Positions 1 to 64,000 of a stretch of DNA of 64,000 nt are shown here, one piece after another. Source of the stretch: Halarcobacter sp. (GTDB lineage Bacteria; Campylobacterota; Campylobacteria; Campylobacterales; Arcobacteraceae); assembly GCA_963676565.1 (NCBI GenBank), contig OY781089.1, positions 1,056,001 through 1,120,000 of the forward strand. The letters are read 5' to 3'. Position 1 is the stretch's first letter, and each line of letters opens with the position of its first letter. The notes beneath the pieces were generated by a model. The model was not told the DNA's origin and did no database searches. It worked only from the letters and a program-made list of their open reading frames with translations. Made by a program: the position numbers and the translations under genes.

Positions 1-2
1 AG

Positions 3-995
3 TTTTTATCCTCTTCAATAAAAGAAAAATCAAATCTACCAACACCCCTTGATAGAGAAAATTTACAAAAATACTATTATGAAAGACTTATCTCAAACTC
101 AAAAAATGTGATTATCTCTTATATTAAAAATGATAGTGAACAAATAACAAGATTTGCAGATATTTTATTTGATATAAAAATTGATGAAAAGCTTTATGAT
201 AATGAGTATAAACATATATTGTTTAAAAACCATTCGTTAAAACATTTTGATAAAGAAGTTGTGTTAAATATTGATTTATCAAAACAAACTTGGAGTGCGA
301 GTTCTTTAAAAGAGTTCTTAGAGTGTAAAAGAAAATATTATCTAAACCATATACTTAAAATAAAAGAGCATGAGATAAGCTTAAAGCCAAAAGGGTATGA
401 ATTAGGTAATATCATCCATGAAACATTAGAAGAGTATTATAAACAAGATAAGAGGGCTTTAAAAGAGCTATTAAAAATATTTGATACAAAAAGAAGCTCA
501 AATCTATTTTTAAATTTAGATTTGGAGCTTTGGAGAAAAAAACTTGTAGAGTTTATATCCTTAGAAGAGGATAGATTTAAAGATAATTTATCAGTTGTAG
601 AACTTGAAAAACCTTTTTTATGTGAATTTGAAGGTATAAAAATTAGAGGTGTAATTGATAGAATTGATAAAAAAGCTGATAATTATCTTGTAATAGATTA
701 TAAAACAAGTTCTTCATTGAAAATTAATACAAAATCAAATTTTGATAAAGCTACTGATTTTCAGTTGGAGTTTTATTATTTAGCAGTGAAGGAGCTTTTT
801 AAAGCTTCAAATATCAAAAGCTATTATTATGATTTATATAATATGAAACTTTTAGAAGAAACAATGCTTTTTGAAAAACTTGATGTTTTAAAAGAGATAT
901 TTAAAGAGTTTAAAACTATAAGTGTAAGTTTTGACAAGTGTGATAATAACCAAACTTGTCAATATTGTACTTATAAAACTATTTGTAATAGATAA
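3..995 (+). CDS. addB: AddB-like PD-(D/E)XK nuclease, C-terminal part (5' end outside window)
   Basis: Frame is open from position 3. Motifs SASSLKEFLEC, GVIDRID and VIDYKT, plus C-terminal CQYC...C completing a 4-Cys Fe-S staple. Confidence 0.75.
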   Translation, partial: FLSSSIKEKSNLPTPLDRENLQKYYYERLISNSKNVIISYIKNDSEQITRFADILFDIKIDEKLYDNEYKHILFKNHSLKHFDKEVVLNIDLSKQTWSASSLKEFLECKRKYYLNHILKIKEHEISLKPKGYELGNIIHETLEEYYKQDKRALKELLKIFDTKRSSNLFLNLDLELWRKKLVEFISLEEDRFKDNLSVVELEKPFLCEFEGIKIRGVIDRIDKKADNYLVIDYKTSSSLKINTKSNFDKATDFQLEFYYLAVKELFKASNIKSYYYDLYNMKLLEETMLFEKLDVLKEIFKEFKTISVSFDKCDNNQTCQYCTYKTICNR

Positions 996-2093
996 TTAGT
1001 TTGAAGATTGTGCTATAAGTACATCTTCAATAATTTTTGTGATATCCCCATCTAAAATTGCATCTACATTTGAATATCCAATATTACTTCTTGTATCTTT
1101 TACTTGTTGATATGGTTGAAGCACATAAGATCTAATTTGATGACCCCATCCAATTTCACTTTTTTCTACGCCATCTTTATCTGCTTTTTGTTTTTCAAGT
1201 TCTAGTTCATAAAGTCTACTTTTAAGCATCTTCATAGCACTTGCTTTATTTTTATGTTGAGACCTATCATTTTGACACTGAACTACAATACCAGTTTTTA
1301 TATGTGTAATTCTAATAGCAGATTCTGTTTTATTTACGTGTTGTCCACCAGCACCACTTGCTCTATATGTATCTATTCTAATATCTTTATCTTCAATTTC
1401 AATATCGATATTATCATCAATCTCAGGAGATACCATAACAGATGCAAAAGAGGTATGTCTTTTTGCATTTGAATCAAAAGGAGATATACGAACAAGTCTA
1501 TGAATACCATTTTCAGCTTTTAAATAACCATAGGCATTTTCACCTTTTATGATAAATGATACATCTTTTATACCAGCTTCTTCACCATCTTGATAATCAA
1601 GTAGTTCAATTTTAAAATCTCTTCTTTCTGCCCATCTTAGGTACATTCGGTATAATATTGATGCCCAATCTTGGGATTCAGTACCACCTGCTCCTGGATG
1701 AATAGAAACAATAGCATTTAAAGCATCATCAGGTGAACTTAACATAACAGAAATTTCAGTTGATTTAATTAATTCTTCTAAATCACTTGCTTCCTCAAAA
1801 AGAAGTTCAAAAGTATCTTCATCTTTTTCTTCTTGGGCTAATTCATATAATTCATTTGTCCCACTTAAAGCTTCATTTGCTTTATTAAACTTACTAAGCT
1901 TACTTAATATTCTATTTTTTTCTATACCAATTTTTGTAGCAGTATCAACATCACTCCAAAAATCTTGTGAAGATTCTAACTCTTCTATCTCTTTTAATCT
2001 TTTATTTAACTCTTCAGGCTTTAAAATATTTTGTATATTTTCAAGTTTAGTATTTAGAAGTTTTAAAATCTGTGAATATTCATAAGCATCCAT
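996..2093 (-). CDS. prfB: Peptide chain release factor 2
   Basis: GGQ motif ([10 protein letters not shown]) and SPF specificity motif; continuous ORF. Confidence 0.97.
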
Positions 2094-2743
2094 TAATTAG
2101 AAGATTCCTCTTCTTTCTTTTCTTCCTTTTTAGGTTTCAAAGATTGGATATATGAGTATACTTCTTTAACTTTTGGTCCCGTCAAAAATGCAGCATATGG
2201 CTTCATAACATGGGCATTACCTCTATCATAATTATCATACATATAGTCATTTATAGATTGATCCATATCATCAAGAGTGAGTTCAACTAAAGGTCTTGAT
2301 GTACCATAAGCTTTTTTTTCAGCTTTTTCTCCATGGCAAGATTGACATTTATCTATATATATTTTTTTACCACTTTTTGACATCATTAGTTTAAACTGAG
2401 TTATTTTTGCTTGTTTCTCTTCTTTTTCTCTTTTTTCAAGTCTTTGCATAATTCTTTGCTCCAGTTTCTCCTCATCTAATTTTGATAAAGTTTGAACCTC
2501 TTTTTTTAGAATATAGATATAGTTTTTACCATTTGCAGATGGTTCAATTTTGATATCATCAATACTCCATCCATCTTTTTTCATATCAGCTAATGATTTT
2601 GTTGAAGAGCATAAGCCACCATCTAAAGGTGTTGATTCAATTGTTGCCATAGAGCTATGGTTTTCTTTAAAACACATTGTTGTTTGAGCTAGTAAAGCTG
2701 TGGAAGATAGTAAGCCAAAAGCTAAAAAAGTTTTGATATTCAT
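2093..2743 (-). CDS. Periplasmic c-type cytochrome domain protein
   Basis: Signal peptide, CQSCH haem motif in the C-terminal half, distal Met (HVMKPY). Confidence 0.8.
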
Positions 2744-2837
2744 CTATTTTTATCCTTTTATTATTTAAAAGAATATTTTATCATAAAAAATCTTTTTTAT
2801 ACTTTTTAAGCCTAATATTGTAGTTTTTTCAGATATA

Positions 2838-2871
2838 AAAAAAGGGTTAGAGGAAAACCTCTAACCCTTTT
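2838..2871 (-). terminator. Intrinsic terminator after the porin gene
   Basis: aaaagggttagagg-aaaa-cctctaaccctttt hairpin followed by a U tract on the minus strand. Confidence 0.9.
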
Positions 2872-2904
2872 GAGTTTAGCATAAGCTTTTATACAAATCT
2901 AGAA

Positions 2905-3987
2905 TTAGAAAGTATATTTAACTTCAACTCTACCTCTATCATTTTCAACACCATTAAGTTCATATTGAGAGTATCTGATATAAGTATTTAAGTTTTTAGA
3001 CATTTTGTAAGAAACTTGACCTAAAGTTTCAGTTACATCAACGTCAGCAGCAGTTGCTTCACCATCACCATAAGCAGCTCTTACAGAAACAGAATCAGTT
3101 ACAGCAACAGATACATCTAATGCCCATGCATTTAATTCAGCTACACCAGCTGAACCCATTTGCCATAATAAAAACTCAGAAGCAGTTTCAACACCTTCAT
3201 CAAGTGAACCAGAACCATTGTCTCCAGTTTGTACGTAAGCTAAAGAAGCAGATACGATATCCATTTTACCAGCTACATAAGCTTTAAATGTTGATCTTTC
3301 ATCATCAGTAAGCGCACTGTATGATGGATGCTCATCATCTAATTCTTTTGCAGTATATTCTAAACCAGTAGTAATTGGTCCAAATGTTGCATCAGCTTTT
3401 AAGTTATATCCAGCAACTACATCTTCAGCTACAGCATATTGAGCTAATAAAGAAACAGGTCCAACAGAACCCATTGCAATTACAGAATGAACTGAAGCAT
3501 CAACTAAATTATTAGTAACTTCAGTGTTATAGAAAGAAGCTGCACCAATAGTAAATGCACCTGCATTATATAAACCAACAATACCTTGACCAATTAAACC
3601 ATCAGTCATTCTTCCTGGAATCTCTTGAGAACCTAAGTGTACAGTAACAGGACCGTTAATGTATTGGAAATAGTATTGATCTAATCCAAATGCAGAAGAT
3701 CCACCTAAAGTAACATTTGCATCACCTTGGTCATCATTGTCAATGTTTAAGTTAGCAATAAAGTTAACGTTATCATTAACTGGAACTTTTACCATAATAT
3801 CAATATTTACATCTTGATCTTCTTGGTCTGTACCAATAGCAGTTGCATTGTCTTCCATTCTGTATCTAACTTGACCAGAAATATCTACACCTTTAATTGC
3901 TTGCTCTAAATCAACAGCAGATGCACTTGAAGTTAAACCACCAACTGCGATTGCAGCTGCTAAACTCATTTTTGCGAATTTTTTCAT
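2905..3987 (-). CDS. Major outer membrane protein (Campylobacter MOMP-like porin)
   Basis: MKKFAKMSLAAAIAV signal peptide, LEQAIKGVDISGQVRYR N-terminus, C-terminal VKYTF beta-signal, strong SD (aggag). Confidence 0.9.
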   Translation of the reverse strand: MKKFAKMSLAAAIAVGGLTSSASAVDLEQAIKGVDISGQVRYRMEDNATAIGTDQEDQDVNIDIMVKVPVNDNVNFIANLNIDNDDQGDANVTLGGSSAFGLDQYYFQYINGPVTVHLGSQEIPGRMTDGLIGQGIVGLYNAGAFTIGAASFYNTEVTNNLVDASVHSVIAMGSVGPVSLLAQYAVAEDVVAGYNLKADATFGPITTGLEYTAKELDDEHPSYSALTDDERSTFKAYVAGKMDIVSASLAYVQTGDNGSGSLDEGVETASEFLLWQMGSAGVAELNAWALDVSVAVTDSVSVRAAYGDGEATAADVDVTETLGQVSYKMSKNLNTYIRYSQYELNGVENDRGRVEVKYTF

Positions 3988-4015
3988 TTGTTCTCCTAAA
4001 TTTTCGAAAATTAAT

Positions 4016-4092
4016 CAGTTAACCGGATGCGCGAACAACTTAGAAAGTAGAATTATCTAAGTACTATTCCGGATGACCGTTGCAAAATTTTA
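4016..4092 (-). promoter_or_regulatory. Porin promoter (-10 TAAAAT at 4092-4087) and structured 5' UTR
   Basis: Nested complementary segments ccgga/tccgg and acttaga/tctaagt start at the predicted +1. Confidence 0.6.
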
Positions 4093-4285
4093 CAGAAGTT
4101 AATTTTAAAGTATTCTTAAAGTAGTTTAAAAGTTACGAAATGGTGGCATATTTAAGGTTTTTTTTATGTATAGATTTTTGTTATATTAGAGTCACTTTTA
4201 GTAAGTTTTACAAAAATGTATACAAACTGTTAAAGTATAATATAAATAATTACGTATAAAACTTGGTTTAATCTCTTTATATAAG

Positions 4286-4600
4286 TTAATTTTCAAGTGA
4301 TACTATACAATTAGACATAATATCTGGTTTTGAGATTTTTATTTTTAAATTTTTTATTTTGTAAGAGTTAGTAAGATGTTTTTCAATATAAAGTATTGCT
4401 TCTTCTAATAGTTCAAATTTTTTTTCACTCATAATAGTTTCAATATCATTTGAAACTTTTGAATAATCTATAAACTTATCTTTATTTGAAAATTCATATT
4501 CAAAAGATAAGTTTATAATTACTTTTTGAGCAGTTACTCTTTCAAAGTCAAGTATTCCAATAATACAATCAAATGTTAAGTTTTCTATATAAACTTTCAT
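4286..4600 (-). CDS. folB: Dihydroneopterin aldolase
   Basis: IIGILDFER...Q, IDYS, LLEE and KP motifs; lies downstream of plsY. Confidence 0.88.
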   Translation of the reverse strand: MKVYIENLTFDCIIGILDFERVTAQKVIINLSFEYEFSNKDKFIDYSKVSNDIETIMSEKKFELLEEAILYIEKHLTNSYKIKNLKIKISKPDIMSNCIVSLEN

Positions 4601-4605
4601 AGCAA

Positions 4606-5229
4606 TTAGATAACTTTACCTTCTTCACCCTTGATTAGTCTTACTATATTTGGAATATGTTTATAATAGATAATAAATGCAATGATATACATAGGAGCAT
4701 TTGAACCTACATTTAATCCATTGTTAAATAAAATTGCTGATATAACAACTGCTGTTAATCCTAATAAAGAAGATAGTGAAGAGATTTTTAAAACCTTTCC
4801 ACAAAATACCCAAACAATAGCACCAATTATAGTTGGAATAGGAATTAAAACTATAAATGCCCCAAGTCCAGTTGCAACACCTTTACCACCTTCAAGTCCT
4901 AAAAATATAGAATAACAGTGACCAAGAACTGCTAAAACACCAATGGCCCAAAGTGTTGCTTCACTTGCACCTAAACCCATTGCTATTAAAATTACAATTG
5001 TTCCTTTTAAAGCATCAAGTATAACTGTAGCAATACCAAGTTTTTTTGCTAGGCTTGGATTTGTTTCCTTTACAACTCTTAAAACATTTGTTGCTCCAAT
5101 ACTTTTACTACCTGCCTCTTTTATATTAACTCCAGCAAAAACCTTTGCTAATATTAAACCAAAAGGGATTGAACCAGCTAAATAAGCAACTATGTAAAAA
5201 AGTACGTTGAAATTGAAAAGAAAATCCAT
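4606..5229 (-). CDS. plsY: Glycerol-3-phosphate acyltransferase PlsY
   Basis: GSIPFG, GATNVLR, GGKGVAT and HIPNIVRL motifs. Confidence 0.96.
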   Translation of the reverse strand: MDFLFNFNVLFYIVAYLAGSIPFGLILAKVFAGVNIKEAGSKSIGATNVLRVVKETNPSLAKKLGIATVILDALKGTIVILIAMGLGASEATLWAIGVLAVLGHCYSIFLGLEGGKGVATGLGAFIVLIPIPTIIGAIVWVFCGKVLKISSLSSLLGLTAVVISAILFNNGLNVGSNAPMYIIAFIIYYKHIPNIVRLIKGEEGKVI

Positions 5230-5325
5230 TTAAAACCTTGTAATAATTTTATGAAAGAGGATTATAACTAAAATTTTGTTATATTCCCAAATAATTAAAA
5301 ACTTAATGATATTTAAGGCAATAAA

Positions 5326-6327
5326 TTGAATTTACAAATGAATTTAAAAGAAGAAATTTTAAAATTAAAAGATGAACTAGATGTTACATTAGTTGCACAC
5401 TTTTATCAAAGAGACGAGGTTTTTGAATTAGCAGATATCACTGGGGATTCATTAGAACTAGCAAGAAAAGCAAAAGAAACTGCATCTAAGTATGTTGTTT
5501 TTTGTGGTGTTGGATTTATGGGAGAGAGCGTAAAAGTTCTAAGCCCAGAAAAAACTGTGCTTATGCCAAAAATTGCATGTTGTGCGATGGCAAGAATGAT
5601 TGATGAGGGTTATTATGAACAAAACCTAAAAGTCATAAATGAAGCTGGAATATCAAATGATGATATTTTACCAATAACTTATATCAACTCTAGCGCAGCT
5701 GTTAAAGCAAAAGTTGGAGAGATGGGTGGTATGGTTTGTACTTCATCAAATGCATATAAAATCATCGAAAAAGGTTTACAATCAGGTAAAAAAATCTTTT
5801 TTGTACCAGATAGATGTTTAGGTCAAAATTTTGCAAAATCTTTAAATCTAAAATCAGCAGTTGTTGGTGATGGAAGCGATTTAAAAGAAGCAGATATTAT
5901 TTGTTATAACGGTTTTTGTTCTGTTCATCAACTATTTACTACTGAAGATGTAGAGTTTTATAGAGAAAAATATCCTGATATTTTAATTGCAGTTCACCCA
6001 GAATGTGATCCAGCTATTTGTGATATGGCAGATTTTGTTGGTTCAACTTCTCAGTTAATAAAGTATATAAAAGAGTTACCTCTTGAGCAAAAAGTTGCTG
6101 TAGGTACTGAATACAATATGGTAAATAGATTAAGAGAAAAAAATACATATATTTTAAGTTCTACAAAACCAGAGTGTCCAACTATGAATGAAACAACTTT
6201 GGAAGATGTATATAAAACATTAAAATCAATTAAAGATAATAATATAAGTGAAGAGACATTAATCAAAGTTGATGAAAATACTATCAAATGGGCAAGAGTT
6301 GCTTTAGAGAGGATGCTTGAAGTATGA
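5326..6327 (+). CDS. nadA: Quinolinate synthase (start TTG 5326 or ATG 5338)
   Basis: AHFYQ, GDSL, FCGVGFMGE, YINS, HPEC and CPTM motifs. Confidence 0.96.
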   Translation: MNLQMNLKEEILKLKDELDVTLVAHFYQRDEVFELADITGDSLELARKAKETASKYVVFCGVGFMGESVKVLSPEKTVLMPKIACCAMARMIDEGYYEQNLKVINEAGISNDDILPITYINSSAAVKAKVGEMGGMVCTSSNAYKIIEKGLQSGKKIFFVPDRCLGQNFAKSLNLKSAVVGDGSDLKEADIICYNGFCSVHQLFTTEDVEFYREKYPDILIAVHPECDPAICDMADFVGSTSQLIKYIKELPLEQKVAVGTEYNMVNRLREKNTYILSSTKPECPTMNETTLEDVYKTLKSIKDNNISEETLIKVDENTIKWARVALERMLEV

Positions 6328-7145
6328 TAAATATTAAGAAGTTTGTTAAAAATGCCATTATTGAAGATAATGGAAGAGGGGACTTATTTTATGATGTTGC
6401 TCCAAAGGGAAGATTTACAGCAAAAGTAATTACAAAAGATGATGGAGTTTTTGCGGGAGAAATTTATGCAAAAGCTTTGGCAAAGACTGAAAAGTTTGAG
6501 TGTAAGTTTTTAAAACACGATGGAGATAAATTAAAAAAAGGTGATGTTATAGCTAAACTTGATGGTAAGGCTTCAATTTTACTTTCAAGTGAAAGAACTT
6601 TTTTAAATATGCTTCAACATGCCAGCGGAATTGCAACTATGGCAAATAGATTTGTTTCACAAATTGAAGGTTTAGAGGTTGCACTTTTAGATACTAGAAA
6701 AACAAGACCCCAGTTAAGGGATTTTGAAAAATATGCAAGTAGAGTAGGTGGGGCTAGAAACCACCGACTTGGTCTTGATGACTGTTTGATGTTAAAAGAT
6801 ACACACCTAAGAACAATCAATGACTTAAAATCTTTTATTAAAGATGCAAGAAAAAGAATCTCTTGGGTTACTAAAATTGAAATAGAGTGTGAAACTTTTG
6901 AACAAGTAAAAGAATCAATGGATGCAGGTGCTGATATTATTATGTGTGATAATATGGTTCCTGAACAAATCAAAGAAGTTGTTGAATTTAGAAATAAAAA
7001 TTATCCAAATGTATTATTAGAAGCTAGTGGAAATATCTCTTTAAGTACAGTTAGAGATTTTGCTTTAACTGGAGTTGATGCATTGAGCTCTGGAAGTATT
7101 ATTCACCAAGCAACTTGGCTTGATTTTTCTATGAAGTTTGATTAA
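6324..7145 (+). CDS. nadC: Nicotinate-nucleotide pyrophosphorylase
   Basis: DTRKT, HRLGL, KDTH and EASG motifs; ATGA overlap with nadA. Confidence 0.96.
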   Translation: MINIKKFVKNAIIEDNGRGDLFYDVAPKGRFTAKVITKDDGVFAGEIYAKALAKTEKFECKFLKHDGDKLKKGDVIAKLDGKASILLSSERTFLNMLQHASGIATMANRFVSQIEGLEVALLDTRKTRPQLRDFEKYASRVGGARNHRLGLDDCLMLKDTHLRTINDLKSFIKDARKRISWVTKIEIECETFEQVKESMDAGADIIMCDNMVPEQIKEVVEFRNKNYPNVLLEASGNISLSTVRDFALTGVDALSSGSIIHQATWLDFSMKFD

Positions 7146-7184
7146 TTTACTATTGGTTAATAAAAAAAAGGCATACTTGAACCT

Positions 7185-8171
7185 ATGAAAAAAGACTTTA
7201 TTGTAAATAATAAAATAAATATGAGTGATTTTGCAAAGGCTTTACAGCTTATTGAAAAAAGTAGATATATACTGATAATTACCCATGTTAATCCAGATGC
7301 TGATTCAATCTCTTCAGCTTTAGCATTATCAAATCTACTTTATGAAAATAAAATTAAACATAAGGTTTTTAATGTAAGTTCAGACCTACCTCAAAACTTG
7401 GATTTTATATCGCGATTTGATAAGATAACTGACCAATTGCCAAGTTTTTATGATTTGGTTATTTCTGTTGATTGTGGTTCTGAGAAAAGATTTGGGTTTA
7501 AAGTAGATAAAAATATACCATTGATAAATTTTGATCACCATGCTTCAAATGATAGTTTTGGAGATATAAATTTAGTTGATCCTTTTAAAAGTTCAACTGC
7601 AGAGATTGTGTATGATTTTTTTAAATTCAATGGATTGTATATTACAAAAAATTCTGCAACAGCACTTTACGTTGGTATTTATGATGATTCTTTGGCTTTT
7701 TCATTAGGACGTTGTGATGAACTTACTTTTGATAAAGTTAACCATTTAGTTGAATTTGGAGCAAACCCTTCAGAAATTGCTAACAAACTTAAAAGAAGAG
7801 ATTCTTTAGCAAAATATAGAGTTTTACCAAAAGTTTTAAACTCTTTAGAATTGCATAGAGAAGGTGAGGTTGCAACCATTTATGTAAGGAATGAATGGCT
7901 AGATCAAACCGGAGCTCATACAAGAGATTGTGAAGATGCCTTAGATATGATTATGAGTATGAAAATTGTAAGGGTTACAATTTTTGTTAGAATTGTAAAC
8001 GGTTCAAGTAGAGTATCAATCAGATCAAAGGGTAAAATAAATGTTGCGAAAATAGCTGCTATATTTGGTGGTGGTGGACATATCAATGCGGCAGGTTTTA
8101 CAGTTGATTCATTAGATGTGGATGAAGTTAGAAATTTAGTATTAAAGGAAGTTCTTGAGAAGGCGAAATAG
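7185..8171 (+). CDS. nrnA: DHH/DHHA1 phosphoesterase (NrnA-like oligoribonuclease/pAp phosphatase)
   Basis: HVNPDAD, DHH and GGGGHINAAG motifs. Confidence 0.85.
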   Translation: MKKDFIVNNKINMSDFAKALQLIEKSRYILIITHVNPDADSISSALALSNLLYENKIKHKVFNVSSDLPQNLDFISRFDKITDQLPSFYDLVISVDCGSEKRFGFKVDKNIPLINFDHHASNDSFGDINLVDPFKSSTAEIVYDFFKFNGLYITKNSATALYVGIYDDSLAFSLGRCDELTFDKVNHLVEFGANPSEIANKLKRRDSLAKYRVLPKVLNSLELHREGEVATIYVRNEWLDQTGAHTRDCEDALDMIMSMKIVRVTIFVRIVNGSSRVSIRSKGKINVAKIAAIFGGGGHINAAGFTVDSLDVDEVRNLVLKEVLEKAK

Positions 8172-9531
8172 TAGTTTTAAAAATATTTTAACATTAATGA
8201 TATTATCAATTATAGTTGCTATTGGAGCATTTATTTATTTTTCTCCTATATTTGAGAAAAAAAAGCCCATTATAACATTTATAAATAATGGATATTGGAA
8301 TGCAAAAGATAAGTTAAATATTAAACTTGAAGATGAAAGTGGAATAAAGTCTTATAAAATCTCTTTTAAAATAAATGATGCAAGTGTAGAAGTTCAAAAT
8401 AAAGTATTAGAATCAAAACAAGATAAACTATCTATTGATATAAGTCCAGTTAAAATTGACCAAAATGTAAAAACAATAAAACTTGCAGTTGAAGCTTATG
8501 ATAATAGTATGTGGAATCTATTTAGAGGAAATACTGTTTATAAAGAGTTTACTTTAAATATAGATAGAAAAAGACCACTTGCAAGAGTTATAACAAATTC
8601 ATACAATATTAAAAGAGGTGGAAGTGCAGCAGTTGTAGTTGAAGTAAAAGATGAAAACTTAAGAGAAAAATACATCACTTTTAATGATAAATATAAATTT
8701 GAATTAATCCCATATTTAAAAGAGGGATTTTATGCTGCAATTATTGCTTGGCCTGTTGAAGTAGAGTTTGAACAATTTGATATTGTAAATTTAGTTGCCA
8801 TTGATGAAGCTAATAATGTAACTGTTAGAAAAGTTCCTTTATATATTAAAGATTTAAAAATAAAAAATGACAAACTAAAAATTTCAGATAACTTTATAAA
8901 CAAAGTTTCAATTCCAGTATTACAAAAAAGTGATATGGAAATACCATCTACAAATGATGAAATTTTTATAAAACAAAATAGATTTTTAAGAGCAAAAAAT
9001 GTTTCTACAATAAGAGATGAATCTATTAAAAATATGTCAAAAGAGATGATTAACAATTTCTCAATAAATCCATTTAAAAGATTAAGTGGTTCAAAAACTT
9101 TTGCAGGGTTTGCAGAAAAAAGAGAATATTTTTATGATGGTCAAAAAATAGATGAAGCATGGCACTTAGGAATGGATTGGGCAAGTATAAAAAGAGCTCC
9201 TGTAAAAGTTTCAAATGGTGGAACAGTTATATTTAATAGTTATCTTGGAATTTATGGAAATACTGCAATTATTGACCATAAACTAGGACTTCAAACTTTA
9301 TATGCGCATACTAGTAAATTAAATGTTCAAAAAGGTGATTTAGTAAGAACAAATGACAATATTGCAAATACTGGAAGTACTGGTGCAGTATTTGGAGACC
9401 ATTTACACTTTGGAGTTTTAGTTCAAGGTATTGAAGTAAATCCAATTGAATGGATGGATAAAAACTGGATAAAAACAAGAGTATTAGATATTTTATCTGA
9501 AGCAAAAAAAGAGATAAGAAGTAGTAAATGA
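8155..9531 (+). CDS. M23 family metallopeptidase with N-terminal membrane anchor
   Basis: HLGMD (HxxxD), YAH and HLHF (HxH) motifs. Confidence 0.9.
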   Translation: MRRRNSSFKNILTLMILSIIVAIGAFIYFSPIFEKKKPIITFINNGYWNAKDKLNIKLEDESGIKSYKISFKINDASVEVQNKVLESKQDKLSIDISPVKIDQNVKTIKLAVEAYDNSMWNLFRGNTVYKEFTLNIDRKRPLARVITNSYNIKRGGSAAVVVEVKDENLREKYITFNDKYKFELIPYLKEGFYAAIIAWPVEVEFEQFDIVNLVAIDEANNVTVRKVPLYIKDLKIKNDKLKISDNFINKVSIPVLQKSDMEIPSTNDEIFIKQNRFLRAKNVSTIRDESIKNMSKEMINNFSINPFKRLSGSKTFAGFAEKREYFYDGQKIDEAWHLGMDWASIKRAPVKVSNGGTVIFNSYLGIYGNTAIIDHKLGLQTLYAHTSKLNVQKGDLVRTNDNIANTGSTGAVFGDHLHFGVLVQGIEVNPIEWMDKNWIKTRVLDILSEAKKEIRSSK

Positions 9532-10433
9532 GACAAAGAACAATAGCAAAAAGTGTAGAGATTGTTGGAATAGGGCTTCATAAAGGAGTTCCTGTTAAAA
9601 TGAAGCTTGAACCTTTAGACTCTGATATGGGAATTATTTTTTATAGAGTTGATAAAGGGATTACAATACCTCTTAAAATTGAAAATGTTGTTGATACAAA
9701 AATGGCAACAGTAATTGGAAAAGATGATGTTGTTGTTTCTACTATTGAACATCTATTATCTGCAGTTTATGCCTATGGAATTGATAACTTAAGAGTTGTA
9801 ATAGATAATGATGAGGTTCCTGTGCTTGATGGAAGTTCATCTGGTTATTGTATGTTGATTGAAGAAGCAGGTATTAAAGAGCTTGACAAAAGTAAAAAAG
9901 CTATAAAAATCAAAAAAGATGTTGAGATTGTAACTGAAGATGGTAAGAAAGTTGCCCTAAAACCCTCAAAACATATTATTTATGATTTTTCAATAGATTT
10001 TGAACATCCATCTATTGGGAAACAAAATTTTCATTTTGATTATTCAATTAGCGAATATAAAGAAAATATTTCTAGAGCTAGAACATTTGGTTTTTTACAT
10101 GAGGTTCAATATTTAAGAAGTATTGGACTTGCACAAGGTGGTAGTATGGAAAATGCTATTGTTCTTGACCAAACAAAAATCTTAAATCCTGAAGGTTTAA
10201 GATATGATGATGAGTTTGTTAGACATAAAATTCTTGATGCAATTGGTGATATGGCTTTATTAGGATATACCCTTGTTGGAGAGTATGATGCCCATGCAGG
10301 AAGTCATCATCTAAACCATTTACTTACAAAAAAACTTTATGAAGATAAAGATAATTATGAAATTATAGATTTAGAAGAAGCTGAAGCAGAAGCCCATGTA
10401 TTTGAGATGGCTTACGCAAAAGTTCAATCTTAG
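9528..10433 (+). CDS. lpxC: UDP-3-O-acyl-GlcNAc deacetylase
   Basis: TIEHLLSA, ARTFGF and HKILDAIGD motifs. Confidence 0.97.
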   Translation: MRQRTIAKSVEIVGIGLHKGVPVKMKLEPLDSDMGIIFYRVDKGITIPLKIENVVDTKMATVIGKDDVVVSTIEHLLSAVYAYGIDNLRVVIDNDEVPVLDGSSSGYCMLIEEAGIKELDKSKKAIKIKKDVEIVTEDGKKVALKPSKHIIYDFSIDFEHPSIGKQNFHFDYSISEYKENISRARTFGFLHEVQYLRSIGLAQGGSMENAIVLDQTKILNPEGLRYDDEFVRHKILDAIGDMALLGYTLVGEYDAHAGSHHLNHLLTKKLYEDKDNYEIIDLEEAEAEAHVFEMAYAKVQS

Positions 10434-10442
10434 GAGAAAAGA

Positions 10443-10892
10443 ATAGAAGTTTTAGTTATAAGTATATCTAAACCACTTTTGGTTGGAATCTATGAGAATA
10501 AAAAACTGATTAAAAGTTATGAAAACGATGGAGTTACCTCAGATGTTTTACCTTTAATATTTGAGAATATTTTAAATGAATATAAAATAAATAGAATATA
10601 TTATGTAAATACACCAGGCTCTTACATGGCAATAAAAGTTGCTTATGTATTTTTGAAAACTCTATCAATAACAAAAAATATTGAATTAAAATCGTGTAGT
10701 GGTTTTGAATTTAATGGGAATTCTCCTATTAAAGCTTTGGGAAAAAAATATTTTATAAATGATGAAAATGGTATTAAAGTTGACTTTTTAGATAATAAGA
10801 GTACAATGTCAGACTTTAAATTACCAGATCTTTTAGAAAATATAAATTTTTCAGATGAGACTCTGCCAATATATAATTTACCTGCTGTATAA
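10443..10892 (+). CDS. tsaB: TsaB-like t6A biosynthesis protein, short form; probable ATA start at 10443 (ORF caller uses TTG 10479)
   Basis: [10 protein letters not shown] resembles TsaB GPGSFTGLR; sits between lpxC and thrB; SD aggag 6 nt before ATA. Confidence 0.7.
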
Positions 10893-10903
10893 AAGGAAAG
10901 CGT

Positions 10904-11785
10904 TTGAGAATTAGTGTTCCAGCAACAAGTGCCAATTTAGGTCCAGGATTTGATACTCTAGGATTGGCAATTTCACTTCATAATCAAGTGAGTATAAAAC
11001 CTTCAAAATTTCATAGTGTTAGTTTAAAAGGTGAGGGTTCTAATAATCCTGTTTTAAAAGACAATAATATGTTTATTGCAATTTTTAACGATTTTTATCA
11101 TAATCTTTCACATAAAAAAAGACACTTTAGATTTGAATTCTCAAATGAGATTCCACTTTCAAGGGGATTAGGTAGTTCATCCGCTGTTATTGTTTCTGCA
11201 ATTGCAAGCGCATATGCAATAGAGGGAATACAAATTGAAAAAGAGAAATTGTTAAATTTAGCCTTAGCTTATGAATCGCATCCTGATAATATTACACCTG
11301 CAGTTATGGGTGGATTTAATGTTGCAACAGTGCATGAAAATGAGGTTAATTTTATAAAAAAAGATATGCCAAGGTCTTTAAAAGCAATTGTTGTTATCCC
11401 AAATAGACCTATGTCTACACAATTATCAAGAAAGGCATTACCTTTTAAGTATTCTAAAGAAGATGCAGTATTTAATATATCTCACTCCTCTTTACTAACA
11501 GCAGCATTTATAAATGAAGATTGGCAAATGTTAAGAGCTGCATCTTTGGATAAAATTCATCAAAAATATAGAATGAAACAGATGCCAGAATTATTTGATG
11601 TTCAAAAAACTGCATTAAAACATGGATCTTTAATGAGTACTTTATCAGGCTCTGGCTCAACTTTATTTTCTATTGCATTTAATGAAGATGCAAAAAGAAT
11701 TGAGAATGAATTAAATAAAAGGTTTCCTCATTTTAGAGTACTAACTAGAGGATTTGACAACGATGGCGTTGTTGTTAAAGATTAA
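10904..11785 (+). CDS. thrB: Homoserine kinase
   Basis: [22 protein letters not shown] and SGSG motifs. Confidence 0.97.
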
Positions 11786-11820
11786 AAAATATTTAAATTA
11801 AGCAAGATTTAGGTATAATA

Positions 11821-12099
11821 TTGACTATTTTGAAAGAACCAATACGAACTTGTGTCATTTGTAGAGGAAAATATCCTCAAAATGATCTACTTCGTTTAAA
11901 GTGTGAGGATAAAAAACTTGTACCATATGATAATTATGGTAGAAGTTTTTATATCTGTAATGATTGTATTTCAATGCTAAATGATTCACAAATCAATCAA
12001 AAAGATTTCAAAAAGATAGAAAAAGCACTTTTTAGGGAGTGTAAAAATAAAGATGACTATATAGGACAACTTAAGGAGATATTAACGCATGTCAGATAA
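11821..12099 (+). CDS. YlxR/DUF448 family protein
   Basis: PIRTCVICR...GRSFYICNDC; immediately upstream of infB. Confidence 0.85.
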   Translation: MTILKEPIRTCVICRGKYPQNDLLRLKCEDKKLVPYDNYGRSFYICNDCISMLNDSQINQKDFKKIEKALFRECKNKDDYIGQLKEILTHVR

Positions 12100-14755
12100 T
12101 GTAAGAGTTTATGAAATAGCAGAAGAAGCTGGGGCTAGTAGCAATGAGGTTATTGCCAAAGCAAAAGATTTAGGAATAGAGCTTAAATCACCACAAACTG
12201 CAGTTTCATTTGAAGATGCTGAAGAGATTGCGAACTACATAATGACTGGTAAAAGTAGTAAGCTAAAGAAACCTGCAGCAAAAATCAAAAAAGCAACACC
12301 AAAAACAGAAGAAAAACCTGAAGTAAAAACAGAAGAAAAACCTGAAGAAAAGAAAACTATTGAAGAAACGCCTAAGCAAGAGGATGTTGAAGTAGAAGAG
12401 AAAAAAGAGGAAGAGAAAACAGAAGAAACTGTTGAGAAAACAGAAGATAAGCCTCTAAAAAGTGTATCTCCTAAGAAAATCATTCCTAAAAGAAGAGGTT
12501 TGAAAATCATTAAAAAGAAAAAACCTCAAGAAATTATTGAGACTAAAAAAGATGAGATAGCAACACCTAGTGCAACTCTTAAAAAACCTATGAAATCTCT
12601 TAGTGAGATTTTAGGTGGAAATGATTTAAATGATAAGTCAAATGAAAAATCAGCTCCAGGGTCTCAGTCAAAAGTACCAGTTAAGAAAAAAGAGAAGAAA
12701 AAACAACCAGCAAGATCTCATGATCATGGTAAAGTAATTGAGTTTGAAGCTAAATCTACACAAGATTTCAATGATAATAGTGATGAGTCATTATTAGGTG
12801 AAGAGGTTGTTTTACTTGATATGGATTTAGCAGATACATCAAAGTTATTTGATGAGCCAAAACAAAATCAAGATAATAAAAGACAAACTAGATCTTCTAG
12901 ACCTGCTGCCTTTGGTAATAGACCACAAGGATTAAAAAGAGGTAAGAGAAAGAAAAGAATTAAAAAAGAAGTTGAAGAGGTAGAAATCTCTGAAATAACT
13001 ATTCCTGAAGATGTTAGGGTATATGAGTTTGCAGAAGCTTGTGGAAAATCTCCAGCTGAAGTTATTACTGTATTATTTGGTCTTGGGATGATGGTTACTA
13101 AAAATGACTTCTTAAAACAAGATGAATTAGAAATTTTAGGGGAAGAATTTGGTATCGAAGTTACCGTAAAAGATGCCCTAGAAGATGCAAATTATGTTGA
13201 TGATTATTTAGATGAAGAGATTGATGATTCTAACTTTGTAACAAGACCTCCAGTGGTTACAATCATGGGACATGTTGACCATGGTAAAACTTCACTTTTA
13301 GATAAGATTAGAAGTTCTAAAGTTGCTAAAGGTGAAGCAGGTGGAATTACTCAACATATCTCTGCCTATACAATTGAACAAAACAACCAAAAAATTACTT
13401 TTGTAGATACTCCAGGACACGCAGCTTTCTCAGCTATGAGAGCTAGAGGTGCAGATGTAACTGATATTGTAATTATTGTTGTTGCAGCAGATGATGGTGT
13501 TATGCCTCAAACAGAAGAAGTTATTTCTCATGCAAAAGCATCTGGATGTCCAATTATTGTTGCAGTTAACAAAATGGATAAAGAAACTGCAAACATGGAT
13601 ATGGTTAAAGCTCAAATGGCAGAAAGAGAAATGACACCAGTTGATTGGGGTGGAGATATTGAGTTTATTGGAGTTTCTGCTCATACAGGTCAAGGTATTG
13701 ATGATTTATTAGAAAACATTCTTTTACAAGCTGAAATTTTAGAACTTCAAGCTGATCCAGAAGCAAAAGCTAAAGCAACTGTTGTTGAATCATTACTTGA
13801 AAAAGGTAGAGGTCCAGTTGCTACAATTATTGTTCAAAATGGTACTTTAAGAGTAGGTGATAATATTGTTTGTGATACTACATATGGTAGAGTAAAAGCA
13901 ATTACTAACGATATGGGGAAACCAGTAAAAGAGCTTGGACTTTCAGAAACAGGAAATGTTTTAGGATTAAATGATGTTCCAGATGCAGGTTCTTTTATGG
14001 TTGCACAAAATTCAGATAAAGAAGCAAGAGAAATTGCTACAACTAGAGCTGAACATGCAAGAGCAAAAGAACTTTCTAAATCTACAAAAGTTTCATTAGA
14101 AGAGATGAGTGGATTAATTGCAGAAGGGAAAATCAAACAATTACCAGTTATTATTAAAACTGATGTTGGTGGTTCATTAGAAGCAATTAAAGGTTCATTA
14201 GAAAAAATTCAAAATGAAGAAGTAAAAGTAAAAGTAATCCATGCAGGTGTTGGTGGGATTACTGAATCAGACTTAATTTTAGCAAGTGCATCTGAAGGGT
14301 GTATTATCTTAGGATTTAACGTAAGACCAACTGGTTCTGTTAAACAAAAAGCTAAAGCTGATGGAATCCAAATCAACACTTATTCAATTATTTATGACTT
14401 AATTGACGATATCAAAGATGCATTATCAGGTATGATGACAGCAGTAATTAGAGAAGAAAATACTGGTCAAGCTGAAGTTAGAGATACATTCGTTGTTCCA
14501 AAAGTAGGAACAGTTGCAGGATGTTTTGTAACTGACGGTAAAGTTATTAGAGGTGGTCACGCAAGAATTATTAGAGATGGTGTTGTTACTTATACTGGTA
14601 AAATTTCATCACTAAAAAGATTTAAAGATGATGTTAAAGAAGTATCAAATGGTTATGAGTGTGGTATTATGTTCGATAAATTTAATGATATAAAAGTTGG
14701 TGATTTTATTGAAACATTTATACAAATTGAAGAGAAGAGAGAAATTGATTTATAA
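12089..14755 (+). CDS. infB: Translation initiation factor IF-2
   Basis: [13 protein letters not shown] and NKMD GTPase motifs with IF2 domain layout. Confidence 0.98.
12301..12347 (+). repeat. 24-bp-period tandem duplication in the IF2 N-terminal linker ([16 protein letters not shown])
   Basis: aaaaacagaagaaaaacctgaag occurs twice, separated by one t. Confidence 0.85.
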
Positions 14756-14764
14756 GGTTGATTT

Positions 14765-15124
14765 TTGAAAAGTATTAATCTTCAAAGAACTGAATCATTG
14801 TTGATGGAGCTTATTCCAGAAGCTTTATCAACACTAAATGATGTAAGAATATGCTCTTTACCTATTACAGGTGTAAATTGTAAAAATGGTAAATATGACG
14901 CTACTGTTTATTTTGATGGAAGCGATTTTGAAAAAAACGAAATAGCAGGTGTTATTTCAGCTTTGACAAAAGCAAATGGAAGAATCAAAGAGTATATACT
15001 TAGTGCTACTGGTTGGTATAAATGCCCAACTTTCAAATTTGTTAATGATACATCATTTGAATCTTCAAAAAACATTGAAGATTTATTTAGGCAAATTGAG
15101 AAAAAGAAAAAGGATCAATCATGA
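14765..15124 (+). CDS. rbfA: Ribosome-binding factor A
   Basis: Follows inf[13 protein letters not shown] resembles the RbfA P-L-F-D motif. Confidence 0.88.
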
Positions 15125-15549
15125 ATCTTGAAGAATCTATTGAAATAGCTGTTCAAGGTTGTGGTGCAGAGGTCTATGATATTGTAACTTTAAAAGAAAA
15201 TGATAAAAATGTTTTCAGAATCTATGTTACAGCTAAAGGTGGTATATCTTTAGATAAATGTGCAGAAATTTCAAGAATGGTTTCACCTATTTTAGATATT
15301 GAAGAACCTATGCAAGGTAATTATAACTTAGAAGTTAGTTCACCTGGTATAGAAAGAAAACTAAAAAAACCACAACACTATAAAGCTTCAATTGGTGAAA
15401 AGGTAAAATTAAAAGATTTTAATAAAGATACTATTAAAGGTGAACTTATTTTTGCCGATTATAATGAAATTAAAATCAAAACTGAACATGGTGAAGAGAT
15501 TGTTGCTTATGATGAAATCTCTACTGCATCAACTTATTTTGAATGGTAG
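15121..15549 (+). CDS. rimP: Ribosome maturation factor RimP
   Basis: [14 protein letters not shown] motif. Confidence 0.95.
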
Positions 15550-15558
15550 ATTAACAAA

Positions 15559-16566
15559 ATGATTATTAATGATAATTTCTTTATGAAGTTAGCCATTGAT
15601 GAAGCTTGGAAATATCAACTTTTAACTTACCCAAATCCAGCTGTTGGATGTGTTGTTGTAAAAAATGGTGAAATACTATCTATTGAAGCACATAAAGAAG
15701 CTGGAATGCCCCATGCTGAAGTTAATGCGTTAAAAGCAGCATACTTAAAAAAATACCCAAATGATGTTATCAAAACAAAAAGAAAATCTGAGGATATACA
15801 TGAGTATCTAATTAAAAATCATAATGGTTTTTTTAATGATTGTGAGATCTTTGTTACATTAGAACCATGTAATCATATTGGGAAAACTCCTGCTTGTGCA
15901 AATCTTTTAAAAGAATTAAATCCTAAAAGAGTAATAATAGCCCATGAAGATATTAATAAGATAGCTTCAGGAGGTTGTGAGACTCTAAAAGAAGCAAATA
16001 TAGAAGTCAATCTAGGTTGTATGAAAAAAGAAGCCTATGAGCTTTTATACCCATTTATTAAATGGACTGAAAATACTTTTGTATTTTATAAAATGGCACA
16101 AACCTTAAATGGTAGTATTGATGGAAAAATATCTTCTAATCAAGCCTTAGCTTATGTACATACTTTAAGGGATAAAATTGATTTAATGCTCATTGGTGGA
16201 AATACAGTTAGAACTGATAAACCAACTCTTGATGCTAGATATATAGCTGGACGTGCTCCTAATGTAATGATTTATTCAAAAAATAAAATCTTTGATACAA
16301 ATATTCCTTTGTTTAAAATACCAAATAGAGAAGTTACTATTAGTGATGATTTATTTAAATTACTTGATTATAAATTTATTATGGTTGAGGGAACTTATAA
16401 TTTACTAGATAGTATAAAAGAAAGAATCGATTATTTGGTTTTACTTGTAAGTCCTAAGATTAGAAAAGGACTTAATGCTTTAAATGATATTGATATGGAT
16501 TTTGAGATTGTTCATGAGAACTTCATTGGACAAGAGAAAATCATTTACCTAAAAAGAAAAAGTTAG
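15559..16566 (+). CDS. ribD: Riboflavin biosynthesis deaminase/reductase
   Basis: PNPAVGC, HAE and TLEPCNH...PAC motifs. Confidence 0.95.
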   Translation: MIINDNFFMKLAIDEAWKYQLLTYPNPAVGCVVVKNGEILSIEAHKEAGMPHAEVNALKAAYLKKYPNDVIKTKRKSEDIHEYLIKNHNGFFNDCEIFVTLEPCNHIGKTPACANLLKELNPKRVIIAHEDINKIASGGCETLKEANIEVNLGCMKKEAYELLYPFIKWTENTFVFYKMAQTLNGSIDGKISSNQALAYVHTLRDKIDLMLIGGNTVRTDKPTLDARYIAGRAPNVMIYSKNKIFDTNIPLFKIPNREVTISDDLFKLLDYKFIMVEGTYNLLDSIKERIDYLVLLVSPKIRKGLNALNDIDMDFEIVHENFIGQEKIIYLKRKS

Positions 16567-16584
16567 ATTTGAATTTAATAATTT

Positions 16585-16707
16585 AAACTATAAATATTTA
16601 TTGTTAGAAACAAGAGAGAGGTTTTTTTGAGGAAGGAGCTTACAAATGTAAGTGACTGAAGAGAAAAAATCTCTATCGCCTTTTATAGCGATAAAGATTT
16701 ATAGTTT
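16585..16707 (+). repeat. ~120-nt nested palindromic intergenic element (possible structured RNA or MITE/REP-like element)
   Basis: 22-nt outer arms, 11-nt middle arms and a cttaca/tgtaag core; wobble pairs favour the + strand. Confidence 0.6.
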
Positions 16708-17270
16708 TATTTTACTTTTTCTAAGTATTCACCAGTTCTAGTATCACATTTAATAACGTCACCTTCTACTAAGTGAAAAGGAATCTGTACAACAGCTCCA
16801 CTTTCTAAAGTAGCAGGTTTTTTACCACCTTGCGAGTCACCTTTAAAGTTAGGTGGTGTTTCTACAATTTTAAGCTCAACAACCATTGGCGGTTCAACCG
16901 TAATAGCACTACCATTGAAGAACATCATATCAACTGACATTCCATCAATAATCCATTTTTCTGCATCACCAACTTGGTCATAAGTTAAACCAATTTGCTC
17001 ATATGAATCTGTATCCATAAATTGAAGCATTTCACCATCATCATATAAGTATTGCATAGTTCTTTGTTGTAAGTCTGGAGTAGTACATTTATCACCAGCA
17101 TGGAAAGTTTTTTCAATAACTTTTCCATTTAAAAATGATTTTATTTTACATCTAACAAATGCCGCACCTTTTCCAGGTTTTACGTGTTGATATTCAGTGA
17201 TTTTATATGGAACTCCATCAATCTCAATCTTAAGACCTTTTTTTAGTTCACTCATAGAAATATTTGCCAT
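16707..17270 (-). CDS. efp: Elongation factor P
   Basis: [10 protein letters not shown] motif and KPATLESG. Confidence 0.97.
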
Positions 17271-17300
17271 TTTTTACCTTAATAATTATCTTTTATGTTT

Positions 17301-18887
17301 TTAAATTTCTGCATAAGATACTGCAATAGCATCTTGAATACTACCAATCTCTTCTAGTACTTTACTATTTATAGTATCATCAACTAAAATGATTGCTAAG
17401 GCATCTTTATTTTTGCCACGCGCAAGTCTAAAGTCAGAGATATTAATGCCTCTATCTCCAAGTAATTTACCAACATTTCCAATTACACCAGGAACATCAT
17501 TATTTCTCATCATAATCATTTTACCCTTTGGTTCGATATCAAAATCAAATCCATCAAGTTCTACAATTCTTTGAACATCATCATCAAAAACTGTACCTGC
17601 AATAGAGTTAACTCTTTTTTCAGTTGTGATTTTAATCTCTACTTTATTACTATAACCACTACAATGTTCAACTTCAGAAGTTTCGAATTTAATACCTTTT
17701 TCTTCAGCTATAAACATTGCGTTTACATAGTTAACTTCATCTCCACCAACTACACTTAATGCTCCAACCGTAGCAAAAGTTAATAATGAATCAAGATACT
17801 CTTTAATCTCACCTTCTGCTTTAACACTAATAGATCTAATCGCTGATTTATCAAGTTGTGCAGATAAAAATGCAATTTTTTGAGTTAATTCAATATATGG
17901 TTTAACAAATGAAGGAATTTTGCTCTCATCAATTGGTAAGTTAAGTGCATGTGGATAAGAGATTCCTCTTGCAGATTCAATTGCATTTTCTGCAGCTTGA
18001 ACAGCAATTTTCTTTTGAGATTCTTTTGTATTTGCACCTAAATGTGCTGTAACAGTAACATTTGGTAAATCTAATAAAGGATGGTCAGTTGCAGGTTCTT
18101 TTTTGAATACATCAATACCAGCCATTTTAATTTTTCCAGATTTTAGATTGTTATAAAGTGCATCTTCATTATAAAGACCACCTCTAGCACAGTTAATTAA
18201 AACTACACCATCTTTCATTTTTGCAATCTCTTCTTCACCAATCATATCAATTGTTTCTTGATTTTTTGGTGTGTGGATTGTAATAATGTCACAATCTAAA
18301 ATGTCATCAAAATTTGTTGTATAAGTTACACCTAAATCAGTTGCTTTTGTTGAAGGAATATATGGGTCGTAAGTAATTACGTCCATTTCAAATGATTTAG
18401 CTCTTAGACCGACTCTATGACCGATGTTACCAAATCCAATAATTCCTAATTTTTTACCAAATAATTCGTTACCATACCAATCTTCTCTTTTCCAGATTCT
18501 ATCTTGTTTTAATTGGTTGTGGGCATACGGAAATTTTCTCATACAAGATAGCATGTGAGCCATAGTAAGTTCAACTGCTGCAATAGTGTTAGCAGTTGGC
18601 ACGTTCATAGCAATGATTCCTCTCTTACTACAACCTTCCATGTCAACATTATCATAACCTACACCAGCTCTGATAATTGCTTTTAAGTTTGTAGCTGCGG
18701 ATAAAAATTTCTCATCAACATCAGTTGAAGATCTTGTAATTGCTACATCTGCATCTTTAATTACGTCTAATAACGCAACTTTGTCAATATCTGCAGCATA
18801 TACATAGTTTACATCTTCTGTGTTTTTTAAGATATTTAATCCATCTTCATGGATATGGTCACAAACTACAATTGTATGTTTACTCAT
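17301..18887 (-). CDS. serA: D-3-phosphoglycerate dehydrogenase
   Basis: RAGVGYDN, GFGNIG, INCARGG and HLGANT motifs; C-terminal ACT domain. Confidence 0.96.
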   Translation of the reverse strand: MSKHTIVVCDHIHEDGLNILKNTEDVNYVYAADIDKVALLDVIKDADVAITRSSTDVDEKFLSAATNLKAIIRAGVGYDNVDMEGCSKRGIIAMNVPTANTIAAVELTMAHMLSCMRKFPYAHNQLKQDRIWKREDWYGNELFGKKLGIIGFGNIGHRVGLRAKSFEMDVITYDPYIPSTKATDLGVTYTTNFDDILDCDIITIHTPKNQETIDMIGEEEIAKMKDGVVLINCARGGLYNEDALYNNLKSGKIKMAGIDVFKKEPATDHPLLDLPNVTVTAHLGANTKESQKKIAVQAAENAIESARGISYPHALNLPIDESKIPSFVKPYIELTQKIAFLSAQLDKSAIRSISVKAEGEIKEYLDSLLTFATVGALSVVGGDEVNYVNAMFIAEEKGIKFETSEVEHCSGYSNKVEIKITTEKRVNSIAGTVFDDDVQRIVELDGFDFDIEPKGKMIMMRNNDVPGVIGNVGKLLGDRGINISDFRLARGKNKDALAIILVDDTINSKVLEEIGSIQDAIAVSYAEI

Positions 18888-18904
18888 TTTTCTATGTCCC
18901 TCAA

Positions 18905-20557
18905 TTATTTAATTTGATCTTTTAATAAGTCACCTAAAGTCATAGCTGTATCATCATTAACAGCTTTTAAGGCTTCTCTTTCTTGTTGTTGCTCTAATCT
19001 TTTTACAGATAATCTAACTCTATTTTTCTTAGTGTCAATATTTACAACAACTGCTTCTAATTCATCACCAACATTAACTTCTTCAGCATTTAATGGTCCA
19101 AAGTCTTCATTTCTAATTAAACCATCTAAGTTATCTTCTAGTTTAATAAAGATTCCGAAATCTTTTTTATCTTTTACAGCACCTTTTACAATGTCACCCA
19201 TTTTATGCTCGTCTTGGAATTTTTTTGCAGGTGAATCAGCAATCTCTTTTACTGATAATGAAATATTTTCTTTTTCTCTATCAATTTTGATAATCTTAAC
19301 TTCAACTTCGTCACCTTTTTTGTAAAGTGATTTGCATTTAGCATTTGATTCCCAAGAAGCTTCTTCGTTGTGTAATAAACCATCAACTTCACCAATAGTA
19401 ACAAAAGCACCAAAGTCAGTTAGTGTTGCAATATTTCCTTTTACAACATCTCCAACTTTAAACTCTTTTGTAAATTTAGCAAATGGTTTCTCTTGTAAGT
19501 TTTTAAGAGATACTCTTAATCTTTTTTTGTCAACATCTAATTCAATAACTTCAACATTTACTTCTTCACCTAAAGTTAATAAATCTTTTGGGTTTTTTAA
19601 GTTTTTATTCCATGAAATTTCAGAGATGTGTAATAGACCTTCAATGTCATTACCTAAATCAACAAATGCACCATAAGATTCAAAGTTAGAAACTGTTACA
19701 GTGATTGTATCACCAACTTCTAATTCATCTTTAATCTCTTCCCATGGATTAGGAAGTGCAGCTTTAATTGATAATGATAAATGTTGTTTAGTTTTGTCAT
19801 AAGATAATACAACAACAGTTACTTCATCACCTTCAGAATAGTAGTTTGCAGGATTAACAGGACCTTTGTAAGAGATTTCATTGTAGTTTACTAAACCATC
19901 AATTCCACCTAAATCAATAAACATACCATAAGAAGTGATTTTCTTAACAATACCATTTACTGGTTCATTTTTTTCTAAGATCTCATTAACTTTAGAATCT
20001 TTTTGTTCTTTTGATTCTTCAATAAGTTTTTTTCTAGAAACTATAATAGAGTTTTGAGCTTCGTTTACTTTTAAAACTTTTGCTTTAACTTTTTTACCTA
20101 CAGCACCGTGAGCTTTTAAGTAAGATTGAGCCATTGGCATGAAGTATTCTAAACCAGAATCATCTTCAATAATAAATCCACCTCTGTTTTTAACAGAGAT
20201 AATTTTACCTTCAATTGTTACATCTTCAACATTTTCACCATGCTCTTTTACAAATGCGTCAAATTTTTCTTTTTGAAGAACTTTTTTATAAGAAATAGAT
20301 GGTCTTTCACCTTTATTTCCCATTAACATAACTGGAATAGTTTCACCAGCTTTGTATTTAACTTCTCCACCAATAGTGATTTCAGATAAGTTTAATTTAC
20401 CTTCAATCTTTTGACCAACATCAACAAGTACACTATCACCAGTAATCTCAACAATTACACCATCAACTACAGAGTTATTCTCAGCATTCTCAAAAGACTC
20501 TTCAAGCATTTGCGCGAAATCAAAGTCTTCACCTAATTCTATATCATCAATACCCAT
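18905..20557 (-). CDS. rpsA: 30S ribosomal protein S1
   Basis: Repeated S1 domains (YGAFVDL, GLLHISEISW). Confidence 0.97.
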   Translation of the reverse strand: MGIDDIELGEDFDFAQMLEESFENAENNSVVDGVIVEITGDSVLVDVGQKIEGKLNLSEITIGGEVKYKAGETIPVMLMGNKGERPSISYKKVLQKEKFDAFVKEHGENVEDVTIEGKIISVKNRGGFIIEDDSGLEYFMPMAQSYLKAHGAVGKKVKAKVLKVNEAQNSIIVSRKKLIEESKEQKDSKVNEILEKNEPVNGIVKKITSYGMFIDLGGIDGLVNYNEISYKGPVNPANYYSEGDEVTVVVLSYDKTKQHLSLSIKAALPNPWEEIKDELEVGDTITVTVSNFESYGAFVDLGNDIEGLLHISEISWNKNLKNPKDLLTLGEEVNVEVIELDVDKKRLRVSLKNLQEKPFAKFTKEFKVGDVVKGNIATLTDFGAFVTIGEVDGLLHNEEASWESNAKCKSLYKKGDEVEVKIIKIDREKENISLSVKEIADSPAKKFQDEHKMGDIVKGAVKDKKDFGIFIKLEDNLDGLIRNEDFGPLNAEEVNVGDELEAVVVNIDTKKNRVRLSVKRLEQQQEREALKAVNDDTAMTLGDLLKDQIK

Positions 20558-20628
20558 TTTATTCCTTCGTATTTACCGTTTTTTATTAAATGGTGACGAT
20601 TATATCTAATGCTTGCTTAAGTCTATGT

Positions 20629-21462
20629 TTAATATTTTTTAATTTTATCTACAACTTGTTGGATAATCCAGTCAGGAGTGCTTGCTCCAGCAGTTATTCC
20701 GCATAGTTTTTTATTGTCAAACCATGTTGAATCTAGTTCGGTTTCATTTTCAATTAGGTAAGAATCAGAGCAATTTTCTAAAGAAATAGTGTGTAATTGT
20801 TTAGTGTTTGAAGAGTTTTTCCCTCCAATAATTACCATTACATCCACCTCTTTTGAGAGATCTCTTGCTGCATCTTGATTTTCAAAAGTTGCATCACAAA
20901 TAGTATTAAATACTCTCACTTCTTTATTTTTTAATATTAAACTATTAACAATATCCAAATAAATCTCTTTTTTTCTAGTTGTTTGAGCTACTGTTGCAAT
21001 TTTATCATTCTTAAAGTTAATATTATCAAGTTCATCTTTTTCTAAGATTACATGTACATCATCCAAATCTTCGCCATATGATTTTACACCTTTTACTTCA
21101 GGGTGTTCACTATCTCCAAAGATTAATATTGAATATCCCTCTTGAGACATTTTTTTAACTATTTGTTGTGGTGTTGTAACAAAAGGACATGTGGCATTTA
21201 TAACTTTTGCATCCTTTGCTCTCAAATCTTTTAAATCTTGTTTTGGAATACCGTGGGTTCTAATGATTACTGTATCATTTGGTTTTACTTCATTTAAATC
21301 TCTGTAAAGACCAACTTTATAATCATTTTGTAGTCTATCAATTTCATTTTTATTGTGGATTAAAGGACCCATTGTTGCAGAATTTTCATATTTTTGTGCA
21401 ATATCTATTGCTCTTTTAACTCCAAAACAAAAACCATAACTAGATGCTAATTTTACTTCCAT
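20629..21462 (-). CDS. ispH: 4-hydroxy-3-methylbut-2-enyl diphosphate reductase
   Basis: GFCFGVKRA, ATCP, TICDAT, SSN and GASTP motifs. Confidence 0.97.
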   Translation of the reverse strand: MEVKLASSYGFCFGVKRAIDIAQKYENSATMGPLIHNKNEIDRLQNDYKVGLYRDLNEVKPNDTVIIRTHGIPKQDLKDLRAKDAKVINATCPFVTTPQQIVKKMSQEGYSILIFGDSEHPEVKGVKSYGEDLDDVHVILEKDELDNINFKNDKIATVAQTTRKKEIYLDIVNSLILKNKEVRVFNTICDATFENQDAARDLSKEVDVMVIIGGKNSSNTKQLHTISLENCSDSYLIENETELDSTWFDNKKLCGITAGASTPDWIIQQVVDKIKKY

Positions 21463-21560
21463 ATATAAAACCTTTAAGTTAATACTATTTAAATATTTTT
21501 TCGTAAAGATAGTAAAACTATCTTAAACGAAATAATGAATAAGAAAACTACTTATTGTTT

Positions 21561-22841
21561 TTAAGCTTTTAAAGAATCTAAAATCTCTTTGAAATTTGGA
21601 AACGAAGTTAAAATACAATCAACATCTTCAATCTCCATACCACAGTTTAGTCCAGCAATTGAGAAGCTCATTGCAATTCTGTGGTCACCATGGGAATTGA
21701 TTTTAGCCTTGTTTAAAGACCCCCCAACAATTTCATAGCCATCTTCAAATTCTGTGTATTCAACGCCACATTTTTCTAAATTTGAAACAACAGCTTTAAT
21801 TCTGTCACTCTCTTTTACTCTTAACTCTTCAGCATTTTTTACTAGTGATTTTCCTTTAGCTAAACTCATAGCAACTGAAAGTGCTGGTAACTCATCAATA
21901 AGCCATGAGATATGGTTTTCAACAACAACCCCATTTAACTCTTTGTGTTTAACTTCTATATCACCAATTGGTTCATAGATGTCCTCTTTTTTAATAAAAT
22001 TAACTTCAGCTCCCATTGCCTTTAAAATTTCATAGGCTCCAATTCTAGTTGGATTTAATGTTACATTTTTAATTAATACTCTTGAGTTTGGCGTGATTGC
22101 TGCTGCAACTGCAAAGAAAAATGCAGATGATGGATCAGTTGGAACAGTAATATTAAGTGGTTTAAGATGACCTTCTAAGGGATGAATATTTATATAACCT
22201 TCATCATCAGTTTCAATTTTTGCTCCCATACCTTTTAACATTCTTTCAGTATGATCTCTTGTTAACTCATTCTCTTTATATTTTGAAACTCCAGTTGCTC
22301 TTAATGCAGCCAAAATAAGTGCAGATTTAACTTGGGCAGAATCAACTGGTGACTCATAAACAAAAGGTTTTAACTCTTTTACTCCTCTAATAAATAAAGG
22401 AGCTTTATTCCCATTATCTCTACCATCAATATTTGCTCCAATACTTCTTAAAGGATCAGCAACTCTTTTCATTGGTCGCTCTCTTAAGTATTTGTCACCA
22501 GTTAGTGTAAAAGCACCATCTACTGAAGCTAAAAGACCACAAAAAAGTCTCATGCCTGTTCCTGCATTTCCACAATCAAGTACATCTTTTGGTTCTGTTA
22601 ATTTATCAGCGGGAGTAATCTCTACGTTTGCACCATCTCTTTTAACTTTTGCTCCAAGTTGTTCAACAATACTTAATGAGTTTAGAGTGTCTTCAGCTGT
22701 TAAAAAGTTTTTTATATATGAAGTTTCATTAGAAAAAATAGAAAACATTGCGCATCTGTGTGATATTGATTTATCACTTGCTATTGAGTCAATCTCAATA
22801 TCAAAAGCTTTATCTAATTTTTCAATATTAAAGTTTTCCAT
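21561..22841 (-). CDS. aroA: EPSP synthase
   Basis: [29 protein letters not shown] and DHRIAM motifs. Confidence 0.97.
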
Positions 22842-22855
22842 TCTTTCCCTTTTTA

Positions 22856-25180
22856 TTAATCTCTTAGTGCTAAACCAAGCTCTTCATTTAATGAATTGAT
22901 AATTTTATTCATTGAACTTGTAATATCTTCTTCCTCTAATGTTTTGTTATGATTTTGAAGAACAAATCTAATTGTTAAACTATCTTTATCACCTAATTTT
23001 TCATCACTATAAATATCTATTAAATTAAATTGTTTAATATTCTCATCATTTATAGAATTTATTACTTTTTTAATCTCTTTGTATTCTAAAGATTTAGGTA
23101 CAACAATACTTAAATCTTTTTTTGAAGCTTGAAATTTAGAATATTTTTCAACTTTCGTTAAATCATTTTTGATTTTATCAAAATCAATTTCTGCTATAAA
23201 AGTATCACTTAGATCATAATCATTCGCAACACTTGGGTGAAGTTTTGAAATAAATCCAACTTTTTCACCATCTATTATTACTGAAGCATTTTGATATGGA
23301 TGGATTAAATCATTTTCAATTTTTTCCATTGGTTCTAAATCAAATTTTCCAATTGTATTTAAAACTTTTTTAGCAAATAAGAAGAAATCAATATTCTCTG
23401 GTTTCCCAGAATTTGAGATTGATTCTAGCTCCTTTTGTCCAGAAAATACAAATGAAATCTTTGTTGATTCAGCTCTTTTTACATCAAATACTTTTCCTAT
23501 TTCAAAAAAAGCCATAGATTTTAAACCAAATTTTATATTGTTTGCACATGCTTCAACAAGGTTAAGTAAAATTGTAGTTCTAAATGTATCTAACTCTTTT
23601 ACAATTGGATTTAAAATATCAAGTTTTTCTTCAACAGTAGGAAGTGAATATTTTTGTAGTTTTTCTTTATCGGCAAATACATAAGTTAAAGTTTCATAAA
23701 AACCATTTGTAATAGCCTTTGCTCTTAAATCATTTTTCTTAATTAAATTAATTGAAGTTTGATTGATTCTATTTACTTCATCAATTGCAAGGGGTTTTGC
23801 TTTGATATTATCAATACCAATAATTCTTACAACCTCTTCAGTAATATCAGCAATATTTTTTATGTCATGTCTATATAAAGGAATTTTTATAGAAAGAACA
23901 TCTTTATCTGTATCTTTTACCTCAAACCCTAATGAACTTAGAATTTTTTCAATTTTTACTTTTTCAATATTTTGACCAATAATTGCATTAATTTTATTAA
24001 TATTTGCATCAATCATTAGCTCTTCTTCTGTATCTAAAGAAAGTTCTCTTCCATTGTAAATTTTTGCACCAAATTTAGAAATAAAAGTACAAAAAATATC
24101 CATCCCCATTTTGATATCTGGTTCACTTCCCCTTGAACTTTTATAGTAAACATCTCCAGTTTTCTTTTTAGTTTCAAATACTTTTTTAGATAAATCTTCA
24201 GGATTTGTATAACTTGCTTCAATTATATACTCACTATCTTTATCTTGATTTATGTCATTATGTAAGATACAAATAGTACTTAGTTTTTCATCCCCTGTAA
24301 CTGTATCAAATCCATCTTCATCTTTATCAAGTGTAATTGTTCCAATAGAGTTTTGAGCTTTTGCATCAGATTTTGCATAAGCATTTAAAATAACACCTGT
24401 TGAGTGTGTTATGTATGTTAATGCATCATCTAAATCTTTTTCTTTAAATTTATCAAGAATTCCAACTCTTAGTCTTTGTAATGCTGGAAGTCTAAAATCT
24501 TTTGTATTAGCTACTGTATAAATAAAAATTGAGTCTAAGTCAGATTTAGTTTGTACTTCTAATACTTGTCCAATACCTAAATTGTTTGTTTCAATTTCGA
24601 TTTCTTGTTCAATTAGTGGGATATTGTAAAATGCTCTTAACTCTCTTGCAACACCATTAATACTTAAACAATCACCTCTATTTGCAGTTAGTTCAATCTC
24701 AATAATGTCATCATTTAAAAGTGGATAATCACTTAATTGTTTACCAATAATTAATTCACCAATTGAATCATCTAGTTCTAAAATTCCATCATTTAATTTT
24801 GCAAGACCAATCTCAGTAGAAGAACAAATCATACCATTTGATTCAACACCTCTAAGTTTTGCTTTTTTGATTTTAAAACCGCCACCTAAATCACAACCAT
24901 TTACAGCTACCGGTACATATTGACCTGCTGCTACATTTTTAGCTCCACATACAATTTGAACTGTCTCTGTTCCAATATCAACTTGGCAGATGTTTAATTT
25001 ATCAGCATCTGGGTGTTTTTCTTTTTCTAAAACTTTTCCAATAACAACATTTTTAGGAATTTTTTGTTCTTCTAAACTATCAACCTCTAATCCAATTGAG
25101 TTTAAAGTTTTGCAAATATCTTCTGTACTTATTGATGAAATATCAATATATTCTTGTAACCATGCTCTAGTAACTATCAT
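22856..25180 (-). CDS. pheT: Phenylalanyl-tRNA synthetase beta subunit
   Basis: HPDADKL, IVCGAKN and NRGDCLS motifs; C-terminal FDX-ACB domain. Confidence 0.97.
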
Positions 25181-26169
25181 TTAAACTGTCCTAATAATCT
25201 TATGTCGCTTTCAAATAGAGATCTTAAATCTCCAATATTATGAATAAGCATTGCGAATCTTTCAACACCTAAACCAAATGCATATCCTGATTTATTCTCA
25301 TAACCTACTGCTTTAAATACATTTTGATCAACTACTCCACAACCAAGAACCTCTAGCCATCCTGTGTGTGAACATACTCTACATCCATCACCTTTACAAA
25401 ATACACATGAGATATCAACTTCAGCTGATGGCTCTGTAAATGGGAAGAATGAAGGTCTAAATCTAACATCAACATCACCAAACATATGGTGTAAGAACTC
25501 TACTAGTACGTGTTTTAAATTAGCAAATGAGATTTTATCTGCTTCATCAACAACTAATGCTTCAATCTGATGAAACATTGGTGTATGAGTTAAATCAAAG
25601 TCTCTTCTAAACACAGTACCTGGTGCAATCATTCTAATTGGAGTAGGTTGGTTTAACATAGTTCTTATTTGTGTAGGAGAAGTATGTGTTCTTAAAAGTG
25701 TATAGTCTTTGTTGTAAAATGTATCTTGCATATCTCTTGCTGGGTGGTACTTAGGTAAATTTAATGCCTCAAAGTTATGGAAATCATCTTCAACTAATGG
25801 ACCTTCTTCTACTGCAAAATTTAAATTTTGGAAATATTCTATAATTCTGTCCATTGTTAATGCTATAGGATGAACTGCACCACATGAAAGCTCATTATTG
25901 AATTTTGTTACATCAATTTTATCAGCTTTTAATTTAGCTTCAAGTGCTTCTTTTTCTAAAACAATTTTTTTTGCTTCTAATGCTTCTGTGATTTGCGCTT
26001 TTTGTTTATTTAAGTTTGCTGCAAATTCTTTTTTTTCAGGACCTGGAATATCCTTCATTTTTGCAAACTGTGCAGTAATAACACCTTTTTTACCTAAAGT
26101 CTCAACTCTCAAGTTTTCTAGTACTTCAAGTGATTCGGCACTATTGATTTTTTCTAGCCATTGCGTCAC
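25177..26169 (-). CDS. pheS: Phenylalanyl-tRNA synthetase alpha subunit (GTG start at 26169)
   Basis: [16 protein letters not shown] and FPFTEPS motifs; SD ggag 7 nt before the GTG. Confidence 0.96.
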
Positions 26170-26276
26170 TTTTGTTCTCCTGCTATATTGTGTGTATCTA
26201 TAATTTTCAGGGATTATACTCAAAAATTTATTAGAGATTGGTTATAATATTTTTTAAACTATTTAAAGGGAAATCT

Positions 26277-26606
26277 ATGTGTATTTTTTGCAAAATTGTA
26301 AATGGTGAAATACCGAACCAAACAGTACTTGAAGATGAAAATTTTTTGGCATTTAATGATATTAATCCAGCTAGAAAAATCCATGTCTTAGTTATTCCAA
26401 AAGAGCATTATGATTCATTTGATGTTGTGCCACCAAAGATTATGGCAGATATGACTGAGTTTATTCAAAAAACAGTTTCTAAATTAGGTATTAGAGAATC
26501 AGGTTACAGATTAATTACAAATATTGGAAGTGATGGAGGACAAGAGGTTCCACACTTACATTTTCATATTATTGGTGGTGAACCAGCTGGAAAATTAGTT
26601 AGATAG
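26277..26606 (+). CDS. Histidine triad (HIT) nucleotide-binding protein
   Basis: CIFCKI start and QEVPHLHFHI motif; SD aaggga. Confidence 0.95.
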   Translation: MCIFCKIVNGEIPNQTVLEDENFLAFNDINPARKIHVLVIPKEHYDSFDVVPPKIMADMTEFIQKTVSKLGIRESGYRLITNIGSDGGQEVPHLHFHIIGGEPAGKLVR

Positions 26607-26627
26607 GAGTTTAATAAACTCTTATCT
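26601..26627. terminator. Hairpin between convergent hit and accA
   Basis: agataggagttt-aat-aaactcttatct. Confidence 0.6.
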
Positions 26628-27562
26628 TAACTTTCAAATCTTCCTAAGTTCATAAGTTTTTCATATTTTAATTGAAGTCTTTGTGCTGGAGTTAATTTTT
26701 TTAATTCTTCCAAAGTAGAGATGAAATAATCACCTAAAGCTTTAATCGCCTCATCTTTTTGTCTATGGGCACCAATTAAAGGTTCATTTACTACATCATC
26801 AACTAATTCTAATTCTTTTAGGTTTTCAGCTGTAATTTTTAATGCATTCGCTGCAGTTTCAACTTTTGCTGGGTCATTCCATAAAATTGCACTACAACCT
26901 TCAGGAGATATAACTGCATATACAGAATATCTCATCATAGCTAATTTATCAGCAATAGAAATTGCTAAAGCTCCACCTGAACCACCTTCTCCAATTACAA
27001 CAGATACAGTAGGAACTGTTAAATCAGAAAATTCATATAGATTTTTTGCAATAGCTTCTGATTGATTTCTTTCTTCAGCTCCAATTCCAGGATATGCACC
27101 TGGAGTGTCCACTAACATTAAAATCGGAATACCAAATTTTTCAGCTAGATTAGCAGCTCTTAGAGCTTTTCTATATCCTTCTGGACTTGGCATACCAAAG
27201 TTTCTTTTGATTTTTCCCTTTGTTCCTCGTCCTTTTTGCTCACCAATAACCATAACTTTTTCATTACCAATATATCCTAAATAACAAACAATTGCATGGT
27301 CATCAACATAATGTCTATCACCATGAATCTCATAGGCATTTGTCATTAATCCATTGATATAATCCATTGCATATGGTCTATCTGGATGTCTTGCTAATTG
27401 AAGTTTTTGATAATCACTTAAATTCTTAAAAGTTTTTTCAACTTCTTTTTCCAATTTTTTTTCTAAAATCTCTACAGCATGATCATCATTTTTAGTTTTT
27501 GCAACTATAATATCTTCTTCTATTTTTTTTATTTTGTCTTCAAAATCTAAATAAGTTGCCAA
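26627..27562 (-). CDS. accA: Acetyl-CoA carboxylase carboxyltransferase alpha subunit
   Basis: [15 protein letters not shown] and [10 protein letters not shown] motifs. Confidence 0.97.
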
Positions 27563-27579
27563 AATTCTGTCCCTTAAAA

Positions 27580-28836
27580 TTACTTAATTTTCTTAAAAAT
27601 TACTGATGCGTTTGTTCCACCAAAACCAAAGTTATTACTCATAACTATATCTAAATTACTTTTTCTTGCATTATCTGGAACATAATCTAAAGTACATTCT
27701 TCATCTTGATTTTGAATATTAATTGTTGGAGGAATAATTCCATCATTTAGTGCTTTAATTGCAAAAATTGCTTCAATTGCACCTGCTGCACCTAAGCAGT
27801 GACCAATTTGTCCTTTAGTTGAAGTAACAGGAGGAGCATTTTCAGCACCTTCAAATAATTCAACAATTGCTTTTGATTCATTTACATCTCCAACTGGAGT
27901 TGACGTACCATGAGTATTAATATAATCAATTTTAATTTTTTCACCAGTTGTTGCTTCTGCCATAGTAAGTGCAGCTTTCATTGCTCTTAATGGACCATCC
28001 ATTACAGGAGCAGTAATATGGTTTGCATCTGCAGATTCACCAAATCCTATAACTTCACAATAGATTTTTGCACCCCTTGCAACAGCAGCATCATACTCTT
28101 CAAGAACTAGTGCTCCAGCACCTTCACCCATAACAAAACCATCTCTATCTTTATCAAATGGTCTTGAAGCTGTTTTTGGATCATCATTTCTTGTTGATAA
28201 TGCTTTCATAGATGCAAATCCACCTACACCCGCACCACAAATAGCACTTTCTGCACCAACAACTAAAATTTTGTCAGCACCATTAATTTTAATCGTTTTT
28301 ACTGCATCATTAAGTGCATGTGTTGAAGCTGCACAAGCTGTAACATGTGATAAAGAAGGACCTTTTAAGTTATGCTCAATTGAAATAAATCCACCTAACA
28401 TATTAACTAATGAAGATGGAATAAAGAATGGAGAGATTCTTTTTGGACCTCTATTTGCACATACAACAGAGTTTTTTTCAATTGTAGATAATCCACCTAT
28501 ACCTGAAGCTGAGATAAGACCAAATCTATCAGCTATAGAATCATCAACTTTTTTATTTTCAGCATTTACAAATCCAGAATCAATCATAGCCTCTAAAGCA
28601 GCTTTAATTCCTAATTGAATAAATCTATCAGCTTTTTTTACCTCTTTTTTGTCCATTACAGTTGTAGGATCAAAATCTTTTACCTCTCCTGCAATTTGTA
28701 CAGGATACTCACTTGCATCAAAAAGTGTGATTTTATCAATACCACAAACTCCATCAACAACCGCTTTAAACGATTCTTCTACACTATGACCTACAGAATT
28801 AATTGTTCCTAAACCAGTTATAACAACTCTTCTCAT
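27580..28836 (-). CDS. fabF: 3-oxoacyl-ACP synthase II
   Basis: [19 protein letters not shown] and NFGFGG motifs. Confidence 0.96.
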
Positions 28837-28911
28837 TAAACATGCTCCACATCAAATATTTTTATAATTCAATCTTTTAAGAAAAACTCAATAATAGAAA
28901 TAAAAAGCGAG

Positions 28912-28937
28912 AAAAAAAGCCAGTAAAACTACTGGCC
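28912..28937 (-). terminator. Intrinsic terminator after acpP
   Basis: gccagta/tactggc stem followed by U7 on the minus strand. Confidence 0.8.
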
Positions 28938-28963
28938 TTCACATAATTTACAAAGCTTATAAA

Positions 28964-29194
28964 TTACGCGTTATCTTCGATGTATTTAATAGCGTCAGCT
29001 ACTGTTAAAATACCTTCAGCATCTTCATCAGGGATTTCGATATCGAATTTTTCTTCTAACGCCATAACTAATTCTACAACGTCAAGTGAATCTGCACCTA
29101 AATCCTCAATAAATTTAGAATCCTCTTTAACTTCAGCTGGATCGCAATCTAATTGTTCAACAACAACTTCTTTTACATCATCTAATAATGCCAT
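28964..29194 (-). CDS. acpP: Acyl carrier protein
   Basis: [12 protein letters not shown] phosphopantetheine site. Confidence 0.97.
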
Positions 29195-29256
29195 ACTCAT
29201 TTCCTTTTATAAATTTATCGCCAAATTATACCACAAAAAAATTTAATTAATCTTTC

Positions 29257-30000
29257 TTATACGTATAACCCACCATTTACTTTTAATATTTCACCCGTAA
29301 TGTACGAAGAATGGTCACTTAAAAGAAACGCAACTGCATCTGCAATTTCTTTAGGTTGTCCAAATCTACTTAATGGAATATTTTTTTCATATTCTGCTTT
29401 AACTTCATCTTTTAATTCATCAGTCATATCTGTTTGAATAAATCCTGGAGTTACAGCATTATATCTAATTCCTCTAGCTGCCGCTTCTTTAGCAAAAGAT
29501 TTAGTCATAGCATTTAATCCACCTTTTGATGCAGAATAGTTAGTTTGACCAGGATTTCCCATCTCTCCAACAATAGAAGAGATATTTACAATAGATCCAA
29601 ATTTCTTTTTACCCATAGCTTTTAAAGCACCTTTACATCCGATAAATGCAGATGTTAAGTTTGCCGCAATTACATCATTAAAGTCTTCTACTGACATTCT
29701 TAATGCTAATTTATCCTTAGTAATACCAGCATTATTTACTAAATAAGATAGTTGTCCATCTGCATCAACTATTGTTTTAATTGCAGCAGTGAATTCATCT
29801 TCTTTAGTTACATCTGCTTTTACAATTGCAGCTTGTCCACCATCAGCTTCAATCTCTTCTTTGATTTTCTCAGCAGCTTCGGCACCACTTCTATAGTTAA
29901 TCCATACTTTTAAACCATAACTTGCTAAAGTTTTTGCAATTTGTGCGCCAATTCCCCTTGATGCACCAGTAACAAGTACATTTGTTCCTGTAAAATTCAT
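29257..30000 (-). CDS. fabG: 3-oxoacyl-ACP reductase
   Basis: TGASRGIG, NNAGIT and YSASK motifs. Confidence 0.96.
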   Translation of the reverse strand: MNFTGTNVLVTGASRGIGAQIAKTLASYGLKVWINYRSGAEAAEKIKEEIEADGGQAAIVKADVTKEDEFTAAIKTIVDADGQLSYLVNNAGITKDKLALRMSVEDFNDVIAANLTSAFIGCKGALKAMGKKKFGSIVNISSIVGEMGNPGQTNYSASKGGLNAMTKSFAKEAAARGIRYNAVTPGFIQTDMTDELKDEVKAEYEKNIPLSRFGQPKEIADAVAFLLSDHSSYITGEILKVNGGLYV

Positions 30001-30040
30001 ACTTTATTTCCTTTTAAAAATTTGATTTTGCACATTATAT

Positions 30041-30790
30041 CTAAACGCCTCTTTTATTGTCCCAAACTCTTATATGAAGCCTATCACAATATTTAAAACC
30101 ATTTTCAATTGCCATATCAATTACAGTTTCGCAATTTGAATTTATCTCATCAGCAGTATCTCCCATTGGCATTAAATATGTATCTATTTTAGGAATTTGT
30201 GATAATATAGAATTTATTTCTTTAGTTGCTTGTTCTTTAAAATCTTTATCAATAACAAATTTTAAATAGGAGTCTTTTGTTTTATTAATAATTGATGTTA
30301 AAGTATCAATATTAACTCTTTTTTTCAATGGCTCCAAAGAGTTAGATAGTTTTACACTCATTGAAAAAAGTATTTTTTTTTGATAATCTTGGGTGAAGTT
30401 TATATTTAATGAGGCATTTGTTTCAATTGTAACTTTGTAATTGTTTTCTACATAATATTTTAACAAAGATTGGAATTCTTCATTTTGCCAATAAAGTAGG
30501 GGTTCTCCCCCAGTTATTACGATATCAACATTATAATTTGGTTTTAATTCTTCAACTTTTTTTATAATATCTTGGCAAGACATTTTATGCCATTGCTCTT
30601 TAAAAGCTGTATCAACTGCATAATATGAGTCACATGAACATTTTTTAATACCACTTGGAGTCTCATATTCAACATTAAAACCAACACATTTCATATTACA
30701 TTTCCCAACTCTAATAAAAATTGAAGGTGTTCCTATTAATTTACCTTCACCTTGTATGGTTGGTCCAAAGATTTCATTTATCTCAAGCAT
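30041..30790 (-). CDS. queE: 7-carboxy-7-deazaguanine synthase (radical SAM)
   Basis: TIQGEG...FIR, Cys motif, ITGGEP, IETN and RLH; near queCD. Confidence 0.92.
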   Translation of the reverse strand: MLEINEIFGPTIQGEGKLIGTPSIFIRVGKCNMKCVGFNVEYETPSGIKKCSCDSYYAVDTAFKEQWHKMSCQDIIKKVEELKPNYNVDIVITGGEPLLYWQNEEFQSLLKYYVENNYKVTIETNASLNINFTQDYQKKILFSMSVKLSNSLEPLKKRVNIDTLTSIINKTKDSYLKFVIDKDFKEQATKEINSILSQIPKIDTYLMPMGDTADEINSNCETVIDMAIENGFKYCDRLHIRVWDNKRGV

Positions 30791-30848
30791 TAAATTGTAT
30801 CTCTTTTTTATTTTTTCGCAATACTACCATTTTAAACTTAGTAGATTT

Positions 30849-33559
30849 TTATTCATCACAAGATGTAATTTTATCTTTTCCAGTTTTTTTAGATTTGTAT
30901 AAGAGTTTATCTACTCTTTTATAAATAGTTTCAGCACTATCATTTTTAAGTACTTGTACAAGTCCCCCACTAATAGTTATAGGAGTTTTATCATCCACTT
31001 TTAGATTTTTTCTTAGTAATTGAAGTATTTTATATGAAACTATTTTTGCTGTTTCAAGTTCTGTATTTGGAAGTAAAATTGCAAACTCTTCTCCACCCAT
31101 TCTATATAGTTCATCATTAACTCTAATATGCTCTTTAACTATTTCACAAAAGTTTATTAATACTTCATCTCCCTTATGGTGTCCAAAAGTGTCGTTTATT
31201 CTTTTAAAGTCATCTAAATCAACATAAATTATTGAAAAGTAAATATTATACCTTGTGTATTCATTTAAAAGTTCATCTATTTTTTCATTATAAGCAGTCC
31301 TGTTGTAAGCTTTTGTTAAAGAATCTCTTAATGCTTGTTCTCTTATCTCTTTGGTTTGCTCTTTTACTTTTTGTTCAAGGGTCTCATTTAATTCTTTTAA
31401 TTGTATCTCTTGTTTCTTCTTTTGGGATATATCAATTATCATTCCAATAAATTCAAAATTATCCAATTCGTTAGAGTAGCTGTTCTCAAGTGCATTTGCA
31501 GAAAAATCAACAATTATATTTGTTTTATCTTTTTTTATTAAAACCAATTCCCCACTAAATGTTCTTTTTTCTTTTATTTGTTTAAAAAGTTTTAATTCTA
31601 GTAATTTGTCTTTTTTGTAAATTGTTCTAATATTTTTACCAATGATTTCATCTCTTTCAAATCCTAACATTTCACTAAACTTTTCATTTGCCCATAAAAA
31701 ACTATTGTTTTTTATATGAAAAATCCCAGCGGTTTTTAATTGAATAAGTGCAGAATTTTCAGCATTTAATTTACTATTTAACTTTTCTTGCAATTTTAAT
31801 TTTTCAATTTTTGTTAGGTGATACTTATATAAAGTGATAATTAAAATAAAAATCATAAACCAAAGAAGATATATTAATTGGGTATTGTTCTTTTCAACTT
31901 TATACTCTTTTAAAATATATCTTTGTCTAATTTGATTGAAATTTTTGTTTTTCTCAAGGTAGATAATTGTTTTATCCAAAATATTTCTAAATAAGCTTAA
32001 GTCTTTTTTTACAGCTAATCCACCATTGATTTTTGCATTTGTTAAAATTTCATTTACTTTAAATTTATCAAAACCATATTTCTGAATTATTCTTTCAGCA
32101 TAAACTCCTAAAGATAACAATGATGAATGTTCATCTTTTGAAATAATATCCATAATCTTATCAATATCTTTTTCTACTACAATATTTAATTCAGGATAAA
32201 AACTATTAATAATTTTTTTGTGAACCTCAAAAAGTACATAAAAAACTCTATCTCTTGGTATTTTGTCAAGTATATTTATAACAGGTACTTTTATTGATGA
32301 AATAATCCAAAAGTCATCCCATAAGAATGGTGTTGTAACTTCATAATTTTTAAATCTTTTCGATTTTGGTGATACCGATGAAATTAAATCACATTCACCT
32401 TTTTTGGCTCTTTCATTTAATTGTGAATTTGATGTTGAGGCAATAGCTTTAAAGTTTATATTTAGCAAATTGGAAACATTATCTAAATACTCACCCATGA
32501 TACCTATAACTTTTTCTGATTTTACACCATCAAAGGGGTAAAAATTGTATTGAGCACATATTGTGAAATCGGTATTTTGAGATAAAAAAAGTTGTTCTTT
32601 CTTGTTTAAATTTATATATGGGTTTATTTTATGTTCATAAATAAAGTTATCAAGTTTTTTAAAGTTTAACTTATCCTCAAATCTTAATGCAAAATTTGAT
32701 GCAATTTGTCTTAATTTTAAAGGTTCTATTTTTCCAAAATCTTTTAAATCTCCTACTGCTAATTCTTTTAAACTTTTTGCTTCATAAAGTAAAGATTCTT
32801 TGCTTTTATTTTGGGTATTGTATTTTTTTAATATTATATTAACTGTTTCTTCAATATTTTCAAAGGCATAGATCCATCCTTTTATTGAAGCATTATAAAA
32901 GTTTTCCACTATTTCAGGGTTTTCTTTTATTAGTTTATTACTTGTAAAAACCATATCACCATAAAAATCTATTCCCCAATCTTTTGGATTTATAATTAAA
33001 GGTTCGAAACCTTTTTCTTTTAACAAATAAGGCTCATTTGAAATATATCCACTTATTAAGTCAGTTTTATTATTAACTAAATCATCTATACTAAAGGTTG
33101 GATTTTTTTTAATAAAATTTACCCCTGAATTTATGAGCAAATTTTGTATTGCTATATTTGCAATAGAATAATTTGGAATTTCAATAATTTTGTTTTCCAA
33201 TTTATTGGGGTGGTCAAGTTGATTTTTTTTAATCCAACTAAAGCTAAAGGGGAGTGTTGAAATACTGAGAATAAAGCAGTTATCTCTTTACCATTCATTT
33301 TTTCAAAAATGATAGATGAATCACCAACACCAAAAGTATATTTATTGTTTAATACTGATTCAATAGGTCTTTGTTCTTTTAATTCATTAATTTTTACATT
33401 TAGATTAAACTCATCATAAAAACCCTTTTCCTTTGCCATATAAAATCCAGCAAATTGAAATTGATGTTTCCATTTAAGTTGGAGTGAGACATTATTCTTT
33501 CCATATAATAAATTAAATGGAGAAAAAAGAAAAATAAAAGCAAGGAAAAGTAATCTCAT
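30849..33559 (-). pseudogene. Sensor diguanylate cyclase (NMT1/THI5-like binding domain, PBP domain, TM, PAS, GGDEF) split by a 1-nt frameshift at 33223-33230
   Basis: ORF 33152..33559 gives the signal peptide and LQLKWKHQFQFAGFYMA; ORF 30849..33200 gives the rest including GGEEF. One extra A in the A8 run joins them. Confidence 0.8.
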
Positions 33560-33632
33560 AATCAGTCCTTGTTACGATTTTTAATTATAGCACAAGAGTT
33601 GAGAATTCAATCTAAAATATTATCTTTTAATC

Positions 33633-34166
33633 TTATGCAAATACATGACTCTTACTTTTTGGAGTTTCTGCAAATTCTACACTCGCTACTTTTATACCTA
33701 TTTTAGACATCTTCTTTTGAGCAATTGTTAAAAACCAAGCAGATAAATTTTCACTTGTTGGTACAAAATCAACTAATATATAACCTTCATACATCTCAAT
33801 TATATGTTTTGGTTCCTCTTTTATTTTTGTTAAATCAGGAATATAATATCCCTCATCAAACTTAATTAATTCATCTTTTTTGTAATGAGGTAAAAGTGTT
33901 TCAAATAAGGGGTCATTTAAATCGAGTATAAATTTATGATCTAAAGTATCATCTAAAAACACTTTAAACCAGTTTAGATGTTTAAAATCTGTAACCATCC
34001 CATTTTCTAATTGAGATGATTCAAGATAAATTACAATTTTCCCTTGATGTCCATGAAGGTGTCTACACTTTAGACATGGGTCCAATGAATATTCTGGGTT
34101 CAATTCTTGAGACCAAACTCTATGACCATAACAAAAGTCAAATGATTTAGAAATTTTCCAAGTCAA
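33633..34166 (-). CDS. queD: 6-carboxytetrahydropterin synthase
   Basis: FCYGHRV, CRHLHGH, LDH and PTSEN motifs. Confidence 0.92.
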   Translation of the reverse strand: MTWKISKSFDFCYGHRVWSQELNPEYSLDPCLKCRHLHGHQGKIVIYLESSQLENGMVTDFKHLNWFKVFLDDTLDHKFILDLNDPLFETLLPHYKKDELIKFDEGYYIPDLTKIKEEPKHIIEMYEGYILVDFVPTSENLSAWFLTIAQKKMSKIGIKVASVEFAETPKSKSHVFA

Positions 34167-34168
34167 AA

Positions 34169-34849
34169 TTAAGCCTTATAAGGAATTGGGTCAGTTACAT
34201 TTGCTTCTTTAAAACCATTTAGTCTTAATCTGCACGAGTCACAAACTCCACAAGCTTCCTCTTCCTCTTTATAACATGACCATGTATGTTTTAAAGGTAC
34301 ATCTAATTCAATTGCTTTTTTAACAATATCTTTTTTCATAAGTTTTACAAGAGGTGTTTTAATCTCTACTTTTGTTGTTTCTTTTGTCCCTTCATTTATA
34401 GCACTTGTCATTTTATAAATAAATGAATCTGTACAATCTGGATAACCTGAACTATCCTCTTCCACAACACCAATAAATAGTGCTTGTGCTTCTTCTTTTT
34501 CTGCAATTGCAGTTGCTATTGATAAGAATATACCATTTCTAAATGGCACATATGTAATTGGAACTCCTGGTTCAACACCACTAGTTGGTACATCTATTGA
34601 AGCATCAGTTAAAGCACTTGCTCCAATTTGCGTGAAGAATGGGATATCAATTTCATATTTTTCTTCTATTTGTAAATCTTCACAGATATCTCTAAAGGCT
34701 TTTAGTTCCCTTTTTTCTGTTCTTTGTCCATAATTAAAATGGACTGCAATAATCTCATAACCTTCATTTTTAGCTATATAAGAGCTAAGTGTAGAATCCA
34801 TTCCTCCACTTAATATACAAATTGCTCTTTTAGTTAATTTATTACTCAT
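34169..34849 (-). CDS. queC: 7-cyano-7-deazaguanine synthase
   Basis: SGGMDS, YVPFRN, YPDC and SCY...CGVCDSC motifs. Confidence 0.97.
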   Translation of the reverse strand: MSNKLTKRAICILSGGMDSTLSSYIAKNEGYEIIAVHFNYGQRTEKRELKAFRDICEDLQIEEKYEIDIPFFTQIGASALTDASIDVPTSGVEPGVPITYVPFRNGIFLSIATAIAEKEEAQALFIGVVEEDSSGYPDCTDSFIYKMTSAINEGTKETTKVEIKTPLVKLMKKDIVKKAIELDVPLKHTWSCYKEEEEACGVCDSCRLRLNGFKEANVTDPIPYKA

Positions 34850-36065
34850 ATGTTAAAAAATCCTTACTAGTTTTTTCAAAAAAGTTCCAATTTATTGGTA
34901 GAATTTTTACTGGCGAATCTTTTTTAATATTTGAAACATTTTCATCTAAGACAATTAAACAATTACTTCTACTTAGCGTTGAAACCATTCCAGGGCTTCT
35001 TTTTTGATCACTAAAGAAATATTCACCATCAAAATATCCTGGAATAAGAGTGATTCTTCCTTTTTTATTATAAAAGTCCTCTCCCATTTTTGCATTTATA
35101 AAATTATGGTGTATTTTATTTGAACCTATTAATTTTTGAATTAAGATTTTCCCAAAAAATTCAAAAATCAGGGCACTAGCTAAGGGATTCCCTGGAAGGT
35201 TTAAAATATATGTATCTTTTATTTTTCCTAAAACTGTAGGTTTACCTGGTTTTACTTTTATTCCATCAAAAATATTTTTAAAGTCAAACTCTTTAAAAGC
35301 ATCTTTTGTAAAATCTGCATCTCCAACTGAAACACCACCTGAAGTGATTATTAAATCAGCATCTAATGAGTTTGTAACTAATTCTTTAATTGATTCAATT
35401 GAATCCCTTGCTTGTCCTGTAAAATCAACTTGGCATCCAAGTTCTTTACATCTACTCATAAAAGTAGGGGTATTTGAATTGTATATTTGATAATCTTCTG
35501 CTTTTTCATAATGAAGTTTTAATTCTTCACCGCTTGAAAAGATTACAATTTTTGGTTTTTTATAAACTTTTATATGGGAAACCCCTTGACTTGCTAGCAA
35601 GGTTACCTTTGAAAAGTTTATCTCATCTCCAATATTAATTAATATTTCATCTTCATTAATATCTTCACCAATAAATCTTATATGTTGAAACTTTTTTATT
35701 GTATTTGGTACTTTAATTTTGTCATTATCTAAGTATTGGCAATCCTCTTTTGGAATAATAGCTGTACAGTTTTCTGGAACCCTAGCCCCAGTCATAATCT
35801 TAACAGCTTGAGAATTTTTTAGTAAAGTATCATTATCATCACCTGCAAAAATTGTATCTACAATACTTAACTCTTTATCTTTATTTTCATAAATTATTCC
35901 ATATCCATCCATTGCAGAATTGTTAAATCTTGGTAAAGAGATTTTAGCAATAATCTCTTGTGCACTTATTCTTCCATGTGCATCTTCTATTGGAATAATT
36001 TCAAATTTTGGAGTTGTATTTATATTTGTGATTTTATTTAATGCTTCGTTTACATCTATAGCCAT
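34842..36065 (-). CDS. moeA: Molybdopterin molybdotransferase
   Basis: SAMDGY, IMTGA, SGGVSVG, KPGKP and LPGNP motifs. Confidence 0.96.
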   Translation of the reverse strand: MAIDVNEALNKITNINTTPKFEIIPIEDAHGRISAQEIIAKISLPRFNNSAMDGYGIIYENKDKELSIVDTIFAGDDNDTLLKNSQAVKIMTGARVPENCTAIIPKEDCQYLDNDKIKVPNTIKKFQHIRFIGEDINEDEILINIGDEINFSKVTLLASQGVSHIKVYKKPKIVIFSSGEELKLHYEKAEDYQIYNSNTPTFMSRCKELGCQVDFTGQARDSIESIKELVTNSLDADLIITSGGVSVGDADFTKDAFKEFDFKNIFDGIKVKPGKPTVLGKIKDTYILNLPGNPLASALIFEFFGKILIQKLIGSNKIHHNFINAKMGEDFYNKKGRITLIPGYFDGEYFFSDQKRSPGMVSTLSRSNCLIVLDENVSNIKKDSPVKILPINWNFFEKTSKDFLTYE

Positions 36066-36131
36066 ATGCCTATCCTTTTTTTATGACAACTAGGATATAA
36101 TAGCGAAATTTTTTAAAAGTGAGATTAACGT

Positions 36132-36536
36132 ATGGAATTGATGAGCGGGGCAATACAAACACATGTGATTGCTATTTATATATTTTTAATAATTATGATT
36201 TTAAATTTTTATTCAGTTATTAGTGCAAAAGATTTTATTAAATTAGCAAAAAGATTAAAATTTATGACTCCTTTATACCATTTTTCAAATGCAGTAATTA
36301 TGTATACAGGTGCAATTATTGCTTTTTATGCAACTACATTCTCTTTTACAATAGGATTAATGATTCCTGCATCTATTTTTCTACTTGTGATTGAGATTAA
36401 AAGATATAAAAAGATGAGAGTTATAAAAAGTGATGATACTAAACTTCAAGAAGAGTTTATTGTTTATGCAAAAAAAATATATACTATTGAAATTTTGGTT
36501 TTAATCGCAGTTTATATTATAAGTAAAGTTTTTTAA
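36132..36536 (+). CDS. Hypothetical integral membrane protein (~4 TM)
   Basis: Hydrophobic segments; own gatataat -10 near 36094; abuts rsmE. Confidence 0.8.
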   Translation: MELMSGAIQTHVIAIYIFLIIMILNFYSVISAKDFIKLAKRLKFMTPLYHFSNAVIMYTGAIIAFYATTFSFTIGLMIPASIFLLVIEIKRYKKMRVIKSDDTKLQEEFIVYAKKIYTIEILVLIAVYIISKVF

Positions 36537-36537
36537 T

Positions 36538-37209
36538 ATGCAATTTTCATATCATGAAAATAGTGGCCAAGAAATTTTAGAGATTGAAAATGACTTATAT
36601 AAATATTTAATAAAAGCAAGACGTCATAAAGAAAATGACAAGATTGCTTTTAGAAATTTAAAAGATACAAAAATTTATTTTTATACTTTAGTGGAGATAA
36701 ATAGACGAAATGCTATAGCAAAACTAGTTTCAAGTGAAGAAAAAGTTGTTGAAAATAAACATAAACTACATTTAGTATGGTGTGTAGTTGATCCAAAGAC
36801 TGTAGAAAAATCAATTGCTTCATTAAATGAAATTGGATTAGACAAAATCACTTTTGTATATTGTGAATACTCACAAAAAAATTTTAAATTGAATTTAGAA
36901 AAATTAGAAAAAATATTAATTAATTCTTCTTCTCAATGTGGAAGAAGTTCAATAATTGAGTTAGAGGTTTGTGATAGTATTCAAAAATTTATTGAAACAA
37001 ATGATAATTGTTATCTCTTGGATTTTTCAACTACTTCTGTAGAATCAAAAAAAGATGATATTAAAACAATTATTCTTGGGTGTGAAGGTGGCTTCTCTTC
37101 TGATGAAAGAAAACTTTTTGATGATGATAAAATTGTTGGATTTGATTCTAGTTTAATATTAAGAAGTGAAACTGCAGCTATTTCTTTAGCTTCAAAGATT
37201 TTGATTTAA
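36538..37209 (+). CDS. rsmE: 16S rRNA m3U1498 methyltransferase
   Basis: QCGR, GCEGGFS and ILRSETA motifs. Confidence 0.95.
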   Translation: MQFSYHENSGQEILEIENDLYKYLIKARRHKENDKIAFRNLKDTKIYFYTLVEINRRNAIAKLVSSEEKVVENKHKLHLVWCVVDPKTVEKSIASLNEIGLDKITFVYCEYSQKNFKLNLEKLEKILINSSSQCGRSSIIELEVCDSIQKFIETNDNCYLLDFSTTSVESKKDDIKTIILGCEGGFSSDERKLFDDDKIVGFDSSLILRSETAAISLASKILI

Positions 37210-37232
37210 GAAGAGAATAATCTCTTCTTAAA
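37205..37232. terminator. Hairpin between convergent rsmE and the cytochrome gene
   Basis: tttaagaagaga-ataa-tctcttcttaaa. Confidence 0.65.
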
Positions 37233-37628
37233 TTACCAAGACCTTACAATCGAGTGACATCTAGCACAGGCATTTAAAATATCAGAATATGCATTTGCAG
37301 CATTGATATAAGCTTTACCTTCTAAGTTTAGTTCTAGAACACTTACATCTAAATCAATTCTTTTAGCTGCATTTTCAGCAACATTTACCATATGTTTTTT
37401 CTCTTCAGGTAAATAAGCAGAAATTACTTTTTTATCTGAAAACATTGAGTTACCTTCTTTTACAAGTTGTGCTCCACTTTTGATTAGCTCAAGATTGTTA
37501 TTTAGAAAACCTTGTTGAATTTGAGTCATCCCCTCTGTCATTACAGACATTGACTTCTTCATCACATCCTCTGCAGATGCAACTGATAATGTAAGTACTG
37601 TTGCAGTTAATATACTTAATAGTTTCAT
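37233..37628 (-). CDS. Periplasmic class II (c'-like) cytochrome c
   Basis: Signal peptide, helical pattern and C-terminal CARCH. Confidence 0.8.
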   Translation of the reverse strand: MKLLSILTATVLTLSVASAEDVMKKSMSVMTEGMTQIQQGFLNNNLELIKSGAQLVKEGNSMFSDKKVISAYLPEEKKHMVNVAENAAKRIDLDVSVLELNLEGKAYINAANAYSDILNACARCHSIVRSW

Positions 37629-37690
37629 ACTATTTCTCCCCCTTATTAAATAGTCAATATCTATTATAGTATTAATAATATTAAAATAAT

Positions 37691-37721
37691 AAAAAAAGGG
37701 ATGACAAAGTCATCCCTTTTT
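37691..37721 (-). terminator. Intrinsic terminator of petABC
   Basis: aaaaagggatgac-aaa-gtcatcccttttt. Confidence 0.9.
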
Positions 37722-37752
37722 GCATAAAAGTAACACTAGTGAATACCTATTC

Positions 37753-38625
37753 TTAGTGAACTTCTCTCCATTTACTAGCTTTCCATAAAAATGCAAAGAT
37801 AGCAAAAATAACTAAGTAAATTAAGAATTTAGGTCCTAAAGCTTCCCTCTCAGCTTTTTTAGAATCACCAACTTCTTCCATATATGCAACAACTTGAGTT
37901 TCAGCTTCTTCTGTTAAACCAACTCTAGGCATTGCAGTACCCTCTAAGTGTTTTTGTGGGTCATTAATAAATTCATGTAAATATTCATGACCTCTTGATC
38001 TAATGTATTGAGATAAATCTGGTGGGATTTTTCCCATGTATGATTTAATATTTGCAGCAGGAGTTTTTGCTGCCATAGTACCATTCATCATATCACCATA
38101 TTTAATTCCATGACATCTTTGACAAGCATCAGTAAATACTTCTTTATTAGTCATCTCTTTTGGTGCAATAGATTGTAAATAAGCTACCATGTCAGCAATC
38201 TCTTGTGGTTGCATCCAAGCATACCCTGGCATTGGATGAACTCTTCCATCTTGGAATTTATGCTCAACTTTTGAAGCTTTTGCAGGATTTTTAATAAATG
38301 CTGCTAAATAATCAGCATTGTAAAGTTTTCCAGCAGTACTTAAATCTGGTGGAACAACTCCATATGCTGCTGCAGAGCTTGCATCATCCATTAATTGTGG
38401 GAAACCAGCTTTTTCAATAGAGTGACAAGCTGTACAGTTAGCTTGAACTAAAGTAGCTCCATTTTCTACATTCCCAGTCATTCCATTTAATCCATCAACA
38501 TCTTTAAATTTATAATCTGGAGCATCAACATGTGGGTGCATTTGAGAGTGTGCAAATGGCTCAACTCCCCAATATGTTATAAGTGTTAAAGCAGCAACAA
38601 CTGCTAAAATTTTTAATTCTCTCAT
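37753..38625 (-). CDS. petC: Cytochrome bc1 complex di-haem cytochrome c subunit
   Basis: CTACH and CQRCH, PPDLS twice, C-terminal TM helix. Confidence 0.93.
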   Translation of the reverse strand: MRELKILAVVAALTLITYWGVEPFAHSQMHPHVDAPDYKFKDVDGLNGMTGNVENGATLVQANCTACHSIEKAGFPQLMDDASSAAAYGVVPPDLSTAGKLYNADYLAAFIKNPAKASKVEHKFQDGRVHPMPGYAWMQPQEIADMVAYLQSIAPKEMTNKEVFTDACQRCHGIKYGDMMNGTMAAKTPAANIKSYMGKIPPDLSQYIRSRGHEYLHEFINDPQKHLEGTAMPRVGLTEEAETQVVAYMEEVGDSKKAEREALGPKFLIYLVIFAIFAFLWKASKWREVH

Positions 38626-39872
38626 GCGTCACCCCTTTTTTTAGCATCTAGTTTCGTAATAATTGGTAATGCTAGGAATAGTAATATAAATACCATTGCT
38701 GCAGCGAAACCTATATATGCATTTAGACCTGTTGGTGGTAATTTACCCCAAATAGTTAATACAATTAAGTCTGCCATTAATACCCAGAACCAAATAAAGA
38801 ATTTAGGTCTTTTATGTGCTGGTAAAATTTTTGAATCTCTATCTAACCATGGTAAGATTAAGAAAATAACATTTGCAAAACCAAATGCAGCAAGACCAAT
38901 ATCAAATGCTTTAATAGGACCAACATCAAAGAAGAATCCTCTTAATACTTCATATGACCATAAGAAATACCATTCTGGATAAATATGTGCTGGAGTAACC
39001 ATGTTATCAGCAGGATCGAAGTTAACAGGGTCCATTGCAAAGTTATAATGGAAGAATACTAAATAGAAATAGAAAATCAAGAAAATACCAAGTACAGCTA
39101 AATCTTTTGAGATAAATACTGGCCAGAAAGGAATAACTTTTGATTCTTTTTTATTTCCAGATAAATATTTTTCAGCTTCTTCATCAAAATCAATATCTTC
39201 AGAACTTTGGTTGTTTACGTGTGGAATTCTTAATGTATAGAAGTGTAATACAATAATACCCATAATAACTATAGGTAATAAGAATACGTGTAACATAAAG
39301 AATCTAGTTAATGTAGCATCAGCAACGTTAAAGTCACCTCTAATCCATACAACTAATGCGTCACCAATAAATGGAACACCACCAAATAGGTTTGTAATTA
39401 CCATTGCAGCCCAGTAAGACATTTGTCCCCATGGTAACATATATCCAGAGAATCCAGCAGCAGAGAATGTCATAAATAATAACATACCTGAAATCCAAAT
39501 CATTTCTCTACCTTGTTTATAAGAACCATAATAGATACCTGTAAACATGTGGATATAGATAATTAAGAATACAACAGAAGCTGCAACACCATGCATATGT
39601 CTAAATAACCAACCAAATGCAACCTCTTGCATAATTGTGTAGTTAACTGAATCAAATGCTAAATTTACATCTGGTTTGTAGTACATCATTAAGAATAATC
39701 CAGAGATTACTAAGATACCAAATGTAGTTGCTAAAAGAACACCCATTGCCCATAAGAAGTTAATATCTTTTGGGATCCAGTATTCAGTCATTAAAACTTT
39801 GTTTAAAGTTGTAGTGTTAAGTCTTTGGTCTAACCATTCCCCAACAGAGTTTGCTTTTTCAAATTTTGCCAT
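38622..39872 (-). CDS. petB: Cytochrome b
   Basis: PWGQMSYW and PEWY motifs with haem-ligand His residues. Confidence 0.97.
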   Translation of the reverse strand: MAKFEKANSVGEWLDQRLNTTTLNKVLMTEYWIPKDINFLWAMGVLLATTFGILVISGLFLMMYYKPDVNLAFDSVNYTIMQEVAFGWLFRHMHGVAASVVFLIIYIHMFTGIYYGSYKQGREMIWISGMLLFMTFSAAGFSGYMLPWGQMSYWAAMVITNLFGGVPFIGDALVVWIRGDFNVADATLTRFFMLHVFLLPIVIMGIIVLHFYTLRIPHVNNQSSEDIDFDEEAEKYLSGNKKESKVIPFWPVFISKDLAVLGIFLIFYFYLVFFHYNFAMDPVNFDPADNMVTPAHIYPEWYFLWSYEVLRGFFFDVGPIKAFDIGLAAFGFANVIFLILPWLDRDSKILPAHKRPKFFIWFWVLMADLIVLTIWGKLPPTGLNAYIGFAAAMVFILLFLALPIITKLDAKKRGDA

Positions 39873-39882
39873 CTACAACCCC

Positions 39883-40383
39883 TTATGCCATCATCGCTGC
39901 AGCGATTTTTTTATATTCAGGACCTTCTTCACCAAGTACGATAGAAGTTCCTTTAACACTAAATGGAGGTAAATCAAGTGGTCTTGGTGGTGGTCCAAAA
40001 GTTTGTTCACCACTAGCATTAAATTCTCCACCATGACATGCACATTTCCATTGAGTCTTCTTCCATGCAGGAATACATCCAAGGTGTGTACATAGACCAA
40101 TAGCTACAGTAAATTTATCATCTCCAATAACTAGATCTCTTTTGTTATCTTCCATTTCAGCTGTTTTCTTAAGAACAAAAATTGGTTTCCCTCTCCAAGT
40201 AAATGTTTCTGGTTGACCAGCTTTTAATGCACTTAATTCAATAGTTGTAAAACCACCAGCTAATACACTTGGTAACGGATCCCACACTTGCTTCATACCT
40301 ACAAGTGAAGCCGCCCCACCAACTGCCGCAACAGCTGCAAATGTATAACCTAGAAAATCTCGTCTATTAGTTTCGTTAGACAT
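39883..40383 (-). CDS. petA: Rieske iron-sulfur protein
   Basis: Tat RRDFL signal, CTHLGC and CACHG. Confidence 0.97.
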   Translation of the reverse strand: MSNETNRRDFLGYTFAAVAAVGGAASLVGMKQVWDPLPSVLAGGFTTIELSALKAGQPETFTWRGKPIFVLKKTAEMEDNKRDLVIGDDKFTVAIGLCTHLGCIPAWKKTQWKCACHGGEFNASGEQTFGPPPRPLDLPPFSVKGTSIVLGEEGPEYKKIAAAMMA

Positions 40384-40443
40384 TTAGCTTCCTTATTTTA
40401 AAATTAAATCTTTACATTATATTTAGAATTTACTTAAAAAAGT

Positions 40444-40457
40444 TTGATTTTGGTCAA
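40444..40457 (-). promoter_or_regulatory. Crp/Fnr-family-like site upstream of the petABC promoter (-10 TATAAT at 40421-40416)
   Basis: ttgat-tttg-gtcaa matches TTGAT-N4-ATCAA at 9/10 positions and is centred about 41 nt upstream of the predicted +1. Confidence 0.6.
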
Positions 40458-40530
40458 TAATGACGATTTTATGACAGATTTGTGCTTAAATTACACACTA
40501 TTATTATAAGTAAAACTTATTAAAGACTAT

Positions 40531-42006
40531 TTAGTCTTTAATAAATTTGATAATTTCTTCTTCTATTTTTTCTTTAGAAATCACAGTGTCATGATTTATT
40601 TTTGCAGTAAATAATTTTTTAATAGATTCTGGTTGAACTGCATTATATTCTTTTGAAATTATGTCTAAAGCTTCTTTATCTGGGTAAGTTTTAGTATCTT
40701 CATGTAAAGCTTGTAAAACTGTTGGTGAAAATTTAGTCCACTCAGCAGTCGAATAAATAACAGTTTTTAATGGTTTTTCTTTTAATGTCTCATAAGCTTT
40801 TAGGCATGTTGCTGTATGAGGATCCATAAGGTAGTCTTCTTTTAAAAACTCTTTAATTTTCTTTGCTCCATAAGAATCATCAGAGTTAACAGCATGGAAG
40901 TAATTTTGTAACACTTTCGTTTCTTCTTGTGTCATTTTGAAAATTTTTTTCTCATTTAAATCATCAAAAAACTCTTTTGTTCTTTTGGCTCCATATAAAG
41001 AGTAGATAACTCTTTCTATATTTGAAGATTTTAGAATATCCATTGCAGGAGATTTAGTTAATTTCAACTCTTTATCTCTAATATCATAAATCCCTGTGTT
41101 AATCCACTCTGTTAAGATATTATTTTCATTTGAAGCAACTAAAAGTTTTTCAATTGGAACTCCCATCTCTTGAGCATAAAAAGCACCTAAAACATTACCA
41201 AAGTTTCCAGAAGGAACAACTAGGTAAATTTTTTCACCAAAGCTGATTTCATCTTGTTTAAGAAGTTGTATATATGACCAGAAGTGATAGATGATTTGGA
41301 ATATAATTCTTCCAAAGTTTACTGAGTTTGCTGCAGATAGTTTTATCCCATCATTTTCTAACTCTTCTTTAAAAGTTTTTGAAGCAAGTAGATTTTTAAG
41401 TGCTGTTTGAGCATCATCAAAGTTTCCGTGGATCCCTAATACTTTTAAGTTGTCTCCATCTTCACAAACCATTTGAAGTCTTTGAACATCTGATGTCCCT
41501 CCATCTGGGTATAAACAAGCTACTTGAATATTATCTTTATTTTTAAATGTATTAAGAGCTGCTGGACCTGTATCACCAGATGTTGCAGCTAAAATTAAGT
41601 ATTTTTCATCTCTTTTTTTAGCAATCGAAGAAAGAATTGAACCAAATGGTTGTAAAGCCATATCTTTGAAAGCTCTTGTTGGACCATGGTATTGTTCATG
41701 GACAAATAAATCATCTTTTACTTTAACTACAGGACATGGATTTGAAGGATCATCAAAATTATCATAAAGTGCTAATGCTTTATTGATCTCCTCTTCTTCA
41801 ATGTCTATTTCAAAGGCTTTTAAAATATCATAAGCTAATTGTTTATAACTTTTATCTATATGATTTTGTATAAAATTTTCTTCTAATTTTGGTAACTCTT
41901 TAGGTACATATAATCCTCCAAATGAAGCACTTGGGTTTAAAATTGCCTCACTAAAAGTTACTTCTTGTGGTTTAATCCCGTCATTACCTCTTGTTTCAAT
42001 AAACAT
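40531..42006 (-). CDS. thrC: Threonine synthase
   Basis: HGPTRAFKD, ATSGDTG, NSVNFGR and PSGNFG motifs. Confidence 0.97.
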   Translation of the reverse strand: MFIETRGNDGIKPQEVTFSEAILNPSASFGGLYVPKELPKLEENFIQNHIDKSYKQLAYDILKAFEIDIEEEEINKALALYDNFDDPSNPCPVVKVKDDLFVHEQYHGPTRAFKDMALQPFGSILSSIAKKRDEKYLILAATSGDTGPAALNTFKNKDNIQVACLYPDGGTSDVQRLQMVCEDGDNLKVLGIHGNFDDAQTALKNLLASKTFKEELENDGIKLSAANSVNFGRIIFQIIYHFWSYIQLLKQDEISFGEKIYLVVPSGNFGNVLGAFYAQEMGVPIEKLLVASNENNILTEWINTGIYDIRDKELKLTKSPAMDILKSSNIERVIYSLYGAKRTKEFFDDLNEKKIFKMTQEETKVLQNYFHAVNSDDSYGAKKIKEFLKEDYLMDPHTATCLKAYETLKEKPLKTVIYSTAEWTKFSPTVLQALHEDTKTYPDKEALDIISKEYNAVQPESIKKLFTAKINHDTVISKEKIEEEIIKFIKD

Positions 42007-42911
42007 TAGTTTTCCTCACTTAATAGTTTCTCTAAATCAATACCATTATTTGGATTGTCTTTTCTTAAAAATTGAGTTCCTACTCCATCACTTGTAAATA
42101 ATTCAAGTAAAATAGAGTGTTCAACTCTTCCATCTATAATATGTGCTTTATTTACGCCATTATAAATTGCATCAATACATGAATCAACTTTTGGAATCAT
42201 ACCTCCAGCAATTGTTCCATCTTTTTTATAATTTTCTATATCCTCTTTATCTAAAGAGTTTAATAATTTGCCTTCTTTATCTAAAACTCCAACTGTATCA
42301 GTTAAAAATAGAACTTTTTGTGCCTTTACTGCTTGGGCAACTTTAGACGCAGCAACGTCAGCATTGATATTAAAACCTGGATGATTAGGTTCGGCACTAT
42401 CACCAATTGGTGCAATTACTGGAATAAATCCCTCTTCAACAAGTTTATTAATCATAGTTCCATTAACTTCTGTTATAACTCCTGTATATCCAAACTTTCC
42501 ATTCTCTTTTGGTGTTGCTTTAATTATTGCAGAATCTTTACCTGATATACCAATAGCTTTTGCACCATGGTGATTTAAAAGTGATGTTATATTTTTATTT
42601 ATTTCACCAGAAAGTACCATCTCAACTACTCTCATCGTATCTTCACTTGTAACTCTGTGACCATTTATAAATTCAGATTTAATTTCAAGTTTTTCTAATA
42701 GTTCAGAGATTCTAGCTCCGCCACCATGTACAATTATAGGCTTGATCCCCACTAAAGAGAGTAATACAATATCTTCTGCAAACTTTTCTTTTAATTCTGG
42801 ACTTGTTTGTGCCGAACCACCATATTTAATTACAATTGTTTTTCCATAAAACTTTTTTATATGTGGAATAGCATCCAGAAGGGTTTGAACTTTGTGTTGT
42901 TTTTTTTGCAT
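42006..42911 (-). CDS. argB: Acetylglutamate kinase (likely start ATG 42911)
   Basis: VIKYGG, VHGGG, NINAD and GGMIPK motifs. Confidence 0.96.
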   Translation of the reverse strand: MQKKQHKVQTLLDAIPHIKKFYGKTIVIKYGGSAQTSPELKEKFAEDIVLLSLVGIKPIIVHGGGARISELLEKLEIKSEFINGHRVTSEDTMRVVEMVLSGEINKNITSLLNHHGAKAIGISGKDSAIIKATPKENGKFGYTGVITEVNGTMINKLVEEGFIPVIAPIGDSAEPNHPGFNINADVAASKVAQAVKAQKVLFLTDTVGVLDKEGKLLNSLDKEDIENYKKDGTIAGGMIPKVDSCIDAIYNGVNKAHIIDGRVEHSILLELFTSDGVGTQFLRKDNPNNGIDLEKLLSEEN

Positions 42912-42986
42912 AGGCTTATAACCTTTTGAGTATTCAATTTTATTTAAATTTGGCATTATACTCAAAATTAGCTTATTTGCTAAATT

Positions 42987-43014
42987 TATTAGGAGTTGAT
43001 TTCAACTCCTAATA
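42987..43014. terminator. Perfect palindrome overlapping the DGC stop codon
   Basis: tattaggagttga-tt-tcaactcctaata. Confidence 0.6.
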
Positions 43015-44850
43015 CTCATCTGTTAATTCTTTCCCTTTTAAAAGTTCTTTTGTAAATATAACAGATTTATTTCTACCATTTTCTTTTGCATTATATAAAG
43101 CCATATCTGCAAATTTAAGACATTGCCAAAAATTGTTTGTATGAATAGGAAAAAGTGAAGCACCAATACTAATTGTTTTATTAAAAGAAGTATTAGCAAC
43201 AGGTATCTCTTTTTTAGAAAATGCAATTCTTATTTTTTCTGCAACTTCAAAAACAAACTTTTCATCACAATTATGAAGTAGCACAATAAACTCTTCACCA
43301 CCAAATCTAATTACGATATCTGATTCTCTAGTGTTTTCAATAAGTGTTTGAGAAACAATCTTAATTGCTTCATCTCCTACATCATGACCATAGGTATCAT
43401 TAATCATTTTGAAGAAATCTATATCAGCCATTAAAATTCCATAAGTTATATTAGCTCTTTTTGCTTGGGAAACAATAGTTTTTAAAGATTCTTCCAGATA
43501 TTTTCTATTATAAAGACCAGTTAAAGGATCTGTTCTTGCTGTTAGTTCAAGTTTATACATAAGTTTTTTACTAACAATTTCTGGTTTTGCAGTATCGATA
43601 TAATCTTGAACAGAAGGTAATAAATCTCTAACTCTTTGGTGCTCCTCTTCTGTATTACTAACAATAGAAACAATAAAATCTAAATCATTAGAGATAGAAT
43701 ATGGTATACAAATATGAAATTTTTTTGTTTCATAATTGAATTTATCACACATCTTATGAAATTGACAAGAATCAACTATTGTATTTGTTCTATCTGCTCT
43801 ACATCCATCTTGTGCATTGCAATGAATCTCTTTTTCAATATAAATAACATTAGTATTTTTATGGGTTGTATCTGCTTCAATAAAATTAAAATCTGTTAAT
43901 TTAAATTTTTCTCTTAAAATATAAGCTAGTCTTTCATAAACTTCATTTATATTTTCATCATGCTCTATGGTTTTTCTAAATCTATAAATGTCTGCAAGCC
44001 TATTTACTGTTATTTTTACATCTACTAAAGGATCAGTTCGTTTTCTTTTTTGGTGAACTAAAAATACATTAATTTTATGTTCAATATCTTCTAATGTAGT
44101 TTGAAGTTTTTCTAATAAGCCATCAATCCAATTTGCTACTTCATCACTTTCTTTTCCATTGGTTATACCAATTCTATCTGAGTAATCCCCAATTTGAGCT
44201 TTTTTCATAACTCTATTAATTGATTCAAAAAGAGTTAAGAAAGGTGAAATTAATTTATTAACAAATATCAAAATAAAAATTATTAGAACAAGGGCAATGA
44301 CAGTTGTATTTGTAAGGGTTGTTATACCTACTTCTTTTAAATCATCAACTGACATGGAAATAGTAATTGCACCTAAAGTATCACCTGTTTTTGCTGTTGT
44401 ATGACAAGATAAACAATCAATACTTCCATCTGAGGTTCCAATATATGGAATAGTTATTCTATAAGTACTTTTTCCAAAGATTTTTTCTTCAACAACTGCT
44501 TTTTCTTTACCAGTTTTTAGAACTTCTTCATCTATTTTATCCCGTGCAACTTCATTATTATAACCTTTCCCAAATTGTTCAATCACAGCAGGAGCTCTTG
44601 ATAACCAGATATTATCAATATTTTCAAGTTTCTCAATTTGCTCTAAAAATAAACCTCTGTTGTCAATGACCCCATTAACCATATGGGAAGTTAAACTGTG
44701 TTTTACAGTTTGGGCAATAGCCTTTGCTTTGTTCTCAACAGTTTGTATTCCATACTCCCTAAAATTAATAAGGATATTAAGTATAAGAATAATAAACATC
44801 GCAGACATTACTAGTAGTAAAGACAAAGATATTTTTCTTTTTGAATTCAT
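43009..44850 (-). CDS. Membrane diguanylate cyclase with periplasmic CXXCH sensor, HAMP-like linker, Cys-rich GAF-like region and GGDEF domain
   Basis: Two TM helices flank CLSCH; DPLTGLYNR, RESD I-site and GGEEF. Confidence 0.9.
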   Translation of the reverse strand: MNSKRKISLSLLLVMSAMFIILILNILINFREYGIQTVENKAKAIAQTVKHSLTSHMVNGVIDNRGLFLEQIEKLENIDNIWLSRAPAVIEQFGKGYNNEVARDKIDEEVLKTGKEKAVVEEKIFGKSTYRITIPYIGTSDGSIDCLSCHTTAKTGDTLGAITISMSVDDLKEVGITTLTNTTVIALVLIIFILIFVNKLISPFLTLFESINRVMKKAQIGDYSDRIGITNGKESDEVANWIDGLLEKLQTTLEDIEHKINVFLVHQKRKRTDPLVDVKITVNRLADIYRFRKTIEHDENINEVYERLAYILREKFKLTDFNFIEADTTHKNTNVIYIEKEIHCNAQDGCRADRTNTIVDSCQFHKMCDKFNYETKKFHICIPYSISNDLDFIVSIVSNTEEEHQRVRDLLPSVQDYIDTAKPEIVSKKLMYKLELTARTDPLTGLYNRKYLEESLKTIVSQAKRANITYGILMADIDFFKMINDTYGHDVGDEAIKIVSQTLIENTRESDIVIRFGGEEFIVLLHNCDEKFVFEVAEKIRIAFSKKEIPVANTSFNKTISIGASLFPIHTNNFWQCLKFADMALYNAKENGRNKSVIFTKELLKGKELTDEY

Positions 44851-44982
44851 ATTGCCCCTTTTGAAAAAATAAATAAAATTGTAACACTTATATTCTTAAA
44901 AAAATTATTTAGTTTGATATATAAACATAAATTAAGCAAAAAAGTTATTTTTTGCTTAATTAAAATTATTGTACAATCACAT

Positions 44983-47724
44983 ATGAAAAAATTTTTGGCA
45001 TTAAAAGCTAGTGCAGGAAGTGGTAAAACATTTGCCTTAACTGTTAGATATATAACCTTACTTTTAAAAGGTGCAAAACCAAAAGAGATACTAACCCTTA
45101 CATTTACAAATAAAGCTGCAAATGAAATGAGTGAAAGAATCTTCAAAACCTTGCAAAATTTGGGAGAAGATAAAGCTTATTTAGAACAGATAATAAAAAA
45201 CTCTGGCTTTAGCAAAGAAAAAATCTTAGAAAAAAAAGAAAAAATCCTTGATGATTTTACAAATGCTTCCTTATCTATTTTCACAATTGATAAATTTGTG
45301 AATAAAATCTTAAGAGAGTTTTGTGGATATTTAGGGATAAGTGATGATTTTGAGATAAAAGAGGATGATATTGAAAACTTAAGTGCTAAGTTTTTAGAAT
45401 CACTTTCTTTAGATGATTTTGATAAATTAATCGATTTTCAACTTTATGAGAAAAAGAAATATTCCTCTTTATTTGATGTTTTTAATGAACTGTTTGAAAA
45501 GAATGAGACTTTTAAACCTTTAAATATTGATGCAAGTTTAATAAATGTTCAAAAAGAACAGTGTATGAAATTTGCTTTTCAAGTAAAAGAACATATTTTA
45601 AATTGTCCAAGTGCTTCAAATAGTGCAATAAAAGCTGTAGATTTTGAAAATTTTGATGAGTTTATTGCAAAATCATGGATTACAAAAAATAGTGCAAGTG
45701 AATATAGCTATTTTAAAAAATGTTCAAACGAACATCTTGAAAATATATTTATAAACTTAAAAAATGAAGTTGAAGTTTACTATAAAATTAGAGCGGGATT
45801 TTCTTTAAGTAGATTATTTCATTTATTTAATTTGTTTAAAGAATATAAAACAAAATACAATAGGGCAAAAAACTATTTACACTTCAATGATATTTCAAAT
45901 TTGGTATATGAGTTATTAAGTACAAGAATTGATAAAGAGTTTTTATATTTTCGATTAGATTCGAAGTTTTCTCATATATTAATTGATGAGTTTCAAGATA
46001 CTTCTTTACTTCAATATAAAATTTTAGAACCATTAATTAAAGAGATTTTAGCAGGGGATAATAGCTTTAAAACTTTTTTTTATGTTGGAGACACCAAACA
46101 ATCTATTTATAGATTTAGAGGTGGTAAAAGAGAACTTTTTGATTATGTACTAAAAACAAACACTCTAGTTGATGTTGAGATTTTAAATACAAACTTTAGG
46201 TCTTGTGAAAATGTAGTAAATTATGTAAATAATTCCTTCTCAAATTTAGCAAATTATGAATATCATGACCAAAATGCAATCCATAAAGGTGGGTATGTAG
46301 AAGTTTTCGAAGATGAACTTTTAGCAAATAAAGAGAAAAAAGAACAAGAGTTTGAAAATATTGCAAAAAAAATATCACAACTGATGCAAAGTGGAGTTAA
46401 TAGTAATGATATTGCAATATTAACTTATACAAATGAAGATGTATTAAATATATACTCTTATTTAAAAAAGATGTTTCCAAGTTTAAAAATATCAACTGAA
46501 ATGACCTCAAAATTAATAAATCAAGAAAATGTAAAAGCTGTAATAAATGCTATTAAATATTTTTATTTCAAAGAGGATTTATATAAAGAAAATCTTAATG
46601 CAATCATAGGAAATGAGCCAAATACAAGTTTTGATTTTGATGTAGATATAAAAAAGCAAAGTGTGCAAGAGATTATTTTACAAACAGCAGATTTATTAAA
46701 ATTAACTGATGACAATGTTATTAAATTAATAGAAGAGTGTAGCAAGTTTAAAAACATAGTTGATTTTATTTATGAGATAGATAAAATGGAAACTTCAATT
46801 GAAAATTCAGAACAAATTGGTCTTCAAATTCTAACTATTTTTAAATCAAAAGGTTTAGAGTTTCATACTGTTTTACTTCTTGATAGAATTAAACAAAAAA
46901 ATGCAGATAGAAACTCTTTGTTATTTGAATATGATGATGTTCATTTAAAAAATATCTATTATAAAATTTCAAATATTGAGAGTTTTAATGATGAGTATAA
47001 AAAAGCACAAGAGAAAGAAAAAGCTTTAGCAAAAGAGGATGAATTAAACATTTTATATGTTGCCATGACAAGAGCTAGAAAAAATATGATAATTTTTAAA
47101 AAGCAGAAAAAATCTGTATTTGATCTATTGTCATCAAATAAGTGTGTTATTGGCGAGATAAGTAAAAGCGATGAAAACAGTATTAACTATGAAAAAGCAA
47201 ATAAGGTTATTTATAAACCACTTGATTTAGGAACACAGGAAAAACCTGTATCAAAAGAAAATGAAAAAGAATACTCTTTGTATTCTAGGTATTTTGGAAT
47301 TGCAACTCACTATTGTCTTGAGATGATGAATCAATTTAATGAAAGCTCTTTAGATTACTCTATATCTTTAGTTAAAAATAGATTTTCTAGTTATTTACAC
47401 AATAACGATTTTGAAAATATTAAAAAAAGAGTAAATAAATTAATTGAAAATAAAACCTTTAAAACTTTGGTTGAAAATGCAATATTTAATAAAGAACAAT
47501 CACTTTTATATAATGGGGAATTGAAAATTATCGATCTTCTTGCAATCAAAGATGGAAAGTATTATATCTTCGATTATAAAACTACCAAAGAGGAGTTAGA
47601 AGAGCATAAACTTCAAGTAAATCACTATAAAAAAGCAATTAGTAAAATTGAAAATAGTGATGAGGTTTATGCCTTTATAATCTATTTAAATGAAGATGAA
47701 GCAAAACTTGTGGAACTTAAATAA
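44983..47724 (+). CDS. addA: AddA/RecB-like helicase-nuclease (ATG 44983)
   Basis: ASAGSGKT, TFTNKAA, IDEFQDT, GDTKQSIYRFRG, YVAMTRA and C-terminal IFDYKT. Confidence 0.92.
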   Translation: MKKFLALKASAGSGKTFALTVRYITLLLKGAKPKEILTLTFTNKAANEMSERIFKTLQNLGEDKAYLEQIIKNSGFSKEKILEKKEKILDDFTNASLSIFTIDKFVNKILREFCGYLGISDDFEIKEDDIENLSAKFLESLSLDDFDKLIDFQLYEKKKYSSLFDVFNELFEKNETFKPLNIDASLINVQKEQCMKFAFQVKEHILNCPSASNSAIKAVDFENFDEFIAKSWITKNSASEYSYFKKCSNEHLENIFINLKNEVEVYYKIRAGFSLSRLFHLFNLFKEYKTKYNRAKNYLHFNDISNLVYELLSTRIDKEFLYFRLDSKFSHILIDEFQDTSLLQYKILEPLIKEILAGDNSFKTFFYVGDTKQSIYRFRGGKRELFDYVLKTNTLVDVEILNTNFRSCENVVNYVNNSFSNLANYEYHDQNAIHKGGYVEVFEDELLANKEKKEQEFENIAKKISQLMQSGVNSNDIAILTYTNEDVLNIYSYLKKMFPSLKISTEMTSKLINQENVKAVINAIKYFYFKEDLYKENLNAIIGNEPNTSFDFDVDIKKQSVQEIILQTADLLKLTDDNVIKLIEECSKFKNIVDFIYEIDKMETSIENSEQIGLQILTIFKSKGLEFHTVLLLDRIKQKNADRNSLLFEYDDVHLKNIYYKISNIESFNDEYKKAQEKEKALAKEDELNILYVAMTRARKNMIIFKKQKKSVFDLLSSNKCVIGEISKSDENSINYEKANKVIYKPLDLGTQEKPVSKENEKEYSLYSRYFGIATHYCLEMMNQFNESSLDYSISLVKNRFSSYLHNNDFENIKKRVNKLIENKTFKTLVENAIFNKEQSLLYNGELKIIDLLAIKDGKYYIFDYKTTKEELEEHKLQVNHYKKAISKIENSDEVYAFIIYLNEDEAKLVELK

Positions 47725-48283
47725 AATATCTAATTGATGCAAAACCAAAGGCATCAGTTTTTTTTATTTGTTCAACTTGTTCATTGGTTATAATACCACC
47801 TAAAGCTATAATATCAAGGTCTTCAAATACTTGTACTGTTTCTCTTAATTTTGTTAATCCCTTTGGTTCACCTTTATTTGGTGTTTCAAAAATAGGAGAA
47901 TATGTAATAGCATTAACATGATATTTTAAAGCCTCTTCTATATCTTTATAATTGTGGCAAGAGATTATAATATACAAGTCTAATTTTTTTGCTTCTTTAA
48001 TTTTATCAAATTGTGTTGATTTAAGATGAACTCCATTTGCACCTAGTTTAGATGCTAATTCAAAATCAGAATTTATTAATATCTTTTCAATATTGTTTCT
48101 TTTACAAACAGTTATAAAACTTTTTGCTAACTCTTCAAAGTTTGAAGATTCATTATCTCTAAAACAAGCAATATCAACTTTTTTTGAGCTTAAAACCTCT
48201 TGTAGTTTTTTCTCAAATGTATCTTTTTTATTTGAGTAATATTTTGGATCAGTTATTAAATAACTAATCAAGTCATTGTTCAT
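47717..48283 (-). CDS. Thiamine-phosphate synthase / TenI family protein
   Basis: YLITD, GVHL, SCH, SPIFETPNK and IALGGI motifs. Confidence 0.85.
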   Translation of the reverse strand: MNNDLISYLITDPKYYSNKKDTFEKKLQEVLSSKKVDIACFRDNESSNFEELAKSFITVCKRNNIEKILINSDFELASKLGANGVHLKSTQFDKIKEAKKLDLYIIISCHNYKDIEEALKYHVNAITYSPIFETPNKGEPKGLTKLRETVQVFEDLDIIALGGIITNEQVEQIKKTDAFGFASIRYFI

Positions 48284-48346
48284 TTATCTTTTTTCCTAAT
48301 AATATATTTCAATGATTTTATAATAGATTATATTAAAATTTAGGCA

Positions 48347-48384
48347 TAAAAAAAGGGAAAGAATAAAAAATTCTTTCCCTTTTA
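48347..48384 (-). terminator. Intrinsic terminator after atpB
   Basis: aaaagggaaagaat...attctttccctttt. Confidence 0.85.
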
Positions 48385-48407
48385 TTTTAAAAGCTTTATA
48401 AGTTTTT

Positions 48408-49094
48408 TTAGTGGTGGTCTTCTTCAGCCATCATAACTGAACCAGCAATATAAACATAAGTTAAAATTGCAAAAATAAATGCTTGTAAGAATCCAAATGC
48501 AGCAAGCATAAAGAAACCAGCCATAGGTACAATCCATGGAACTAACATTAATAAAACCATAGTAAACATATCATCCCCTCTAATTGAACCAAAAAGTCTG
48601 AATGATAAAGAGATGATTCTTGATAAGTGAGAAATGATTTCGATTGGGAACATTAATGGAGCTAATATTGGCATAGGTCCAGCAAAATGTTTGAAGTAGT
48701 TAACGAAACCGTTCATTTTAATACCAACATAGTTATAGTAAACAAAAACAATAAGTGCTAAACTTAGTGTGAAGTTAATGTTTGCTGTAGGAGATTCAAA
48801 ACCTGGGATAATACCAAGCATATTACTAAAGAAAATTACTAAAGCTAATGAACCAATTAATGGTAAATATCTTCTTGCATTTTCTTCCCCCATTGTATCT
48901 GCACCCATAGAGATGATTCCACCAATAAATGTTTCCATTGCATTTTGTGAACCAGTTGGTACTAGTTGCATCTTTCTAGTTGCAGCTCTAGATAATAACA
49001 TAACAATCCCTACCACTATAACAAAGTGTGATAAGATAATCCATACTTGGTCATGGCTAATAATTCCCAAGAATGTAAACAGTCTTCCTTCCAT
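48408..49094 (-). CDS. atpB: F0F1 ATP synthase subunit a (stand-alone)
   Basis: SLSFRLFG, PTANINFTL and LQAFIFAILT motifs. Confidence 0.96.
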   Translation of the reverse strand: MEGRLFTFLGIISHDQVWIILSHFVIVVGIVMLLSRAATRKMQLVPTGSQNAMETFIGGIISMGADTMGEENARRYLPLIGSLALVIFFSNMLGIIPGFESPTANINFTLSLALIVFVYYNYVGIKMNGFVNYFKHFAGPMPILAPLMFPIEIISHLSRIISLSFRLFGSIRGDDMFTMVLLMLVPWIVPMAGFFMLAAFGFLQAFIFAILTYVYIAGSVMMAEEDHH

Positions 49095-49186
49095 TGTCTT
49101 CCTTTTTTAAATCTTTTCTTTGACTAAAATATACCGCACATTATATATTTTGTTTACTAAATTTTTAATAAATGCAAAAAATCTTT

Positions 49187-50392
49187 TTATATTTGTTTAA
49201 ATCTATAACCATTTTGTTTCAATTTTTCACGTATTAATTTTTGGTGTTCCTCACCTTTTGTTTCTAAGGCAATTGTAATTTGAGCCTCCCCAAATTCAAG
49301 TTTTATAGAGTCTCTATCATAATCTATTTGAACAATATTTGCTGAACATTCTTTAAAAATTTCGGTTAATCTAGTTAATGATCCTGGTTTATCAATTAAT
49401 TTGATAATCAAGTTCATTTTTCTATTTGATTTAACTAATCCTTTCTCAATAATTTGAGCAAGCATAGTTACATCAATATTTCCACCACTTACTATTGCAC
49501 AAACTTTTGAGTCTTCAAGTTCAATCTTCTCATGCATTATTGCAGCTGTTGCAACTGCACCAGCACCTTCTACAACAAGTTTATGCTTCTCAAGTAAAAA
49601 TAAAATAGCATTTGCAATCTCATTGTCACTTACTTCAACAATATCATCAACATAATCAATAATTATATCTAGAAGTTTTGGTGTTACATCCCTTACAGCA
49701 ATCCCATCAGCAATAGTTCTAACTGAAGTTGAATCAATTGGCATTTGTGAACGATAAGATTCTTTCATAGCCGCAGCTCCACTTGCAACTACACCAATAA
49801 TTTTTATATCTGGGTTTATTGATTTTGCAGCTATTGCAATACCTGAGATTAAACCACCTCCACCAATTGGAACAATAATTTGTTTTAAATCTTTTATCTC
49901 TTCTAAAACTTCTAAGGCAATTGTCCCTTGTCCTGCTATAACATCATCATCAGCAAAAGGGTGAATAAATTCACAATCATTTTCTTCAGCAAATTTATAT
50001 GCAGCTTCTTTAGCTTCATCAAAATTTTCACCTACTAAAACAACATTTGCACCATAAGATTTTACACCACTAACTTTTGTTAAAGGGGTTGCCTCTGGCA
50101 TAAAAATAGTTGCTTCAATATCAAAATATTTTGCAGCAAATGCTAAACCTTGAGCATGGTTTCCTGCACTTGCGGCAACTACACCCTTTTTCTTTTTATC
50201 TTCATTTAGTTTTGCAATTCTATTAAAAGCACCTCTTAATTTAAAACTTCCTGTTAGTTGAAGGTTGTCTTTTTTTAAATAGATTTCACTTCTAAAGGTT
50301 TCACTTAGAATTGGAGCTTTTGTAATTGGGGTATTATTAGCTACATTTTCTAAATTTTTCTTTGCTTCTTTTACATCATTTAAAGTAATCAT
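49187..50392 (-). CDS. ilvA: Threonine ammonia-lyase with ACT domain (start 50392 or 50407)
   Basis: GSFKLRGA, SAGNHAQG, GGGGL and SGGN motifs. Confidence 0.95.
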   Translation of the reverse strand: MITLNDVKEAKKNLENVANNTPITKAPILSETFRSEIYLKKDNLQLTGSFKLRGAFNRIAKLNEDKKKKGVVAASAGNHAQGLAFAAKYFDIEATIFMPEATPLTKVSGVKSYGANVVLVGENFDEAKEAAYKFAEENDCEFIHPFADDDVIAGQGTIALEVLEEIKDLKQIIVPIGGGGLISGIAIAAKSINPDIKIIGVVASGAAAMKESYRSQMPIDSTSVRTIADGIAVRDVTPKLLDIIIDYVDDIVEVSDNEIANAILFLLEKHKLVVEGAGAVATAAIMHEKIELEDSKVCAIVSGGNIDVTMLAQIIEKGLVKSNRKMNLIIKLIDKPGSLTRLTEIFKECSANIVQIDYDRDSIKLEFGEAQITIALETKGEEHQKLIREKLKQNGYRFKQI

Positions 50393-50425
50393 ATTTTTTC
50401 TTTTCATCTAAATTGTTTGGAATAA

Positions 50426-50496
50426 TATCTAAAAATAGTTTGTATTTCTTTGAATGGTTTTTTATAACAATTGAAAATACAAACTACTTTTAGATA
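50426..50496. repeat. 22-bp inverted repeat with one mismatch in the metE-ilvA spacer
   Basis: tatctaaaaatagtttgtattt (50426-50447) versus aaatacaaactacttttagata (50475-50496). Confidence 0.75.
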
Positions 50497-50507
50497 GGGA
50501 AGACTCC

Positions 50508-52787
50508 CTATCCATTTTCCTTTCTAATTTGATTTACTGCCTCAACCATGTTTATTAAACTTTGTTTAGTCTCTGGCCACTTTCTTGTTTTTAGTCCACA
50601 ATCTGGATTAATCCATAATTGCTCTTTTGGTAAAACTTCTAATAAAAGTTTTATTTGAGTTTTCATCTCCTCTACACTCGGAACTCTTGGTGAGTGAATA
50701 TCATAAACTCCAGGTCCAACTTCTTGTTTATATCCTACTTCTTTAAATATTTTAAGAAGTTCATTTCCACTTCTAGCAGTTTCTATTGATATAACATCTG
50801 CATCCATATCTTCAATAGTTTTTATAATATCATTGAATTGGCTATAACACATATGTGTATGAATTTGCGTTTTTTCATAGGCTGTACTAACTGATATTTT
50901 AAAATCTCTAACGGCCCATGATTCATAATCTTTTATTTTATTAGCCCTTAGAGGGTAACCCTCTTTAAAAGCAGCTTCATCAACTTGAATAATCTTGATT
51001 CCTTTTTTTTGTAGGTCATCAATCTCATCACTTAAGGCAACTGCAATTTGTTTTGATACATCACTTCTTTGGATATCATCTCTAACAAATGACCAGTTTA
51101 AAATAGTAACTGGTCCTGTTAGCATCCCTTTCATGATTTTAGAAGTTTGTTTTTGTGCATAAGTAATCCAATCAACTGTCATAGGTTTTGGTCTACTTAC
51201 ATCTCCATATATAAATGGTGGTTTTACACATCTACTACCATAAGATTGCACCCACCCATTTTGGGAAAATGCAAAACCATTTAATTGTTCACCAAAATAT
51301 TCAACCATGTCATTTCTTTCTGGTTCACCATGAACTAAAACTTCAAGGCCACACTCTTCTTGAAAAGCAATACAATAATCTATATATGTTTTCATATCTT
51401 TTTCATACTGTTCTTTTGATATGCAACCTTTTTTAAAGTCCCGTCTTGAATTTCTAATCTCAGGAGTTTGAGGGAAAGAACCAATTGTTGTTGTTGCTAA
51501 ATCTTCATATTTTAAAAGTTCTTTTTGAACTTTTATTCTTTCTTCAAACGTCCCTTGTCTTGAAGTGTTTTTAAACTCTTTAGTTCTTTTTTGTACATTT
51601 TTATCATTTATTCTTAATGAACTTCTTCTATTATGATTTGCATTGATATTCTTATCATAATATTTTAAATCTCCATTTTGTAAGCTTTCAATCCCTGTTG
51701 AAAAAATCTTTGATATTAATCTTAATTCTTGGAGCTTTTCACAAGCATAACTCAACCAAGATTTAATCTCTTCATCAAGTTTTTCTTCATATTTTAGTGT
51801 AAAAGGTGTATGTAGAAGGGAACAAGAAGTTGAGATGATAATGTTTTCTTTTTTTATTTTTTTATTAAACTCTCCCAATAAAAGAAGAGTTTTTTGAATA
51901 TCATTAACCCAAATATTTCTTCCATCTACAACCCCAGCAATTAGTTTTTTATCACTATTTGCAATTGCATCTAGAGATTTAAAGTTTTCCTTCCCATATA
52001 AAAAGTCTAAACCTAGAGCCCAAATAGGAGTATTTACCAAAATATTTGTAGCTTCATTTGAGTGCTCAAAATATGTTGTAACAATGATTTTAATATTTTG
52101 TGCAATATTTGCTAAGCAGTCGTATGTAGGTTTTATTAAACTTAATAGTTTTGAATCATTATCTTTTACAAAAATAGGTTCATCTATTTGTACAAAAATC
52201 TCATCATCTAATTTTGATATCTGCTCAATTAATTCTTTGTATATTGCTATAACTTTTGGATATAACTCAAAAACATCACCATTATCAATTCTTTTTGAAA
52301 GTCCTAAAAATGTTAATGGACCAATGATATTTATCTTTGTTTTTATCCCTAATTCTTTTGCTTCTTTGTACTCTTCAATTATTTTTTTAGCATTTAATTT
52401 ATATTCATCCTCCAAGCTTAATTCAGGAACTATATAATGATAATTTGTATTAAACCATTTAGTCATCTCCATAGCTACACTTTCATCATTTCCCCTAGCC
52501 ATAGCAAAATAAAGCTCTTCATCTTTTAAATCTTGAAATCTTTTAGGAATAGCATTTAACATAATACAAGTATCTAAGATATTGTCATATAGTGAAAAAT
52601 CGTTTGAACTGATAAATTTAATTCCTGCTTCTTTTTGATAGTTCCAGTGTCTTTTTTTAAGTTCACTTGCAACTTTTTTTACTTCATCAAATGAACAATT
52701 TTTTGTCCAAAAACTTTCTAGTACTTTTTTAAGCTCTCTTTGTTCTCCAATTCTTGGAAAACCAACTACGTATGAATTTACAGACAT
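50508..52787 (-). CDS. metE: Cobalamin-independent methionine synthase
   Basis: GFPRIG, KWFNTNYHY, TTIGSFPQ, HTHMCY and NPDCGLKTR motifs. Confidence 0.98.
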   Translation of the reverse strand: MSVNSYVVGFPRIGEQRELKKVLESFWTKNCSFDEVKKVASELKKRHWNYQKEAGIKFISSNDFSLYDNILDTCIMLNAIPKRFQDLKDEELYFAMARGNDESVAMEMTKWFNTNYHYIVPELSLEDEYKLNAKKIIEEYKEAKELGIKTKINIIGPLTFLGLSKRIDNGDVFELYPKVIAIYKELIEQISKLDDEIFVQIDEPIFVKDNDSKLLSLIKPTYDCLANIAQNIKIIVTTYFEHSNEATNILVNTPIWALGLDFLYGKENFKSLDAIANSDKKLIAGVVDGRNIWVNDIQKTLLLLGEFNKKIKKENIIISTSCSLLHTPFTLKYEEKLDEEIKSWLSYACEKLQELRLISKIFSTGIESLQNGDLKYYDKNINANHNRRSSLRINDKNVQKRTKEFKNTSRQGTFEERIKVQKELLKYEDLATTTIGSFPQTPEIRNSRRDFKKGCISKEQYEKDMKTYIDYCIAFQEECGLEVLVHGEPERNDMVEYFGEQLNGFAFSQNGWVQSYGSRCVKPPFIYGDVSRPKPMTVDWITYAQKQTSKIMKGMLTGPVTILNWSFVRDDIQRSDVSKQIAVALSDEIDDLQKKGIKIIQVDEAAFKEGYPLRANKIKDYESWAVRDFKISVSTAYEKTQIHTHMCYSQFNDIIKTIEDMDADVISIETARSGNELLKIFKEVGYKQEVGPGVYDIHSPRVPSVEEMKTQIKLLLEVLPKEQLWINPDCGLKTRKWPETKQSLINMVEAVNQIRKENG

Positions 52788-52846
52788 TAATATCCTTTAA
52801 TATTTTATTTTGATTTGTTTTATGTGTTAAATATTAAAGTTAATGT
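52784..52846 (-). promoter_or_regulatory. 18-bp hairpin pairing the leader-ORF stop region with the metE SD and AUG
   Basis: mRNA 5' ACAUUAA-CUUUAAUAUUU pairs with AAAUAUUAAAG-(GAUA bulge)-UUAAUGU. Confidence 0.7.
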
Positions 52847-53169
52847 GGTGGGTGTACTCCTGTTCGTCTAAATGCGAAACAAGTAGTATAATATGGACAT
52901 CTAGGGATAAATTTGAAAAGTAAGACTGTTAGTTTTGTTTTTAATTTAAACAGACAATCACAATGACAAGGTTTATTTGTAAGAATAGATGTAGTACAAA
53001 GAAGAAGCTCTGGTGGATCTTCATCTAATTCATCTATCTCTTTAGATAGTCTATATTGTAAAGTCTTTTTCGCAATAGTAACTTGAGATTCTAGTTTTAC
53101 TTGTACACTATGAGCTAAAATACTAACAAATGTAAAATATTTTTTTCCAAAACCTTTTGGTGACTTCAC
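52840..53169 (-). CDS. metE leader ORF (109 aa, putative regulatory uORF)
   Basis: Extended -10 TGCTATAAT (53211-53203) and SD aaagga 5 nt before GTG; ends RRTGVHPPH 52 nt before the metE ATG. Confidence 0.7.
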   Translation of the reverse strand: MKSPKGFGKKYFTFVSILAHSVQVKLESQVTIAKKTLQYRLSKEIDELDEDPPELLLCTTSILTNKPCHCDCLFKLKTKLTVLLFKFIPRCPYYTTCFAFRRTGVHPPH

Positions 53170-53267
53170 AACAATCCTTTCATAAAATTTTTAAGAGGTG
53201 CAATTATAGCAGAAAAATCTAAACTTAATTTAAAGTTAGATAAAATCGCAAAAACGTAAGGATAATT

Positions 53268-53957
53268 TTGAAATTTACATTTGTAACACTTTTTTCAAAT
53301 CTGATTGAACCATATTTTTATGACTCAATTTTAAAAAGAGCTGTTGAAGCAAATTTTATAAGTTATGAATTTTATAATCCACGGGATTTTACTAAAAATA
53401 AACACCTAAAAGTAGATGCTCAAATGGTAGGTGGAGGTGCTGGAATGCTTATGACACCCCAGCCACTTTTTGATTGTTTAGATGAGGTTAAAAAGAAAAA
53501 CCCTGATGCTTATATTATATTTCCTCTAGCTGCAGCAAAACCTTTTCGGCAAAATGATGCCAAAAGACTTGCAAAAAAACAGAATATTGTTTTTGTTAGT
53601 GGAAGATATGAAGGAATTGATGAAAGAGTTATTGAAAAATATGCCAATGAGGTTTTCTCAATTGGTGAGTTTATCTTAACAGGTGGTGAATTACCATCTT
53701 TAGTTATGGCAGATGCAATTTCTAGAAATGTTGAAGGTGTTCTTGGAAATGCTGATTCTTTGACTATGGAAAGTTATGAAAACAATCTTTTAGAAGCGCC
53801 TTCTTTTACAAAACCTGAAAAATTTGAAAATTTAAGTGTAATTAAAGAATTCTTAAAGGGAAATCATAGTAAAATTGCCGACCTAAAAAATAATCTGGCT
53901 ATTTGCAAAACAAAATATTTTAGACCAGGTTTAGTTACGAACAAAAAAACAAAATAG
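53268..53957 (+). CDS. trmD: tRNA (guanine37-N1) methyltransferase
   Basis: [15 protein letters not shown] and [11 protein letters not shown] motifs. Confidence 0.97.
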
Positions 53958-53995
53958 AAGTGTGATACCCCGCAACTTGCAAATGCGGGCACTTT
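53957..53995 (+). promoter_or_regulatory. GC-rich stem-loop in the rplS leader
   Basis: gaagtg/cacttt outer and cccgca/tgcggg inner stems, just upstream of the SD. Confidence 0.55.
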
Positions 53996-54012
53996 CACCA
54001 AAGGGAAATACA

Positions 54013-54369
54013 ATGAAAAATAGATACATTGCGAGCTTTGAAGCAGCGCAAATTGCAGAAAAAGAGATTCCTCAGTTTAGAGCAGGGGATACAGTAAGAC
54101 TTGGTGTTGAAATTAAAGAAGGTGAGAAAAAAAGAGTTCAAACTTTCGAAGGTGTAGTAATTGCTAGAAGTGGAAATGGAATTGATGCTACTTTCACTGT
54201 TAGAAAAATTGGTGCAAACTCAGTTGGTGTTGAAAGAATTTTCCCATTATATTCTGAGTCATTAAAATCTTTTGACGTAGTAAGAAGAGGTAAAGTAAGA
54301 AGAGCTAAATTACATTACCTAAGAGGTCTTACTGGTAAAAAAGCTAAAATTAAAGAGCTTAGAAAATAA
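54013..54369 (+). CDS. rplS: 50S ribosomal protein L19
   Basis: [22 protein letters not shown] and [10 protein letters not shown]; start ATG 54013. Confidence 0.98.
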
Positions 54370-54376
54370 TTCAAAT

Positions 54377-54404
54377 AAAAACTAAGACGTAAGTCTTAGT
54401 TTTA
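54377..54404 (+). terminator. Intrinsic terminator after rplS
   Basis: aaaactaagac-gtaa-gtcttagtttt. Confidence 0.8.
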
Positions 54405-54409
54405 CTCTC

Positions 54410-54946
54410 ATGTCTAAGACATTTATACACACTGCGTTACTTCCTGAAGCACAAAGCTTAATCAACTTTCTAAAACTAAAACAAGATACCACAATAGAAA
54501 ACTTACCAAAGGGTAATAAACTTTTTGTTGATAAAGATGATAAATATATATTAATAGTATCTGGAATAGGAAAAGAAAACACACTTAAATCTCTGGATTT
54601 TATATATCAAAATTATGAAATACAAAAGGCGATAAATATAGGAACTGCTGGATGTAGTGATTCATCTATCAAAATTGGAACATTCTTTTGTATAAATAGA
54701 CTTTTACCAAATATAAATTTTGCTCCTATTACCACTGTTGATGAACCATTAGAAAGTGATGAAGAGTTACAAACTGTACTTGTGGATATGGAAGCTAAAT
54801 ATTTTTTAGAAAAATCAAAAGAGTACACAAAAGATGTTTATAGTTTTAAAGTTGTTTCAGATTATTTGGATGCAACAATTCCTAAAAAATCTTTTGTGAT
54901 TGAATTGATTGAAAAAAATAAAGAGAAATGGAAAAAGTTTTTATGA
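54410..54946 (+). CDS. Nucleoside phosphorylase / MTA-SAH nucleosidase-like protein
   Basis: ALLPEA, SGIGKEN, INIGTAG, VDMEA and KVVSD motifs. Confidence 0.8.
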   Translation: MSKTFIHTALLPEAQSLINFLKLKQDTTIENLPKGNKLFVDKDDKYILIVSGIGKENTLKSLDFIYQNYEIQKAINIGTAGCSDSSIKIGTFFCINRLLPNINFAPITTVDEPLESDEELQTVLVDMEAKYFLEKSKEYTKDVYSFKVVSDYLDATIPKKSFVIELIEKNKEKWKKFL

Positions 54947-56202
54947 GTTCACACCTTAACTATTTGGAAAAATTTGAATCTTCGATATTAAAAACAAATT
55001 TTGAAAAACTTTCAAAAGAAGAAAGACAGTTTATAGAAGAAAAAGCTTTTTTATATGAGTTTTCTTTTCAGGAATTAAAACAATTAATTGATTTTGCAAT
55101 TGATTTTAGAATGTGGCATGAGAAGGATATATCAAAACTTTTTAAAGATGAATATCCTAATAGAAAAGCTGCTTTTAATGATATTAGAAACAAATGGCAA
55201 GAATTAAGAAATAGACCAAACTCATACTCGAAATTTTCAAAAGAGTTATATAAAGATGATGTAAGAAAGTTTTCATTTACTAAGTTTGAGGGTGAAAAAA
55301 CTGGTTTTGGTTCTTGTCCTGTTGCAAGTCCAGGTACTAGATGTTGTAATCTTTTAACTTTAGATGCCGTTCAGTCATGTGGTTTTGATTGTTCATATTG
55401 CTCTATTCAAAGTTTTTATAATGAAGATAAAATAGGCTTTGATAAAAATTTTAAGAAAAACCTTGAAAATATTGTTTTAGACCCTAATGAAACTTATCAT
55501 ATAGGAACTGGACAAAGTTCAGATTCTTTGATGTGGGGAAATAAAGAGGGGATTTTAGATGCACTTTTTGATTTTGCAAAAAAATGGCCAAATGTGATTT
55601 TAGAGTTTAAAACAAAATCAAATAATATAAAATACTTTTTAGAAAATGATGTACCTAAAAATATAATTTGTACTTGGTCTTTAAATACACCAACAATAAT
55701 TGAAAATGAAGAGCATCTAGCAGCATCACTAGATCAAAGAATAGAAGCCGCAAAAAAAGTAAGCCAAAAGGGTGTTTTAGTTGGTTTTCACTTTCATCCA
55801 ATTGTTCAGTATGAAAACTATTTAGCTGAGTATGAAGAGCTTTATAAAAGACTAATTGATACCTTTGATTCTAAAAAAGTTGCTTTGGTTTCTATGGGAA
55901 CTTTAACTTTTATCAAACCCGTTATAAATAAGATTAGAAGTAGAAACTTCAAATCAAAAATTCTTCAAATGCCATTAACTGATGCAAATGGAAAACAATC
56001 ATATCCTCTGGAAATAAAACGTGAGATGTTCAAACATGCTTATAATACCTTTAAGCCTTGGCATAAAGATGTTTATTTTTATTTATGTATGGAAGATCAA
56101 AGTTTATGGAAAGATTGCTTTGGATACGAATATTCAAGCAATAATCAAATGGAAGAGTTTATGAAGATATCTTATTTAAATAAGATAAATCAAAACTCTT
56201 AA
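54943..56202 (+). CDS. Spore photoproduct lyase-like radical SAM protein
   Basis: CGFDCSYC (CX3CX2C), LEFKTKS, WSLN, R..AA...GFHFHP and YLCME; ATGA overlap with the upstream gene. Confidence 0.8.
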   Translation: MSSHLNYLEKFESSILKTNFEKLSKEERQFIEEKAFLYEFSFQELKQLIDFAIDFRMWHEKDISKLFKDEYPNRKAAFNDIRNKWQELRNRPNSYSKFSKELYKDDVRKFSFTKFEGEKTGFGSCPVASPGTRCCNLLTLDAVQSCGFDCSYCSIQSFYNEDKIGFDKNFKKNLENIVLDPNETYHIGTGQSSDSLMWGNKEGILDALFDFAKKWPNVILEFKTKSNNIKYFLENDVPKNIICTWSLNTPTIIENEEHLAASLDQRIEAAKKVSQKGVLVGFHFHPIVQYENYLAEYEELYKRLIDTFDSKKVALVSMGTLTFIKPVINKIRSRNFKSKILQMPLTDANGKQSYPLEIKREMFKHAYNTFKPWHKDVYFYLCMEDQSLWKDCFGYEYSSNNQMEEFMKISYLNKINQNS

Positions 56203-56345
56203 TTTATTGAAAAGTTTATTATCTATACAAAATCATTTTATAAGCTCTTATTTAAATGATATACTTTAAAAGAGCTTATTTTTATCTTTTTTGACTTAAC
56301 ACTTAACTAATATTTTCTGCAGCTCAGTCCTTAGGAGCTGTATAG

Positions 56346-57443
56346 ATGAAAAAACAATTTGATATTAAAGAAGCTTTAAAAAAAGCTATGACTCTTCAAC
56401 AAACTGGATCAATAAATAAGGCAAAAGAGTTATATGAAAATATATTAAAAGAAGATGACACTAATTTTGAAGTTTATCTTGAATTAGGTAATTGTTATAA
56501 AGAAATTAAAGATTATAATAAGGCACTTTTTTATTTAAAAAAAGCAATTAAAGTAAATAATAAATGCCACTTATGCCATTTTCATATGTCTAAAATCTAT
56601 GAAAAAATCAATAAATATGAATTCTCTCTTTTTCATTTAGAAAAGGTAATAAAAATTTATCCAGATTCTTATGAAGCACTTTTTTTAATAGCACAATGTT
56701 ATAGAAAAATGAAAAATGAAGAGAAGATGATTGAATACCTTCATTTAACACTTGAAAAACTGCCAGAACATCCCGGAGCAAATCATCTATTGGCATCTTT
56801 TAATAAAAATACAACTAGTAAGTATTCATCTGAATATGCAGAAAACCTTTTTGATCGTTATGCTGATTATTTTGAAGATCATCTAGTAAACTCGTTAGAA
56901 TATAAAGTACCATTTATCATAAAAGAAAAACTAAAATCATTAAACCTTTCAAAAGAGTCAAAATTTTTAGATTTAGGGTGTGGGACAGGATTACTAGGAA
57001 AGAGTATTGTAGAATCATTTCCTAATTTAGTTGGAGTTGATATATCTAAAAATATGATTGAAGAAACAAGAAAAAAAGGAATATATTCTTCACTACATGT
57101 TGGTGATATAGAAAAGTTTCTTTTAGATAATAAAGAGAAATTTAACCTAATAATTGCAGCAGATGTTTTCTTGTATATTGGAGACTTAGAGAATATTTTT
57201 TCTATTATAAAAGATTCCCTTGATGATACGGGATACTTTATTTTTACCATTGAATTATCTCAAATTAAAATAGAAAGTTATCAGTTAGCAAAAAATGGAA
57301 GGTTTTCTCATACTATAGATTATATTGAATCATTATTAAAAAAAAAGGGTTTGAAACTTTATGAAAAAGAGGAAATTATACTAAGACAAGAAAATAAAAT
57401 TGGTCAGAAAGGTGTAATATTTATATTAGAAAAATCTTTATAA
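56346..57443 (+). CDS. TPR-repeat SAM-dependent methyltransferase
   Basis: N-terminal TPRs; LFDRYADYF, LDLGCGTG, AADVFLYIGDL and GRFSH. Confidence 0.88.
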   Translation: MKKQFDIKEALKKAMTLQQTGSINKAKELYENILKEDDTNFEVYLELGNCYKEIKDYNKALFYLKKAIKVNNKCHLCHFHMSKIYEKINKYEFSLFHLEKVIKIYPDSYEALFLIAQCYRKMKNEEKMIEYLHLTLEKLPEHPGANHLLASFNKNTTSKYSSEYAENLFDRYADYFEDHLVNSLEYKVPFIIKEKLKSLNLSKESKFLDLGCGTGLLGKSIVESFPNLVGVDISKNMIEETRKKGIYSSLHVGDIEKFLLDNKEKFNLIIAADVFLYIGDLENIFSIIKDSLDDTGYFIFTIELSQIKIESYQLAKNGRFSHTIDYIESLLKKKGLKLYEKEEIILRQENKIGQKGVIFILEKSL

Positions 57444-57505
57444 TTTAAGCTTTTCAAACTAAACTACTCTAAACTTAAAAAAAACAATACAAAAAAACTC
57501 ATATT

Positions 57506-57565
57506 TGCAACTAAGTTGCACTTAATATTTATCTGATAAAATTCCAAAATTGCAATTAGCTTGCA
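57506..57565. promoter_or_regulatory. Two Fur-family (Zur-like) 7-1-7 boxes flanking the znuC -10
   Basis: TGCAACT-A-AGTTGCA (57506-57520, perfect) and TGCAATT-A-GCTTGCA (57551-57565), with gataaaat between them. Confidence 0.7.
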
Positions 57566-57591
57566 TAGTTATTAAAAAAGGAAAGTCTTTA

Positions 57592-58341
57592 ATGCAATTG
57601 GAAAAAAATATAATTGAAGTGAAAAACTTAAATTTTTCCTATGAAAAACAAAGAGTTTTAGAAGATATAAATTTTACTATTGAAAGAAGTGACTTTTTAA
57701 CTATTATTGGACCAAATGGTGGAGGTAAATCTACTTTATTAAAACTAATTTTAGGAATAAATAAACTCCAAAATGGTTTTATAAAAGTTTTTGGAAAAAA
57801 TCATTTAGAACAAATACAAAATATTGGATATGTTCCTCAAAATACAAATGTAAATTTAAAATTTCCAATTACAGTTTTAGAAGTTGTTATGATGGGACAA
57901 AATAATTTTATTAAAAGGATGTTTGGTTATAAAAAAGATGAAAAACAAAAGGCTTTAGAGGTTTTAAAAAAAGTTTCAATGGAAAATTTTGCAAATAATA
58001 GAATATCAAATCTTTCAGGGGGACAAAGGCAAAGAGTTTTAATTGCAAGGGCACTTTTCTCAAATCCTAAAATTTTACTTTTAGATGAGCCAACTTCAAA
58101 TATAGATATAAATGGGTGTGAACAAGTTTATTTAACACTCCAAGAGCTTAATAAAAAGATACCAATAATTGTTGTAAGTCATGATATTTCTGTGATTTTA
58201 AAGTATGCTTCAAAAGCTTTTTATGTAAATAAAAGAATGACTCAACACGACTTGAGCAAAATGAAAGATGAGTTTAAATCTATTGATTCTCATGTTTGTG
58301 AAATCGAACTTTTAGAGATGTTAGGAAAATGTAGATGTTAG
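57592..58341 (+). CDS. znuC: Zn/Mn ABC transporter ATPase
   Basis: GPNGGGKST, GYVPQ, LSGGQRQR, LLDEPT and SHD; His/Cys tail. Confidence 0.88.
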   Translation: MQLEKNIIEVKNLNFSYEKQRVLEDINFTIERSDFLTIIGPNGGGKSTLLKLILGINKLQNGFIKVFGKNHLEQIQNIGYVPQNTNVNLKFPITVLEVVMMGQNNFIKRMFGYKKDEKQKALEVLKKVSMENFANNRISNLSGGQRQRVLIARALFSNPKILLLDEPTSNIDINGCEQVYLTLQELNKKIPIIVVSHDISVILKYASKAFYVNKRMTQHDLSKMKDEFKSIDSHVCEIELLEMLGKCRC

Positions 58342-59138
58342 AGATACTATCGTATGAATTTATTCAAAATGCTTTATTAGCTGGAATTATTGTAAGTGCA
58401 ATTACAGCTATTATAGGAACACTTGTAGTTGTAAATAAAATGGTATTTCTTTCAGGTGGAATTGCCCACAGTGCATATGGTGGAATTGGACTAGCTATGT
58501 TTTTTTCACTCCCTATGCTTTTAACAACTTCAGTTTTTTGTATTTTAGTTGCTATTATAATTGCTCTAGCTAGTTATAAAAATAGAGAAAACCTTGATAT
58601 TATGATAGGTCTTATTTGGGCAGTTGGGATGTCCTTTGGTATTTTACTAGTTGATTTAACACCAGGGTACCAAACTGATTTAATGAGTTATTTATTTGGT
58701 TCATTACTTGCTGTAAACAATGAAGATATATATTATATGGGAACACTTTTATTTTCTATTTCTTTAATTGTAGCAATTTTTTATAGAGATATTTTAGCTG
58801 TATCATATGATAGTGAATATGCAAATTTAAGGGGTATAAAAACAAGATTCTTTTATACACTTATTTTGATTTTATCAAGTTTAACTATTGTTATTTCCAT
58901 AAAAGTAGTAGGTTTAATCTTAGTAATTGCCTTACTTACAATTCCTATTTATATCTCAGGCTTTTTTTGTAGAAGTTTGATCTCTATGATGATAGTGTCT
59001 GCATTACTTTCTATATTGTTTACAATAATTGGACTAAGTATTTCTTATCAATATGATTTAAGTTCAGGGCCATCAATTATTATGTCCAGTTCAATTTTTG
59101 CATTAATGGTTTTCATTTATAAAGGAATAAAAAAATGA
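58335..59138 (+). CDS. znuB: Zn/Mn ABC transporter permease
   Basis: GIAHSAYGG, YLFGSLL and KVVGLILVIALLTIP motifs. Confidence 0.88.
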   Translation: MLEILSYEFIQNALLAGIIVSAITAIIGTLVVVNKMVFLSGGIAHSAYGGIGLAMFFSLPMLLTTSVFCILVAIIIALASYKNRENLDIMIGLIWAVGMSFGILLVDLTPGYQTDLMSYLFGSLLAVNNEDIYYMGTLLFSISLIVAIFYRDILAVSYDSEYANLRGIKTRFFYTLILILSSLTIVISIKVVGLILVIALLTIPIYISGFFCRSLISMMIVSALLSILFTIIGLSISYQYDLSSGPSIIMSSSIFALMVFIYKGIKK

Positions 59139-59734
59139 ATATGAAAAAAAAGAATAAAAAAAATATAATTGAGTCAAATATTGCAAATCTTCCAACTAGA
59201 TATGGAATATTTGATGTAAAAGCATATAAAGATGGTTGCCAAGAGCACCTTGCAATTATGAGCAAAGATTTTAAAGAGATTGAAGCTCCACTTGTTAGGG
59301 TTCATAGTGAGTGTCTGACAGGTGATGCAATTGGCAGTTTAAAATGTGATTGTAGTAATCAACTAAATTTAGCTTTAGAACTTATCTCAAAAGAGGGCGG
59401 TTTGGTTGTATATCACAGACAGGAGGGAAGAAACATAGGCTTAGTAAATAAAATAAATGCTTATAATCTTCAAGACCAAGGGTATGATACAGTTGAAGCA
59501 AATTTGAAACTGGGTTTTAAAGAGGATGAAAGAGATTATAGTGCAGTTGAGTATATTTTAAAAGATTTAGGTCTAAAAAAGATGAAGTTAATTACTAATA
59601 ATCCAAGAAAAATTAATTTCTTTGAAAAAACTGGAATTGAAATTGTTGAAAGAATTCCAGCAATTACAAAAATAAATAAATTTAATGAAAACTATCTAAA
59701 AACAAAAAAAGATCAATTAGGTCATCTACTTTAA
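59135..59734 (+). CDS. ribA: GTP cyclohydrolase II
   Basis: RVHSECLTGD, KCDC, QEGRNIGL and TNNPRK motifs. Confidence 0.96.
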   Translation: MNMKKKNKKNIIESNIANLPTRYGIFDVKAYKDGCQEHLAIMSKDFKEIEAPLVRVHSECLTGDAIGSLKCDCSNQLNLALELISKEGGLVVYHRQEGRNIGLVNKINAYNLQDQGYDTVEANLKLGFKEDERDYSAVEYILKDLGLKKMKLITNNPRKINFFEKTGIEIVERIPAITKINKFNENYLKTKKDQLGHLL

Positions 59735-59749
59735 ATTAAGGATTATGTT

Positions 59750-60115
59750 ATGTTAAAAAAAGAACACATAGAAGAATTAAAAAACAAACTTTTGGATAAA
59801 AAACAAAAATTGTTTCAAGAATCTAAAATAAGCCAAAATTTTATTGAAGAACTTCATAGTGATACAAAAGGTGATGAAGTTGATATTGCAGAGATATCTT
59901 CAGATACATATAATCTGACTCTTTTAAGAGAAAAGCAAATTGAAGAGTTAAGAGAGATTGAACATGCTTTAAAGAAGATTGAAAATGGTACTTATAATAT
60001 TTGTGAAATGTGTGATGATCCAGTAGGATTAAAAAGACTTAGGGCTAAGCCCCATGCAAAATATTGTATTGAGTGTAGAAGTGTTTTTGAAAAAGAGCAA
60101 AATTCATTGATTTAA
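59750..60115 (+). CDS. DksA/TraR C4 zinc-finger protein
   Basis: DEVDIA coiled-coil tip and CEMC...RLRAKPHAKYCIEC. Confidence 0.88.
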   Translation: MLKKEHIEELKNKLLDKKQKLFQESKISQNFIEELHSDTKGDEVDIAEISSDTYNLTLLREKQIEELREIEHALKKIENGTYNICEMCDDPVGLKRLRAKPHAKYCIECRSVFEKEQNSLI

Positions 60116-60136
60116 AAAATAGAAGAATAGGAAGAA

Positions 60137-60409
60137 ATGGAAGATATAAAAGTAGAATTAGAAAGTATAATCTTTGAGGTAATGTTACCTGAATCTCAAG
60201 CTTTTTTACTAGAGTTAAATGATGAGATTGATAATGGGAATGATGCAGAAGAGATTATTGAAGCAAAAAAAGATGTTGAATCTTTCTTAGAAGAATTAAA
60301 TCAGATTCTGAAACTAATTGAAGAAGATAAAATCTCCGATGAAGATGCCCAAGTAATGTATGATAAAATAAGAGTTATGTTAGATGAGCATGAGGATGAA
60401 GAGGATTAA
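60137..60409 (+). CDS. Small, highly acidic hypothetical protein
   Basis: SD agga; 90 aa, rich in D/E, helical pattern. Confidence 0.75.
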   Translation: MEDIKVELESIIFEVMLPESQAFLLELNDEIDNGNDAEEIIEAKKDVESFLEELNQILKLIEEDKISDEDAQVMYDKIRVMLDEHEDEED

Positions 60410-60411
60410 TA

Positions 60412-60987
60412 TTAATCCTCTAAAATTAATTTTAATGTTTCCTTTAGTTTCTTAGGATCTGAAAAATGATCGGCTTTTGAGATAAACTTTCCATTTTTAT
60501 CAAAGAAGTAGATAAATGAAGTATGTGAAACAGAATACCCCATGGCAGAATTTTTTAAAGGTATTTTCTTATAGTAAGATTCGTATCTTTTAGTGATATC
60601 ATCAATATTTGTTTTATTTGAAGTTGCCCCTATAAAATTTGGATGAAAATATTTTGAATATTCATTTAAGTTTTTAAGTGAGTCTCTATCTGGATCAACA
60701 CTAATAAATAATCCAACAAAATCTTTTGTTTTTGCTTTATCAAAACTATTTAATGCTTGTGCTAAACTGCTTAAAGAAGTAGGACAAACATCAGGGCAAT
60801 ATGTATATCCAAAATAAACAGCTAAAGCTTTTCCTTTTAAACTCTTTTTTGTTAGTTCGCCATTTATTGTATTTACTTTAAAATCATATTTTTTTTCTTC
60901 TTTATAATCATCTACAAAAGGTTTTATTATGAGTATTATAAAAACTGCTATAAAAACTATAAGGCCAAATTTTATTATATTATTCAT
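60412..60987 (-). CDS. SCO family copper protein
   Basis: FGYTYCPDVCP, SVDPDRD and conserved His (VSHTS). Confidence 0.95.
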   Translation of the reverse strand: MNNIIKFGLIVFIAVFIILIIKPFVDDYKEEKKYDFKVNTINGELTKKSLKGKALAVYFGYTYCPDVCPTSLSSLAQALNSFDKAKTKDFVGLFISVDPDRDSLKNLNEYSKYFHPNFIGATSNKTNIDDITKRYESYYKKIPLKNSAMGYSVSHTSFIYFFDKNGKFISKADHFSDPKKLKETLKLILED

Positions 60988-61472
60988 TATTTGTCCGTTT
61001 CAAATTGGAATCTTGCACCAATTGTTTTATCTATAGTCTCAAGTCTAATCTCTGCATTCCATTGCATGTCCCCTGTAGGACAAGTTGGAAGTGTACCTTT
61101 AGCTTCGTAATTTCCATTACCAAGATTTTTAATTGGAAGATTAAATTCTCCCATAAACATATTTGTTGCATAAATATCTAAATTAAGATTTTTTAAATTT
61201 TGATTATTGCTTTTTATTGTAAATGTCAAGGGTTTCATTAAGGGAATTGTTTTTGGTTCAACATCTAATTCAATACTAGTACCATCTTGAAGTATAATGT
61301 TACAAGAGTTTTTATGCAAATCACAAGTTTTATCTTGAGTTATAAACTGTACTTCACCCTTAAAAGACTGGTATAAGGTATTAAAATCAATTAAGAAGTA
61401 TCCCAATACAATAGAAATAATTCCTATTGTTGGGAAAATTAGGTTTTTAATATTAGTTTTTTCTTCAGACAT
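60987..61472 (-). CDS. Membrane-anchored periplasmic hypothetical protein of the Cu-chaperone cluster
   Basis: N-terminal TM; CDLHKNSC, NMFMG and LPTC...M; located between PCuAC and SCO. Confidence 0.75.
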   Translation of the reverse strand: MSEEKTNIKNLIFPTIGIISIVLGYFLIDFNTLYQSFKGEVQFITQDKTCDLHKNSCNIILQDGTSIELDVEPKTIPLMKPLTFTIKSNNQNLKNLNLDIYATNMFMGEFNLPIKNLGNGNYEAKGTLPTCPTGDMQWNAEIRLETIDKTIGARFQFETDK

Positions 61473-61475
61473 TTT

Positions 61476-61940
61476 TTAGTGATTATGCTTCATGTCATGG
61501 TTGTGTTGTTTCATCCCTGCCATTACTGTTTTGATTGGAGCTGTAACAGTTTTTGTTTCTCCATTTGAAAGTTCTAAGGTAAAGGTAACTTTTTCACCAA
61601 CTTTTAAAGGCTTATGTAATCCTATAAGCATCACATGAAAACCACCTGGTTTTAAAATTGTTTCTGCTTTTGCTGGAATATCAATTTTTGGAACTTGATA
61701 CATTTTCATAACTCCATCTTTCATATCATGGGTATGAAGCTCTACATTTTTTGAAACATTTGATGTAGCTTTTACTACAGAAATATTTTCATTAGAACTA
61801 TTTTTTAATACCATAAATGCAGCCGAATTTGGAAGATTTGGTGGAGTTGCTCTCACATAAGCATCTTCAACTAGCAAATCAGTAGCAAAAACTGACATTA
61901 CACTAAACAATAGTACTAAAGTGATTTTTTTCATAAACAT
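61476..61940 (-). CDS. Periplasmic copper chaperone PCu(A)C
   Basis: ELHTH...MKM...PGGFHVML with a His/Met-rich tail. Confidence 0.93.
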   Translation of the reverse strand: MFMKKITLVLLFSVMSVFATDLLVEDAYVRATPPNLPNSAAFMVLKNSSNENISVVKATSNVSKNVELHTHDMKDGVMKMYQVPKIDIPAKAETILKPGGFHVMLIGLHKPLKVGEKVTFTLELSNGETKTVTAPIKTVMAGMKQHNHDMKHNH

Positions 61941-62050
61941 ATCCTTTTTTTGTTTTTTGAAGTCTATAATAAATGTGTTAACATAATGTTAATTATAAGT
62001 AAAGGTAAAGTAATAGTTAAATAATGGTTTTGAGAAAAACTAAGAAGATA

Positions 62051-62407
62051 CTATTTCTTATAAACATATGCATCATAGGTACTTAAAAAATAGTAACCAT
62101 CTTTTGTAATATTGAATTCTATTTTAAGATTACAAACACCATCATATTTATTTTTTTTAATAAACTTTTGTATTGTTGAGATATTTCTTAAATGAAACTC
62201 TTTAAAAGCTTCAGTCAAGGTAACATATTTATTTTTACCATTAACTTTTTTTATTTTTAATATAGTTGTAGTACTTGCACTTGTATCAACAATAGTCATT
62301 CTATTGTAATCAGGTTGTGAAGTTCTAATCCATATATCAGAAGTTTTTTGTGCATTTAAATTGGTTGATACGATAAGTATAAATAAAAATAGTAAAAGTT
62401 TTTTCAA
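62051..62407 (-). CDS. Hypothetical exported protein
   Basis: TTG start after SD gagg; signal peptide ending LNA. Confidence 0.7.
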   Translation of the reverse strand: MKKLLLFLFILIVSTNLNAQKTSDIWIRTSQPDYNRMTIVDTSASTTTILKIKKVNGKNKYVTLTEAFKEFHLRNISTIQKFIKKNKYDGVCNLKIEFNITKDGYYFLSTYDAYVYKK

Positions 62408-62452
62408 AGTAAAGCCTCTTGTTAAAATTGTAAAATTGTATCAAATTAGATA

Positions 62453-63100
62453 TTAAAGTTGTTTCTTTAATAGCTTGAATAATTTTTCTCTTTTTAAAAT
62501 GTTTTCAATCTCTTTTTTTGCCTCATTAAAATTAGCTATTTTTTGAGGTTTTGTTGCTTCAACAAGAACTACTTGCCAGCCAAAATTATTTTTAACAACA
62601 AATAAATCTCCAGGTCTTTTAGACGCAAGGTTAATATTAAATAGTCTTTGGAATTGGATACTTGTAAGCCATCCATTATCACCACCATTTTTCTTATTTC
62701 CATCTTTTGAGTAAGTGTTTACTGCATATAAAAAAGATGATAGTCTCTCTTTCATAGGTGTGGCACTTAACCTTTTGAATAAATCAGTTGCGGCAAGTTT
62801 ATTATCAACTAGAATATTTCTTAATCTAATTTGAGGTAAAACTTTTATCTTACCTTTATTTTTATTATACCAGTTCTTGATCTCTTTTTCAGAGATTTTA
62901 ATTTCTTTAAGTATTTCATTTTGCCAATACTGAAAGGCTAGATTTTTGATATTTGGTTCAATAATTTTTTTAAAGTTATTATCATTTTTGTATTTAGAAT
63001 AAGCTTTTTGTTCTAACTTTTCAATTTGCTTATCAGAAAAAGTGGGGTTAGCATTTAATAAGTTAAAAAGAACTAGAGTTATTACTAATAATATTTTCAA
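62453..63100 (-). CDS. PpiC/parvulin-type periplasmic foldase (divergent)
   Basis: Signal peptide; ISEKEIKNWY, RNILV, GGDNGW, FGWQVV and FNEAKKEI. Confidence 0.82.
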   Translation of the reverse strand: MKILLVITLVLFNLLNANPTFSDKQIEKLEQKAYSKYKNDNNFKKIIEPNIKNLAFQYWQNEILKEIKISEKEIKNWYNKNKGKIKVLPQIRLRNILVDNKLAATDLFKRLSATPMKERLSSFLYAVNTYSKDGNKKNGGDNGWLTSIQFQRLFNINLASKRPGDLFVVKNNFGWQVVLVEATKPQKIANFNEAKKEIENILKREKLFKLLKKQL

Positions 63101-63123
63101 AATGAATTTTCTAAATTATCTTA

Positions 63124-63999
63124 TTACCATGAATAAGATAATCCAGCTCCAATAGTATGTCTTTGATCTCCTGATTTTGCAGCACTAGTTTGAAAAATAA
63201 GATTATCATTTATTCTATATTTAGCACCTAATGCAAAACCATTATATCCATCGTAGTTACCAAAACCTAAGCCTAATGAAAATTTCTTATCAGGTTCAAT
63301 TTGTGGAATATTTGCAATTGCAGTAACACTTGCTATTGCTCCACCTAATTGTCTTAAGTTAACTGCATCAAAATCACTTGTACCATCTGCTACACCATGA
63401 ACTTGAACAGGTTTTCCTGTAGATGCATCACTAAAAGTTGCCCCATTATCATTTAGAGTTAAACTACTTGAAGTAGTACCCCCTGAAATCGTTGTTTGAT
63501 CACTTGTTACAACAATACCATGGGTATTTCCTAAGTCATTTGTTAATGTTAAAGATGCAGAAGCTTCTGTTGACCCACTATTATATAATGCGCCATTTTC
63601 ATCTACATAAGCTCCACCAGTATATGAAATATCCATAGAACCAGATACATTAGAAGAACCGCTACTTACTGTTGTAGTTGCTGCTGTATCTGAAGTATAT
63701 GTTAGTGTACCATTAACATACATATTACCATCAACTAATGTGTCCCCTACAATGATATTATTAACGGTATTACCTGAAACTAAGCCTTGACTTGTTGCGT
63801 CACCATTTATAAGAATATAGTCTGTTCCTGCTGTTTGAGGAGAGCTATACGCAGTAAACCCACTTGTAGTACTAGAAGAGATTGATGCCCTTCCATCTTG
63901 AATAACAATAGAACTATTCCCACCATATATTAGTGTACTACTTGAAGTATTTGTGTTACCAATTGTTGTTGTAGTTGCATTAGCTGTAGTACCAATGTC
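63124..63999 (-). CDS. Trimeric autotransporter (YadA-like) adhesin, C-terminal part (start outside window)
   Basis: Frame open to the window edge; Ser/Thr/Gly-rich passenger, neck motif GVADG..DAVNLRQL, anchor ending GAGLSYSW. Confidence 0.88.
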   Translation of the reverse strand, partial: DIGTTANATTTTIGNTNTSSSTLIYGGNSSIVIQDGRASISSSTTSGFTAYSSPQTAGTDYILINGDATSQGLVSGNTVNNIIVGDTLVDGNMYVNGTLTYTSDTAATTTVSSGSSNVSGSMDISYTGGAYVDENGALYNSGSTEASASLTLTNDLGNTHGIVVTSDQTTISGGTTSSSLTLNDNGATFSDASTGKPVQVHGVADGTSDFDAVNLRQLGGAIASVTAIANIPQIEPDKKFSLGLGFGNYDGYNGFALGAKYRINDNLIFQTSAAKSGDQRHTIGAGLSYSW

Positions 64000-64000
64000 T

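Follow-up and report, generated by a model that had tools for sequence, protein, structure and literature searches.

The window analysed here is a 64,000-nt stretch of a Halarcobacter sp. genome (GCA_963676565.1, contig OY781089.1, positions 1,056,001 to 1,120,000), and all the features described lie on its minus strand. The proposed regulated gene is metE (50508..52787), which encodes a 759-aa cobalamin-independent methionine synthase with Pfam matches to Meth_synt_1 (397 bits) and Meth_synt_2 (484 bits). Its ATG start codon (52787..52785) is preceded by the Shine-Dalgarno (SD) sequence AAAGGA (52798..52793). The gap 5' of metE is 480 nt long and contains a leader gene, an ORF of 109 codons (52840..53169) with a GTG start and a TAA stop (52842..52840), which is a conserved protein-coding gene with no Pfam family. 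Its own SD, also AAAGGA (53175..53180), lies 5 nt ahead of the GTG, and an SD-like GGA is found 5' of the leader start in most relatives with an assignable start. A candidate promoter, an extended -10 element (TGnTATAAT, 53203..53211), was read about 35 nt 5' of the leader start codon; it was missed by the consensus scan because the scan demands a -35 hexamer. We infer that the 480-nt gap is a cis-acting regulatory leader gene rather than an untranslated leader.

Comparison with relatives shows purifying selection on the protein encoded by the 109-codon leader. Of 28 loci from relatives, 26 keep the frame open and conserved, and among 22 loci of the same genus the differences at codon positions 1, 2 and 3 number 7459, 6179 and 10970. 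The conserved blocks vary synonymously (Arg, Gly and Ala are each written with four codons), and invariant residues are spelled with three or four synonymous codons. An undescribed RNA sensor, that is, a new riboswitch class in or around the leader with the ORF secondary, could also account for the roughly 70% DNA identity of the region across the genus. A precedent is described at metE of Mycobacterium tuberculosis, where, as here, a uORF lies between promoter and metE and is part of the control; unlike the present proposal, a B12 riboswitch does the sensing there and the uORF downstream of it couples translation (PMC11260477). However, the variation at our locus is three-periodic and synonymous, protein-like rather than RNA-like, and peptide motifs are common to the leader classes. 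A 241-nt fold was no better than shuffles (z -0.72), and a search of 52500-53500 with all Rfam families gave no match at E ≤ 1. We consider an RNA sensor very improbable.

Five Rfam matches at E ≤ 10 in the same interval (snoRNA, thermometer and sRNA models) were rejected as implausible, with scores far below gathering scores; two of them, both implausible, are on the metE strand near the leader. The cobalamin riboswitch models RF00174, RF01482 and RF01689 had no match in the window's whole genome, and RF00174 had none in 151 sampled genomes of Campylobacterales. The original prediction's remark that no SAM or cobalamin riboswitch is present was borne out, in that no plausible Rfam match was found at 52500-53500 and none for the cobalamin models genome-wide.

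Within the order Campylobacterales, 233 of 401 genomes and 55 of 96 genera have a match to the leader, and relatives are encoded by 311 stretches in reference genomes. The 80 loci listed out of these 311 carry the titles Halarcobacter, Arcobacter, Aliarcobacter, Poseidonibacter, Sulfurimonas, Sulfurovum, Sulfurospirillum and Sulfuricurvum, or broader labels. In 77 of the 80, metE is found 3' of the leader, 47-325 nt from the terminal Pro-Pro codons; the other three were not assessable. The ORF matches 286 protein clusters, and among the 120 listed none has a Pfam domain and all given source names are 'hypothetical' or 'uncharacterized'. The window's ORF itself matched no Pfam family at E ≤ 0.1, and 107 members of the leader family gave nothing meaningful against Pfam at E ≤ 10. 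A paralogue search of the window's own genome found only the single leader copy.

Sixteen columns are invariant across 107 leader sequences, the last ones being G104, H106, P107 and P108. The C-terminal conserved block F85-P108 (FKFIPRCPYY..FAFRRTGVHPP, 52846..52917) is put forward as the arrest sequence; it is roughly as long as the ribosomal exit tunnel and includes the invariant residues R90, C91, Y94, F98, A99, R101 and R102 along with those four. The invariant Pro107 and Pro108 (CCA CCA, 52846..52851) are the proposed stall site. Conservation ends abruptly after P108. In the window only the His109 codon (52845..52843) follows before the stop, and in other leaders the unconserved tail past Pro-Pro has 1-36 residues (metE type) or 0-53 residues (all leader classes). 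The leader's stop region, which had served as the landmark in the original prediction, must give way to Pro-Pro as the conserved element, since the stop lies 0-53 codons further on in relatives.

Two other parts of the peptide are conserved. The KPCHCDC motif (K66-C72, 52954..52974) contains the invariant C70 together with K66, P67 and C68, each conserved to 90% or more. The distance between the first Cys of this CxCxC and the first residue of the terminal Pro-Pro is 38 residues here and in the other leaders of GVHPP type, and 35 residues in leaders of ISPP or LAPP type. The Cys motif is present at this 35-38-residue spacing in 18 of 19 long leaders (L080 is without it). CHCxC is absent from all five short leaders, which weighs against the attenuator proposed below. 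An attenuator acting on the cysteine codons of CHCDC was rejected; conservation of the flanking K, P, H and D is at the amino-acid level, and 35-38 codons separate the motif from the helix described below. Between this motif and the N-terminus, an internal Asp-Pro-Pro (D51, P52 and P53; 53011..53019) aligns in the class alignment with the terminal xPP of short cobalt-type leaders, and P52 and P53 do not vary in alignment A1, while their conservation in A2 is 90% or more. The N-terminal motif K5-F12 (KGFGKKYF, 53134..53157), in which G6, F7, Y11 and F12 are invariant, is followed by a hydrophobic stretch of only about 12 residues in the window. All leader classes have it, as do BtuB-like receptors in their signal peptides (E 7.5e-10 to 9.6e-4 against receptor N-termini), and its profile matches the N-termini of 640-690 aa TonB-dependent receptors in five of five genomes examined. 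In the window's own genome, the ORF 5' of the BtuB-like receptors has the N-terminal motif without Pro-Pro, which speaks against the reading as an arrest peptide. AlphaFold2, run with 107 sequences, gave no confident globular fold (pLDDT 66.6, pTM 0.30, C-terminus below 50), and no predicted leader fold was able to hold B12.

The original prediction placed the metE start in a hairpin with the end of the leader, and its coordinates and pairing were confirmed as 18 pairs with one 4-nt bulge. The 5' arm (52829..52846) is an anti-SD and, across a loop and spacer (52806..52828), faces the 3' arm (52784..52805). The outer stem of 7 bp (52846-52840 with 52790-52784) holds the AUG, the inner stem of 11 bp (52839-52829 with 52805-52795) holds AAAG of the metE SD, and the bulge is at 52794-52791. 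When 52770-52870 was folded with RNAfold, this hairpin was both the minimum-energy fold and the centroid. The hairpin alone is weak, at -9 kcal/mol, and its pairs are nearly all A-U. The 101-nt fold was not significant against shuffles (-10.1 kcal/mol, z -1.43, 17 of 200 equal or better); the 71-nt hairpin alone gave -9.0 kcal/mol and z -2.98, with 2 of 200 shuffles as good. In the 241-nt context the inner stem is kept in the minimum-energy fold and the centroid and the outer stem is lost; two relatives of 95% identity (L002 and L003) already have a broken outer stem. Only the inner 11-bp stem, which hides most of the metE SD, is robust.

Since the position of the 5' arm shifts between species, duplex and partner-swap tests were used in place of alignment-based RNAalifold covariation. 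The Pro-Pro codons plus 30 nt were paired with metE -20..+6, with shuffles and 22 control windows within the leader for comparison. At the window's own locus (L034) the duplex reached -12.3 kcal/mol (z -5.0, 0 of 200 shuffles), was stronger than all 22 control windows, and beat 57 of 57 foreign ribosome-binding regions when partners were swapped. For 61 unique loci the median z was -1.95, with z < -1.64 in 37 and all 22 control windows beaten in 31. A second set of 76 loci, which may overlap in species with the first, gave z < -1.64 in 31 and all control windows beaten in 23. The compared loci are mutually related and, thus, these counts overstate independence. No significant direct pairing was found in 24 of the 61 and 45 of the 76 loci, so that it is clear in only about 40-60%, and loci L016-L019, for example, fold differently. 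In the partner swap, the native mean was -9.08 vs. -6.24 kcal/mol for swapped pairs, a native mean reached by 0 of 2000 permutations, and 53 of 61 native pairs were stronger than their own median foreign partner. In relatives the duplex lies mostly at -4..+19 nt counted from the end of the Pro-Pro codons, and in several of them the Pro-Pro codons (CCU CCU) are themselves the anti-SD. The same arrangement was seen in about six of nine receptor-type leaders, with folds judged by eye. These comparisons show that the RNA that starts with the Pro-Pro codons and extends about 20 nt past them is complementary to the metE ribosome-binding region far above chance, and that the two arms co-vary. Of the stem as first proposed, the pairing of anti-SD and SD region recurs and co-varies among relatives; the outer, AUG-containing part lacks such conservation and disappears in the longer fold.

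Could the hairpin be a by-product of AT-richness, with metE driven by its own promoter in the spacer and the leader irrelevant to it? The A-U pairs and the z-score of the 101-nt fold would agree with this, as would a promoter-like site in the hairpin loop (TTAACA-17-TAAAAT, 52830..52802) that matches 10 of 12 consensus positions. However, such matches are common here (7 vs. 3.7 +/- 2.0 in shuffles), and the loop site is not kept in the relatives compared by eye. The synteny is strict, the arms co-vary in the partner swap, and the pairing is enriched over shuffles and control windows in two locus sets. A metatranscriptome contig of a relative 92-95% identical to the window spans metE and the leader and ends at 53162, 7 nt inside the leader start, with 177 letters where the window has 76; this adds weak support, as contigs prove neither a transcription start nor a single transcript. 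Three raw oligo-dT RNA runs with the same species label as a holder of this DNA had 0 reads on the region and were uninformative. Together, we give the by-product explanation very little credence. For a separate transcription start within 52790-52840, named in the original prediction as a possible counter-argument, there is this promoter-like site, which the relatives compared by eye do not conserve, and transcription may start there.

A second alternative is that the leader is a small functional protein, such as an exported or membrane B12/cobalt factor, which is co-transcribed and translationally coupled with its target, the helix serving the coupling. Motifs in the N-terminus and the middle are conserved besides the C-terminus, the N-terminus resembles a signal peptide, some relatives have a leader stop that overlaps the next start codon or precedes it by 2-4 nt, and translation across the 5' arm would open the helix anyway. 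This is difficult to reconcile with conservation that ends exactly at Pro-Pro, with a tail and stop left free in a way unexpected for termination-reinitiation, and with an anti-SD that hugs the Pro-Pro codons rather than the stop. Also, no folded domain is predicted, placement at the head of the operon recurs before four unrelated gene types, and the single copy in the window's genome is in cis to its target. A functional protein is, in our judgement, distinctly unlikely.

The geometry of the locus is that of secM and ermC, as the first base of the 5' arm (52846-52829) is also the last of the Pro108 codon. The footprint of a ribosome reaches about 15 nt 3' of the first base in its P site, and a ribosome halted at Pro-Pro or on the stop codon is predicted to cover the 5' arm wholly or for the most part. 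We put at about 0.5 the probability that the locus is an arrest-peptide attenuator in the style of CruR and SecM, in which a putative stall at Pro-Pro unmasks metE and a corrinoid, the presumed ligand, relieves the stall. The last 25 or so nascent residues (FKFIPRCPYY..FAFRRTGVHPP) would bring about the arrest while the two Pro codons occupy the ribosome's P and A sites. The arrested ribosome would cover the anti-SD arm, leaving the metE SD open and metE translated. Once the arrest is relieved, the ribosome would run off, the helix would re-form and metE would be shut. The signal would be a corrinoid (vitamin B12) acting on the portion of the nascent chain already outside the tunnel, namely the N-terminus, with its likeness to a signal peptide, and CHCxC, which lies 35-38 residues ahead of the stall site. 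As with CruR and copper, the ligand would free the arrest and turn the downstream gene off. The outcome would be repression of metE when the B12-dependent MetH can work, a job done elsewhere by the cobalamin riboswitch. The original prediction had likened the locus to secM-secA and mifM-yidC2. By comparison among relatives, the geometry, the conserved leader and the co-varying anti-SD stood; the landmark had to be moved to Pro-Pro, the outer stem fell, and the pairing is not universal. Classical amino-acid attenuation of the trp/his type was rejected, as there is no Met codon after the start and the terminator scan of 52650-53350 found 0 terminator-like sites.

The closest parallel is CruR (DUF2946) of Bordetella pertussis, described as a copper-responsive uORF 5' of a TonB-dependent transporter in which copper relieves the arrest (Roy et al. 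2022, PMC9426467). The likeness extends to a uORF of about 110-145 codons at the head of an operon, a signal-peptide-like N-terminus where CruR has a predicted export signal, a C-terminal xxPP that follows a Cys motif at constant spacing (45 residues ahead of RAPP in CruR, 35-38 here), a TonB-dependent transporter as the target (here for the receptor-type leaders), and the proposed logic in which arrest means ON and the ligand releases it. There is no sequence kinship, in that 0 of 107 leader members matched DUF2946 at E ≤ 10. CruR has CXXC and RAPP in contrast to CHCxC and VHPP, ISPP, LAPP or LDPP here, it controls copper genes rather than metE and B12/cobalt genes, and it is described as acting through Rho-dependent termination, whereas an SD-sequestering helix is evident here. 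Some leaders here, the short ones, are also without any Cys motif. As proposed for our locus, arrest near the 3' end of an upstream ORF in SecM-secA, MifM-yidC2 and VemP-secDF2 opens a helix in which the ribosome-binding site of the following gene is hidden (PMC10951299, PMC7897499, PMC10987492). These secretion monitors carry an N-terminal localisation signal, of which our leaders have a putative counterpart, and their arrest ends at or beside Pro. Their targets, as described, are Sec/YidC machinery, unlike the biosynthetic enzyme and vitamin regulon here; there is no sequence similarity, and release here would have to depend on a small molecule.

The RAPP-like 'RQH' arrest peptides, a class that takes in ApdA, ApdP and SecM, are small uORFs strictly conserved only in a C-terminal Pro-Pro motif (Fujiwara et al. 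2024, PMC10987492; 2025, PMC12992588), and the stall shown by toeprinting for CruR has two Pro codons in the P and A sites (PMC10987492, PMC12992588). The present leaders are also small uORFs whose C-terminal motif ends in Pro-Pro, VHPP in the window and ISPP, LAPP, TSPP or LDPP in others. The residue before Pro-Pro is H, S, A or D, preceded by V, I or L, in contrast to R/Q/H-A/G-P-P; none has one of the tetrapeptides RAPP, RGPP, RAGP, RAPG, HAPP or QAPP. Thus, our leaders fall outside the set proven to stall and have Pro-Pro alone in common with it. They are also not 5' of secA, secDF or yidC; metE (77/80 loci) or B12/cobalt genes follow. Term searches found no mention of cobalamin in PMC12992588 and none of metE or Campylobacter in PMC10987492. 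Our survey of literature titles and abstract openings, which covered few subscription journals and no supplements, found no Campylobacterota metE/btuB leader peptide and no B12-responsive arrest peptide. The leaders' motifs are of the kind xPP, and EF-P normally resolves ordinary pauses at xPP.

Control of metE, btuB and the cob/cbi genes by B12 is textbook riboswitch regulation, and comparative genomics has defined the classical B12-riboswitch regulon as metE, btuB with btuFCD, bluB/cobD/cbiB/cobQ, cbiM and cbiK. Nine further leaders precede TonB-dependent receptors. For the single leader-linked receptor that was fully scanned, the best family was TonB-B12 (318 bits). All five receptor operons that were read further contain BtuF/BtuC-like transport genes; one of them continues with BluB, CobD and CbiB, and another with CobQ. 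In the window's own family, the genes that follow five short leaders are either DUF4198 with CbiM or a CbiM-like gene plus CbiK. Judged by these gene neighbourhoods, in which related leaders stand before operons for B12 uptake, B12 salvage and cobalt, vitamin B12 is a likelier signal than methionine or SAM. Zinc was rejected as a signal since it leaves the bluB, cbiB, cobQ and cbiK operons unexplained. The leaders thus share with the cobalamin riboswitch (RF00174, RF01482, RF01689) the same gene set (metE, btuB, cobalt transport, cob/cbi) and the same 5' placement, and the riboswitch, too, often works by hiding the SD; unlike its RNA aptamer, a conserved translated peptide is found here and no such RNA. 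The window's genome has metH, and leaders occur in ten families in which most sampled genomes carry metH. Three families with metE and no metH match, f13, f25 and f20, had leaders in 0/30, 0/6 and 0/3 of their genomes. Family f11 has weak leader-like matches in 15/38, yet metH in 0/10; at one of its loci (L029) the leader-like ORF is ahead of metE.

The same attenuator might answer to another signal: cobalt or a metal bound by CHCxC, methionine, SAM or homocysteine, or Sec-translocon activity on the N-terminus. CHCxC resembles a metal site, and its spacing to Pro-Pro recalls the copper-binding CXXC of CruR. Two leader classes head cobalt-uptake genes, but the cobalt-type leaders are the very ones without CHCxC. 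A methionine gene is the target in the window, but there is no run of Met codons and no classical attenuation terminator, and the leader tracks the co-occurrence of metE and metH, which is sensible for B12. The N-terminal motif is homologous to receptor signal peptides, as might be expected of a secretion monitor, but monitoring Sec activity would be physiologically senseless for metE. The targets also match the classical B12-riboswitch regulon as generally known. Another signal is, therefore, unlikely in our view.

B12 as the signal leads to a broader reading, which we hold only tentatively: throughout Campylobacterales, leader peptides derived from the BtuB signal peptide may replace the cobalamin riboswitch, with the nascent chain sensing the corrinoid and the Pro-Pro arrest being released. 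The N-terminus would possibly be exported first, and the nascent chain would then report periplasmic B12. The entire B12 regulon would be switched, i.e. metE, btuB with btuFCD, corrinoid salvage, cobalt uptake and cbiK. In this order, where 151 sampled genomes yielded no cobalamin riboswitch, the same gene set is headed by one family of arrest-peptide-like small ORFs. If the proposal is true, a small-molecule regulon can be transferred from an RNA sensor to a nascent-peptide sensor. Ligand-responsive bacterial arrest peptides include TnaC, SpeFL and the Erm leaders, and this short list, with CruR, would gain a cofactor-sensing member; under the broad reading it would be the first peptide-based vitamin sensor doing a riboswitch's job. 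Hundreds of 'hypothetical proteins' in Arcobacter, Sulfurimonas, Sulfurovum and Sulfurospirillum would be given a testable role, B12 cross-feeding in sulfidic and host-associated habitats would be easier to read from genomes, and a compact, genetically encoded B12-responsive part would become available.

Lastly, the spacer between leader and metE is unusual in composition. The window's loop and spacer contain zero G, with C > G, and in 33 loci with short spacers G makes up 21 of 1495 nt (1.4%) and C 14.4%, compared to 13.5% G and 10.6% C 5' of the other genes in the window. On this G-poor spacer, Rho may add to the shut-off of metE.

On the minus strand, metE (52787..50508; Pfam Meth_synt_1 and Meth_synt_2) is separated from the divergent trmD (plus strand, 53268 onward) by a gap of 480 nt. 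This gap holds a leader ORF of 109 codons (53169..52840, minus), which has a GTG start, a TAA stop and an AAAGGA Shine-Dalgarno (SD) sequence 5 nt upstream of the start. The sequence TGnTATAAT, an extended -10 element, is found at 53203-53211 (minus), some 35 nt before the leader start and back to back with trmD. Directly 3' of metE is a 406-codon ORF (49187-50407, minus) that on inspection by eye resembles an ilvA-like, PLP-dependent threonine dehydratase.

The gap DNA was matched by 24 of 24 same-genus genomes, and an upstream open frame with the same protein sequence was present in 26 of 28 metE-bearing loci. The conserved blocks vary synonymously, with Arg, Gly and Ala columns that use four codons each for one residue, and pairwise differences among 22 loci numbered 10970 at third codon positions vs 7459 at first and 6179 at second. 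The leader matched 286 clusters in a protein collection; among the 120 listed, no Pfam domain was found and all the source names given were "hypothetical" or "uncharacterized". Within the Campylobacterales, 233 of 401 genomes had a match, as did 55 of 96 genera, and 311 stretches of the reference genomes encode a relative. Titles among the 80 loci listed name Halarcobacter (closest, 94%), Arcobacter, Aliarcobacter, Poseidonibacter, Sulfurimonas, Sulfurovum, Sulfurospirillum and Sulfuricurvum; two titles from outside this group look mis-binned. In 77 of these 80 loci metE lies downstream, 47-325 nt after a Pro-Pro pair in the leader (Pro107-Pro108 here); the remaining three could not be assessed. 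As judged from sequence, these comparisons show the leader to be translated, conserved and in cis to metE, and it very likely acts in cis. The family is widespread and undescribed: a literature search of titles and abstract starts, with incomplete coverage, found no description of it or of any B12-responsive arrest peptide.

The peptide begins with a KGFGKxYF motif and a hydrophobic stretch, followed by a second block with an internal DPP, a third with KPCHCxC and a C-terminal block, FKFIPRCPYY..FAFRRTGVHPP. G6, F7, Y11, F12, C70, R90, C91, Y94, F98, A99, R101, R102, G104, H106, P107 and P108 are invariant in 107 sequences. Conservation ends at P108, and the tail beyond it is unconserved, with 1-36 residues in 77 loci and 0-53 across all leader classes. 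Therefore, the stop codon wanders, from immediately 3' of the Pro-Pro codons to just ahead of or overlapping the next start codon. AlphaFold predicted a single long helix at the N-terminus and nothing globular (pLDDT 66.6, pTM 0.30, C-terminus <50). Known arrest peptides share this look of about 25 strictly conserved residues up to the Pro-Pro and then noise, and we consider it rather probable that ribosomes stall within the leader. Pauses at xPP are usually relieved by EF-P. In the class alignment, a conserved motif lies 35-47 residues upstream of each Pro-Pro, which is about the position of the tunnel exit of a stalled ribosome. The internal Asp-Pro-Pro (53011-53019, minus) is near-invariant in leaders of the metE type, and its counterpart in the alignment is the xPP that ends the short leaders found at cobalt genes; the long leader may consist of two consecutive pause modules.

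The original prediction had the metE SD and start codon locked in a hairpin of 18 pairs and a 4-nt bulge with the end of the leader. Folding 52770-52870 confirmed this hairpin as both the minimum-energy and the centroid structure. Its outer stem has 7 pairs (52846-52840 with 52790-52784), its inner stem has 11 (52839-52829 with 52805-52795) and the bulge is at 52794-52791. The hairpin by itself is modest, a weak helix of A-U pairs. The 101-nt fold reached -10.1 kcal/mol (z -1.43; 17 of 200 shuffles were equally good), and the 71-nt hairpin alone reached -9.0 kcal/mol (z -2.98; 2 of 200). The locking held only in part: the inner stem hides the AAAG of the metE SD, but a longer 241-nt fold keeps the inner stem only and loses the outer one. 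By the textbook footprint, a ribosome that holds Pro107 in its P site would shield the RNA up to about 52836, including all of the outer arm and four bases at the start of the inner one. If it stood at the stop codon, almost the entire 5' arm would be shielded.

Next to this single locus, folds from the Gly codon ahead of the Pro-Pro end to metE+21 were compared in 26 loci. At any spacer length, the metE SD pairs 0-25 nt past the Pro-Pro codons, and in several loci the CCU CCU Pro codons themselves are the anti-SD. Duplexes between the Pro-Pro codons plus 30 nt and metE -20..+6 were then scored against 22 control windows in the same leader. Among 61 unique loci the median z was -1.95, with z < -1.64 in 37 and a duplex better than all 22 controls in 31; z was -5.0 at the window's own locus. 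Of a further 76 loci, some possibly from the same species as the first set, 31 had z < -1.64 and 23 surpassed all controls vs about 3 expected by chance. When partners were swapped between species, the mean fell from -9.08 kcal/mol for native pairs to -6.24 for swapped ones, no permutation out of 2000 was as good as the native mean, and at 53 of 61 loci the native pair outdid the median foreign partner, all among loci that are related to one another. The duplex enrichment and the partner swap show, at the level of predicted pairing, co-variation between an anti-SD located at the Pro-Pro codons and the ribosome-binding region of metE. In 24 of the 61 loci and 45 of the 76, direct pairing was not significant, and some loci with long spacers fold in another way. 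Thus the proposal that a stalled leader ribosome frees metE gained comparative support from the co-varying arms and the conserved Pro-Pro leader, but it needs correcting, as the pairing is not universal and the stop codon is not fixed.

The spacer from Pro-Pro to the metE SD contains 1.4% G (21/1495 nt) and 14.4% C in 33 short-spacer relatives, compared to 13.5% G and 10.6% C upstream of other genes in the window. Such a G-poor spacer would stay unstructured and would also suit Rho. In composition, the window's spacer (52806-52839, minus) resembles a Rho-loading site. No intrinsic terminator was found at the leader-metE spacer. A promoter-like site inside the hairpin loop is a weakness for the leader-driven reading. 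The only informative RNA data, a metatranscriptome contig of a relative, span leader and metE and end 7 nt inside the leader. This contig (92-95% identical) has 177 letters against the window's 76 nt from the leader's last to metE's first codons (52846-52769), and the stretch matches long-spacer variants with inserted hairpins (loci L014-L022).

The signal is better told by sister members of the family than by the window's locus. Nine second copies, in another family of the order, lie upstream of TonB-dependent receptors and keep the N-terminal motif and KPCHCNC, with an ISPP end. Two of these receptors were scanned; the first matched TonB-B12 best, at 318 bits, which is short of the equivalog cut-off, and the second gave weak scores with heme and B12 receptor models. 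Five operons were read beyond the receptor, which is followed there by genes like BtuF, BtuD and BtuC (by NCBIfam in one, by sequence resemblance in four), with BluB, a CobD-type decarboxylase and CbiB after them in one operon and CobQ in another. The window's own family has five short leaders (about 55-65 codons). They share the N-terminal motif, terminate in TSPP or LDPP and have no CHCxC, and the genes after them are either DUF4198 with CbiM, or a CbiM-like gene plus the cobalt chelatase CbiK. Therefore, all 14 non-metE copies whose downstream DNA is readable stand at the head of corrinoid or cobalt genes, and gene context shows a family-wide association of the predicted leaders with B12 and cobalt genes. 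Comparative genomics has placed the same gene set under B12 riboswitches elsewhere. A Cys-rich ORF of about 140 codons (beginning MSY.EWFEQH, with CPL and several CxxC) occurs in or just after all five leader-headed B12-uptake operons that were inspected (L082-L086; for example L086:9759-10178, plus), and a YcaO-like gene adjoins it in L082, L083 and L086. It had no NCBIfam match and is a candidate for corrinoid handling.

The original remark that no SAM or cobalamin riboswitch is seen here was borne out: no Rfam family matched the leader region and none of three cobalamin models (RF00174, RF01482, RF01689) matched the window's genome. RF00174 had no match in 151 genomes of the order, while control genomes did match. 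metH is present in the window's genome, and most sampled genomes hold both metE and metH in leader-bearing families f1, f4, f6, f8, f10, f15, f17, f19, f23 and f24. Leaders were not found in families with metE and without metH (f13, 0/30; f25, 0/6; f20, 0/3). Family f11 is a partial exception, with weak leader-like matches in 15 of 38 and metH in 0 of 10. In this order, the role of the cobalamin riboswitch is probably filled by this family of leader peptides.

The reading we favor, with a probability of about 0.5 as a whole, is an arrest-peptide attenuator that is released by corrinoid. The ribosome would arrest at Pro107/Pro108 and hold the metE SD open, leaving metE ON. A corrinoid on the emerged nascent chain would free the arrest, so that the helix re-forms and metE is turned OFF, a state perhaps reinforced by Rho. 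Arrest is assigned to the ON state because of the geometry and the physiology, as B12 should repress metE, btuB and the cbi genes. A corrinoid is slightly favored as the signal; any sensing element is putative, because the short leaders lack CHCxC. The metE leader has the same geometry as SecM-secA and MifM-yidC2. The closest system in architecture and logic is CruR, a copper-responsive uORF of Bordetella pertussis with a CXXC 45 residues ahead of RAPP (PMC9426467). The metE leader is not a member of DUF2946, the CruR family (0 of 107 sequences matched), is not a riboswitch and does not belong to the RAPP-like tetrapeptide families (PMC10987492, PMC12992588).

The leader profile also matches the N-terminus of BtuB-like receptors (640-690 residues) in five further genomes, where a typical signal peptide begins with this motif. 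The leaders therefore resemble copies of receptor 5' ends to which an arrest tail was added, and their export is possible. BtuB-like receptors from four other families of the order have signal peptides with an unusually conserved n-region, KGF[GR]xKYF[ST]LAAI, equal to the leader N-terminus (loci L181, L183, L185, L186 and L187 in genomes G033, G064, G068, G047 and G040, respectively). Two of the receptor genes are 1.3-3 kb downstream of metH, and another is 1.7 kb upstream of a metE leader. Such strong conservation is rare in signal peptides, and the n-region motif may therefore have a function of its own. In the window's own genome, a 61-codon ORF with a strong SD (L091; G000:C1 ~2288400-2288650, minus) stands ahead of two adjacent BtuB-like receptors (G000:C1:2284666-2288380; best family TonB-B12, 246.5 and 93.9 bits). 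It has a leader-like N-terminus (KKNYFSF..I.A.V) without CHCxC or Pro-Pro, and may be a degenerate or differently working leader.

Follow-up and report, generated by a model that had tools for sequence, protein, structure and literature searches.

A conserved leader peptide encoded upstream of metE in Campylobacterales is a candidate sensor uORF acting in cis

The window analysed here, a 64,000-nucleotide stretch of a Halarcobacter sp. genome, carries metE and, directly upstream of it on the same strand, a small open reading frame that we refer to as the leader ORF. The genes and features of this region, by position in the window, are as follows.

50508..52787, minus strand: metE, cobalamin-independent methionine synthase, 759 aa, assigned by tblastn and blastp conservation
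52785..52805, minus strand: predicted 3' arm of an RNA hairpin, made up of the metE Shine-Dalgarno (SD) sequence AAAGGA (52793-52798), its flanks and the ATG
52828..52846, minus strand: predicted 5' arm (anti-SD) of this hairpin, made up of the last base of the Pro-Pro codons, the His codon, the stop codon and CUUUAAUAUU; 11-bp stem
52840..53169, minus strand: leader ORF, GTG start, 109 codons plus TAA stop
52846..52878, minus strand: FAFRRTGVHPP, residues 98-108, with the family-invariant Pro-Pro (PP) at 52846-52851, a candidate pause site
52888..52911, minus strand: FIPRCPYY block, residues 87-94, conserved in the HPP subtype only
52954..52974, minus strand: KPCHCDC motif, residues 66-72; Cys70 is nearly invariant and lies 37 residues before PP
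53008..53040, minus strand: acidic linker with DPP, residues 44-54, of varying length among the family
53107..53157, minus strand: N-terminal block KGFGKKYFTFVSILAHS, residues 5-21, with homology to signal peptides found on BtuB-like and other TonB-dependent receptors of the phylum
53175..53180, minus strand: SD sequence AAAGGA of the leader ORF, 5 nt 5' of the GTG
53203..53211, minus strand: extended -10 element TGCTATAAT of a predicted promoter, leaving a 5' UTR of ~25-30 nt
53268..53957, plus strand: trmD, the divergent neighbour of the leader ORF

A previous reading of this DNA from its sequence alone had described the leader ORF as a 109-codon frame with a GTG start, an SD sequence, an extended -10 element and a Cys-rich product, and all of its statements about the sequence hold. 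The GTG start codon occupies 53169-53167, the stop codon is separated from the metE ATG by 52 nt, and no terminator-like site was found in 52400-53400. The encoded peptide has 109 residues without an internal Met, six Cys (residues 58, 68, 70, 72, 91 and 97, CHCDC included), EDPP at residues 50-53, and RRTGVHPPH as its C-terminus, directly followed by the stop. The CGA codon in this tail, at R102 (52864-52866), had been singled out as unusual and is indeed rare: among the Arg codons of this genome (GC 28.4%), counted in ORFs of 300 aa or more, 2.6% are CGA and 84.6% are AGA. Across 33 aligned loci the R102 column reads CGA in 17 cases and AGA in 11. Putative promoters of the same kind recur elsewhere, with TGnTATAAT-type -10 boxes ~30-43 nt 5' of the start codon in close relatives and also in many members from other families, both those that precede metE (metE-type) and those that precede receptor genes (receptor-type).

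Length by itself does not mark the leader ORF as a gene, since the neighbouring genes contain shadow ORFs of 117 and 123 aa. A six-frame search of 61 related genomes for matches to the leader protein with open frames gave strong open-frame matches in 21 of 24 genomes of the same genus, in 7 of 12 from other genera of the family and in 6 of 24 from other families of the order, and the frame is kept open in AT-rich genomes down to ~27% identity. Alignment of 33 loci by codon shows GTG (14), TTG (10) or ATG (9) in the start column, and by eye an SD-like AAGG/AGGA motif lies 5-10 nt before it in most of the 31 loci listed. Codon choice varies beneath conserved residues: Gly104 is encoded by GGA (14 loci), GGG (8), GGT (7) or GGC (4), Cys91 by TGC (18) or TGT (15), and the two C-terminal prolines by CCA, CCT or CCC, while mean column entropy at codon positions 1, 2 and 3 is 0.93, 0.81 and 1.23. 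The synonymous variation at invariant residues, together with these entropies, indicates selection on the peptide and not on the RNA. By this pattern of substitution the leader peptide is under purifying selection. It is conserved at the protein level across Campylobacterales and evidently translated; judged in this way the leader ORF is a real gene, and it is conservation, not length, that makes the case.

Searches of large protein collections returned 275 homologues at E<=1e-3, all of them labelled 'hypothetical' and none with a Pfam domain; the available source names were Malaciobacter, Halarcobacter, Arcobacter, Sulfurimonas and 'Campylobacterota'. A profile search yielded 177 representatives at 50% identity, nearly all of 60-160 aa, the usual length of a member being ~100-135 aa. 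The earlier remark that no protein family was recognised for the peptide was borne out, as neither Pfam nor NCBIfam matched the window protein at E<=10, Pfam searches with 74 family members gave only scattered chance matches and none that was consistent, and the best score of an ESM Atlas search with the leader peptide (0.86) was below the useful range. Our literature search on metE leader or arrest peptides and on B12 regulation in the phylum likewise found nothing relevant. The leaders therefore appear to form a sequence family not described before, with no Pfam match and no RAPP motif.

Within a 74-sequence family alignment of 28% mean column identity, Y11, P107 and P108 are invariant and G6, F7, F12, L14, I17, A19 and C70 are at least 90% conserved, so that only ~10 positions are conserved family-wide. 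Members share a common layout, in which the N-terminal block [KR]GFGKxYFxLxAIxA is followed by a variable acidic linker, mostly with DPP, by the Cys/His motif CHC[DN]C, by a basic and poorly conserved stretch, and by [ST]G[VIL][HAS]PP or N[AS]ISPP with a tail that varies in sequence and length. It had been suggested that conservation might be confined to the tail, the DPP and the Cys residues; the PP is invariant, and the DPP and the first Cys cluster are conserved, but the N-terminal GFGKxYF is conserved equally well. The Cys residues of the second cluster, in contrast to that suggestion, show no family-wide conservation in the 74-sequence alignment, which argues against a zinc-finger-type fold. 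A zinc-ribbon reading of the peptide (CxC...CxC) was dropped, given that its second Cys pair varies in this way.

The spacing of these elements was examined in 179 proteins, a sample in which close relatives dominate. The distance from Cys70 to PP is 37 residues in 114 and 34 residues in 39 of them, and that from Tyr11 to Cys70 spreads over 43-76 residues in the same close-relative-dominated set. The tail after PP has a mode of 4 residues and is at most 13 residues long in 159 of the 179, mostly 1-7 codons. Within the family Arcobacteraceae the peptide is conserved over its full length, and a genus-level variant (L023, L048) lacks the N-terminal block. An AlphaFold2 model built from a 31-sequence alignment (pLDDT 64, pTM 0.32) is confident only for a helix at residues 9-44, with pLDDT below 50 at residues 48-62 and below 60 in the C-terminal half.

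The first 45-105 positions of the family profile also match the N-termini of TonB-dependent receptors of ~630-690 aa, in which the block constitutes the signal peptide and leads into an acidic segment and then the TonB-box region. For one receptor that shares the block the best match is TonB-B12 (E 8e-71), and, judged by coordinates, at least 10 genomes have block-bearing receptors no more than ~5 kb from metH. Owing to the homology between the block and these signal peptides, the leader appears to have arisen by duplication and remodelling of the 5' end of a btuB-like gene. The hydrophobic core of its N-terminal block is eroded: over 10 residues, the Kyte-Doolittle mean peaks at 1.43 in the family and 1.58 in the window peptide, against 2.25 in the signal peptides of the receptors and 1.69 in average long ORFs from the window's genome. 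Since the block is thus no more hydrophobic than an average N-terminus, export of the leader in the manner of the copper-responsive protein CutF, discussed below, appears doubtful.

To describe the genomic company of the family, 91 related loci (L002-L093 without L053) were examined besides the window locus, L001. L002-L015 were picked automatically, L016-L034 are the remaining strong matches of the six-frame search, and L035-L052 and L054-L093 were chosen, non-randomly, from a 401-genome search of the phylum for their genera and for second copies. Loci were counted where the family match reaches the C-terminal part, which left 78. The next same-strand gene after the family member is metE in 67 of the 78, a TonB-dependent receptor gene in 11 and any other gene in none, and linkage to metE is kept where trmD has been lost as the other neighbour. 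The proposed tie between leader and metE is upheld by the 67 loci at which the leader lies directly upstream. One genome has both types, L047 at metE and L046 at a receptor; a separate copy at each operon in a single genome fits action in cis.

The two types also differ in their endings. Before metE the peptides end in HPP (53 loci), APP (9) or SPP (4), to which L064 is to be added, and before receptors in SPP (9) or APP (2). Overall the 78 loci thus comprise 53 HPP, 13 SPP, 11 APP and 1 TPP endings, the last being a parsing artefact at L064, where the true ending is TSPP and our script took a later PP in the tail. The residue before the [HAS]PP endings is V, I, L or T. For three of the receptors that follow a leader, the TonB-B12 model TIGR01779 is the best full-length match (E 5e-78, 2e-76 and 1e-63), two further ones are ambiguous between heme- and B12-type, adjacent periplasmic binding proteins match BtuF best (E 3e-28 and 3e-29), and a CobT-like gene continues one receptor operon; these receptor, BtuF and CobT assignments are best matches whose scores all fall below the NCBI equivalog cut-offs. 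ZnuD appeared among the receptor-operon searches as a weak secondary match only.

The end of the leader is also the site of a predicted RNA structure. In the window, the 11 bases after the leader stop (CUUUAAUAUU...) are complementary to AAUAUUAAAG(G), where the metE SD sequence lies, and form with it an 11-bp stem common to the MFE and centroid structures. This hairpin is AU-rich and modest, the duplex of its arms having an energy of -10.2 kcal/mol (z -3.9); the 201-nt fold around the junction (z -1.18) is not significant alone. We then asked how general the pairing is by sliding a 20-nt window along the whole leader against the metE SD region (-18..+3) at the 60 metE-type loci whose metE start is well defined. 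Pairing with the SD region is strongest at -6..-3 relative to the end of PP (mean -7.4 kcal/mol), as against about -3 to -5 kcal/mol elsewhere in the leader and -2.7 further downstream, and at 34 of the 60 loci the single best leader window falls between -27 and 0. Compared with mononucleotide shuffles of the leader end, z is below -2 at 27 of 60 loci, with a mean of -1.74.

From lineage to lineage the two arms change in sequence but keep their complementarity (AAUUUCCUUUAA/UUUAAAGGAAAU, ACAAUAUCC/GGAUAUUG and GCUCCUCCUUUUUCUUU/AAAGAAGAAGGAGAAG). When partners were swapped among 50 non-redundant loci, leader ends paired better with their own SD region (-9.33 kcal/mol) than with foreign ones (-6.76 kcal/mol), the own region ranking in the top tenth at 19 and in the top quarter at 30 of the 50 (Wilcoxon 5e-6, a figure that overstates the difference because the loci are related). 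The RNA at, or less than ~20 nt after, the PP codons is therefore complementary to the downstream SD region, and this complementarity co-varies. The stem uses bases of the post-PP tail, which explains the freedom of the tail as protein. At 12 of the 60 metE-type loci z is above 0, that is, pairing is no better than in shuffles; among them are three of the five loci that have extra hairpins and spacers of 138-156 nt (L007-L009 and L014, with L012 as the fifth, where the ends do pair, z -2.7) and, among shorter spacers, L018, L021, L056, L064, L076, L078 and L085. The 11 receptor-type loci show weaker pairing (z +1.1 to -2.4). The distance from PP to the next start codon is 47-55 nt at 10 of these 11 loci and mostly 45-70 nt at metE-type loci.

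A leader coupled to a pause or an arrest requires a pairing of this kind, between RNA beside the PP codons and the ribosome-binding site of metE. The sequence-only reading, which had proposed a sensing or arrest leader peptide, is confirmed in its observation and partly supported in its interpretation. Several known systems offer a comparison. CutF of Rhodobacter capsulatus is described as a small protein that is exported, binds Cu through a Cys motif and carries at its C-terminus a proline-rich sequence resembling a stalling motif, and CutF-like proteins as having fewer than 150 aa, a signal peptide, a Cys/His motif, PP within the last 15 residues and a position at the head of an operon (PMC9973294). 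[quoted passage not shown] The metE leader resembles these proteins in its length (109 aa, below 150), in its PP at residues 107-108 of 109, in the position of family members directly 5' of the partner gene (78 of 78 loci), in a candidate ligand motif, CHC[DN]C, whose C70 is at least 90% conserved, and in a predicted, co-varying stem-loop over the ribosome-binding site that a minority of loci show weakly or not at all. It differs from them in that no sequence relationship was detected, in an N-terminal block that is homologous to signal peptides but only weakly hydrophobic, so that export is doubtful, and in its partners, which are the cytoplasmic enzyme MetE or BtuB-like receptors and not copper genes. 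The terms Campylobacter, Epsilon, metE, B12 and cobalamin have no occurrence in the main text of the CutF paper, whose supplementary lists may include members of the family (PMC9973294).

A second parallel is CruR (DUF2946) of Bordetella pertussis, which heads an operon for a TonB-dependent transporter; its nascent-chain CXXC is described as sensing copper, whereupon arrest at a C-terminal RAPP is relieved and the operon is turned off (PMC9426467). The leader family shares with CruR a uORF placed before a TonB-dependent transporter, a conserved Cys motif and a C-terminal xxPP, and the logic by which the ligand turns the operon down is that expected of B12 acting on metE or btuB. CruR, however, has CXXC, RAPP and Rho-dependent termination, whereas the leader family has [VIL][HAS]PP and an SD-sequestering hairpin, and none of 74 members matched DUF2946 at E<=1, the window protein matching no family at E<=10. 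Among the RAPP-like arrest peptides are SecM, ApdA, ApdP and ApcA (PMC12992588, PMC7897499, PMC10951233), and RAPP/RGPP uORFs before TonB-dependent receptors are described as widespread, nearly all with signal peptides, in a survey whose supplementary lists may include members of the leader family (PMC12992588). With these the leader shares a C-terminal proline motif near the stop and a small protein encoded 5' of the controlled gene. The tail had accordingly been likened to R-x-G-P and RAPP-like motifs; this likeness did not survive alignment, in that the family motif is [VIL][HAS]PP and lacks R-[AG]-P-[PG], with no Arg at -3 and no Ala or Gly at -2 (VHPP in the window). An AAPP mutant of ApdP is reported not to arrest (PMC12992588). 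In the papers considered here, CutF- and CruR-type sensor uORFs are described mainly for copper, with nickel and cobalt suggested.

Two further kinds of leader occupy related ground. Cobalamin riboswitches share the niche of the family, the leaders of metE and of B12 uptake genes, but here the conserved entity is a peptide and not an aptamer; at the metE riboswitch of M. tuberculosis a translated uORF is reported also to modulate metE (PMC11260477). Unlike classical attenuation leaders of the trpL/hisL type, the metE leader has neither a run of Met codons nor a terminator-like site.

Because its parts match those of CutF and CruR, we read the leader as a sensor uORF, and on balance we favour, with moderate confidence, a cis-acting translated sensor of the metE operon that works through an SD-sequestering hairpin and is built like CutF and CruR. 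When no ribosome is at the end of the leader, the hairpin would hide the metE ribosome-binding site. A ribosome that pauses on Pro-Pro, or terminates a few codons (1-7) later, would melt the 5' arm, upon which the ribosome-binding site would be free and metE translated. The consecutive proline codons P107/P108, invariant in the 74-sequence alignment, are of the kind found at EF-P-dependent polyproline pause sites, and a pause is predicted there. PP alone is a weak pause that EF-P relieves. The length of the pause may be set by the nascent chain, and rare Arg codons could possibly slow the ribosome further at Pro-Pro. With PP in the peptidyl-transferase centre, the Cys/His motif would lie 34-37 residues back, at about the tunnel exit, and the N-terminal block would be outside the ribosome. 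What the data establish directly is coding, linkage, the conserved motifs and the co-varying complementarity; that the ribosome pauses, how the pause is modulated and in which direction metE is regulated are inferred.

Part of the same evidence would also suit plain translational coupling, in which the leader is translated constitutively and the ribosome that terminates on it opens the metE site, with little weight on the sequence of the peptide and any regulation being transcriptional. The hairpin's 5' arm extends over both PP and the stop codon, the two cistrons lie close together (PP and start codon are mostly 45-70 nt apart), and an ATTAAGC[TA]T that Arcobacteraceae conserve 5' of the -10 box is a possible operator, TTAAGC being found in other families at only 2 of 47 loci. 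Coupling, however, gives no reason why a peptide of ~110 residues should be under purifying selection, why PP should be invariant and the Cys motif stay at a fixed distance from it, or why the family should be restricted to two kinds of operon, and we consider this reading unlikely.

We hold to a similar degree improbable that the leader is a stand-alone small protein acting in trans, such as a metal- or cobalamin-binding chaperone or an autoregulator, that is merely co-transcribed with metE. Full-length conservation within Arcobacteraceae, the Cys/His motifs and the confidently modelled long helix (residues 9-44) would all be expected of such a protein. Conservation that is limited family-wide to ~10 positions at 28% mean column identity, a second Cys cluster that varies and an otherwise poor AlphaFold2 model (pLDDT 64, pTM 0.32) would not, nor would separate paralogues at each operon of one genome, or a post-PP tail that is constrained at the RNA level and apparently not as protein.

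If the leader is indeed a sensor uORF acting in cis, the identity of its neighbours offers the main clue to what it senses. The company of metE, BtuB-, BtuF- and CobT-like genes and metH-linked receptors has, by gene assignment, the make-up of a classic B12 regulon. Most bacteria use the B12 riboswitch, and metE and btuB are classic riboswitch targets. Searches with the cobalamin riboswitch model RF00174 gave no match in the window's genome, which has metH and seven Plug-domain receptors, and, under stricter filters, none in 151 genomes of the phylum, the control being found in 7 of 14 reference genomes; other B12 riboswitch models were searched locally, at this locus. Taken together, the gene company and the lack of an RF00174 match make a B12-related signal likelier than Met, SAM or zinc. 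Cobalamin or cobalt is accordingly our best guess for the signal, a tentative one, and availability of cobalamin (or cobalt) as the input would be the most speculative step of the proposed mechanism. Cobalamin is too large for the ribosomal exit tunnel, so that sensing, if any, would need a partner or would have to occur at the tunnel exit or beyond it, and direct sensing of cobalamin inside the tunnel is unlikely.

The signals originally proposed for the leader, as an arrest peptide sensing methionine, cysteine, SAM or zinc, found no support. MetE is a Zn enzyme (PMC539065) of the Met pathway and the leader is rich in Cys and His, as such a sensor might be; against this, the leader has no Met codons with which to read Met-tRNA, just one of its Cys is nearly invariant, and its sister leaders head BtuB-/BtuF-like operons and not sulfur or zinc genes, and we regard a sensor of this kind as quite unlikely. 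Most improbable of all is an unrecognised RNA element, such as a new riboswitch, with the ORF incidental: metE and btuB would be fitting targets and some relatives have extra hairpins between leader and metE, but Rfam gave no match in window positions 52400-53500 at E<=1 and, at 23 related loci (E<=0.1 / 0.01), only tRNAs and one chance miRNA match, the frame stays open to ~27% identity in AT-rich genomes with third codon positions free, and the 5' UTR of just ~25-30 nt, a length that recurs in other families, is too short for an aptamer.

Extended to the whole phylum, the sensor uORF reading leads to a proposal that we regard as possible but doubtful: that in Campylobacterota metE and BtuB/BtuF-like uptake genes are under nascent-peptide sensors of cobalamin or cobalt that derive from the 5' end of a btuB-like receptor gene and functionally replace the B12 riboswitch. 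Cobalamin or cobalt would be read through the Cys/His motif and the N-terminal block, would alter the dwell time on Pro-Pro and would thereby control exposure of the ribosome-binding site. If this is true, the sensor-uORF principle extends to a central biosynthetic enzyme and to vitamin uptake. The leader family also provides a concrete and testable answer to how metE and btuB-like genes might be regulated without a riboswitch in a phylum that includes Arcobacter and Sulfurimonas, and it gives a name and an anatomy to several hundred 'hypothetical proteins'.

The distribution of the leader/receptor motif in the 401-genome search of the phylum was compared with that of metH, in family-level counts (f numbers denote families) in which related genomes are not independent.

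f1: leader/receptor motif 22/23; metH 22/23
f15: leader/receptor motif 34/34; metH 32/34
f17: leader/receptor motif 8/8; metH 7/8
f23: leader/receptor motif 19/19; metH 19/19
f4: leader/receptor motif 4/4; metH 4/4
f6: leader/receptor motif 15/20; metH 19/20
f13: leader/receptor motif 0/7; metH 0/7
genus g41: leader/receptor motif 20/21; metH 20/21
f11: leader/receptor motif 75/158 (weak matches to the N-terminal part only, E 1e-4 to 1e-7); metH 0/158

Family by family, the occurrence of the motif parallels that of metH.

The leader, the 109-codon frame upstream of metE, has a short form in one genus. In this genus, labelled g27 (L023, L048), the leaders are about 60-95 aa long and keep the half that runs from CHC to FRRTGxHPP with the N-terminal block missing; the matches to the family profile cover positions 60-111 only. 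The genomes that carry these short leaders also hold, elsewhere, separate frames of 50-90 aa that match the N-terminal block only.

Outside the window, the genome that the window comes from carries a further leader-like frame:

G000:C1:2288422-2288643, minus strand, a 61-aa ORF matching the leader-family profile at E 1e-3

This ORF, which has a strong Shine-Dalgarno sequence (SD; AAGGAGG), carries the K-NYFSFFGIL block at its N-terminus but neither the Cys motif nor the Pro-Pro (PP) pair. A gene for a 645-aa TonB-dependent receptor lies 31 nt downstream, and a second receptor gene, a NosL-like gene and a membrane-protein gene are neighbours of the pair. The ORF may be a degenerate relative of the leader, or one with a different ligand.

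Receptor genes also adjoin the leader itself. In family f4 (L026, L087, L088), a receptor gene sits directly upstream of the leader-metE pair, forming a receptor-leader-metE cluster, and the signal peptide of this receptor bears a leader-like block. At four other leader loci (L061, L073, L084, L046), the BtuB-like receptor is recurrently followed by a membrane protein of ~190 aa and a protein of ~140-180 aa, neither of which belongs to a Pfam or NCBIfam family; these two proteins are candidates for unknown components of B12 uptake.

Close to the leader end, rare CGN arginine codons are enriched in two codon columns, counted over 33 loci that are related and therefore not independent. Codon usage is CGA 17, AGA 11 and CGT 2 at R102, and AGA 15, CGA 8 and CGT 5 at R90, against a CGA share of 2.6% across the genome. 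Beyond the stop codon, the spacer to the metE start extends to 100-213 nt in some species of the genus to which the window belongs (L007-L012, L014, L016, L017). These long spacers gave no match in Rfam and contain GC-rich hairpins right before the metE SD (for example GGTTCCC...GGGAAC); in four of them (L007-L009 and L014), the predicted PP-adjacent pairing with the metE SD region is lost.

Conserved sequence is present upstream of the leader start, with two elements in the window:

about 53213-53225, an ATTAAG[CT]-type motif ~15 nt upstream of the leader -10 box
53171-53186, ATGAAAGGA, enclosing the leader SD

The first, a possible -35-like element or operator, recurs in most Arcobacteraceae loci (L002-L034), whereas a search of 47 loci from other families turned it up in only 2. 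The second is conserved at the equivalent place in about 20 same-genus loci, and in the window its ATG opens a 5-codon mini-frame whose TGA stop overlaps the GTG start of the leader.
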